From Pseudomonadota bacterium (lineage in GTDB: Bacteria > Desulfobacterota > Desulfomonilia > Desulfomonilales > Desulfomonilaceae), in NCBI GenBank assembly GCA_043799015.1, contig JAZDOF010000888.1, positions 1 to 30,654 of the forward strand: a DNA stretch of 30,654 nucleotides, given 5' to 3'. The notes below the pieces were generated by a model that had not been told where the DNA came from, did not search any database, and worked only from the letters and a program-made list of their open reading frames with translations. The position numbers and the translations under genes were made by a program. Below, in pieces: positions 1-30,654 of this stretch. The stretch's first letter is position 1. The number at the start of each line of letters is the position of its first letter.

Positions 1-30
1 GGTGTTCAAACCTCGACACTTTCCTACATG

Positions 31-47
31 GTGACAAAAATTGTCAC
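31..47. promoter_or_regulatory. Perfect 7-3-7 inverted repeat GTGACAA-AAA-TTGTCAC, possible operator or packaging-related site
   Basis: Dyad read directly from the sequence, 30 nt upstream of the ATG at 77. Function is inferred only. Confidence 0.4.
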
Positions 48-76
48 TTCGTTTTACGGGCCGAAAAGGATTTGAC

Positions 77-1324
77 ATGAGCAAAACGCCACCTGCAAAC
101 CTGCGCCTGGAGTGGCTTGACCCTATGACGCTAAAACCGAATCCGTCGAACTTCCGGCGCCATCCCGAGCAGCAAAAGAAAGTGCTCGCCGCGATGATCA
201 CGGAAGTCGGATGGGCCGGTGCGCTTTTGCTCAATGAATCCACGGGCCATCTCATAGACGGCCACGCACGACAAGAAGATGCCGTTGCCCGAAACGAGGC
301 AGCGATCCCCGTGCTTGTCGGCGCCTGGTCACTCGCGGATGAGCGCAAGATACTCGCAACCCTCGACCCCATAGCCGCCATGGCCGAGCAGGCAGATGAC
401 ATCTACCGGGAACTCATGGAAGGTGTCGAGACGGAGAGCGAGGATTTGCGGGCGTGGTGTGATGGGGTAATAGAATCCATGCAGCCCCAAAACCCTGCCA
501 CTAAATCCGATACAGCCGAAAAACCTTCAATCATCAAGTCGGCATCGCTCGATGACATCCCACCCACAAGCCAAGAGATGGAGGTCTTACAGCATAAGCA
601 ATTCCTCGTGGAGTATTCAGGCGGCAAAGATTCATCCGCTGCAACGCTATGGCTCAAACACTACTTCCCGCAAGCATCGGTAACGCTGCTTTTTGTGGAT
701 ATGGGAGCGGACTTTCCAGGCTTTCAACTCTTTAATCACGTATTTTCCGAGTTCATCGACTACCCGCTTCAAGTCTTACGTACACCAATCAGCCAAATAG
801 AATTGATGCTTCAAAAAGGCGATTGGCCCATGTTTGTTCATCCCTACTGTCACGGCATACTGCATGATGCGCTCGACGTTTACGTGCAGGGTTATTCAAG
901 CGAGGACATTGTGGTTGTGCGTGGCGGTCGAGTATCCGAAAAAGCCGGCCGGTCCAAGGCGCGCAAGACGCGCTTCATGGAGATTGACCGGCTGCCGGGA
1001 TATCGCTACTTCCAGCCCCTGTATTTTTCCGACAAGGACAGCAGTGAAGTCATTATACGGGAAACGCAAGCTCCGCTATGGGATGGGTATCTGCATGGTT
1101 TGCAACGCACCGCATGCCGCATTTGTCCAGGTCAAAAGCCGGGGGCTTACGCTGCAATTCGTGCGAATTATTCCGATACTTGGTCCGAATTGATGGAGTT
1201 GGAGCGGCGTTTTGGGCCGGGTTGCTGGTGGCAAAACGAGGACAAGACGGGACGGGGCGACTTCGCGAGCATGGCGGATCGAGGGCAGGCGAAGTTTGAA
1301 GAGGGGAGCTACCGTGGCCGATAG
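77..1324 (+). CDS. ParB/Srx-like N-terminal domain fused to a PAPS-reductase-family (PP-loop) domain; candidate DNA-modification enzyme
   Basis: Start moved to ATG 77 (RBS AAAAGGA at 64-70). The N-terminus LKPNPSNFRRHPEQQ...LIDGHARQ matches phage ParB-like domains. The C-terminus has YSGGKDS, GGRVSEK, FQPLYF and RTACRICPG, matching the SGGKDS / GxRxxES / RxGCxxCP pattern of the PAPS reductase/DndC family. Confidence 0.8.
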   Translation: MSKTPPANLRLEWLDPMTLKPNPSNFRRHPEQQKKVLAAMITEVGWAGALLLNESTGHLIDGHARQEDAVARNEAAIPVLVGAWSLADERKILATLDPIAAMAEQADDIYRELMEGVETESEDLRAWCDGVIESMQPQNPATKSDTAEKPSIIKSASLDDIPPTSQEMEVLQHKQFLVEYSGGKDSSAATLWLKHYFPQASVTLLFVDMGADFPGFQLFNHVFSEFIDYPLQVLRTPISQIELMLQKGDWPMFVHPYCHGILHDALDVYVQGYSSEDIVVVRGGRVSEKAGRSKARKTRFMEIDRLPGYRYFQPLYFSDKDSSEVIIRETQAPLWDGYLHGLQRTACRICPGQKPGAYAAIRANYSDTWSELMELERRFGPGCWWQNEDKTGRGDFASMADRGQAKFEEGSYRGR

Positions 1325-1333
1325 CCCCCTTTT
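1303..1333 (+). terminator. Possible intrinsic terminator between the convergent genes
   Basis: GGGGAGCTA-(10 nt)-TAGCCCCC followed by TTTT. The stem is imperfect and overlaps the stop codon at 1322-1324. Confidence 0.4.
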
Positions 1334-1337
1334 CCAA

Positions 1338-1733
1338 TCACCAAATAGGAATGACTTCAATCCCGGCGACTTTCAGCGCTTTTCCCGTGATGCCCCCCAC
1401 CGCGCAGCTCGGGGACATGCGGAACATGAAAGCGCGCGTCACGCCGTGCTCTTTCGCCATTTTGACGGCCGCGGCCGCGCCACGCCGGAACGTGATGGTC
1501 TTTTCCCGGCCAATGCGGGAGCGGGTTTCAGGATCGGTCTCAAACACTCGGCCCTTGATGGTCTTGACGGGCGGGCGCGGACACTTCAAGCCGCCGGCCA
1601 TTTCGGGGCAGATGGGCAAAACCTTGACGCCTCGAGCCTCCAAATCCTTGATGGCCTTGCTCTTGGGCGTGGGCCGTCCGTGCCATCGGCAGGTGACGCC
1701 ACAAGAGCAAGCCGAAGCTATAACTGTCTCCAT
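1338..1733 (-). CDS. DUF523 family protein (TudS-like 2-/4-thiouracil desulfidase, predicted [4Fe-4S])
   Basis: Motifs SACSCGVTCRWHG, ICPEMAGGLKCPRPP and MSPSCA match the DUF523 pattern SACLLGxxCRYDG / CPExxGGLxxPRxP / SPSCG. RBS GGAGGG lies upstream. Confidence 0.85.
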   Translation of the reverse strand: METVIASACSCGVTCRWHGRPTPKSKAIKDLEARGVKVLPICPEMAGGLKCPRPPVKTIKGRVFETDPETRSRIGREKTITFRRGAAAAVKMAKEHGVTRAFMFRMSPSCAVGGITGKALKVAGIEVIPIW

Positions 1734-2192
1734 TCATCCCTCCAGATTGATCGGGCTCGATGCGATCCTCAACACCCATTCCTCCAGCGAGCCGGGGTTT
1801 TTCAGCCCGTCGCCCGTCTCGGGGCTCTCCCAATAGGCGCGGACGAAGATCTCCATCACGGCCCGCTCGAAGTGGCTGAGCGCCTGGAGGCGCGCCAAGA
1901 AGTCTTTCGGCTCCACGTTCCATTTTTCGTCCGTCCGATCCAACTCCATGGAGTCGGCGGCGGACATAATGACGTGCTGCCCGGCGAGCTGCGGTGTAAG
2001 CATCGTGCCGTTGAACGCATCGATCAGGAGCGCGACTTCATTCCCGCTGAATTTCCCGCGCAGGTCCAGGAGCGTCCTGGCGTAAAGCGTCGGGAAGGCG
2101 TCGAGGATGTATTCGGCGCCGCTGGTTTTGTTGCGGCAGTTGGTTGTGAGCCACTTTTCGGTGGCTTCGCTGACTCGTGTTGTGATTTTCAT
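1734..2192 (-). CDS. Hypothetical protein, possible ribbon-helix-helix-like N-terminus
   Basis: 152 aa ORF with RBS GAGGAGG, tightly coupled to its neighbours (TAA-CCC-ATG upstream, TGA-ATG downstream). The N-terminus MKITTRVSEATEKWL has a strand-then-helix pattern like RHH proteins. Confidence 0.65.
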   Translation of the reverse strand: MKITTRVSEATEKWLTTNCRNKTSGAEYILDAFPTLYARTLLDLRGKFSGNEVALLIDAFNGTMLTPQLAGQHVIMSAADSMELDRTDEKWNVEPKDFLARLQALSHFERAVMEIFVRAYWESPETGDGLKNPGSLEEWVLRIASSPINLEG

Positions 2193-2195
2193 GGG

Positions 2196-2453
2196 TTATT
2201 CCTCCTCTTTCAGGATTCCGGCTTTTTTCAGATCAGTCTCGACGGCGTCGGCCAGGTTTCCGTCAAATGGCGCTCCATGATTTGCGGCCGTGAACCAGTG
2301 CCGCCGATTATTCGGGCAATCATCGCGGCATCCTCGGCCGCAACTGCATCCAGGATCGGTATAGTTGATCAGTTGCGAGCCGTGCTTCTTGGCGATTGCC
2401 GCCGCCTTGCGAGGCAAATGTCCGTATCCACACAAAAATTGATATTCGCTCAT
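2196..2453 (-). CDS. Small Cys-cluster hypothetical protein
   Basis: 85 aa, RBS AGAGGAG, motif GCSCGRGCRDDCP. Confidence 0.65.
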   Translation of the reverse strand: MSEYQFLCGYGHLPRKAAAIAKKHGSQLINYTDPGCSCGRGCRDDCPNNRRHWFTAANHGAPFDGNLADAVETDLKKAGILKEEE

Positions 2454-2466
2454 GATTTACTCCTCT

Positions 2467-2485
2467 GCCGGGATGGGCTCCCGGC
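2467..2485 (-). promoter_or_regulatory. 7-bp hairpin immediately 5' of the RBS of the 2453 gene
   Basis: On the minus strand, GCCGGGA-GCCCA-TCCCGGC is followed directly by AGAGGAG. Confidence 0.35.
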
Positions 2486-2498
2486 CGGCCATGGCTGG

Positions 2499-3266
2499 TT
2501 ATGCAACCCTAATCCCCCAACTTCTCCCGTTAGCGCCCTTCCGGTCTATCCATGCCTGGACCGGCGTGGAAGCGGGAACGATCACAATCACATGTCGTTC
2601 CCAATGGGTTTCAGCTCCACCGGAATACAGATTTCCTGTGTCATGGATGAGGGTGGCCTTTCCCGCGTACGTGCCATGAGCGGTCGCGCCCGCATTAACC
2701 TTTTTTTCGAAGAAGTGGAGTACGTGCAGTTCGTTATCCGCACTTTTGGGTCCGTCCGTCCTGGCGTACAGCCGCAGATAAGGTCGGAGGTTTCCCTTCC
2801 GGTCATGGTCCAGCTTAAAGATCCACAAGATCCGTTTCCCAACCAACTCTTCAGGTCGCACCCGCTCATTATCCAGTCTGGCGCGAATGACGAGCCCGAA
2901 AGGCTTCGAATCTCGATATCGCCCGCACACGACCGAGTCGCCATTTACGTGCATGAGCATGGGCAGCGTCCCGAGGAGGCTGACATACTTAAACTGACGG
3001 CCCCTTTCCGCCCTTCTGTGCACATACTTCTGCTCGTTCAGAATGGCGAGGCTTTCAGCGCGGTGCTCTTCGAAGTTCTCGCGCACCCAAACGGCGTCAC
3101 GGGCGTTCTTGGCTCGCCTGAATTCCTCTTTTTCAAAATCGGACATGGCGGCCCACTCCTCGTCCGTGTGGTGACCGATCAGGTTAATGTCCGTGGTTTC
3201 TTCTTTTTCCTCAGACTCCAGAAGGAACTCTTCAATGTCCTGAAATGCATTTCTCGATGGCTTCAT
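2499..3266 (-). CDS. Hypothetical protein with acidic N-terminus
   Basis: Start moved to ATG 3266 (MKPSRNAF..., purine-rich GAGAGGAAG upstream). The longer track ORF from 3467 overlaps the upstream gene. No family recognised. Confidence 0.6.
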   Translation of the reverse strand: MKPSRNAFQDIEEFLLESEEKEETTDINLIGHHTDEEWAAMSDFEKEEFRRAKNARDAVWVRENFEEHRAESLAILNEQKYVHRRAERGRQFKYVSLLGTLPMLMHVNGDSVVCGRYRDSKPFGLVIRARLDNERVRPEELVGKRILWIFKLDHDRKGNLRPYLRLYARTDGPKSADNELHVLHFFEKKVNAGATAHGTYAGKATLIHDTGNLYSGGAETHWERHVIVIVPASTPVQAWIDRKGANGRSWGIRVA

Positions 3267-3603
3267 TCCATTCTTCCTCTCTTTTTCGATAAGGTCCGGT
3301 GCCGTGATGACGATAAAACCCATATTTCTTAGCGACATCGTTGAAATGCCGCCAAACCCAGCGGACAAACCGACGGTAACCAACTTTCCCGCCCTTCTTC
3401 CCCTCGTACCATCGGTTACAGCGCTCGGCCTCCAGGGCGAGCAATTCAGTCTCCTGGATGCAGTCATCGCGGAAGGTGTGCCAGAGGGCCGGGAACCGCT
3501 TCATGACTCCGAGCCTGGCGATGGTTCTGTAGTCCACTGGCCCCTTGGGGACGCTCTTGGAGCGCCCCGTTCGATGCCTCCATTCCGTTGTGCGGCTGGC
3601 CAT
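3232..3603 (-). CDS. Hypothetical protein with weak resemblance to sigma-70 region 2
   Basis: 123 aa, TAA-ATG coupling to the upstream gene, RBS GAGGG. The segment DDCIQETELLALEA...YRRFVRWVWRHFNDVAKK loosely resembles ECF sigma region 2. Confidence 0.55.
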   Translation of the reverse strand: MASRTTEWRHRTGRSKSVPKGPVDYRTIARLGVMKRFPALWHTFRDDCIQETELLALEAERCNRWYEGKKGGKVGYRRFVRWVWRHFNDVAKKYGFYRHHGTGPYRKREEEWNEAIEKCISGH

Positions 3604-3963
3604 TTAAACCCTCGCGAAAATGGTTCCGTCCCATTCGTAATCAACGCCATTTTTCAGTTCGATGCATCGCGGTTCCACCATCATGGATGCCGTGCATACA
3701 ATCTTTCCCTTTGGCGTTTCCCATACCCTGAAGTCTTCTCCGTACTCATCGTGGGCGGCTTCCAGTATTGCCGAAAATGTCTGCCACAAGGGTTCTGCTG
3801 TGATAAGATTTTCATAGTTATCCGCTGTAGCGGGGATGTCGTTCTCGGTCATGAATTCCTCCACGGCCTCAATGAAATCGGAATCCTCGAATCCGTCTTC
3901 ATCGCGAATCTGGACTGTTTTTTCGATTCCGGTATTCCTGACTTTCAGCGTATACTCTTTCAT
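3604..3963 (-). CDS. Small acidic hypothetical protein, first gene of the leftward operon
   Basis: 119 aa, strong RBS GGAGGAGA, D/E-rich, directly downstream of the minus-strand promoter. Confidence 0.7.
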   Translation of the reverse strand: MKEYTLKVRNTGIEKTVQIRDEDGFEDSDFIEAVEEFMTENDIPATADNYENLITAEPLWQTFSAILEAAHDEYGEDFRVWETPKGKIVCTASMMVEPRCIELKNGVDYEWDGTIFARV

Positions 3964-4026
3964 GGTCTCCTCCGTTTCGGTCCATCTTCGCCCGTCATGG
4001 GCCGTTCAATCCTTCATGGTGATCTA

Positions 4027-4054
4027 ATTTTAACGATCTGCAAGCAAAAGTCAA
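4027..4054 (-). promoter_or_regulatory. Sigma70-type promoter TTGACT-N16-TAAAAT with upstream T-tracts (UP-element-like)
   Basis: Near-consensus hexamers on the minus strand, about 65 nt upstream of ATG 3963. A/T tracts at 4059-4073. Confidence 0.7.
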
Positions 4055-4123
4055 GCAGAAAAAAAGCAAAAAATCATCCCACGTCAAAAAAAGTTGTAAA
4101 CCGGCTCCGCGAAAGGATTTGCG

Positions 4124-4768
4124 ATGCTTGACGCCCCCAAAGTCAAACAGCGGATCGCCGATCTGGCCGCATCCTTCCGCGCGTGGGTGGACCTCACCGG
4201 CAAGGACAAGGCCAAGCTCACCAAAACGGACCGGTCCAAAATCACCGCCCTGGAAGACGATCTCTCCGCCATCCTGGAGCCCGAGCACCGTTCTGATTTC
4301 GTTACGGACGTGAACGGCATAGCCAGGTTCTTCGGGGTAACAGCCCGTTCTGTGCAGCTTTGGACGGCGAAGGGCTGCCCGAAGCTTAAGCACGGGCGCT
4401 ATGACCTCAAATTCGTCCATGAGTGGTGGATTGAGAATATCGCAAGCACCGGCAAAGACACCGAAGAGATTATCGAGCTGCGAAAAGAACACCTGCGATG
4501 GAAAATAGCGATAGATCGCATGAAGGCCGAGCAGACCAGGGGCGAATTGATCCCGCTCGAAGAGATATCCCCTGCATGGTGCGCCCGAATGGCGGCGGTA
4601 TCCAGCGGCCTCGACCAACTTGAATACCGGTTGCCGCCTCTCCTGGAGGGGCTGAGCCAGAACGATATGAGGCCGAAGATAGTTGAGCTCGTATGGAAGA
4701 TGAAAAACGCATTCTGCCAGACGGGCAAATTCACGCCCGCGAAGGATGGCAATGGCACAAAGAAATAG
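4124..4768 (+). CDS. terS: Terminase small subunit (Nu1-like)
   Basis: Winged HTH VNGIARFFGVTARSVQLWTAKGCP...YDLKFVHEWW, then a coiled coil and GELIPLEE. Overlaps the start of the large terminase gene. Confidence 0.85.
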   Translation: MLDAPKVKQRIADLAASFRAWVDLTGKDKAKLTKTDRSKITALEDDLSAILEPEHRSDFVTDVNGIARFFGVTARSVQLWTAKGCPKLKHGRYDLKFVHEWWIENIASTGKDTEEIIELRKEHLRWKIAIDRMKAEQTRGELIPLEEISPAWCARMAAVSSGLDQLEYRLPPLLEGLSQNDMRPKIVELVWKMKNAFCQTGKFTPAKDGNGTKK

Positions 4769-6728
4769 CGCCGTAGCTGAGATATCATGGCTGCCCGGCG
4801 AGCTCGAAGCCATGCGGCCCGCAGAGCGCACTCATCCCGCGGACTGGATCGAATGTCGGTGGCCCCTGCCTTCGGATTCGGCCATCAAGGGCTATTGCGA
4901 CCTGTCCATGATTCCTCAATTCCGCCCGGTTATCGAGGATTTCATGAATCCGGACGTGGATGAAATCTATCTATGCTGCTCGTCTCAGAGCGCGAAAACC
5001 ACGGTATGCCTTGCACTTTCGGCCTATGTGGCTCATCAGAAAAAATGGCCCGTGATATTCGTGCTCGCCGACCAACTCACGGCCGAGGATGAGATGAGCA
5101 CCAAGCGGGTGAAACCGGCCTTCGAGAACGATGAATACCTGTGCAGAGCTATCGATTATAGCCGGTGGACGAAAAACACTCGCGGGTTTCTCGGCGGGCA
5201 TGGCATCATATTCTCATGGGCTTCATCCGTCGCTCAAACCGCGTCAAGGTCAGCCGGGCTGGTAATCGCCGATGAAATCAACAAACCCGGTTATGATCCA
5301 TCGCCCGAAGAAGGCGATAAAATCCTCTACATCATCCAGCGCCTGGAAACCTATTGGGGAGCCACGTTCATCGGCTCATCGACTCCCACCACGGTTACCG
5401 GCAGAATCACGGCCATCGGCAATAGATCGGATGTTCTTCCATTCGACAACCACGTCCCTTGTCACAAGTGCGGCCAGAAGCAGCCATTGCGATTCTCGCG
5501 GGAGCACGCTTATGGCTTCGATGAGTGCAAATATCGCGGAGAAGATGGACGCCTCCACAATCTCGGTCAAGTGGTGTGGGAGGGCGGAAGAAAGGCCTCC
5601 ATGGCTCAGATCTATGAGACAGCTCGGTATGAATGCGGTGAATGTGGCGAGAAGTGGACTACGGCCCAGAAGAATCAGGCGCTGCAAGATATGATTGCCG
5701 TCCCGCGCCGGGAGCCCGCCGGGGAGCGTAAACACTGGTATCACAACGGGCGGCTGACTACCCTTTTCCAGGGGGGCCGGATTGAAAAGCTGGTGGCTGA
5801 CTTCGTGGGGATCGTGAATCAGGAGGGCGAAGACCGAAAGCGCCAGCTCGCAACGTGGTTTCAGAACGCGCACGCGGAGCCGTCTACCCAAAAAACCATG
5901 GAGCGTAAGGAATCCTCCATCCTCGCCCTTCGTGACGACCGCCCGCGCGGCCTCGTTCCATCCGAGGGCGTGCTCGGCCTTACGTGCGGGGCCGATACTC
6001 AGGACAACGGCTTTTATTACTACGTCCATGCTTGGGGCCGGCCGGTGGGTGGGAAGCTCGAAACATGGCTTGTTCGTGACGGCTTCGTCGAGACGCTCGA
6101 GGCCCTAGAGCAGATCATAACAGGCAAGTTCCAGGACGCGCAAAACGTGGATTACGTCGTATCCATGACCTTGATCGACGCCATGGGTCACAGAACGTCC
6201 GAAGTTTACGATTGGTGCAGGACGAAGGCCGATATCAAGCCAGCGCAGGGCGTCCAGCGCATGGCCACTCCATACCAAATCAGCATGCTCGAATTCTATC
6301 CCAACTCCACCCGGCAGATCCCCGGAGGGCTCAGGCTCTATCGGCTCAATTCGAACTATTACAAGGACGCCTTGTACGCCAAGATTGGCGTTGCTCCGGG
6401 AGATCCGGGAGCATTCCACGCCCATTCAGAGATCGGGGAGGACTACGCCAAGCAGATGACAGCCGAATTCATCAACGATCAGGGCTTTTGGGACTGCCCG
6501 GGCAATCGACCCAACCATGCTTGGGACGGCTCATATCTCGCCCTGGCAGCTGCCGACATCCTCGGCATTCAGCATTGGGGCGGAACCAAGCCCGCCTCGC
6601 AGCAGCAACAGCCGCGCCACGGACACCCGCAGGCACAGCAGAATTACCCGACGCCACAGGGCTCGGCTCAGGATAGGATTCATGAGGCATTACGAGGACG
6701 CACCATCAACCCATACGGGAGGCGGTAG
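4752..6728 (+). CDS. terL: Terminase large subunit (lambda GpA family)
   Basis: Walker A-like SSQSAKTT, Walker B LVIADE, STPT motif, Zn ribbons CHKCG and YECGECG, nuclease motifs LTCGADTQ, IDAMG and NHAWD. The start is 4752 (RBS GAAGGA) or 4746. Confidence 0.92.
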   Translation: MAQRNSAVAEISWLPGELEAMRPAERTHPADWIECRWPLPSDSAIKGYCDLSMIPQFRPVIEDFMNPDVDEIYLCCSSQSAKTTVCLALSAYVAHQKKWPVIFVLADQLTAEDEMSTKRVKPAFENDEYLCRAIDYSRWTKNTRGFLGGHGIIFSWASSVAQTASRSAGLVIADEINKPGYDPSPEEGDKILYIIQRLETYWGATFIGSSTPTTVTGRITAIGNRSDVLPFDNHVPCHKCGQKQPLRFSREHAYGFDECKYRGEDGRLHNLGQVVWEGGRKASMAQIYETARYECGECGEKWTTAQKNQALQDMIAVPRREPAGERKHWYHNGRLTTLFQGGRIEKLVADFVGIVNQEGEDRKRQLATWFQNAHAEPSTQKTMERKESSILALRDDRPRGLVPSEGVLGLTCGADTQDNGFYYYVHAWGRPVGGKLETWLVRDGFVETLEALEQIITGKFQDAQNVDYVVSMTLIDAMGHRTSEVYDWCRTKADIKPAQGVQRMATPYQISMLEFYPNSTRQIPGGLRLYRLNSNYYKDALYAKIGVAPGDPGAFHAHSEIGEDYAKQMTAEFINDQGFWDCPGNRPNHAWDGSYLALAAADILGIQHWGGTKPASQQQQPRHGHPQAQQNYPTPQGSAQDRIHEALRGRTINPYGRR

Positions 6729-6729
6729 C

Positions 6730-6948
6730 ATGATGCAGGATACGGTGCAGCGTCACGAGGAAAACAAGGAAGTTGTGGGGGGAATCAAGTCCGAGTATCG
6801 AATTAACGGCTGCGCTCCGTGCCCATTCTGTGAAGCCCCATGGGCTCCCGTGCGGAACGTGCTTCCATGGGCGGGGAATATGCGGGTGCGGTACCATGTT
6901 TGCCGGCGGTGCGGGAAGAGCTTCAAGAGCGTGGAGGTATTTTGCTAG
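6730..6948 (+). CDS. Small Zn-finger protein, Ogr/Delta-like (possible late transcription activator)
   Basis: Starts 1 nt after the terL stop. CPFC...RVRYHVCRRCGKSFKSVE has the CxxC...RYxxCxxCxxxF pattern of Ogr/Delta-like fingers. Confidence 0.65.
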   Translation: MMQDTVQRHEENKEVVGGIKSEYRINGCAPCPFCEAPWAPVRNVLPWAGNMRVRYHVCRRCGKSFKSVEVFC

Positions 6949-6958
6949 AATCTAGCAA
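6942..6958. promoter_or_regulatory. Perfect 7-3-7 dyad TTGCTAG-AAT-CTAGCAA upstream of the putative head-operon promoter
   Basis: Dyad read directly. Centred at 6950, about 54 nt upstream of the inferred transcription start. Confidence 0.5.
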
Positions 6959-6967
6959 TTTGCCCCC

Positions 6968-6997
6968 TTGATTTTTAAGCTTTTTCCCTTGTACCAT
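6968..6997 (+). promoter_or_regulatory. Putative promoter TTGATT-N18-TACCAT for the head/tail operon
   Basis: Hexamers lie in the AT-rich intergenic gap between the Zn-finger gene and the gpW-like gene. Confidence 0.45.
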
Positions 6998-7053
6998 ATC
7001 CTTGGAATCTCAATAGTGCTCTCCCGAGGGTGGCCACCCGACAGGGGACGCAG

Positions 7054-7106
7054 AATAAAAGGCGGTCGGTAGGGACCTACTTCTCTATCGTTCCGCCTTT
7101 TTTATT
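7054..7106 (+). terminator. Long hairpin with U-tract in the leader of the head operon (attenuator or bidirectional terminator)
   Basis: AATAAAAGGCGG pairs with CCGCCTTTTTTATT. An inner stem CGGTAG/CTATCG extends the hairpin. Confidence 0.55.
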
Positions 7107-7125
7107 GCCCTGAAAAGGATTTGAG

Positions 7126-7338
7126 ATGGCTACGGACGCTGAAAAACTCGCACTCTACGAAGCCGCATTAGTCGATAGCCTCACGACGGGTCAACGAGTG
7201 GAAGTGGACGGGCGCGTATATATGCCTCACGATATCGAGAAGCTCGAAAAGCTCATCGACTACTACCGGCAGCGCACAAACGGCGCCTCCACCAATATCT
7301 TCGACCGCTCCAAAATAGGCATTCCATACAGGGGATAG
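7126..7338 (+). CDS. Head completion protein (gpW-like)
   Basis: 70 aa between terL and portal. The helix-hairpin-helix pattern GQRVEVDGRVY...DIEKLEKLIDYYR is typical of gpW-like adaptors. Confidence 0.75.
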   Translation: MATDAEKLALYEAALVDSLTTGQRVEVDGRVYMPHDIEKLEKLIDYYRQRTNGASTNIFDRSKIGIPYRG

Positions 7339-7339
7339 G

Positions 7340-8929
7340 ATGGGATTTTTCCGGGACCTTTACAACATCACGCAGCCTGACAAACCGTCGAAATCAACCG
7401 CCGTTGCCCCCTATCGAGCACCACGTGAAGAAATGGCCTACAGCCGCGGCCGCCATATCTCGCGCTCCGGAGCATCCATACTCGGCACAATGTCCAACTG
7501 GATGAGCGGCGTAATCAATGCCCGGATCGCCGAGCGGCAGAAGCGCACCGTGTATGACCGATCATGGGACCTCTACACCAACGACGCCATGAGCCACGGT
7601 CTTATTGAGAGCTTCCTCGTGGAGATCGTAGGGACAGGGCTTACTCCGCAGGCGCAACCCATGCTCCGATGGCTCGGCATGGATAACGCCTGGCAGGAAG
7701 AGTACCAGGCTAAAAACTACGATCTCTTCGAAATTTGGGGCCTGGACGTCCGGAACCTCTGCGATGCTCAGCGGCGCCTGAATATCTACATGATGCAGGC
7801 GCTGGCGCTCTTCTACTGGAAGCTCGACGGGATAGCAGTCTTCCAGGTGGTCACCAAGCCGGACAAGTACCGGCCGCTTTCGCTCTCCATCCTCCCCATA
7901 GATTCATCCCGGCTCGTAACGCCGGTCGATCTGAAATCCCGCGATGATGTCTATGACGGCATCGCACTTGATTCGGACGGCGCTCCGAAATCGGCCTATA
8001 TCCTGAAGACGGGGAAAAGGTCGACGTTATCCGCGCGGGTCGATGACTGCGTGAACGTCCCCATACACGATCCTGACACGGGGCTCCCCAAGCTCCTGCT
8101 CGTGTGCGATGTCCGCAATATCGCCGAGTATCGGCAGGACTCGATTTTGAGCCCGATGATCAAGGAGATCAAGGACAGCAACGATTTGACGGACGCCGCT
8201 ATCGTCAAGACGCTCATCAACAATCTGATTTCTCTCTTCATCGAAGACAAGATGTCCACCGACCGGACGAAGCTTCCCATCGAGGACCGGATGCAAGAAA
8301 TGTCCAAGGGGACGATCCTCTTTGGCGCGGCAGGGGAAGTCCCCCATGAAATCGGCAACGCCACCCCGGGCCCCGGCTACAAGGATGTCAATGAGGCTAT
8401 TGTGGGCAGGCTCGGAATGTCGAGTTGTCGTGGTCCGGAGAGCATCGCCAAGAGCTACAAAGCCTCTTATTCAGCCAGCCAGGCCAACATCGAGAACGCC
8501 GGGAAATATGATGACGTTGAGCGGGCCGTGCTCATCAATCGTTTCTGTCAGCCCATCGAGGTGTGGAAGCAATATGAATCGGCCTTGCGCGGGCTCATCC
8601 CGGTCAAGAACGTCAAACATTTCGCGGAAAATCTCCACGCCTACACGCGCTCCATTTGGTTCCCGCCGAAAGCCCGCCCCATCGATAAGCTCAAGGCGGC
8701 CAAGGCGCGCGAAACCGATCTTGCCAACGGATCAACGACGTACTCCGACATTCACGGCGAACGCTCACAGGATTGGAGGGCAGCTCGTCGGCAACGGGCT
8801 ATCGAGCTCGCCTTTGATATGGAGCTCGAGACCGAGTATGGCATCAAATTCAAGCCGGAAACTGAGCCGCCACAGGGTCAACAACCCGATCAACCCGAGA
8901 ACCAACCCGAAAGGGACGATGACGAATGA
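7340..8929 (+). CDS. Portal protein, lambda family
   Basis: 529 aa. Motifs DLYTND...IVGTGLTPQ, DGIALDSDGAP, SYSASQA and IDKLK, plus gene position. Confidence 0.9.
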   Translation: MGFFRDLYNITQPDKPSKSTAVAPYRAPREEMAYSRGRHISRSGASILGTMSNWMSGVINARIAERQKRTVYDRSWDLYTNDAMSHGLIESFLVEIVGTGLTPQAQPMLRWLGMDNAWQEEYQAKNYDLFEIWGLDVRNLCDAQRRLNIYMMQALALFYWKLDGIAVFQVVTKPDKYRPLSLSILPIDSSRLVTPVDLKSRDDVYDGIALDSDGAPKSAYILKTGKRSTLSARVDDCVNVPIHDPDTGLPKLLLVCDVRNIAEYRQDSILSPMIKEIKDSNDLTDAAIVKTLINNLISLFIEDKMSTDRTKLPIEDRMQEMSKGTILFGAAGEVPHEIGNATPGPGYKDVNEAIVGRLGMSSCRGPESIAKSYKASYSASQANIENAGKYDDVERAVLINRFCQPIEVWKQYESALRGLIPVKNVKHFAENLHAYTRSIWFPPKARPIDKLKAAKARETDLANGSTTYSDIHGERSQDWRAARRQRAIELAFDMELETEYGIKFKPETEPPQGQQPDQPENQPERDDDE

Positions 8930-9966
8930 GCACACTCGAAAGATCCATTGTAACCCTACGCGCACCCATTGAGCTTAAAGGGGAGCCCGGTTCTAAGAAT
9001 CGCCAATTCCGCATTGAGGCATACACAGGGAAAGCGGTTACGTCGTGGTGGGGAAACTTTGTAATCGACATTGCAGGCATCCAGACGAAAGAGAAGGTAC
9101 CCATTCTTCGCGAGCACATGCGGGATAGGATTGTGGGATGGAGCGAAAAGACCGAAAAAAGCCCTAAAGCCATTTCCCTGGCAGGCATATTCAGCAATGC
9201 GACTCCGGACGGGAAGGAAGTGCTCGCTCTCGCCGATGAAGGATTTCCCTGGCAAGCATCCATGGGAATCAAACCACTCCAAATCAAGCTCCTGAAGAAT
9301 GCCGACGAAACGATTGAGGTAAACGGCCGGAAATTCAACGGCCCTATGGAAATATGGACCAAATCCATGCTCGGGGAAACCAGCATGGTGGCCTGGGGTG
9401 CCGACTCGGATACAAGCATGACGCTTCTTTCCGAGGGCGAGAAGCTGTCTGTTGATATCGAAAATTGCATAGAAGGAGCAAAAGTCATGAACATGGAAGA
9501 ACTTAAGGCGCAACATCCGGACCTCTATGGCCAGGTGTTCAAACTGGGAGCCGATTCCGTTCCCCTCGCGGCCGAGATCGCCAAAGCCAAGGCGGAGGGA
9601 GAGCAAGCCGAGCGGACCCGGGTAACGGAAATCATGTCCGCCAAGGGCGACGCTGAAGTCACCCGCAAGGCCATAACGGAAGGACTCACCGCTGAGGCGA
9701 GCTTTAAGCTCTTCTTCCAGGCCGAGAAAACCGGCCGCGAGAAGGCCCTCGCCGATATGCAGGCCGGGCTCTCCGATAGCGCGGGCGGCAGCGGCAAGGA
9801 AAAGCCGAAGGGCGACGCACCCAAGGGGGCCGAGTATCTCACCGCCGTTGACGCCTACCAGAAAGAGCACAACTGCAAGCGCTCCGTGGCGTTGTCCGCC
9901 GTCGCGCGCAAAAACCCCGAGCTGCATGAAGCCTACGTGCTGAGTCAGCAGAAGAAAGGAGAGTAA
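8926..9966 (+). CDS. Prohead protease fused to a C-terminal scaffold domain
   Basis: FRIEAYTG, PILREH..DRIVG, GFPWQASMG and LGETSMVAWGAD fit a caudoviral prohead protease. The C-terminal half is Ala/Glu/Lys-rich. ATGA overlap with portal. Confidence 0.8.
   Translation: MSTLERSIVTLRAPIELKGEPGSKNRQFRIEAYTGKAVTSWWGNFVIDIAGIQTKEKVPILREHMRDRIVGWSEKTEKSPKAISLAGIFSNATPDGKEVLALADEGFPWQASMGIKPLQIKLLKNADETIEVNGRKFNGPMEIWTKSMLGETSMVAWGADSDTSMTLLSEGEKLSVDIENCIEGAKVMNMEELKAQHPDLYGQVFKLGADSVPLAAEIAKAKAEGEQAERTRVTEIMSAKGDAEVTRKAITEGLTAEASFKLFFQAEKTGREKALADMQAGLSDSAGGSGKEKPKGDAPKGAEYLTAVDAYQKEHNCKRSVALSAVARKNPELHEAYVLSQQKKGE
9487..9966 (+). CDS. Nested in-frame scaffold protein (Nu3-like internal start)
   Basis: Internal RBS AAGGAG at 9473-9478, 8 nt before the in-frame ATG 9487 (MNMEELKAQHPDLY...). 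Same arrangement as lambda C/Nu3. Confidence 0.6.
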   Translation: MNMEELKAQHPDLYGQVFKLGADSVPLAAEIAKAKAEGEQAERTRVTEIMSAKGDAEVTRKAITEGLTAEASFKLFFQAEKTGREKALADMQAGLSDSAGGSGKEKPKGDAPKGAEYLTAVDAYQKEHNCKRSVALSAVARKNPELHEAYVLSQQKKGE

Positions 9967-9969
9967 TCC

Positions 9970-10947
9970 ATGCCCGGACAATCCGTACAGAATCCAGGAT
10001 ACAAAACCTTCACCGCCGGGGAGGACATGGTAGCTCACCGCCGGGTCGGTATTAAATCTGGCACGACAACCTGGCCGCCCGAGGTTGAGTATGTTGATGC
10101 AGGCGTGCAGGCTATCGGAATGACGATGAGCGATGTTGACAGCGGTGATCCGGTTGCCATCAGGTTCATGTCGGACAATGGCACGTTTTTGGGTGTGGCC
10201 GCAGACTCTTTCGCGCTCGACGCCACGCTCTACGCGGCGAATAACGGCATGATCTCCGACAGTTCCAGCGGCACGGCCATTGGCAAGGCCCTGGAAGCGG
10301 CAGGCGCGCTAAACGACATTGTGGAATGGATTCCGTTCCCTGTGATCTCCACTACAGCGGCTGCGGTAAGCGTTGCCGATGCCGGGGAATACACTGCCAA
10401 GACCACGGTCGAGGCTGCCATTCAGGAGATTTACGAGGACCTGCTCACGATTTATGGCACGGTCCCCATCCCCCTTGGCGCGATTACCGCCGAGGACGGG
10501 ACCGCGCTGACTAAGCAGGCCACTACCGTTGCCGGTTTTCAGCAGATCGGGAATAAGGAGCTTGTCATTGACATCCCGATCAACGACAACCCTGCAACGG
10601 TCCTCGCCTTCAACACTCCCATGCCGCGTGACTTGGACGATACCGCCGATATTACCGTCAATGTGCTGGTTTCCAAGGCGGCCGACCTGGATACGCTGAC
10701 GCTCGATTGCGAGGTCTTTCCTTGCGCGGCCGGCGACCTCCAGAATACCGACATTCAAGACACCGCCGCTCAAGCCATCGTCGCGGCCGGAACCGTGCTC
10801 CAGTTTACTTGCGGGGCTGACGGTGTACCGGCCACGCCTTGCACTATTACGGGCGTCCTCACCCTGGGCGGAACCAACGACGGCGATGCCGTATACATCC
10901 ACGGCGTTTGGATCGAGTACAAAAAGAAGCTGGTTGGTGTGGCATAG
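9970..10947 (+). CDS. Capsid decoration/cement protein (DUF2190-like) with a roughly 200 aa C-terminal extension
   Basis: TFTAGEDMVAHRRV...AIGKALEAAGALNDIVEWIP. Lies between scaffold and capsid, like lambda D. The extension starts with the fibre-type motif VSVADAGEYTAKTTVEAAIQEI. Confidence 0.75.
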   Translation: MPGQSVQNPGYKTFTAGEDMVAHRRVGIKSGTTTWPPEVEYVDAGVQAIGMTMSDVDSGDPVAIRFMSDNGTFLGVAADSFALDATLYAANNGMISDSSSGTAIGKALEAAGALNDIVEWIPFPVISTTAAAVSVADAGEYTAKTTVEAAIQEIYEDLLTIYGTVPIPLGAITAEDGTALTKQATTVAGFQQIGNKELVIDIPINDNPATVLAFNTPMPRDLDDTADITVNVLVSKAADLDTLTLDCEVFPCAAGDLQNTDIQDTAAQAIVAAGTVLQFTCGADGVPATPCTITGVLTLGGTNDGDAVYIHGVWIEYKKKLVGVA

Positions 10948-10977
10948 CCGCCGATTGGCGAGAAAGGATAGATTGAA

Positions 10978-11985
10978 ATGGCACTGAGACCGACGAGCGA
11001 TACCGCTCTTCAACGTCCCGATCTCGGGCAGATCGCATACGAGATCAACACGGACGCTCCCACCATGGGGTATATCGGCGGGATTGTCTTCCCCGACTTC
11101 CCCGTGCCGGTGAGCTCCATGGAATATCCGGTGATGCCAAAGGAGGCGCTCCTTCAGCTCCTGGACACCTCCAGGGGGCCTTACGGCCACTACAACCGAT
11201 GGGAAGCCGCATTCGAATCCGGTCATTTCAAGACGACCGAGCGCGGACTCGAGGCCAAGAAGGATGACCGATACGCGAAGCTCTACGCGACTCTCTTCGA
11301 TTATGAGGCATCGCTTTCCCGGCTCAATCAGGAGGGTATTCTCCGCAAGAAAGAGTACGACATCGCGGCGAAAGTCTTCAACACGACTCAGTTCACGCCG
11401 AACAACGCCTCGGTTGCGTGGTCCACTGCCGCAACGGCGGCACCCCGGACGGATATCCTGGCGGCCAAGGCCGCCATGCGCGCGCTCGGAGTGGTCCCCA
11501 ACGCCCTGATTATCCCCTATCAGGGGCTTTTATGGCTCCAGAACATGACGGCCGTACAGAGCGCCATTACCAACCTGTTCGCCGATCCGCAGCGTACCGG
11601 GATGATCGAAGTTCGGCACCTGGAGGCGTATCTCGAAATCTCTCAGATTATCGTGGCCGGATCTCAGTACAACAGCGCGCGACGCGGACAATCCGCAACC
11701 ATCGCCGAGATTTGGGGTAGCCGGTACGCTATGCTCGCGCGGATCGCTTCCCCCGGCGATGACATCAAGGAGCCCTGCATCGGCAGAACCTTCCGGTGGA
11801 ACGAAGGCGCGAATGAAGAAATCATCGTCGAGGATTACCGGGATGAGACGGTGCGAGCCGATATCATCCGAAACCGTCATGATGTCGATTACGCCTACAT
11901 CCGAAGCTATGACGACAGCGGGGCCGTTAAATCCGACATATCGGCTGCATCCGGCTACCTCATCGACATGACGGCGGCAACGTAA
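10978..11985 (+). CDS. Major capsid protein (lambda gpE-like)
   Basis: 335 aa, strong RBS AGAAAGGA, head-module position. The pattern VFPDFPVPVSS...WSTAATAAPRTDI...PNALII...IWG is typical of this capsid class. Confidence 0.85.
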   Translation: MALRPTSDTALQRPDLGQIAYEINTDAPTMGYIGGIVFPDFPVPVSSMEYPVMPKEALLQLLDTSRGPYGHYNRWEAAFESGHFKTTERGLEAKKDDRYAKLYATLFDYEASLSRLNQEGILRKKEYDIAAKVFNTTQFTPNNASVAWSTAATAAPRTDILAAKAAMRALGVVPNALIIPYQGLLWLQNMTAVQSAITNLFADPQRTGMIEVRHLEAYLEISQIIVAGSQYNSARRGQSATIAEIWGSRYAMLARIASPGDDIKEPCIGRTFRWNEGANEEIIVEDYRDETVRADIIRNRHDVDYAYIRSYDDSGAVKSDISAASGYLIDMTAAT

Positions 11986-12353
11986 TGGGATTCGCGGAGG
12001 CGGCACAGAAGGCAAACGAGGCGTGGGCGGCCAAGCTCGGCATATCGGCCGTCTACGTCTTGGCCTCCGGAGCCTCGTCCTTCGCCTGCACAATCATCCC
12101 CTCCGGCTTGGTGGAAATAGATGACATGGGCTCCGGATTCGTCCGGGATGTGACTCGATACTACATACTCGCGTCCGAATTGGCGGCGAATTCGATCACG
12201 GAGCCGACTCCGCAGATGGAGCGTCAACCGGGGGACCAAATCACGATCTCGGGGCCGGCCGGGGATGAAAACTGGCTGGTCATCGGATCGAATCGGAGCC
12301 AGGGCATGTTTAGACTCACACTTGAGCGCAACATCAGACCGGTGCCACGATGA
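11985..12353 (+). CDS. Head-tail joining protein (gpFII-like)
   Basis: 122 aa beta-rich protein directly after the capsid gene, with GDQITI...NWLVIG...MFRLTLER. Confidence 0.6.
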   Translation: MGFAEAAQKANEAWAAKLGISAVYVLASGASSFACTIIPSGLVEIDDMGSGFVRDVTRYYILASELAANSITEPTPQMERQPGDQITISGPAGDENWLVIGSNRSQGMFRLTLERNIRPVPR

Positions 12354-12814
12354 GCGATATTTCCGATATTCGAACAGACATCACGGCGAAGCTCACCGCA
12401 GCCGTGGCAGCATTTTCTTCAGCCGTAGCCATAGATAGATGGGCCGGCGAGGAGAAGGCCATCAAAATGGATGCCGTGCCCGCCGTTCTGATCCAATGGA
12501 CCGGGCGAATAACCGAGGAGTCCATGGAGATCGGGGCATCAACGTACATGAGGAGCCCGGTTTTCGTCCTCTACGTCGTGGCCGATGATGTCTCGGGCGG
12601 CGCTTACGGGGACGATATTTGCTCCGATATCCTAGAGCTCGCGGACGCCGCCCTCAACGAGGCGTCGATCACTATCGGCGGCGTTGCGGATGTCGGGATT
12701 TCGCGTCCATATCCCGGTCAATTCTCCGATAAGCTCACCGAGTCCCTTATCGGTGTTCACGCGGGCCGGTATCTGTACGGGCAGGCGTGGTATGTGGAGA
12801 GGTTGGTGTCGTGA
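12350..12814 (+). CDS. Tail terminator/completion protein (gpU/Gp37-like)
   Basis: MSDISDIRTDITAKL, PAVLIQWTG and DILELADAAL, plus position and size. Confidence 0.65.
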   Translation: MSDISDIRTDITAKLTAAVAAFSSAVAIDRWAGEEKAIKMDAVPAVLIQWTGRITEESMEIGASTYMRSPVFVLYVVADDVSGGAYGDDICSDILELADAALNEASITIGGVADVGISRPYPGQFSDKLTESLIGVHAGRYLYGQAWYVERLVS

Positions 12815-13023
12815 TGAAACAGCAGATCATTTCCGACATTCTGGAGAATCTCCAAATCGCTCAAGAGGCACAGGCCCTGGTACAGCAGAAGATCTGGAAT
12901 TTGCGCCATACTGAAAATTTCGAGCGGCACGAGGATGAGGCACTCGGGCACATGATCAGTCACTTGGAAGCCTCGAGTCGGCAACTTACGAGCTTCCGTC
13001 TCGCGATGGAGAGCTATCGATGA
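12814..13023 (+). CDS. Small helical hypothetical protein
   Basis: ATG overlaps the upstream TGA (TGATG), RBS GGAGAGG, 69 aa, ATGA coupling to the next gene. Confidence 0.55.
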   Translation: MKQQIISDILENLQIAQEAQALVQQKIWNLRHTENFERHEDEALGHMISHLEASSRQLTSFRLAMESYR

Positions 13024-13445
13024 CTGTCAGCATCGAAACGGCAGCCCTCGCGGGGCTCTTGATGTTCCTCCTGGGGTTTTTCGGCAACCTGTTGGCCATG
13101 CGAAAGATGTTCGTTTCGAAGCCCGAATTTGTGCTTTACGCGCAATCGCAACTCGCTATCTGGATCCAGCACGACAAGGATTTTACCGAATACAAGCTTT
13201 CCCGTGTACACATTTGGGAGGAACACGAACGAGCTCGAATCGAATTCCGCGAATACATAGACAAGATTTGCGAGGGCAAGCGGGCCGGATGCGCTCCCCT
13301 TAAAAGTAGTTTGGACGATATCAGCAAGGATGTAAATGAGCTGTTCAAGCTGCTTCGGGTGACTCACGGACGACTTGAACGTGTCATAGGCAAGCTGGAA
13401 AACAATGCAAAATGTTACTGGCCACAAGAGGCCGAGGAAGGATGA
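13020..13445 (+). CDS. Membrane-anchored coiled-coil protein (i-spanin- or holin-like)
   Basis: One N-terminal hydrophobic helix AALAGLLMFLLGFFGNLLAM, then a helical region with Cys residues. Confidence 0.55.
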   Translation: MTVSIETAALAGLLMFLLGFFGNLLAMRKMFVSKPEFVLYAQSQLAIWIQHDKDFTEYKLSRVHIWEEHERARIEFREYIDKICEGKRAGCAPLKSSLDDISKDVNELFKLLRVTHGRLERVIGKLENNAKCYWPQEAEEG

Positions 13446-13449
13446 ATCT

Positions 13450-13728
13450 ATGAGACGAGGAAGATTGATCGGTATTATGGCGGTGATGATGGTACTTGTG
13501 GCGTGTCTGGGGCTGATTTTCTCGGTTTCGGGGTGCGCTCCGTTCCGGGTCATTACCGGTGACGCCACTCCTGCCGATTGTGTTGCGACAAAAGCCTATA
13601 TCGATATGTGCAACACGGAGCTGTTCAAGGATAATTTGCCCGCCGGGACTCGATCCTGGTATGAGTTGGCTCTTGCTTCCGCTCAGATTGAGTACGCGAG
13701 TAAATGCGCGGGAGTCATGACAAAATGA
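13450..13728 (+). CDS. Lipoprotein (o-spanin-like)
   Basis: Start moved to ATG 13450 (RBS GAGGAAGG). MRRGR, then a hydrophobic core, then lipobox VSGC. Three further Cys in the mature part. Confidence 0.6.
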   Translation: MRRGRLIGIMAVMMVLVACLGLIFSVSGCAPFRVITGDATPADCVATKAYIDMCNTELFKDNLPAGTRSWYELALASAQIEYASKCAGVMTK

Positions 13729-13958
13729 CGACGGGCTGGAAAACCAACACGGGCGCCGGAATGGTAGCCGTCGGCGGCGTACTGGTCAGCATGGCCGATA
13801 GTTGCCCGCTAACGCATCTGGTCTACTGGATTCGTCTGGTGGGGAGCATCATGGTTGCGCTCGGTGGATCGTTCGCCGTGTACGGTCTCGGAGACAAGAT
13901 CGACCGCGGCAACGTCGCGGCCAAGGCGGATCGTAAGCAGATCCAGAGAGATGAATGA
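13725..13958 (+). CDS. Holin-like small protein with two transmembrane segments
   Basis: ATGA overlap. GWKTNTGAGMVAVGGVLV...LVGSIMVALGGSFAVYGLGDKI, followed by a charged C-terminal tail. Confidence 0.65.
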   Translation: MTTGWKTNTGAGMVAVGGVLVSMADSCPLTHLVYWIRLVGSIMVALGGSFAVYGLGDKIDRGNVAAKADRKQIQRDE

Positions 13959-13993
13959 TATATCGGCACCTGCCGACCGAGAAAGGGGAATAA

Positions 13994-15844
13994 ATGGCTG
14001 ACATAGCACTCGCGCGAGAACAACGGGTTTTTGCGTGCCTGGAAACAACGAAAGGGACTCCGGTATTCCCCTCCGCTGCGGTAGCGGCACAGGGGACGAT
14101 CACCATATCCGGAGGTGTCCCGTCATTGACTGATATTATCACAATCGGGAGTCAAGAATTTGAATTCGTGGCTGCCCGGGGCGGGGCCGGTCAGATAACG
14201 CTTGGTGCCGATGTGGCGGCACAGGGGACTATCACACTGGGCGGGCTCCCGTCGCTTGACGAGACGTTCGTGGTGGACGATCAGACGTTTACGTTCAAGG
14301 CATCGCGCGGCGGAGCGGGAGAAGTGACTCTCGGCGCCAATGCCCCGGCATGTGTGACCAATATCGCCGCAGCCATCGCACTCGACCTGGTGTCAGTTAC
14401 GGCGGCTGATGGATCGGGCGACACGGTTGTCATTACGGCGGCGGCGGCCGGCACCGCTGGTAATGCCCTCGTGCTCACCGAGGCGGCGACAAATATGACC
14501 GTTGACGGTTCCGGCACTCTCGGCGGCACAACGCTGGGCGTCGACGCAGCTCCCGCGACCGTGCTGAATATTGTGGCAGCCATTACCGCCGACATCCCCA
14601 CCGTGGCCACCGCAGCGGACGGCGCCAGTGACACCGTCGTCGTCACGGCAACGCAGGCCGGAGCCGCCGGCAACTCCATTGTCTTCACCGAGAGCGCCGA
14701 TAATCTCACGGTCAATGGTGCCGGGACACTGGGCACGACAACGGCGGGCTCTGACGGCACGGGAACGGAGATAATCTCGGCGGGGTCGGCCTCCATTAAC
14801 CAGCAGCCGAGTTTCACCGATTCGCCCGAGATCCGGAATAGCAGAGACGTGATTGACCGGTTCGTGGATATGTTCCCGGCCGGAGAATGGTCCGTTCCGA
14901 TCCTGTCTCGGCCCAACGGCGCGGGTAATGCCCCCATGGGGGATGTGTTCTTTCAATCCCTGTTCGGGAGCAAGGCCACGAACGCGGGTGTCTCGGTCGT
15001 ATATACGCAGGCGCTCGAGAAACCTTCCTTTACCTTATGGACAAAACGCGGCCACACGGTATTCTTCTTGACCGGCGCCACGGTCGGTAGCGCAAAGCGC
15101 AGTCTTTCCAATAAGGGTCCCGCGCTCTGGGAGATGTCCGGCCAGGGAATGAAGATGGGATGGGCCGGTAAGGGCGCACTGAACGGCGCCGAAGCCGAGG
15201 CGCAAACAGTGATAAGCGTTGCGGACTCCCGCCTCTTTACGGCCAATTCGCGGATCTGGAACGTTACGCAGGATGATGACAATGGCGGCGTCGGCTATAC
15301 GGTATCGGCGCCGACCCGCAGCACGCTCGGCACCACGGACACCATCACTATTTCTCCCGCGGTCCCTGCCGGCGGCTGGGACAATGCGGATGTCATCCAG
15401 GGGTTCCTGCCTACCGGGACCGAAATAGGCGTTCCGTTGGAGAATCGTAAAACCGTGCTCAGCATAGATACCGTGGCGACCACTATCAAGACGCTCAATC
15501 TCACGTTCAATGATCCGGCAAAATACCTCGACGACGAGATCCCTGCCAGCGGCGAGGATTATGTTACCGATTACGTGGAAGACACCCGAAGCATCGAGGG
15601 CGAGATTGGATTGAATTTCCGGAAGGAAAACCTTGCCCACTTTTACGATGCCATCGAAGCCGTGGATACGGCCCTGGAGGTGATCACGGGCACCGTTGCC
15701 GGCTACCGGGAAAAGATCACACTCCCATATTGCAGTAAGGAAGTTCCCAGCGTCGAGGACAACGCCCCGGTTGTGGGCCTCACCATGAAGGTGAAGGCCA
15801 TGGGGTCCGTCGGCGAGGATAGCGCGAGCCTAACTTTCTATTAA
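13994..15844 (+). CDS. Major tail tube protein with inserted decoration domains
   Basis: Core MADIALAREQRVFA, YTQA...PSFTLW, GATVGS and DTRSIEGEIGLNF, followed by the tail chaperone and tape measure genes. Insertions at about 14081-14758 and 15167-15412. Confidence 0.8.
   Translation: MADIALAREQRVFACLETTKGTPVFPSAAVAAQGTITISGGVPSLTDIITIGSQEFEFVAARGGAGQITLGADVAAQGTITLGGLPSLDETFVVDDQTFTFKASRGGAGEVTLGANAPACVTNIAAAIALDLVSVTAADGSGDTVVITAAAAGTAGNALVLTEAATNMTVDGSGTLGGTTLGVDAAPATVLNIVAAITADIPTVATAADGASDTVVVTATQAGAAGNSIVFTESADNLTVNGAGTLGTTTAGSDGTGTEIISAGSASINQQPSFTDSPEIRNSRDVIDRFVDMFPAGEWSVPILSRPNGAGNAPMGDVFFQSLFGSKATNAGVSVVYTQALEKPSFTLWTKRGHTVFFLTGATVGSAKRSLSNKGPALWEMSGQGMKMGWAGKGALNGAEAEAQTVISVADSRLFTANSRIWNVTQDDDNGGVGYTVSAPTRSTLGTTDTITISPAVPAGGWDNADVIQGFLPTGTEIGVPLENRKTVLSIDTVATTIKTLNLTFNDPAKYLDDEIPASGEDYVTDYVEDTRSIEGEIGLNFRKENLAHFYDAIEAVDTALEVITGTVAGYREKITLPYCSKEVPSVEDNAPVVGLTMKVKAMGSVGEDSASLTFY
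14081..14758 (+). repeat. Internal A-A'-B'-B duplication inside the tail tube gene
   Basis: VAAQGTIT...GQITLGAD (aa 30-73) and VAAQGTIT...GEVTLGAN (aa 74-116). APACVTNIAAAI...GTTLGVDA (aa 117-185) and APATVLNIVAAI...TTTAGSDG (aa 186-255). The DNA repeat GTRGCGGCACAGGGGAC occurs at 14081 and 14213. Confidence 0.9.
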
Positions 15845-15855
15845 GACGAGGATTT

Positions 15856-16185
15856 ATGCGACTCAAGAATAAGCCTTTCCAGGTATGGATCGATATGCCG
15901 GACGGGTCCCGGTTCCAGGTTCGGGACCTCCCGGCTTCCAAGCAGAAGGAATTCATCGCCAAGAACCAGTCTAACCCCGTCGGCATGATCATGGATTGCT
16001 ACGGCTACCAGTTCACCGACTGGCAGGGCGTCAAGGATGAGGAAGGCCAGGATTATCCCTTCTCCCGCGACGCACTCAAGGCCGCGATAGAGAACGACCT
16101 GGACGGCCTGAACGAGGTCATGCGCGAATTCTCCACGAAATTGGCCGAGCACAAGGAACGTCTGAAGAGTGCGGAAAAAAACTGA
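15856..16185 (+). CDS. Tail assembly chaperone (gpG-like)
   Basis: 109 aa with DWQGVKDEEGQDYPFS, located between tail tube and tape measure. Ends in a slippery sequence. Confidence 0.8.
   Translation: MRLKNKPFQVWIDMPDGSRFQVRDLPASKQKEFIAKNQSNPVGMIMDCYGYQFTDWQGVKDEEGQDYPFSRDALKAAIENDLDGLNEVMREFSTKLAEHKERLKSAEKN
16176..16182 (+). other. Programmed -1 frameshift site A-AAA-AAC
   Basis: Reading frame GCG GAA AAA AAC TGA gives a canonical X XXY YYZ heptamer immediately before the stop codon. Confidence 0.85.
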
Positions 16186-16499
16186 CCGAGTGGGGGATCT
16201 GGTGGGCAAGCAAGCCGGTCCCCTGCGAGGAATGCTCCGAGGAATACGATGGTGACCCGCCATGCCACGAATGCTCCAAGCCGGAGGACCTCTACCCGGA
16301 GAACGAGACCGTCTTTCGTCTCTGGTCTGTACTCAGCCGGTTTGGTCGTGACGGAATGTCTGGCTGCCTCGATCTGTCTCGCGCTCTGGATCTTTGTCGC
16401 GCTTACGGTGAGCCTAGGGGAACATTTGAGCGAATCCTACTATTTGAGGCGGAGCTCTGGCCTATCATTAAGCCAAAGGGACCGGAGGACGAGCCGTGA
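16182..16499 (+). CDS. gpGT-type frameshift extension (DUF1799-like); missing from the ORF track
   Basis: The -1 frame is open for 105 codons: LTEWGIWWASKPVPCEECSEEYDGDPPCHECSKPEDLYPENETVFRLWSVL...ILLFEAELW...EDEP*. Its stop overlaps the GTG start of the tape measure gene. Confidence 0.8.
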   Translation: MTEWGIWWASKPVPCEECSEEYDGDPPCHECSKPEDLYPENETVFRLWSVLSRFGRDGMSGCLDLSRALDLCRAYGEPRGTFERILLFEAELWPIIKPKGPEDEP

Positions 16500-19063
16500 A
16501 TGACGCCTCTATAAAAATCGCCCTCCAGTTCATCGACCAGGCCACGGCGCCCATGAGGAGCAGTCTGTCTCAGATCCAGAAGCAGACGGCCTCGGTCGAG
16601 CGAGCAATGCAATCGGCATCCAGGGCCGTTAAGACGTTTTTCGCGGGGTATGCGCTTTATAAGGGCGCGGACCTGGCGAAGGGGCTCCTGGAGACCGCGT
16701 CGACCTTCGACATGATGAAGATCTCCCTCGATACAATCACCAAGGGCAAAGGGGAAGAGACCTTCAAAATGCTCAATGAGTGGGCTATGAAAATGCCCGT
16801 CAATACCGAGGCTGCAGTGCAGGGCTATATCAGTCTTCGTGCTCGCGGTCTCGAGCCTACCATCGCGCAAATGACGACTCTCGTGGATACCTCGACGGCG
16901 CTCGGGGGTGGCAAGGAGCGCTTCACTGGAATCATAAAGGCCCTGGGGGACATTCAGAGCAAGGGCAAGATGGCGGCTCAAGAGCTGAATCAACTCGCCG
17001 AGTGGGGCGTCCCGGCTCGGCAGATCCTGGCCGATGCATTTGGAATAACCACTCAGAAGCTCGAAGAGTTGTCCGCGAAGGGCATAAGCGCTAAATCCGC
17101 CCTCGAAGCTCTATGGCGGGGCATGGAGCAACAGTTCGGCGGTCAGTCCTCGAAAATCATGGCCAAATTCTCAGGCTTAACCGAGTCCATTGAATCGTAC
17201 TGGAAAGAATTTCAGCGGCAGTTAATGGATTCCGGACCCATGAAGCAGGTGGAATCCGACCTTGCCGGCATCGTGACAGCCATGGATGATCTGAAGGCCA
17301 GGGGACGCCTGGATGAATGGGCCAACCAGGTCGGAGCGGCGCTTCAGGATTTCATCAAAAACCTCGGCATTACAGGGGACAACCTGGACGAAACAGGTCA
17401 GAAGTTTGTGGATTTCATTACCGCCACAACCAAGGCCGCTTCCGGTATCACGGCAACCGTGGTGCCCGCACTCAAGGACCTAACCTGGGCGATGGGTGAG
17501 CTTTTTGCCGCCTATAACCAGTTTCCCGATGAGGTTAAGGGCGCGGCCGGCACCGGAATTCTTGTGAGACTTTTGACGGGGTCATGGACATTGGGCGCGG
17601 CCGTAACGGCCCTAAAGGTGGGTGCGCAGGGCCTGCATGAACTAGCCGAGGGCGTCCGTGCTCTCGATAAATCCGAATCGGCTATTGACGCTCGTATGAA
17701 AGCTGCGGCCGAAGCTTATAAGGGGATCTCGAACATAATTAGAGAGCCTATCCCGGCACCAGGTGTATCGACTCCGGAAATAATAATTCCGGAACTCATG
17801 AAGGAGACCAAGGCTCCGAAGGCCAAGGCCATCCCTAGCCCTATCGATCTCTCCGATATCGACAAGCAAATCATGTCCGCCCAAAAGAGCATTATGGATT
17901 CGTTCCGCACGATTACCGATGCTTCTTACGACATGAATATCGCCATGGCCGAGCACGCCGGCAACTACTACCTCGCCGAAGAAATGCGCCAACGTCAATG
18001 GGTGGAGAAGTCCAAGAGCGGATTCCAGCAACGCATTGAATCGGAGGAGCAAGCATATCTCGAGCTTTCGCAGCGATTATCAGGGTCCAAGGGAGGGGCA
18101 ACCCCGGAAGCCGTGGCCGCGCTCGATACGCTCAAGAAATCCGTGGAGGCGCTCAAGGCCGAGTTGCCGAGCTATAATGCCCTTATCGATGAGATGGCGG
18201 CAAACCAAACGAGATGGGCGGACGAATCAAGGAAGCTCACCGGCGCACTCGATCTCGCCCAAGTCAACCTGGAATATGCCGAGCTCACCGGCAATATGCA
18301 GGGCCAGCTCCAAGCGCAACTCGCATTAATCAAGGCCACTAGAGCGCAAAAGATGGCCAATGTGGATTTGAATATTCCCGGTTTGGCCGACGCATATCGC
18401 AAGCTCTATGATGAGCAAGCGAGAGTGGCCTCCGCTTTGGGCGGAAATAACTTTTGGGCCGGATTCCGGCAAGGCTTGAGTGACACATCAGGGGGGCTTC
18501 AAACGCTCGGGCAGCTCGGAAGTGCCGTCGCCAAAGACCTCAAGGCCGGGTTTGCGGATGTCTTTAAGGGCTTCATTACTGGTGCGGACGACATGGAAAC
18601 GCGATTTGCCAATATGCTCGAAAGCCTGGGAGATAAGCTCATGGAATTCGCCATGAGCGCGGCATGGGACATGCTATCGAAAAACATGCAAGGCGGAAGT
18701 GGCGGCGGCGGTTGGTTCAGTATGTTCGGGAGTCTCTTCTCGAGCGGTTCCGGCTCGGGTATGTCCGGTAACGCGGACGGAGGCCCCGTTTACCGTGGCG
18801 TCCCCACGATCGTGGGCGAAAGGGGCCGTGAAATCTTCACTCCACCGAGCTTCGGCATGATCATCCCGAATCATGTCATTGCCAACATGTCGAACGGCGG
18901 CAGTAACCGCGCGGGCAACGCAAATGTGAACCTGCCGACTCCCGAAATCAACGTGTACAGTCCGGGCCCCAATACCAGGGTAACCATGAAATGGCGAGAG
19001 AGCTCCGGTCAGCAGCGCGCCAGGGCGGCCAGAACGCTACAGAAGGCGCAGCGCGACATATGA
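16496..19063 (+). CDS. Tail tape measure protein
   Basis: 855 aa, Ala-rich and helical. Tape-measure N-terminal domain (SLDTITKGKGEETFKMLNEWAMKMP...IQSKGKMAAQELNQLAEWG) and C-terminal ADGGPV...VGERGREIFTP. Confidence 0.92.
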   Translation: MNDASIKIALQFIDQATAPMRSSLSQIQKQTASVERAMQSASRAVKTFFAGYALYKGADLAKGLLETASTFDMMKISLDTITKGKGEETFKMLNEWAMKMPVNTEAAVQGYISLRARGLEPTIAQMTTLVDTSTALGGGKERFTGIIKALGDIQSKGKMAAQELNQLAEWGVPARQILADAFGITTQKLEELSAKGISAKSALEALWRGMEQQFGGQSSKIMAKFSGLTESIESYWKEFQRQLMDSGPMKQVESDLAGIVTAMDDLKARGRLDEWANQVGAALQDFIKNLGITGDNLDETGQKFVDFITATTKAASGITATVVPALKDLTWAMGELFAAYNQFPDEVKGAAGTGILVRLLTGSWTLGAAVTALKVGAQGLHELAEGVRALDKSESAIDARMKAAAEAYKGISNIIREPIPAPGVSTPEIIIPELMKETKAPKAKAIPSPIDLSDIDKQIMSAQKSIMDSFRTITDASYDMNIAMAEHAGNYYLAEEMRQRQWVEKSKSGFQQRIESEEQAYLELSQRLSGSKGGATPEAVAALDTLKKSVEALKAELPSYNALIDEMAANQTRWADESRKLTGALDLAQVNLEYAELTGNMQGQLQAQLALIKATRAQKMANVDLNIPGLADAYRKLYDEQARVASALGGNNFWAGFRQGLSDTSGGLQTLGQLGSAVAKDLKAGFADVFKGFITGADDMETRFANMLESLGDKLMEFAMSAAWDMLSKNMQGGSGGGGWFSMFGSLFSSGSGSGMSGNADGGPVYRGVPTIVGERGREIFTPPSFGMIIPNHVIANMSNGGSNRAGNANVNLPTPEINVYSPGPNTRVTMKWRESSGQQRARAARTLQKAQRDI

Positions 19064-19083
19064 ATCAGGTATAGGGAGACATT

Positions 19084-19707
19084 ATGTCCTTTCTGGAAAC
19101 CCCGGCGTTTCCTCTGGGTATCGCTAAAAACAGTGTGGGCGGCGCCGTTTACTCGAACGAGCGGGTGATCACGGGCAGCGGTGCGCGCTTCACCAATATC
19201 CGCTGGGATAGTCCGGACTTCGAGATTGACGTGGCGACGGGTATAAGATCGGTCGAGGACCTCTATTCGCTCCAAAGCTTTCATCATGCGGTGAAGGCGG
19301 CGCACGGTTTCAGGTTTCTCTTTATCGGGGAATGGAAGTCTTGCTCTCCGATAGGTACTCCGGCTGCAACCGATCAGGTCTTGGTTGCCGATGCCGTGGC
19401 CGGTCAGACTGAGATTCAACTTATCAAGACGTGGGCGTCCGGCGCCATGTCCACCGTAATGAACATCACCAAACCGCATACCGGGTCGCTCCTGCTTAAG
19501 AAAAACAACGACATTCTCACGACTGGGTTTTCTTTGGATACAACCACCGGGATTATTACAATGACCACTCCCCTGAGTGCTCACGATGTGATATCCGCCG
19601 GATATACGTTCGATCTCCCCATGCAATTCGCGGAAGACAATTTGCCGCGCAACTTCAGTGCCTACAGGTTCGGGGACGTTTCGGTGAAGCTTGTAATGTA
19701 TCGATAA
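19084..19707 (+). CDS. Distal tail protein (DUF2460, GTA-type)
   Basis: FLETPAFPLGI, GGAVYS, SGARFTNIRW, GFRF and AGYTFDLPMQF are DUF2460 hallmarks. Confidence 0.88.
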   Translation: MSFLETPAFPLGIAKNSVGGAVYSNERVITGSGARFTNIRWDSPDFEIDVATGIRSVEDLYSLQSFHHAVKAAHGFRFLFIGEWKSCSPIGTPAATDQVLVADAVAGQTEIQLIKTWASGAMSTVMNITKPHTGSLLLKKNNDILTTGFSLDTTTGIITMTTPLSAHDVISAGYTFDLPMQFAEDNLPRNFSAYRFGDVSVKLVMYR

Positions 19708-19718
19708 TCGGGGGAACC

Positions 19719-20147
19719 ATGCCGACAAGATCGGAAGTCATAGCACACGCGCGTACACTCCTGGGCACGCCATTCCATCATCAGGGGAGGGTCCCCGGTG
19801 CTGGTTTGGATTGCGTTGGAACCCCGTTGATTACACTGTGGCATTTCGGTCTAGTGGATCGATCATGGGATGCCGAGAGATACTCAAGACAGCCCAACCC
19901 TCCGCAAATCTACGAGTTTGTGCGCAAGCTGATTCGAGCGGGTATCGCATGGAGTATTCCGAAGGATGAACGATTGCCGGCGGACGTGATGCTGATGAGA
20001 ATCAAGGACGATCCTCAACACTTCGCATGGGTCACGGATATCGGAATGCTTCATTGCCACATCACGCTCGGAGTCATCGAGCATGGGATGGATGCCATGC
20101 TCGTTAAATCCATCGCCAAGGTCTATCGCATTCGAGGGGTTGAATAG
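19719..20147 (+). CDS. NlpC/P60 family tail-associated cell-wall peptidase
   Basis: ARTLLGTPFHHQGRVPGAGLDCVG (catalytic Cys), then PQHFAW...GMLHC. Confidence 0.92.
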   Translation: MPTRSEVIAHARTLLGTPFHHQGRVPGAGLDCVGTPLITLWHFGLVDRSWDAERYSRQPNPPQIYEFVRKLIRAGIAWSIPKDERLPADVMLMRIKDDPQHFAWVTDIGMLHCHITLGVIEHGMDAMLVKSIAKVYRIRGVE

Positions 20148-23093
20148 ATGCAGCTTGCCGTATTCGCCATCGGGATCGGCCTACAGATCCTGGCCTCGTA
20201 TCTGAAGCCCAAGATGAAAACCGAGCCGAGTCCCGAGGACAAGATCACCGACTCCGCTTTCGGATCGGCGGTTGAAGAGGGATGGGGCACGCGCTGCCAT
20301 ACTGGCACGTTGCTTTGGCGCGGCCCGCGGAATGAGGAGGAATCCAGCGTCGGGGGCAAGGGCGGCGGCGGCGGAGCGTCTCAATGGACGTACAGCCAAT
20401 CGTTTCTGATGAGCTTTTGCAAAACCAAGCCGGATCAGGTCGTCTTGAGGATATGGAAGAACAAGACAAAGCTCATTTACGACATCACGGGAGACAATAC
20501 CGGAACGGTATCCAATATCGATATAATCGAGTATCCGGGAGATGAGGCGCAAACGCCGCCTCCGGCCATCGAGGCCGTGGAAGGCTCCGGGAACGTGCCC
20601 GGTTATCGGGGCATCTTCTGCGTGATGTTCGACAACATGGATACGACCGAGGACGGTGGGCGCATCCCCGATCTCATGGCCGAGATCACCAATTCTGCAG
20701 GGACCGGAGACCCCCTTTACCATCAGGTGCTTTTGGCCGATATCGACGCCTCAATTTCGCTCCTGGATCAATTGCATTCGGATAAGTACAACGAGTTCCT
20801 CTACGGTCGCTGCAATCTCGGCCTGGCCAAACTGGATACCGATACGGATGAGCTGGTCTACGCCGGGTATCCCTACGAGAGTTATCACATTCGGGATTGG
20901 GATGTAGACGATGCCGGGTATCTCTGGGTATTGGACTGGGAGACGGCCATATTGGGGACCGGCGGGGAGATGCGCCTGTTGAGGCTGGACCCCGATAGCA
21001 TGACCCCGCAGCCGGTGCTGATTATCGGTACTCCCTTCCTGGATCTGGCGGGGAACAACAAGCAGTGGGAGAGGATCTGTTGCATTAACGGCCAGTCCGC
21101 CATTCTTGCCGTGTCCGGGGTGAGGGGGTTGGATTATCCCACGGATACCGATCCGTACGTGTGTCTGGCTCGTTACAATTATGCATGGGATGAAGAGAAC
21201 CAGGTCCACGTCCTGTCCGAGGATTGGCGAGTATATGCCGGGAATGTAGACCTCGATGATCTCGAGCGATTCGCTGCATTGGATACAGCCGGGGTGGTCC
21301 ATGCCGTATTAAACAATCCGGGAACCCTCGTGCATGTGGAGAGTGAGATTGCCACTACGGATGACTGGACCGGACGGACCACGACCAATATCCACTATGT
21401 TCCGTCGAATAATGAGCTGGCAGCCTCCGACGATGACCACACTCTAAGGTTCTGGGACCTGGCCCTTGCCGATTGGTCCGCGACTGAGATAGAGAGCGTG
21501 GGCCGCCATCTCCTGACCCCCTGGCTCGCGGCGGACAAGGTTTGGTACCAGGAAGACGAGGAGGCATATACCTACGGGCTGAACGAAGTGGATCTCGCGG
21601 CGCGGGAGCTGCTGGTTGAGATCGTGAATGCCGGTGTTCGCATGGACTGCTATGACGGATCTTCTCAGTCGTTTTGGTCGCCGTCCACCGTATGCGTGTC
21701 CAACTGCATTGGCAAGTATTTGCTTCGCGAGATGGGAGGGGCTCGAGTTCCCGTCGCAGGTATCGTGACGGACCTGTGTGAATCGGTGGGATTGACCGGC
21801 GTCGACGTTTCGACGATAGACGACACCACCTTGGGGTTCAAGTCTCCTGGCAACACGGCACCGCGCCAAGATCTGGAGGTTTTGGCGAAAGCGTTTCTCC
21901 TGGAGCTCGTACAGGATGGCTTGACATCTGCCATACAGCGCAGATACCCGACCGTGCCGAAGACAATTGTCGAGATTCCGTGGGATGATCTTGGAGCGCA
22001 TGAAGCGGGACAGGAGCCGCCCTCTCGACTGATCCACAATATTCACGACGAGTTGGAGTATCCACGCGAAGTCATCGTGCAATCGGTGGATCAAGAGCAC
22101 GCCTATGAGCGGGGCGGAGAACGGGCATTTCGGGCGGCTACAAATTCGCGTCTCATAGAGACGTTCGACCTGACGCAATGCGTTCTCAACGAGGCCGAAC
22201 GTCGCTCCAAAGCGGGGTCGATCCTGCCTTCTCGTTGGGGCGAGCGTCACTTTTACTCGGGAACGACGCACAGGAAATACTATGATCTGAGACCGGGCGA
22301 TGTGATTCGTGTCCAGCCTCCGGGCGAAGATCACAGCATCCTCATTAACAAAGTGGAGCTCGGGGCTCCGGGACTGGTGAAGTTCGAGGGACACCAATAT
22401 GTTTATCAGCTCCCGGAGCCTCCGCCGGGCCCCGAACCCGAACTGTATGTTCCTCCCGTGGTGAACGGGTACTATGTCGCGGTGAGCTTGTATGGCTACT
22501 ATCCCAAATGTGAAGTGAACTGGAATGCGACTAAAACCGGTTTTTCATCGTGGGGTGGTCAATTCTACCAGGGGGACGACTGGAATCCCGCTTCCATCCT
22601 GCTCACGCCCACGATTGCGGAGCGGGATGCCGATCATCCATTCATATACGCGTGGACCGGAGCGTGGGGCACGGTCGGTCGGGGGGCCGGGAAATGGTAT
22701 GCCGAAGTGGCATGCAGCGGATGTCTAAATACCAATATGATCGTGGTTGGACTGTGTCTCAACAATAACTGGCATAGATATGTTCCGCTGGGCAATGGGA
22801 CAGGTCTTTGGAACGGTGAATATGGGTACTGGGCCTACGGGTTCAATAATTACACCTGGGGTCATCAAGCTGACCCGGACTATCCGGCGCGGCTCCTTAA
22901 CGGCAATTTAACCGCGCCCGAACAAGAATACGGAAAACGCTTCGGGTGGACGTACTCGGTCGAGTCTGGCTATGAACCCGCCGGGAATGTGATAGGTATT
23001 TCACTCGACGCTTCCGGCGATCCTTGGACTTTGAGCTTTTCCATCGACGGAGTAGATCAAGGCGCAGCGTTTAGTGTCCCGATGTTTACGTAA
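20148..23093 (+). CDS. GTA-megatron-like central tail protein, N-terminal part, ending in a SPRY/ConA-like domain
   Basis: SAFGSAVEEGWGT...GTLLW, GGKGGGG...YSQSF, PGYRGIFCVMF...GGRIP, a propeller-like insert, then PREVIVQSVDQEHAYERG and DLRPGDVI. After a Pro linker come GKWYAEV...VIGISLDA...LSFSIDGVDQGAAFS. Confidence 0.82.
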   Translation: MQLAVFAIGIGLQILASYLKPKMKTEPSPEDKITDSAFGSAVEEGWGTRCHTGTLLWRGPRNEEESSVGGKGGGGGASQWTYSQSFLMSFCKTKPDQVVLRIWKNKTKLIYDITGDNTGTVSNIDIIEYPGDEAQTPPPAIEAVEGSGNVPGYRGIFCVMFDNMDTTEDGGRIPDLMAEITNSAGTGDPLYHQVLLADIDASISLLDQLHSDKYNEFLYGRCNLGLAKLDTDTDELVYAGYPYESYHIRDWDVDDAGYLWVLDWETAILGTGGEMRLLRLDPDSMTPQPVLIIGTPFLDLAGNNKQWERICCINGQSAILAVSGVRGLDYPTDTDPYVCLARYNYAWDEENQVHVLSEDWRVYAGNVDLDDLERFAALDTAGVVHAVLNNPGTLVHVESEIATTDDWTGRTTTNIHYVPSNNELAASDDDHTLRFWDLALADWSATEIESVGRHLLTPWLAADKVWYQEDEEAYTYGLNEVDLAARELLVEIVNAGVRMDCYDGSSQSFWSPSTVCVSNCIGKYLLREMGGARVPVAGIVTDLCESVGLTGVDVSTIDDTTLGFKSPGNTAPRQDLEVLAKAFLLELVQDGLTSAIQRRYPTVPKTIVEIPWDDLGAHEAGQEPPSRLIHNIHDELEYPREVIVQSVDQEHAYERGGERAFRAATNSRLIETFDLTQCVLNEAERRSKAGSILPSRWGERHFYSGTTHRKYYDLRPGDVIRVQPPGEDHSILINKVELGAPGLVKFEGHQYVYQLPEPPPGPEPELYVPPVVNGYYVAVSLYGYYPKCEVNWNATKTGFSSWGGQFYQGDDWNPASILLTPTIAERDADHPFIYAWTGAWGTVGRGAGKWYAEVACSGCLNTNMIVVGLCLNNNWHRYVPLGNGTGLWNGEYGYWAYGFNNYTWGHQADPDYPARLLNGNLTAPEQEYGKRFGWTYSVESGYEPAGNVIGISLDASGDPWTLSFSIDGVDQGAAFSVPMFT

Positions 23094-23106
23094 GGAATAA
23101 GGTTCT

Positions 23107-24939
23107 ATGTCCTGGAATCCATCTGATAAGAATGCCGCAATAACCCTCTCAGAGACCGGTAATGTTTTAGCCACGGCCACTAATACGGCCTGGAAGTCCG
23201 TGCGCGGCGAGAACGGCAAATCCACCGGAAAGTGGTATTTCGAAGTCAAAATTCTTTATGCGGGCGTGTATCAATTGGTTGGAGTCGGCACGGCTTCAGC
23301 CAGCCTAAGCACCTTCGTAGGGAATGACACCCACGGTTGGGGCTACTATGCCATTAATGGGAAAAAGGTTTATGACACCAACACGGAAGTTACATATGGT
23401 GCCACATTCACCGCCGATGACATTGTCGGAGTGCTGGTAGATTTCGACGATGGTTCTTTGACGTTTTACAAAAACAACGTCAGCCAAGGCGTGGCTTTCA
23501 CCGGGCTTTCCGGTCCCCTTTTCCCGATGTATTCGCCCTATACGCTGAACAATGCAGGCCGGATCTACTCCACGGCCGCGGCACTGAATTATTCTCCTCC
23601 GGCCGGGGCCACGGCTTGGGATGATACTCCGGCTACCTCCCATACGATTACCGCATCCGCCGGCGCCAATGGTAGCATCGATCCGACAGGGGAGGTAGAG
23701 GTAGACACTGGTGAGGATCAGCCCTTCGCCATTGCCGCCGATGAGGGCTACCATGTTGACGATGTTTTGGTGGATGATGTCAGCGTCGGAGCAGTGGAGA
23801 GCTACACTTTCGAAGATGTGACGGATGATCACACCATTGAAGCATCGTTTGCCGCGAATGCATCGCATACGATTTCAGCCATTGCATCCCCGCACGGGAC
23901 CATTAGTCCGGCCGGCGATACCGTGGTGGCCTACGGCGGCAGTCAGCTCTATAGTATATCGCCCGACGAGGGGTATATGGTTGGCGGGTTGCTGGTTGAC
24001 CTGATCGACCAAGGGGCTCTGCTGGAATCATACCTGTTCGAGGATGTCACCGAAGACCATACCATATCGCCAGCCTTCGTCAGAGATCTGCGCATCATGG
24101 ATCACCTGGCGCTCCCGGTAACGACCGTCTGCGAGCTGTGGAAGATAGTGAGGGCGGACGATACGGTCCTTTGCTTCACCACATTCAACCGGGATCTCGT
24201 TTATCGAGGGCTCACCTATTATGCGGCCCGTGGCGGATTCCTTTCCACCGCCATTTCGATGAGTAGTGATTTCAGTACGGGAAATCTGGAACTTAACGGG
24301 TTCATGGATTCCTCGGCCATTACCCGAGCCGATCTACTGGCTAAGCTCTATGACGGAGCCGAGCTGACCATTGGTGTAGTCAATTATATGGATCTGACTA
24401 TCAGTCAGCTGGTGCTTTGCGTGGGAACGCTGGGTGAAGTTAAATGCGAGGAGGGGAAATTTACCGTCGAAATGCTGGACTTTGGGAAAAGGTTGCAGCA
24501 GGTCGTTGGAGACACGATTGAGAAGTATTGCCTCGCTCGGTTTTGCGATTCTCGCTGCGGGCTCGATGCGGGGGATTGGACTACCACAGGGACCGTGACT
24601 TCCGTGCATCCGGATGATACCCGGCGGAGGTTCTGGGATAATGCCTTTACGGACGCAGACAACTTCTATCAATATGGCGAGTTGACCTGGCTGACCGGCG
24701 ATAATGCCGGATACGTCGTGGAAATCGTGGAGAGCAACGATGAGGGTTTCTTCGCCCTGTTCGAGACTATGCCTCAAGCGATTCAGGCCGGCGATACGTT
24801 CAGCGTGATTGCAGGCTGCGACAAAGAAGCCGTGACCTGCAAGACCAAATGGGGCGACAGCAACATTGTCAACTTTAGAGGTTTCGGGCTGTTCCTGCCT
24901 GGACGCTCCGGCCTCCTCGATTACCCGGACAGGACGTAG
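23107..24939 (+). CDS. Baseplate hub protein (DUF2163/BR0599-like) with N-terminal SPRY domain and two bacterial repeat domains
   Basis: SPRY: WNPSDK...GKWYFEV...VGVLVDFDDGSLTFYKNNVSQGVAF. Hub from about 24097: VTTVCELWKIVRAD, CLARFCDSRCG, GCDKEAVTCKTKW..N.VNFRGF. Confidence 0.88.
   Translation: MSWNPSDKNAAITLSETGNVLATATNTAWKSVRGENGKSTGKWYFEVKILYAGVYQLVGVGTASASLSTFVGNDTHGWGYYAINGKKVYDTNTEVTYGATFTADDIVGVLVDFDDGSLTFYKNNVSQGVAFTGLSGPLFPMYSPYTLNNAGRIYSTAAALNYSPPAGATAWDDTPATSHTITASAGANGSIDPTGEVEVDTGEDQPFAIAADEGYHVDDVLVDDVSVGAVESYTFEDVTDDHTIEASFAANASHTISAIASPHGTISPAGDTVVAYGGSQLYSISPDEGYMVGGLLVDLIDQGALLESYLFEDVTEDHTISPAFVRDLRIMDHLALPVTTVCELWKIVRADDTVLCFTTFNRDLVYRGLTYYAARGGFLSTAISMSSDFSTGNLELNGFMDSSAITRADLLAKLYDGAELTIGVVNYMDLTISQLVLCVGTLGEVKCEEGKFTVEMLDFGKRLQQVVGDTIEKYCLARFCDSRCGLDAGDWTTTGTVTSVHPDDTRRRFWDNAFTDADNFYQYGELTWLTGDNAGYVVEIVESNDEGFFALFETMPQAIQAGDTFSVIAGCDKEAVTCKTKWGDSNIVNFRGFGLFLPGRSGLLDYPDRT
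23641..24082 (+). repeat. Two tandem repeats of about 73 aa (divergent InlB-B/Flg_new-like)
   Basis: HTITASAGANGSIDP...DEGYHV...SYTFEDVTDDHTIEASF and HTISAIASPHGTISP...DEGYMV...SYLFEDVTEDHTISPAF. Confidence 0.85.
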
Positions 24940-24943
24940 AAGA

Positions 24944-25843
24944 ATGGCCAAATCCGCACCTACCACCGCCATGCTTCTGGACATACCCTTCTTCCGGGAC
25001 GCGGACCATGACGCTGGATATTATGTCGCGGCTTGCGGAGCGACATCAAGGACGTGGAAGGGCTGTGTGTTATATCGATCTCTCGATGGCGGGAGCTCAT
25101 ACTCTCAGCTCATCAGGATCACCAACGCCTCTGTACTCGGATCTACTAGCGGGGCTCTGGCGTCGGGCACGCCTGATGCGTGGGATGAGGTGAACGCCGT
25201 GGATGTAGTTGTTCATGGCGTACTGGAAAATTACGAGCAGATAAACGCTCCCTTGATACTGATCGGCAATGAAATCGTTAAATGTTGCGCCGCCACGTTA
25301 GTCGGAACTTTGGGAGCCATGAATATCTACACGCTTAGCGAACTGAAGCGCGGATTGTGGAACACCTCGTCTCAGGTCGGTACTCACGTGGCCGGGGATA
25401 GGGTCGTTTTGCTGGACGAAACCGTGACTCGTATTCCCGGGAACTCCGAAGACATCGGGCAGGCACAACTCATAAAGGCTGTCTCGTTTGGAAGGGCTCT
25501 CGCGAGCGCGCCGGCCACGCCATTCAGCAATACCGGGCGGGGTCTGTACATAGCGGTGGACGAATATGGCGAAATCGACTGCGCCGGAAGCGCCGATGTG
25601 GTGCTCGCCGATGCCGTGGCTCAGTGCGGGCTATTAAAACTGGTTGGGGCCTTGACCGATAGCATCGCGGTGGTTGTCCCAACTCGGGCGCGTCAATGGA
25701 TGATCTGGAACGCTACAACCGGCGCGTATTCCGTTACCGTGAAAACGGCAGCGGGCACGGGCAAGGAAGTGACTCAGGGCAACGTCTCCAAGCTGGCGTG
25801 CGATGGCGCGAATGTCATCGGGATTGACGCTTTTGTGAGCTGA
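24944..25843 (+). CDS. Megatron C-terminal part (Rcc01698-like) with a C-terminal fibre-type beta domain
   Basis: Start moved to ATG 24944. PTTAMLLDIP..RDAD..AGYYVAA...WKG..LYRSLDGG, LILIGNEIV and LSELKRGLWNT...HVAGDRVVLLD. Confidence 0.8.
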   Translation: MAKSAPTTAMLLDIPFFRDADHDAGYYVAACGATSRTWKGCVLYRSLDGGSSYSQLIRITNASVLGSTSGALASGTPDAWDEVNAVDVVVHGVLENYEQINAPLILIGNEIVKCCAATLVGTLGAMNIYTLSELKRGLWNTSSQVGTHVAGDRVVLLDETVTRIPGNSEDIGQAQLIKAVSFGRALASAPATPFSNTGRGLYIAVDEYGEIDCAGSADVVLADAVAQCGLLKLVGALTDSIAVVVPTRARQWMIWNATTGAYSVTVKTAAGTGKEVTQGNVSKLACDGANVIGIDAFVS

Positions 25844-25888
25844 ATAAAAACCTTTTGCCCCATACACGCATGAAAGGAGGCCATAATC

Positions 25889-26311
25889 ATGCCAACGTAT
25901 CTCAATAACACAGCGAATCATGTGGCGATTGCCCTCGCGGGCCAGGTATTCGCCTGGGCGCCTGGCGAATCGAAGGCCATCGATTATCTCACCGGCGACT
26001 CTCGGCTCACGCTCACGGCCGCCACGCCCTATGCTAATGACGCGCTGGCTCAGACCGTCCCCACGTCGGATGGCGCCGAGGATGACGTTTCAATTACGCT
26101 CCAGGCGGGAACCGAAAAGGTCGAGGTCGTCAATACTGGCGATGCCATTGCAACAGTGTTCCGACAGGCCGTGGCCAATACGCCGGGGCTCGTCGTTGCA
26201 CCGGGGGCGGTGCGGACGATTGACGGGCTGAAGGATCGAACGTCAGTCCTCGTGCTACAGTTCTCGGCGGCCGTCGCAGCGAATCAGGTGTTTGTCACGG
26301 AATTCAAATGA
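25889..26311 (+). CDS. Hypothetical beta-rich virion-associated protein
   Basis: 140 aa, strong RBS AAAGGAGG, no signal peptide. Lies between the baseplate and fibre-like genes. Confidence 0.7.
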   Translation: MPTYLNNTANHVAIALAGQVFAWAPGESKAIDYLTGDSRLTLTAATPYANDALAQTVPTSDGAEDDVSITLQAGTEKVEVVNTGDAIATVFRQAVANTPGLVVAPGAVRTIDGLKDRTSVLVLQFSAAVAANQVFVTEFK

Positions 26312-26321
26312 GGGGGCCGAA

Positions 26322-27785
26322 ATGAAACGAATAATCTGCGCAATGATGGTCGTCATACTGTGCCTCACCCTGGCCGTTGCCGGGTGGTCGGATACAACGT
26401 ATATACCCGGCAATAGAGGGTCGTCGGGTGGTCTTGCCTTGACTGCAAATTCGTTCTTTGTGGGTGATGGCTCCAATTTAGCCGCAGCAATGACGCTCTC
26501 AGCTGTCAAGACGTTACTGTCCGTTGATGATCTGGTGACTCTTTCTGGCGTCGCAGATGGTGCCGTTAATCTGGGGGCTTTTTCAGGTTCCACCATTACC
26601 GATAATCAGACGATCAAGGCAGCGCTTCAACTCCTAGAGGCGGCCGTGGAAGGAGCAAGCTCATTCTCCGTCACCGACATCACCGGGGCAGCCGACGACT
26701 CCACCCCGGCCTTGACCGCTACGATGGTGTTGGCTCAGGGCGGATCGTTAATCGAGAGCACGATTCAGCAGGTTTTTACTGCCGTCCTGGGAGCTGCATT
26801 CGACACGGAGGCGGAACTCACGGCGCTGTTTGGTGGGAAGCAGGCGTCCGACGCCACCCTAACCGCCTTGGCCGCACTGACCCTCACCGAGGGTTGTATG
26901 ATCACAGCCACGGGGGCAGATGCTCCCACAGTGGTTGCCAAGGGCTCTGCCTATCAGACAGCTCGCATGAACGCAGGCGCTACAGCTCCAGCATGGTCAT
27001 TTGCGAACTGGGATGCGGAAAAGATTTGGACCGCTGCTCCGACCGGAGCGGATCTGGTTGTGGGGAAATGGTATCGTGCGGACAATGATACTTGGGACCC
27101 CATTTCGTATGCTGGAACCAACGACTACTATGCGAACTGGACAGGGACCGCATGGGTGGGTGTATGGGATATAGTCGCGGGGACGTGGATGACTTCCACC
27201 TTCGGGAATATTTCATCCAACGGCCTCGTAACGGGCCTGATGCCTTCCGTGGTTCTTACCCATTCCTCAGGTGTGCATGACGGTTCAAACGACCAGGCCA
27301 TCATGACCGACTCCGGGGAGTCTTTCACGACTTCACAATTTGTAGGAATGACCGTCTACAACATCACGGACGGAAGCTCCTGCACGGTTACTGCTAATGA
27401 CGGCACCACGATTACATGTACTCTGGCAGGCGGAACTCAGAACGATTGGGACACAAACGATGTATGGCAAGTGGGGCCTGGGCCATATCAGTCGGGCTCC
27501 TGGTACTACGTCGTAGCGGCTGGAACCATAAGGCATCCAGCGACGGCTGGCTATACGGCTTGCTATGAATCGGACGCCGCTGCCGTGGTTACGGTTGACA
27601 TGGCGAGTGATAGCATGATCTTTCAGGGAACCCTTGATACGGCGGTCGTTGCGCTTGACGCTGGAGATTGTATCGACACTTCGGGGAGCACAAGCGGAGA
27701 CTATCTCTGTATCCACAATAAATCTGCCACCGAAGCCCAGGGTAAGGGCAAACGAGGGGTTCTCGTTGACGGCGGTGCCTCATGA
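26322..27785 (+). CDS. Tail-fibre-like protein with an N-terminal Sec-type signal peptide
   Basis: Start moved to ATG 26322 (RBS GAGGGGG). MKRIICAMMVVILCLTLAVAG. Fibre motifs TIKAALQLLE, FDTEAEL and KQASDATLTALAAL. Confidence 0.75.
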   Translation: MKRIICAMMVVILCLTLAVAGWSDTTYIPGNRGSSGGLALTANSFFVGDGSNLAAAMTLSAVKTLLSVDDLVTLSGVADGAVNLGAFSGSTITDNQTIKAALQLLEAAVEGASSFSVTDITGAADDSTPALTATMVLAQGGSLIESTIQQVFTAVLGAAFDTEAELTALFGGKQASDATLTALAALTLTEGCMITATGADAPTVVAKGSAYQTARMNAGATAPAWSFANWDAEKIWTAAPTGADLVVGKWYRADNDTWDPISYAGTNDYYANWTGTAWVGVWDIVAGTWMTSTFGNISSNGLVTGLMPSVVLTHSSGVHDGSNDQAIMTDSGESFTTSQFVGMTVYNITDGSSCTVTANDGTTITCTLAGGTQNDWDTNDVWQVGPGPYQSGSWYYVVAAGTIRHPATAGYTACYESDAAAVVTVDMASDSMIFQGTLDTAVVALDAGDCIDTSGSTSGDYLCIHNKSATEAQGKGKRGVLVDGGAS

Positions 27786-28522
27786 AAAAGCTATGGCTGA
27801 TACCGATTCTGTTGTTGATGGTGCTCCCTTGTTGGGCTGAAGAGATTCAGCTTGCTCGGATGACTCAGGGGATTTTGGGGAGTGGGGGGGTCGCGGCTCC
27901 GGCCAATACGCCTATAGCCATCGTATCGGGCTCAGAAAATGCCGTACAGGCCAACTACAGCACTTCTCTCGGGTGTCCTCTTGGTGCTTCAACCACTGCC
28001 GGGAATCAGATTATTGTCTGTATTGTGTTTTCGGGAGGTTCGGCTGCGACGATAAGCTCCGTTGCGGACGGACACAACACCTACGCTTCAGTCATTGACG
28101 TTACTGGGGCACCCAAGATTGCATTATACAAAGCGGAATCCATCGCTGGTGGGGCTGAGACTGTTACCGTAACATGTGATGCAGAGGCTGGCAATCTAAG
28201 TATTGCGGCTTTTGAGGTCGAGGGGGCGGCAACTAATAGTTATGACGTTGGAGAATATGCCGTTAGTGGATGGGGTACAAGCGCCGATTCCGGTAACGGA
28301 GAAGCCACAAGTCAAAACAACTGCTTACTTATTGGACTTATTGGGCATAATAGTGCTGGTGCAACCAATTTTGCAGCAGGCGCTAACTGGACTCTACTTG
28401 ATAGCGCCAACAGTATATATGTTGAGCACAGAACTGTAAGTTCTACGGGTACATATGACGCAACAGCATCATGGACTGGCGACATGAATTGGTCGTGCAT
28501 ATTCGCAGCCTTCAAGGATTGA
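27782..28522 (+). CDS. Exported beta-rich protein with signal peptide, unknown function
   Basis: MKKLWLIPILLLMVLPCWA|EEIQLARMTQGILGSGG. ATGA overlap. Ser/Thr/Gly/Ala-rich repeated beta-strand domain. Confidence 0.75.
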   Translation: MKKLWLIPILLLMVLPCWAEEIQLARMTQGILGSGGVAAPANTPIAIVSGSENAVQANYSTSLGCPLGASTTAGNQIIVCIVFSGGSAATISSVADGHNTYASVIDVTGAPKIALYKAESIAGGAETVTVTCDAEAGNLSIAAFEVEGAATNSYDVGEYAVSGWGTSADSGNGEATSQNNCLLIGLIGHNSAGATNFAAGANWTLLDSANSIYVEHRTVSSTGTYDATASWTGDMNWSCIFAAFKD

Positions 28523-28523
28523 T

Positions 28524-30416
28524 ATGAAAAGAAAAACGGTTTTATTTGCAGTCGTCATATTTCTATTGCTCATTTCACCATTGAATGCTGCCACGTTGTG
28601 GGTAAATCCCGCTGGGAGCAACACCTCTCCATATGATACCAAGTCAAAAGGCGCAACGTCAGCGACTACCGTGATATCTGCTATGTCTGGCGGCGATACC
28701 CTTTACTATGCTACCGGAACGTACACCTCAGACAATGACAGAATCAGGGGGTTGCCTTCTGGGACAGACCGAGACCACTTGACCACGGTACAATGCGAAA
28801 CCGATTTTGGATGCGTACTATCCGGCATGACGGTGGGCACGGGAGCTGTAACCGAAGAGGCGGTAATCGCCGCATACGAAAAGGAATATCTCTATATTCG
28901 CGGGTTTTTAGTGAAAGATCCGGTCGTGGCTAGTGAATATGGACTCGCCTCTGTGGAGATTTATGGAGATATTGCGACGAGTTCCCGAACTGTCATACTC
29001 AAAAATATAGGCGTTAGAAACGGAGCATCCTCGGCAAACACTAGATACGGCGGTGGAGTTGAATTCTACAATATTTCATATGGGCTTTTAGAGGACGTGT
29101 TTGTTGTTGGATCTATGCGTTACGGAATAAATGTTTCGGGAGGAGCCAACAATCACCACAACATACTGAGACGATGTGTTGTCAGGTGGGACTATGGGTA
29201 TTCAGGCTCAGGAATACAACCAAGAGCTTCAATCGTATCATATGGAGGATATGCTTCATATACCAATGCAGACGCGGATGCACAAGCAGATGGAAGGCTC
29301 CCAAGCGAATACATTTTGATGCATAATTGCATCGTTGTTGATGGAAATAATGGGGATGAAGGGAGTGGAACATTTATTGGAGGATACTCCGTACCTCACG
29401 AAACGTCCAATGTGCATCGACGTGGATGTATAAGTCTAAACAATTTCGGGTATGGGTATCACTCCTCAGAGGACTCACTATCGCATGACAACACATCTAC
29501 TCATTGCATTGATTGGGACTCTTCGAGTGGATGGTACTGGAAGGCTTTGGCAAGTGGTGCATCTGGCATTTATTACTGCACGGCTGAAAATGTGGATGTT
29601 CAATGTCCATCCGGTGGGTCCGGATTTACTTGTGTCGCAGAGAACACAGCGGCGATTGGGACAGTGAATTACAACTATACGACCTCTACCAGTGGGAATG
29701 TGGTCAGTACGTCCTATCAGTACATTGTCCAATCGCCAGAGGCGGACGCGGGCGCCGATATCCTGTATAAATGGGGGACGGATGGAACGATTTGGGGTGA
29801 AGCTGGATATGATACGCTTAGCGGAACGTCGCTGTGGCCTTACCCAAATGAAGACGCTATCAAGACGTTGTTTTCTGAAACCAATAACCCGCCCGAAAGT
29901 GGGGCATATCCTGCCACAAATGATGTTACCAGGGGGTTTACAACCGGGACCAGCATTGGCGGAGGATCACAAACCCTCACAAAGTACATTTGGGAGTACC
30001 TCGGAAATGAGATCCCCTGCGACGTGTACGGGACGTGCGATGAGGCCGCTCCCACGACCGTCATCACCACATCCTCCCCTCAAGCCATTGCTGGTGACTC
30101 CCTCACCGTCACAGGCACATGTACCGACGACGTAGCCTGCATAGCCACCAAGTGCCGCATAGCCTCCGAGCCCGACGCCAACAATGGCACGGCCTGCACG
30201 GGCACGGCTTCTTGGACCTGTGCTGGGCTATCGGGATTCAGTGAGGGTGCGAATACGTTGTACTGCGAGTCATTTGATGCCGCCGGGAACTACGACTCGG
30301 GGAACAGTATCACCGTCAACTACACTCTGCCCGTGGCGAGTGGCAAGGCGTCCGTCTCTCAGGTTGCGGGTGGAGCTCGGATGGAACAGGTTGCGGGTGC
30401 GGCGGCGGTGCAGTGA
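28524..30416 (+). CDS. Exported right-handed beta-helix (pectate-lyase-like) protein with a C-terminal Ig-like domain
   Basis: MKRKTVLFAVVIFLLLISPLNA|ATLWVNPAGSN...GGDTLYYATGTY is a typical beta-helix cap. LYIRGFLV / ILRRCVV / ILMHNCIV coils follow, then the Ig-like LTVTGTCTDD...EGANTLYCESFDAAGN. Confidence 0.8.
   Translation: MKRKTVLFAVVIFLLLISPLNAATLWVNPAGSNTSPYDTKSKGATSATTVISAMSGGDTLYYATGTYTSDNDRIRGLPSGTDRDHLTTVQCETDFGCVLSGMTVGTGAVTEEAVIAAYEKEYLYIRGFLVKDPVVASEYGLASVEIYGDIATSSRTVILKNIGVRNGASSANTRYGGGVEFYNISYGLLEDVFVVGSMRYGINVSGGANNHHNILRRCVVRWDYGYSGSGIQPRASIVSYGGYASYTNADADAQADGRLPSEYILMHNCIVVDGNNGDEGSGTFIGGYSVPHETSNVHRRGCISLNNFGYGYHSSEDSLSHDNTSTHCIDWDSSSGWYWKALASGASGIYYCTAENVDVQCPSGGSGFTCVAENTAAIGTVNYNYTTSTSGNVVSTSYQYIVQSPEADAGADILYKWGTDGTIWGEAGYDTLSGTSLWPYPNEDAIKTLFSETNNPPESGAYPATNDVTRGFTTGTSIGGGSQTLTKYIWEYLGNEIPCDVYGTCDEAAPTTVITTSSPQAIAGDSLTVTGTCTDDVACIATKCRIASEPDANNGTACTGTASWTCAGLSGFSEGANTLYCESFDAAGNYDSGNSITVNYTLPVASGKASVSQVAGGARMEQVAGAAAVQ
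30360..30399 (+). repeat. 13-nt direct repeat CAGGTTGCGGGTG, 27-nt period, encoding a C-terminal QVAG repeat
   Basis: Copies at 30360-30372 and 30387-30399. Confidence 0.8.
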
Positions 30417-30516
30417 TGGCGGACTAGGATCTGTCGAACACGGTGGTAGATAGAATGGCCGGGATTGCGGTGAGCCGTGGTTCCGGTTTTGGTTTCATGG
30501 CACCCTCATTTTCTCC

Positions 30517-30545
30517 TTGACACTGACCTAGTTCTAAGATACGCT
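30517..30545 (+). promoter_or_regulatory. Sigma70-type promoter TTGACA-N17-TACGCT
   Basis: Perfect -35 hexamer, 17-nt spacer, TAnnnT -10 hexamer, upstream of RBS AGAGGAG. Confidence 0.55.
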
Positions 30546-30572
30546 TCTCTCACACCATAGAGGAGCGACTAC

Positions 30573-30654
30573 GTGACTTCAGAGCAAATCAAAGAAATCA
30601 GAATACAACTTGGCATGACTCAGCAGTATTTCGCCGAGAAACTCGGGCTCAAGC
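30573..30654 (+). CDS. XRE-family helix-turn-helix protein, truncated by the window edge
   Basis: GTG start with RBS AGAGGAG. MTSEQIKEIRIQLGMTQQYFAEKLGLK matches the XRE pattern IRxxLGMTQxxFAxxLG. Confidence 0.8.
   Translation, partial: MTSEQIKEIRIQLGMTQQYFAEKLGLK

Follow-up and report, generated by a model that had tools for sequence, protein, structure and literature searches.

A phage ParB–PP-loop fusion gene paired with a TudS-type desulfidase gene: a candidate sulfur-based DNA-marking module

Layout of the locus

The window (the whole stretch of 30,654 nucleotides that was analysed) opens with a gene that joins a ParB-type N-terminal domain to a PP-loop domain of the PAPS-reductase family, and this gene faces, across a short spacer between two convergent stop codons, a gene for a TudS/DUF523-type desulfidase (Table 1). 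A Shine-Dalgarno sequence, AAGGA, lies 6 nt upstream of the ATG of the fusion gene at position 77. Further upstream, the promoter-like site is overlapped by the perfect palindrome GTGACAAAAATTGTCAC, which occurs once in the window against 0.02 chance matches expected and is possibly an operator. A search of window positions 1-5000 against Rfam gave no match, and no terminator was found in the 13-bp spacer. Public sequencing runs returned only partial Logan contigs, from an aquatic metagenome, with a word share of 0.16-0.22.

Table 1 Features of the fusion gene, its partner and the packaging genes (positions in the window; residues are those of the encoded protein).
Feature	Position	Strand	Details
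Promoter-like site TCGACA-17-AAAAAT	13..47	+	just 5' of the fusion gene
Perfect palindrome GTGACAAAAATTGTCAC	31-47		overlaps the promoter-like site
ParB-N :: PAPS-reductase-family PP-loop fusion gene	77..1324	+	415 aa, no internal stops
ParB/Srx-type N-terminal domain	104..496	+	residues 10-140; PHROG 498/620, PDB ParB matches, 6sdk superposition
Pro/Ser/Lys-rich flexible linker	497..529	+	residues 136-165; low pLDDT
PP-loop ATP-pyrophosphatase domain, PAPS-reductase/DndC superfamily	530..1321	+	residues 152-415
PP-loop motif SGGKDS	617..634	+	residues 181-186
Cys258, first of the cysteine triad	848..850	+	HPYC, residues 255-258; invariant; aligns with the Cys of DndC 'FRWCTQ'
Cys347-x-x-Cys350, second and third of the triad	1115..1126	+	RTACRICP, residues 344-351; aligns with DndC 'GCWTC'
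Spacer between convergent stop codons	1325..1337	.	13 bp
TudS/DUF523-type [4Fe-4S] desulfidase gene	1338..1733	-	131 aa; last gene of the leftward operon 3963-1338
Small terminase TerS	4124-4768	+
gpA-type large terminase TerL	4746-6728	+

The AF2 model of the 415-aa fusion protein has a mean pLDDT of 91.4, falling below 50 at residues 141-145 of the linker, a region that is gapped and variable in the family alignment. The translation, the profiles and the model together bear out the ParB-like N-terminus, the linker and the SGGKDS, HPYC and RTACRICP motifs described in the first-pass annotation. Its placing of the gene beside the packaging genes proved loose: the two terminase genes lie 2.8 kb downstream, past the six-gene leftward operon, and the other neighbours of the fusion gene are small unknown genes.

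PHROG comparison matches residues 4-127 to the ParB-type N-terminus found in phage DNA methyltransferases and in ParB-like proteins (PHROG 498, 1.6e-13; PHROG 620, 1.5e-9), and residues 8-143 of the predicted model superpose on ParB 6sdk with a Z-score of 13.1. Searched against PDB sequences, the family profile matched ParB/Noc/Spo0J chains at about 1e-9, with SerK and sulfiredoxin also among its matches, and Pfam ParB_N is recorded in many members of the ParB-PAPS family. The CTP-binding GERRxR motif of the partition ParB clamps is absent; the window protein carries DGHARQ where ParB CTPases have GERRxR, and across the family the consensus reads GHxR, with G62 and R65 (the one conserved arginine of this motif) nearly invariant in the family alignment. 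Other phages join the same ParB domain, at 50-63% identity, to N6_N4 methyltransferases.

The PP-loop domain and its cysteine triad

The catalytic domain barely reaches the Pfam PAPS_reduct family (PF01507; 22.7 bits against a cut-off of 22.5), its best family match being PHROG 424 'PAPS reductase' (1.6e-19 over residues 140-390). Phage genes of the PAPS family are regularly taken for helpers of sulfur metabolism (for example bioRxiv 10.64898/2026.02.18.706556). The family is not a small one: clustering at 50% leaves 148 clusters when E <= 1e-30 is required, and 957 when E <= 1e-10 is allowed. The S, G, G, D and S of the PP-loop and the three cysteines C258, C347 and C350 are invariant in 59 homologues, and are still so in a 36-sequence set with members of 24-27% identity added, a conservation that covers family members at 24-100% identity. 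The view that the enzyme is an intact PP-loop ATP pyrophosphatase is supported by these residues.

Fold comparison placed the model close to the APS reductase 2goy (Z 14.8, rmsd 3.2, 191 residues) and to 7lhs, 2oq2 and 1sur (Z 13.3-14.4); considered by enzyme, APS reductase, GMP synthetase, TilS, TtuA, NcsA and LarE all scored at Z about 13-15. Since GMP synthetase and TilS score as high as the PAPS/APS reductases, the fold does not discriminate among PP-loop enzymes. The profile search of PDB sequences returned no DndC, SspD or CysH at E <= 1; it matched QueC (3bl5) over residues 177-206 only (E 0.034), and 'PptA' (21fy) weakly. Neither the IbrA DUF3440 nor the QueC Pfam family was matched at E <= 1. 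By sequence model and predicted structure, the closest cellular relatives are the archaeal PUA-PAPS-reductase proteins MJ0973 and MJ0066, which Swiss-Prot labels uncharacterised; a literature search on PUA-PAPS reductase in archaea found no paper describing them.

When the PP-loop domain was aligned by hhalign with two bona fide DndC proteins, both above the TIGR03183 cut-off, the probability was 93% (E 3.5e-7, 208 columns). In this alignment the PP-loop falls on the FSGGKDS of DndC, C258 on its RWC and C347/C350 on its GCWTC, whose cysteines, with that of RWC, we take to be the cluster ligands of DndC. From this register we infer that C258, C347 and C350 would hold a [4Fe-4S] cluster. C280 of DndC is reported to be indispensable for its [4Fe-4S] cluster (PMC11662687). 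The alignment stops at DndC residue 290 of 443, the C-terminal ~150 residues having no counterpart, and the DndC cysteine dyad is absent, its 'GECPIQIDTS.PSCG' segment being a DndC insert with no equivalent here; BrxP likewise lacks this dyad (PMC12839542).

The only defence-family matches from PADLOC were to SspD (E 2.8e-5, model positions 3-61 of 277 only, at the PP-loop), BrxP (E 1.7e-4, 18 bits, residues 172-370 on model positions 131-333 of 779) and DndC (E 0.03-0.05, about 32 PP-loop residues only), all of them weak and none reaching family level, and the NCBIfam DndC model TIGR03183 gave no match at E <= 1. The first-pass annotation had called the enzyme DndC-type and had proposed profiling it against CysH, DndC, SspD and QueC: the label holds at the level of the superfamily, and fails for the DndC, SspD and BrxP family models. 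By profile comparison the enzyme comes nearest to DndC. No dndA, dndD, dndE, cysteine desulfurase or SspB/C gene lies beside the fusion gene; BREX genes are absent from the window and Ssp partner genes from among its neighbours.

The protein also differs from the metabolic reductases. The APS reductases used for comparison, all above the TIGR02055 cut-off, end in RECGLH, whereas here the ECGLH-type tail is missing and no conserved cysteine follows C350. No CysH or APS reductase model of NCBIfam was matched at E <= 1, and hhalign against APS reductases gave a probability of 1.8% and an out-of-register match despite the structural similarity. By profiles, tail and hhalign the protein does not group with ordinary metabolic CysH, a grouping that, together with APS/PAPS reductase activity, the first-pass annotation had named as refuting its reading. 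The clade cannot be CysH, and its make-up resembles that of a DndC relative directed at DNA. The host MAG (94.6% complete) carries DsrA, and no CysH, APS reductase or other PF01507-family enzyme was found in it, nor any DndC, which is above cut-off in 2 of the 301 genomes of the same phylum.

Pairing with TudS and association with DNA enzymes

The desulfidase gene opposite the fusion gene matches Pfam PF04463 at 2.6e-20 (73.3 bits against a cut-off of 34.7). In 19 partner TudS sequences C9, C42, E44, S107 and C110 are invariant, and their equivalents in TudS_A are C10, C43, E45, S101 and C104 (PMC10611767), so by its residues the partner is catalytically intact, with the cluster ligands and the catalytic Glu and Ser kept. 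TudS enzymes favour 4-thio-UMP, 4-thio-UTP and thiouracil (PMC10611767), and for thiouracil TudS is the enzyme known to act in the reverse direction (PMC10611767, PMC11417400). A further invariant cysteine, Cys15, was considered as a marker of PAPS-associated TudS and rejected, as it is also present in some TudS proteins with no PAPS neighbour. Complex prediction for the ParB-PAPS protein with TudS scored 0.01, a value that we count neither for nor against binding.

The pairing itself is conserved, as seen from both sides. Of 32 informative loci found from the PAPS gene, 25 had TudS no more than 2 kb away; starting from TudS, which was matched in only 13 of 50,697 phage records, 19 of 20 viral loci had ParB-PAPS as the adjacent gene. 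The usual arrangement among relatives is convergent, the 3' ends of the two genes overlapping by 8-43 nt in most of them, and in the cultured archaeal virus Methanoculleus Blf4/L4768 they are co-directional and ahead of TerL. The divergence of the two genes is correlated (Mantel r 0.55, p 2e-4). Seven ParB-PAPS loci had no TudS within the flanks examined, two of which (L007 and L030) carry TudS 5-7 kb off on the same contig. Among close TudS relatives, three loci (L059, L061 and L062) and one JGI contig had no ParB-PAPS in the flanks or gene lists examined, which rules out a strict dependence of TudS on ParB-PAPS, and in one further locus (L060) ParB-PAPS was 6.8 kb away on the same contig and not adjacent. 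Since either gene occurs in loci where the other was not seen, neither strictly requires the other.

The conserved ParB-PAPS/TudS pairing is new here. A literature search combining DUF523/TudS, PAPS reductase and phage found no paper describing it, and searchable papers yielded neither a report of TudS pairing for the PHROG 424 'PAPS reductase' family nor a link between TudS and DNA modification. The named relatives, apart from the methanogen virus, are all MAGs, of Desulfobacterota and Acidobacteriota; these groups are rich in anaerobes, which, with the DsrA of the host, fits an oxygen-sensitive Fe-S/sulfide chemistry.

Enzymes that act on DNA recur around this family. In one related locus (L003) two ParB-methyltransferase genes follow the pair, ahead of TerL, and in another protein (P0260) a PAPS domain of the same kind (E 2e-32), with the motifs SGGIDS, HPYC and RTACYCCP, has a D12 Dam methylase on one side and an ATP-dependent DNA ligase on the other. 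A different fusion, the PAPS-Dam protein of Vibrio crassostreae podoviruses, confers resistance to Dnd (bioRxiv 10.1101/2021.05.05.442762) and is the only precedent from experiment; like the genes of PHROG 424, that of the window is probably an anti-restriction gene. The first-pass annotation had proposed a non-methyl DNA-modifying enzyme, possibly dependent on Fe-S and sulfur, that protects packaged DNA from restriction. That the enzyme is no methyltransferase stands; DNA as the putative substrate is supported by the shared ParB domain, the L003 cassette and the P0260 fusion. The conserved TudS partner and the DndC-aligned triad argue for the sulfur dependence, and protection from restriction would be a putative role.

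Proposed mechanism, alternatives and known systems

Our main reading, to which we give a probability of about 0.5, is that the gene encodes a DNA-directed enzyme that adenylates and then sulfurates its target, either the backbone or a base, with the weight divided about evenly between a backbone phosphorothioate and a thiolated base. The backbone is favoured by the kinship with DndC, BrxP and SspD and by the ligase fusion, the base by the known action of TudS on thiocarbonyl pyrimidines. As a mechanism, the ParB/Srx-type domain would recruit the enzyme to DNA and perhaps cut a nick there; the PP-loop domain would spend ATP to adenylate an oxygen atom of the DNA; and a sulfur held at the [4Fe-4S] cluster of Cys258/Cys347/Cys350 would displace AMP and stay in the DNA. 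TudS may clear the nucleotide pool of thio groups, or strip them off nucleic acid that was marked in error, or it may feed sulfide to the writer. Phage DNA would then be marked around packaging, and host restriction or sulfur-sensing defences would see it differently. The ParB-PAPS/TudS pair would probably be a sulfur-based DNA-marking module, and its presence in the cultured Methanoculleus virus Blf4 opens the matter to direct testing.

In a more specific form, the enzyme would write a thiolated base, such as 4-thio- or 2-thio-thymine, into double-stranded phage DNA, with TudS as its dedicated eraser or pool cleaner. We think this form rather unlikely. If true, no natural thio-nucleobase in DNA would precede it, and the writer would be a single polypeptide that needs no cysteine desulfurase or Dnd/Ssp accessory proteins. 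More broadly, should sulfur be written into DNA in either form, phosphorothioation or thio-base formation would be available as a minimal and portable system, the anti-restriction marks of phages would gain a new class, and TudS-type enzymes would have a role in the conflict between viruses and their hosts.

The strongest alternative, which we consider unlikely, is that the substrate is a thionucleotide or RNA, the PP-loop domain thiolating either free nucleotides or RNA of the host or the phage, TudS reversing or balancing the reaction, and the ParB/Srx domain serving as a nucleotide-binding or regulatory module. The substrate preference of TudS (PMC10611767) favours this alternative, ParB/Srx domains include kinases and NTPases (as the SerK and sulfiredoxin matches recall), and the nearest structural relatives are the PUA-fused archaeal proteins MJ0973 and MJ0066, a kinship that suggests RNA substrates. 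However, phages fuse the same ParB domain to DNA methyltransferases, P0260 joins the catalytic domain itself with a Dam methylase and a DNA ligase, and the gene accompanies DNA methylases ahead of the terminase.

The enzyme could also modify DNA with a nucleophile other than sulfur (an amine, an amino acid or a small molecule), in the manner of TilS, QueC or nitrile synthetase, the cysteines then binding a structural metal. The fold, which resembles TilS, GMP synthetase and the nitrile synthetase ArtA to the same degree, leaves room for such chemistry, as do the seven loci with no TudS in the flanks examined, even if TudS is 5-7 kb off in two of the seven. Against it, the cysteine triad is in register with DndC, the sole defence-family matches are to the sulfur-inserting SspD, BrxP and DndC, and the enzyme with which it is regularly paired is an Fe-S enzyme specific for sulfur; we judge this reading distinctly improbable.

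Less probable again, and in our view very unlikely, is an anti-defence protein that modifies no DNA, acting as a mimic of DndC/SspD that titrates or poisons the phosphorothioation-dependent restriction of the host, or by depleting a cofactor. A phage PAPS-domain gene does counteract Dnd (10.1101/2021.05.05.442762), but the strict invariance of the PP-loop and triad argues for catalysis, and no DndC was found in the host MAG, nor one above the cut-off in all but two of the 301 genomes of its phylum. Finally, it is hardly credible that the gene is a plain auxiliary metabolic one whose product, like CysH, would boost sulfate assimilation in the host as a PAPS/APS reductase: the JGI name 'PAPS reductase/FAD synthetase', the PAPS_reduct threshold just reached and the fold similarity to APS/PAPS reductases (Z 13-15) are outweighed by a canonical SGGKDS that marks an ATP pyrophosphatase, the lack of an ECGLH-type C-terminal cysteine or of any conserved Cys beyond C350, the 1.8% hhalign probability, the fusion to ParB, and a host MAG in which DsrA was found and CysH or APS reductase was not.

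Returning to the reading of a DNA-directed sulfurating enzyme, the gene can be set beside several known systems. The ParB-N6_N4 DNA methyltransferase fusions of phages and plasmids have the same N-terminal domain and the same place ahead of the terminase, with a SAM-dependent methyltransferase where the window protein has its PP-loop and cysteine triad. The PAPS-Dam fusion of PHROG 424 is also phage-borne and joined to a DNA-modifying domain, which is Dam there and ParB here, and the archaeal PUA-PAPS-reductase(-ferredoxin) proteins (PRK08576/PRK08557) carry an RNA-binding PUA domain at the N-terminus, where ParB stands here. The [4Fe-4S] PP-loop thiolases TtuA, NcsA, TtcA and LarE share the PP-loop fold (Z 12.6-13.3) and likewise have a three-cysteine site, in which one iron would stay free for sulfide; they belong to another PP-loop branch, with tRNA or cofactor substrates; none carries a fused ParB domain, nor is any known to have DNA as its substrate. 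BrxP and SspD bear a DUF4007, DUF1795-like or ferredoxin-type extension, whereas the window protein has no further domain. DndC (DptC) shares the superfamily and the SGGKDS motif, and its system even includes a ParB-superfamily partner; there, however, that partner is the separate protein DndB and the system is served by a cysteine desulfurase, whereas here the ParB domain is fused to the enzyme, and the gene is phage-borne with TudS as its partner.

The ParB-PAPS protein and its family

The open reading frame, preceded by a good Shine-Dalgarno sequence, encodes a 415-residue product in which the ParB N-terminus, the Pro/Ser/Lys linker and the motifs SGGKDS, HPYC and RTACRICP all lie where the first-pass annotation had placed them. 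Over residues 4-127 it matches PHROG 498 and 620, in the ParB-type N-terminal part that phage DNA methyltransferases and ParB-like proteins carry, and a profile of 59 homologues matched the solved N-domains of ParB, Noc and Spo0J at ~1e-9. The AlphaFold2 model (mean pLDDT 91.4) superposes on ParB 6sdk over residues 8-143 (Z 13.1), and in the linker between the ParB and PP-loop domains pLDDT falls below 50 at residues 141-145. The catalytic domain barely reaches Pfam PAPS_reduct (22.7 vs 22.5 bits) and matches PHROG 424 'PAPS reductase' at 1.6e-19. The gene had been described as lying beside the packaging genes; terminase genes are indeed present, but 2.8 kb away, with a six-gene leftward operon between. 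Overlapping a promoter-like site 30 bp 5' of the gene start is the perfect 17-bp palindrome GTGACAAAAATTGTCAC; the window holds a single copy, where chance would give 0.02, and it may serve as an operator.

Coordinates of the features discussed
Feature	Source	Position	Details
Palindrome	window	31-47	candidate operator
ParB-PAPS gene	window	77-1324 (+)	
SGGKDS	ParB-PAPS protein	residues 181-186	PP-loop
HPYC	ParB-PAPS protein	residues 255-258	
RTACRICP	ParB-PAPS protein	residues 344-351	
TudS/DUF523 gene	window	1338-1733	131 residues; directly downstream of and convergent with ParB-PAPS; Pfam 2.6e-20
152-aa gene	window	1734-2192 (-)	
Terminase genes	window	4124-6728	
ParB-N6_N4 methyltransferase genes	L003	2837-5466	
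TudS-like fragment and PAPS domain	L019	7892-8537	
152-aa gene homologue	L024	11187-11585	
Radical SAM gene	L029	7365-8555	Acidobacteriota MAG
Split ParB-PAPS gene	L033	4210-6873	ParB part 4270-4659; PAPS part 6082-6870
gp05 and gp06	L038	1242-2942	NC_074642.1
TudS-DUF1722 gene	L041	651-1601	host MAG contig C327
TudS relative	L062	477-4986	
P0260	L084	3207-7796	metagenomic phage contig; single ORF, 1529 aa; D12 Dam methylase, PAPS/Cys-triad domain, ATP-dependent DNA ligase, XkdF-type protease
DsrA gene	G000 (host MAG)	C838 5109-6350	610 bits, above cut-off

About 85 near-full-length ParB-PAPS fusions were recovered from metagenomes, and an exhaustive profile search returned 148, 957 and 4550 clusters (50% identity) at E <= 1e-30, 1e-10 and 1e-3, respectively; most of the best matches span 380-460 aa, and their catalytic domain begins at residue ~150-190, the same fused architecture. 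Those relatives that have a name stem from Desulfobacterota and Acidobacteriota MAGs and from a virus of a methanogen. Invariant throughout the family, also after members at 24-27% identity were added, are the S, G, G, D and S of the PP-loop, C258, C347 and C350, and the block W-x-G-Y-x-x-G-x-x-R-T-A-C-x-x-C-P. Since N6_N4 DNA methyltransferases in other proteins carry the same ParB domain (50-63% identity), the family looks as if a domain swap had turned the well-known ParB-methylase fusions into it. At locus L033 a DDE_5 transposase gene (Pfam 4.8e-76) has inserted into the ParB-PAPS gene and split it.

The TudS partner gene

The stop codons of the ParB-PAPS and TudS genes are 13 bp apart, and no terminator was found between them. 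Conservation of the pair was tested from the ParB-PAPS side in loci from IMG/VR, GTDB genomes and assemblies, scanned with tblastn and family HMMs, of which 32 were informative after removal of duplicates. TudS is tail-to-tail with ParB-PAPS in 21 of them, mostly with 3' ends overlapping by 8-43 nt, co-directional in two, and within 2 kb in two more, once with an intervening radical SAM gene. At L029 such a gene, between the pair, is on the TudS strand. TudS was not found in the examined flanks of the other seven loci, one of which has ParB-PAPS split by an IS element and two of which (L007 and L030) carry a TudS gene 5-7 kb distant on the same contig. Approached from the TudS side, 19 of 20 informative IMG/VR loci have ParB-PAPS directly adjacent, several new lineages included, and any match to the window TudS occurs in only 13 of 50,697 GenBank phage records. 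Pairwise divergence of the two genes is correlated over 23 loci (Mantel r 0.55, p 2e-4, in a kind of test that relatedness alone inflates), which fits their inheritance as a cassette.

The three cysteines that hold the cluster in characterised TudS, and its catalytic Glu and Ser, are all kept in the partner TudS proteins (PMC10611767). In the cultured Methanoculleus virus L4768/Blf4, gp05 is ParB-PAPS and gp06 TudS, followed by the large terminase. They are labelled 'DNA modification methylase' and 'hypothetical'; no methyltransferase domain was detected in gp05, and gp06 reads CGE where CPE is expected.

The two genes are not always linked. Among close TudS relatives (55-63% identity), four had no ParB-PAPS gene in the flanks or gene lists examined, and a fifth has one just 6.8 kb away on the same contig. 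At L060, L061 and L062 the TudS relatives stand behind AAA_5 and DUF2201 genes, directly before TerS/TerL. Since the 214-aa TerS-position gene and 660-aa TerL of L062 match those of the window in length, this locus may belong to a near relative of the window phage with a different cassette.

Several further arrangements were observed. L019 has a truncated PAPS domain and, immediately upstream on the same strand, a short TudS-like fragment (E 4e-7), as though a copy of the pair had decayed or been rearranged. In a distant phage (L024), a gene ~2 kb from the pair is homologous (31% identity, E 4e-20) to the 152-aa gene that translationally abuts the TudS start. The host's own TudS-DUF1722 protein (RudS-type) reads SPSSG against the SPSCG of TudS, so that its third cluster Cys seems replaced by Ser, unless the alignment is off.

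Proposed chemistry and its alternatives

Three observations, in addition to the ParB domain, bear on DNA as the putative substrate. At L003 two ParB-N6_N4 methyltransferase genes in succession come after the pair and before TerL; three ParB-fused enzymes stand there in a row. In P0260 the catalytic domain (SGGIDS, HPYC, RTACYCCP; 28% identity, E 2e-32) lies between the D12 Dam methylase and ligase domains, and the whole looks like a polyvalent DNA-modification protein. Upstream of it is a further gene for a D12 methylase. A PAPS-Dam fusion from a Vibrio podovirus makes the phage resistant to the Dnd system of its host, through a mechanism not yet known (10.1101/2021.05.05.442762, cited for this in PMC13551039).

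With a probability of about 0.5, we read ParB-PAPS as a DNA-directed enzyme that would adenylate and then sulfurate its substrate. By homology, the ParB/Srx domain would hold the enzyme on DNA and might nick it (PMC12839542 discusses nicking by ParB/Srx proteins), the PP-loop would adenylate a DNA oxygen, and AMP would be displaced by sulfide at the free iron of a three-cysteine [4Fe-4S] cluster. The MAG and methanogen-virus sources and the host DsrA are circumstantially consistent with oxygen-sensitive iron-sulfur chemistry in sulfide-rich cells. Kinship with DndC, BrxP and SspD, the DndB-DndC parallel and the ligase fusion favour a backbone phosphorothioate; the known action of TudS on thiocarbonyl pyrimidines and a TtuA-like cluster logic favour a thiolated base. 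We cannot choose between these targets. The role of TudS may be that of a sulfur relay, or else of an eraser or pool cleaner. Pure antagonism fits poorly with the co-directional operons of at least four lineages, and the abundant sulfide expected in such hosts speaks against the need for a sulfide supplier.

Structurally, the modelled catalytic domain is a generic PP-loop ATP pyrophosphatase, with Z 13-15 to GMP synthetase, APS reductase 2goy, TilS, PAPS reductases and the [4Fe-4S] thiolases TtuA, NcsA and LarE. That the protein thiolates nucleotides or RNA is unlikely; rather less probable is adenylation of DNA by a chemistry that uses no sulfur, and we would be surprised to find a non-catalytic decoy against host defence.

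A metabolic CysH-like gene is the reading to which we give almost no credence. Bona fide APS reductases from the host's phylum carry CC...CxxC and a RECGLH end; the window protein lacks a RECGLH-type tail, the family has no conserved Cys past C350, the PP-loop is of the canonical ATP-binding type, and hhalign of the family catalytic domain against APS reductases gave a meaningless match (1.8% probability). Together with host gene content this rules out a CysH or APS reductase identity. In the host MAG (94.6% complete) PF01507 matched only TilS and GuaA, no CysH, APS reductase or DndC was found, and apart from the ParB-PAPS gene itself no further PAPS-reductase-like gene is known there. A phage PAPS reductase would find no assimilatory pathway to feed. 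The MAG encodes DsrA, and the presumed host is a dissimilatory sulfite or sulfate reducer. QueC and IbrA were likewise rejected, after Pfam and PDB-sequence profile searches.

Comparison with DndC and related systems

Pairs or fusions of ParB and PAPS-reductase domains are a recurrent 'known unknown' (IbrA/IbrB and DndB/DndC, for example), and the annotation of phage PAPS reductases is widespread; the architecture as such is therefore not new. In the literature searched we found no description of a DndC-like cysteine triad on a ParB fusion, nor of a conserved, usually 3'-overlapping ParB-PAPS/TudS pairing in bacterial and archaeal viruses. We class the clade, as a putative variant, with the sulfur-inserting PP-loop DNA-modification enzymes, which overturns the usual label 'sulfur-metabolism AMG' for this clade, and a cultured virus carrying the pair makes the chemistry directly testable.

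Among cellular proteins, two archaeal PUA-PAPS-reductase proteins labelled uncharacterised in Swiss-Prot, MJ0973 and MJ0066, come closest. PADLOC gave weak matches only, to SspD (PP-loop only), BrxP (172-370) and DndC, and no Dnd, Ssp or BREX partner genes accompany the ParB-PAPS gene. Against two DndC sequences passing the TIGR03183 cut-off, hhalign aligned 208 columns of the family catalytic domain at 93% probability (E 3.5e-7), with the PP-loops in register, C258 on the Cys of 'FRWCTQ' and C347/C350 on 'GCWTC'. These DndC cysteines are taken to be cluster ligands; DndC is reported to need its C280 for the [4Fe-4S] cluster (PMC11662687), where this residue is indispensable. The window protein, however, fails the DndC family models and lacks the extra cysteine dyad and C-terminal region of DndC. 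Given this alignment, the failed models and the generic fold, 'DndC-type', as the protein was first called, suits its probable way of working but not its family membership.

What the first reader, a model, noticed from the sequence alone, without database searches (positions are those of the whole stretch)
19084..25843. GTA-type baseplate reshuffled: megatron split in two with the hub gene between the halves
Established: the RcGTA-type order is distal tail (DUF2460), hub (DUF2163), NlpC/P60, then one continuous megatron. Seen: DUF2460, NlpC/P60, megatron N-part, hub, megatron C-part. The N-part leaves megatron-like sequence after DLRPGDVI...GLVKFEG, and the next expected segment (PTTAMLLDIP...YRSLDGG) restarts as a separate gene at 24944. 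Inference: splitting freed a C-terminus for a receptor-binding domain, giving a new baseplate architecture.
Basis: partly seen in the sequence, partly recalled or inferred. Interest (0 to 1): 0.7.

Follow-up and report, generated by a model that had tools for sequence, protein, structure and literature searches.

The report
Split megatron with relocated hub gene
An uncultured tailed phage carries the RcGTA/lambda-type tail-tip genes in a rare but real order: its giant "megatron" protein is cut into two genes exactly at a domain boundary, and the hub gene sits between them. This is a modest new variant of a known machine, not a new kind.

Summary
After the tape measure gene, the window encodes in this order:
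- Dit (DUF2460)
- an NlpC/P60-type peptidase
- a 981-aa megatron N-part (MegN)
- a 610-aa hub
- a 299-aa protein (MegC) that matches the megatron fibre-binding domain

The cut falls at the linker between the central and fibre-binding domains. MegC residues 2-230 superpose on residues 1134-1383 of the roseophage R4C megatron (Z 20.8, rmsd 1.9 Å). R4C's fibre-binding domain starts at residue 1131.

Mis-assembly is very unlikely. A second metagenomic contig has the same five-gene order at 41-60% protein identity. A third keeps the hub-to-MegC junction at 61-65% identity.

The split alone is not unique. At least six other contigs have split megatrons, but with the hub in its usual place. I found the hub between the halves only in this lineage, and in none of about 14 groups of isolated phages.

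MegN has gained a C-terminal SPRY-like domain, and the hub carries an N-terminal SPRY plus two InlB-type repeats. Receptor binding by these domains is inferred, not shown.

Verdict: a new variant of a known kind, of moderate interest. The scan had already noted the paired SPRY domains on this same window.

The parts
16496..19063 (+). Tape measure protein (855 aa), immediately upstream of the baseplate cassette
   Evidence: PF20155 TMP_3 at E 5.5e-21; phrog_973
19084..19707 (+). Distal tail protein (Dit; RcGTA g12 / DUF2460), 207 aa
   Evidence: PF09343 at E 1.8e-34; 41% identical to the L005 Dit
19719..20147 (+). NlpC/P60-type cell-wall peptidase (RcGTA g14-like), 142 aa. It occupies the position where the hub gene normally sits.
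   Evidence: No Pfam hit. Aligns with Pfam-positive NLPC_P60 proteins of L006, L007 and L008, with invariant Cys32, His101 and His112. 56% identical to the L005 homologue.
20148..22397 (+). MegN residues 1-750: hydrophobic N-terminal iris/penetration helix, then adhesin-like, peripheral and central domains of a megatron
   Evidence: Matches 6tba_8A, the RcGTA megatron: residues 32-184 to 62-205 and 533-591 to 763-822. PF13550 at 571-737. My megatron profile positions 49-769 match residues 31-750. The N-terminal hydrophobic stretch is read directly from the sequence.
22398..23093 (+). MegN residues 751-981: proline-rich linker plus an added SPRY-like beta-sandwich domain, then the TAA stop
   Evidence: Outside the megatron profile. 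hhalign to the hub SPRY: probability 94.3%, E 9.7e-8. BLASTP E 2e-4. Atlas neighbours are SPRY clusters, a lead only. 51% identical in L005. No Pfam hit.
23107..23601 (+). Hub residues 1-165: N-terminal SPRY domain
   Evidence: PF00622 at E 1.3e-18, 67.7 bits. Matches eukaryotic SPRY structures such as 5jia_A. AAGG lies upstream of the ATG, and the hub frame is closed 9 nt upstream.
23641..24081 (+). Hub residues about 179-325: two InlB B-repeat (Flg_new_2) Ig-like domains
   Evidence: PF18998 at E 2.4e-5 for the first repeat. The second repeat is seen by eye. The region is 40-55% identical to repeats of bacterial surface proteins.
24097..24939 (+). Hub residues 331-610: complete RcGTA g13-type hub core (attachment, Fe-S, oligosaccharide-binding and clip domains) with four conserved Cys
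   Evidence: PF09931 at E 3.2e-41 and PF09356 at E 4.3e-19. Matches 6tba_7A residues 8-284 at E 6e-31, with the Cys residues aligned. The four Cys are invariant among lineage members.
24944..25546 (+). MegC residues 1-201: stand-alone first part of the megatron fibre-binding domain (tandem FN3-like). It starts 4 nt after the hub stop codon.
   Evidence: PF23666. About 40% identical to positions roughly 750-960 of many 1050-1100-aa megatrons, E about 1e-29. Alignment A1. AF2 model pLDDT 93. Matches 8gtc_M residues 1134-1383 at Z 20.8, rmsd 1.9 Å.
25565..25831 (+). MegC residues 208-296: added tail-fibre repeat module, absent from the L005 (203 aa) and L004 (229 aa) homologues
   Evidence: Matches 2-5 tandem units in long fibre-like proteins, some of which end in Gp53-like_C or Collar domains. 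phrog_12796 and phrog_38625, both tail fibre families.

Best explanation
This is a functional RcGTA/lambda-type siphophage tail-tip cassette in a permuted and fragmented form.

Shown:
1. The megatron is encoded as two polypeptides, cut at the flexible linker between the central (Dit-docking) domain and the fibre-binding domain.
2. The Fe-S hub gene has moved from between Dit and the peptidase to between the two megatron pieces. It is tightly abutted to MegC, with a 4-nt gap.
3. All core hallmarks are kept: the Dit, the Cys/His/His peptidase, the N-terminal iris helix, the central domain and the four-Cys hub.
4. New peripheral modules were added: a SPRY-like domain on the C-terminus of MegN, a SPRY plus two Ig-like repeats on the N-terminus of the hub, and one fibre repeat on the C-terminus of MegC.
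5. The five-gene order persists at 41-60% protein identity in a phage with otherwise unrelated flanking genes, so it is a viable cassette that has been maintained over substantial divergence.

Inferred:
- The core (Dit hexamer, hub trimer, MegN trimer) assembles as in RcGTA and R4C.
- MegC now docks non-covalently as a separately encoded peripheral adaptor or short fibre.
- Making it a separate gene turns the fibre-binding domain into an exchangeable N-terminal anchor for host-recognition modules. Stand-alone homologues with different C-termini fit this: none, a fibre repeat, or a pectate-lyase beta-helix.
- The SPRY and Ig-like arms are extra binding surfaces, either for host glycans or for docking.
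- The swap of hub with the [peptidase-MegN] block probably arose by recombination or by duplication followed by deletion. It need not change the assembled core.
For: - Domain and family assignments.
- Clean split: MegN covers profile positions 49-769 and MegC covers 794-994. MegC begins at the conserved LLDIP..RD motif that follows the linker in full-length megatrons.
- Structure: MegC residues 2-230 superpose on R4C megatron residues 1134-1383 at Z 20.8 (Foldseek E 1e-8). The R4C fibre-binding domain is residues 1131-1447 (PMC10276861). RcGTA has a 20-residue linker at this boundary (PMC7296036).
- Conservation: L005 has the identical order with Dit 41%, peptidase 56%, MegN 58%, hub 60% and MegC 54% identity, and unrelated flanking genes. 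L004 keeps hub followed by MegC with a 3-nt gap at 65% and 61% identity.
- Gene starts: plausible ribosome-binding sites and closed upstream frames at both junctions. One unitig from a public run bridges the MegN/hub junction without differences.
- Variable C-termini of stand-alone homologues: 203 aa bare (L005), 229 aa (L004), 673 aa with a Pel9A-like beta-helix (L013).
- SPRY-like domain on MegN.
Against: - No direct evidence that MegC is a virion component, or of where it docks.
- MegC keeps only the first 200 or so residues of the roughly 320-residue fibre-binding domain (profile positions 995-1104 are absent), so it may not bind a fibre at all.
- The AF2 model of the MegN SPRY-like domain was unusable (pLDDT 35). 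The fold assignment therefore rests on profile comparison and atlas leads.
- The lineage is known from only 3-4 low-coverage metagenomic contigs.
- An earlier follow-up on this window (e1-5288076) reads the downstream 'fibre' genes as exported proteins. If so, the identity of the real tail fibre is open.
Confidence: 0.72

Rival explanations
1. Cassette replacement rather than an in-situ split. The ancestor lost its own hub and its megatron C-terminus, then acquired a foreign [SPRY-hub + fibre-binding-domain protein] two-gene block from another phage. On this view MegC was never part of this MegN.
For: Phage tail modules are mosaic: the window and L005 share only the baseplate cassette. The hub carries an unusual N-terminal arm, and hub and MegC are tightly coupled in all three contigs. 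MegC is about equally distant (roughly 40%) from full-length and split relatives. The best full-length relatives of the MegN central domain and of MegC differ.
Against: Across 164 full-length megatrons, similarity to the MegN central domain correlates with similarity to MegC (Spearman 0.40). This hints at shared ancestry but is weak and suffers from selection bias. The missing linker is only about 24 profile positions, the size expected for a simple cut.
Confidence: 0.2
2. Assembly artefact: a chimeric metagenomic contig placed the hub gene inside a megatron gene.
For: The window is a whole 30.6-kb contig of a 1095-contig MAG. Coverage in the public runs that hold it is only about 2-4x, and no laid piece spans the hub/MegC junction.
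Against: The same order occurs in an independent assembly from another run at 54-60% identity, and the hub-MegC junction occurs in a third. Both pieces have their own starts and stops at a domain boundary. One unitig bridges the MegN/hub junction.
Confidence: 0.02
3. Decaying prophage: the megatron was broken by a rearrangement and the pieces are non-functional remnants.
For: The contig is binned with a bacterial MAG. MegC lacks the last 110 or so residues of the canonical fibre-binding domain.
Against: All five ORFs are intact and collinear with a relative at 41-60% identity with the same boundaries, which implies long-term purifying selection. The catalytic and cluster residues are conserved. 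The MegC model is confident, pLDDT 93. The contig carries a full head, tail and packaging set.
Confidence: 0.04

Closest known systems
RcGTA baseplate genes g12-g15 (Rcc01695-Rcc01698; PDB 6TBA/6TEH; Bardy et al. 2020, PMC7296036)
   Same: Homologous Dit, Fe-S hub with four Cys, NlpC/P60 peptidase and megatron domains (iris, adhesin-like, peripheral, central, fibre-binding). The expected core is a threefold hub-megatron complex under a Dit hexamer.
   Different: In RcGTA the order is Dit-hub-peptidase-megatron, and the megatron is a single 1304-aa chain. Here the order is Dit-peptidase-MegN-hub-MegC, and the chain is cut at the central/fibre-binding linker. The peripheral domain is shorter. 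SPRY and Ig-like modules are added. The last third of the fibre-binding domain is missing.
Roseophage vB_DshS-R4C baseplate (PDB 8GTC; PMC10276861)
   Same: Best structural match of MegC: R4C megatron residues 1134-1383, Z 20.8, rmsd 1.9 Å. The hub is also homologous (8gtc_P, E 3.7e-27).
   Different: The R4C megatron is a single 1447-aa chain in the canonical gene order. Its fibre gene follows the megatron gene, and the fibre binds the covalently attached fibre-binding domain.
Split megatrons with canonical hub position (metagenomic loci L006, L007, L008, L013, L015, L019)
   Same: The megatron is encoded as two or more adjacent genes cut at or near the central/fibre-binding boundary. In L019 the cut lies at a different boundary. 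In L013 the stand-alone fibre-binding protein carries a beta-helix depolymerase domain.
   Different: In all of them the hub sits between Dit and the peptidase. In L006 and L007 the cut lies about 37 residues further downstream, which suggests independent events. The MegN pieces of L006 and L007 have no SPRY-like tail.
Lambda-type tail tip, gene order M-L-K-I-J, and related solved tips (JBD30 8RK3, Chi 8VJH)
   Same: From my own knowledge, gpL is an Fe-S hub-like protein, gpK is an NlpC/P60-type protein and gpJ carries the Phage-tail_3 central fibre. The JBD30 and Chi tip proteins contain the same tandem FN3-like domain as MegC (Z 16.8 and 13.8).
   Different: Those phages keep the hub (gpL) before the peptidase (gpK) and the central fibre (gpJ), and the FN3-like domain lies inside the J-like chain.

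Membership tests
RcGTA-type baseplate module (g12-g15) | Distal tail protein of the DUF2460 family | tested here: met
   PF09343 at E 1.8e-34, 119.5 bits against a cut-off of 30.4
RcGTA-type baseplate module (g12-g15) | Hub with attachment domain, BR0599 domain and four Cys ligands of the Fe-S cluster | tested here: met
   PF09931 and PF09356 both above cut-off. Aligned to RcGTA g13 residues 8-284 with the Cys residues matched. The four Cys are invariant in the lineage. Presence of the cluster itself is not testable here.
RcGTA-type baseplate module (g12-g15) | NlpC/P60 peptidase with a catalytic Cys and His residues | tested here: met
   No Pfam hit at E up to 10. In alignment with Pfam-positive NLPC_P60 proteins, Cys32, His101 and His112 are invariant.
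RcGTA-type baseplate module (g12-g15) | Megatron as one continuous multi-domain chain, from iris to fibre-binding domain | tested here: not met
   There are two ORFs in different frames with a 1.85-kb hub gene between them.
RcGTA-type baseplate module (g12-g15) | Gene order Dit, hub, peptidase, megatron | tested here: not met
   The order here is Dit, peptidase, MegN, hub, MegC. The canonical order is seen in phiJL001, CcrPW, L006, L008, L013 and L019.
Rcc01698_C (PF23666) / megatron fibre-binding domain | Sequence match above the Pfam gathering score, and the fold of the solved fibre-binding domain | tested here: met
   32.4 bits against a cut-off of 27. Matches 8gtc_M residues 1134-1383 at Z 20.8, rmsd 1.9 Å, 192 residues aligned. 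Only the first 200 or so of roughly 320 residues are present.
Rcc01698_C (PF23666) / megatron fibre-binding domain | Binds the N-terminus of a trimeric tail fibre | not testable with these tools
   No fibre partner was identified. An earlier follow-up (e1-5288076) reads the downstream genes as exported proteins.
SPRY (PF00622) | Pfam match above the gathering score (hub N-terminus) | tested here: met
   67.7 bits against a cut-off of 26.3, residues 42-145
SPRY (PF00622) | Pfam match or confident fold (MegN C-terminus, residues about 797-981) | tested here: inconclusive
   No Pfam hit. hhalign to the hub SPRY gives probability 94.3%, E 9.7e-8. Atlas neighbours are SPRY clusters with TM about 0.55. 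The AF2 model failed, pLDDT 35.

The most novel reading that the evidence does not exclude
The relocation is not neutral. The hub's new N-terminal SPRY/Ig arm, rather than the megatron's peripheral domain, has become the docking site for the liberated fibre-binding adaptor. The tight hub-MegC translational coupling, conserved in all three contigs, would reflect co-assembly. If so, the periphery of a lambda/RcGTA-type tail tip has been re-wired so that the host-recognition adaptor hangs from the hub.
Probability: 0.12. Interest if true: 0.6.

Novelty: new variant of a known kind. Interest (0 to 1): 0.4.

Why it matters
The Dit-hub-peptidase-central fibre order (lambda M-L-K-J, RcGTA g12-g15) is among the most conserved gene orders in siphophage tails. 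The megatron is usually treated as one giant chain. This lineage, together with the other split forms found here, shows two things. The fibre-binding domain can exist as a separate subunit cut at the structurally defined flexible linker. The hub gene can also move without loss of the cassette.

This gives a natural experiment for asking how the peripheral adaptor is held on the baseplate. It also suggests that stand-alone Rcc01698_C proteins should be annotated as baseplate-anchored receptor-binding adaptors rather than as fragments. It does not reveal a new mechanism.

Tried and rejected
- Co-fold of MegN 190-981 with MegC 1-205: no answer (scores 0.00, 0.36, 0.00). This counts neither for nor against binding.
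- AF2 model of MegN residues 740-981 from a two-row alignment: pLDDT 35, unusable.
- Searches for more members of the lineage found none:
  - IMG/VR with MegC, the hub alignment, the MegN alignment and the MegC trio (only a distant hit, L020).
  - JGI metagenomes with the hub alignment (one 30% hit, L010).
  - GTDB species genomes.
  - 60 relatives of the MAG.
  These scans need shared short peptide patterns, so absence is weak evidence.
- The broad fibre-binding alignment A1 was too diverse to seed a locus scan.
- Read check: only low-depth unitigs were available. One bridges the MegN/hub junction and none bridges hub/MegC. The runs may be the source samples, so this is not independent evidence.
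- Megatron N-match and C-match out of order in CcrPW and CcrColossus: this turned out to be two tandem full-length megatron genes, not a rearrangement.
- MegN-hub fusion by frameshift: rejected. The hub frame has a stop codon 9 nt upstream of its ATG.
- Correlation test for in-situ split against cassette replacement: positive but weak, and biased by how the set was chosen.
- PDB sequence search with MegC: no hit. The relationship to solved structures appeared only by fold.


Full report
**Context.** The window is a complete 30,654-bp contig (C927) of a 1095-contig MAG. It is a siphophage-like genome piece. It carries a lambda-type large terminase and portal, a tape measure gene at 16496-19063, and then the genes in question.

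**Observation.**
- 19084-19707 is DUF2460 (Dit), E 1.8e-34.
- 19719-20147 has no Pfam hit. It aligns with Pfam-positive NLPC_P60 proteins from related loci, with an invariant Cys and two invariant His.
- 20148-23093 (MegN, 981 aa) carries Phage-tail_3 and matches phrog_4271 (E 3.9e-60). It matches the RcGTA megatron 6tba_8A at two places: residues 32-184 to 62-205, and 533-591 to 763-822.
- 23107-24939 (610 aa) is SPRY plus InlB B-repeats plus a complete hub. Residues 331-608 align to RcGTA g13 residues 8-284 at E 6e-31, and the four Fe-S cysteines are aligned.
- 24944-25843 (MegC, 299 aa) passes Rcc01698_C and matches phrog_4271 positions 990-1196 of 1309.

**Where the cut lies.**
- I built a profile from 40 full-length megatrons. 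MegN residues 31-750 cover profile positions 49-769, and MegC residues 3-201 cover positions 794-994. The two genes together therefore reconstitute a megatron minus a linker of about 24 positions.
- A library-wide phmmer search places MegC residues 4-202 at positions of about 750-960 in many 1050-1100-aa megatrons, at about 40% identity and E about 1e-29.
- In alignment, MegC starts at the conserved LLDIP..RD motif.
- A high-confidence AF2 model of MegC (pLDDT 93.3) superposes on R4C megatron residues 1134-1383 (Z 20.8, rmsd 1.9 Å; Foldseek E 1e-8).
- The R4C paper defines the fibre-binding domain as residues 1131-1447 (PMC10276861). The RcGTA paper describes this domain (985-1304) as held by a 20-residue linker and by contact with the peripheral domain (PMC7296036). 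The cut is therefore exactly at a structurally defined flexible boundary.
- MegC lacks the last 110 or so profile positions of the canonical domain. In their place it ends in a module of about 90 residues, which occurs as tandem repeats in long fibre-like proteins.

**Added domains.**
- MegN residues 751-981 lie outside the megatron profile. They consist of a proline-rich linker and a domain homologous to the hub's Pfam-positive SPRY (BLASTP E 2e-4; hhalign probability 94.3%, E 9.7e-8; atlas leads). Its AF2 model failed.
- The hub's N-terminal arm is a SPRY domain plus two InlB-type repeats. The repeats are 40-55% identical to repeats in bacterial surface proteins.

**Is it real?**
- P0021 (978 aa, 58% identical to MegN) lies on an 18.4-kb contig from another run. 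That contig has the same order: Dit, peptidase, MegN, SPRY-hub (609 aa), MegC (203 aa).
- The window and this contig (L005) share only part of the tape measure protein plus these five genes, at 41-60% identity. The flanking genes are unrelated.
- A third contig, L004, has the hub C-terminus followed 3 nt later by a MegC homologue, at 65% and 61% identity.
- Both junctions in the window have plausible ribosome-binding sites, and the hub frame is closed just upstream of its ATG.
- One unitig from a public aquatic run bridges the MegN/hub junction.
- Mis-assembly and pseudogenisation are therefore very unlikely.

**Is it common?**
- The split alone recurs. L006, L007, L008, L013 and L015 have adjacent N- and C-genes. 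L019 has the megatron in three or more genes. Wherever the upstream genes are on the contig, the hub is in its canonical place.
- In L006 and L007 the cut lies about 37 residues downstream of the window's cut, so splitting probably happened more than once.
- Of 119 listed MegN homologues, 112 carry Phage-tail_3 and Rcc01698_C in a single chain.
- I found the hub between the halves only in the window lineage. In about 14 groups of isolated phages where both the hub and megatron coordinates were listed, the hub is always upstream (annotated examples).
- Pattern-seeded scans of IMG/VR, JGI metagenomes and GTDB genomes found no further members of the lineage.
- The papers I searched describe only the canonical order.

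**Mechanism (inferred).**
- The core parts are intact, so the Dit hexamer with the hub and MegN trimers should assemble as in RcGTA and R4C.
- MegC must now attach non-covalently. Where it attaches is unknown, and the co-fold gave no answer.
- Stand-alone homologues carry different C-termini: none (L005), a fibre repeat (the window), or a Pel9A-like beta-helix (L013). This fits the fibre-binding domain acting as an exchangeable baseplate anchor for host-recognition modules.
- The SPRY and Ig-like arms are candidate glycan-binding or docking surfaces.
- Whether the arrangement arose by an in-situ cut plus block swap, or by acquisition of a foreign hub-MegC block, is unresolved.

**Verdict.** This is a new variant of a known kind: rare, conserved in its lineage, and of moderate interest to phage-tail specialists.

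Noticed in passing
L003:6274-11158: A related phage contig has Dit followed by a 780-aa hub with an N-terminal NCTSP TIM-barrel extension. Three small genes follow, then only a 385-aa protein (central plus fibre-binding domains). No long megatron N-part and no NlpC/P60 gene were called.
   Followed up: no
L013:9001-11022: A stand-alone fibre-binding-domain protein (673 aa) is fused to a Pel9A-like pectate-lyase beta-helix. The megatron C-piece is used here as the anchor of a tailspike. The hub is in its canonical position.
   Followed up: partly
L019:5989-13353: Megatron functions appear spread over four consecutive genes (670, 643, 602 and 538 aa). Only the last carries Phage-tail_3 and Rcc01698_C.
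   Followed up: no
L018:7373-14561 (Caulobacter phage CcrPW): Two tandem full-length megatron-like tail protein genes (1198 and 1196 aa) follow the peptidase gene. CcrColossus shows the same pattern of matches.
   Followed up: partly
window 1-30654 (whole contig) and G000: Rcc01698_C was found in only 2 of 401 sampled genomes of the MAG's phylum, counting the MAG itself. MegC was found in none of 60 relatives. Either the binning of this phage contig to the MAG is doubtful, or this tail-tip type is unusual for that host group.
   Followed up: partly
window 23641-24081: The hub's two InlB B-repeat units are 40-55% identical to repeats in large bacterial surface proteins, many of them T9SS-sorted. 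This suggests recent exchange of these adhesin-type modules between phage and cellular genes.
   Followed up: no
window 25565-25831: The C-terminal module of MegC weakly resembles residues 95-191 of PDB 6o38_A, a 'chaperone-substrate complex' (Z 6.8). It also matches 2-5 tandem repeats in fibre proteins ending in Gp53-like_C. Its fold was not examined on its own.
   Followed up: partly
L017:3638-5407 (phage phiJL001 gp84): The name-giving hub gp84 is 589 aa, about twice the length of the RcGTA hub. Hub extensions therefore also exist in isolated phages with the canonical gene order.
   Followed up: no
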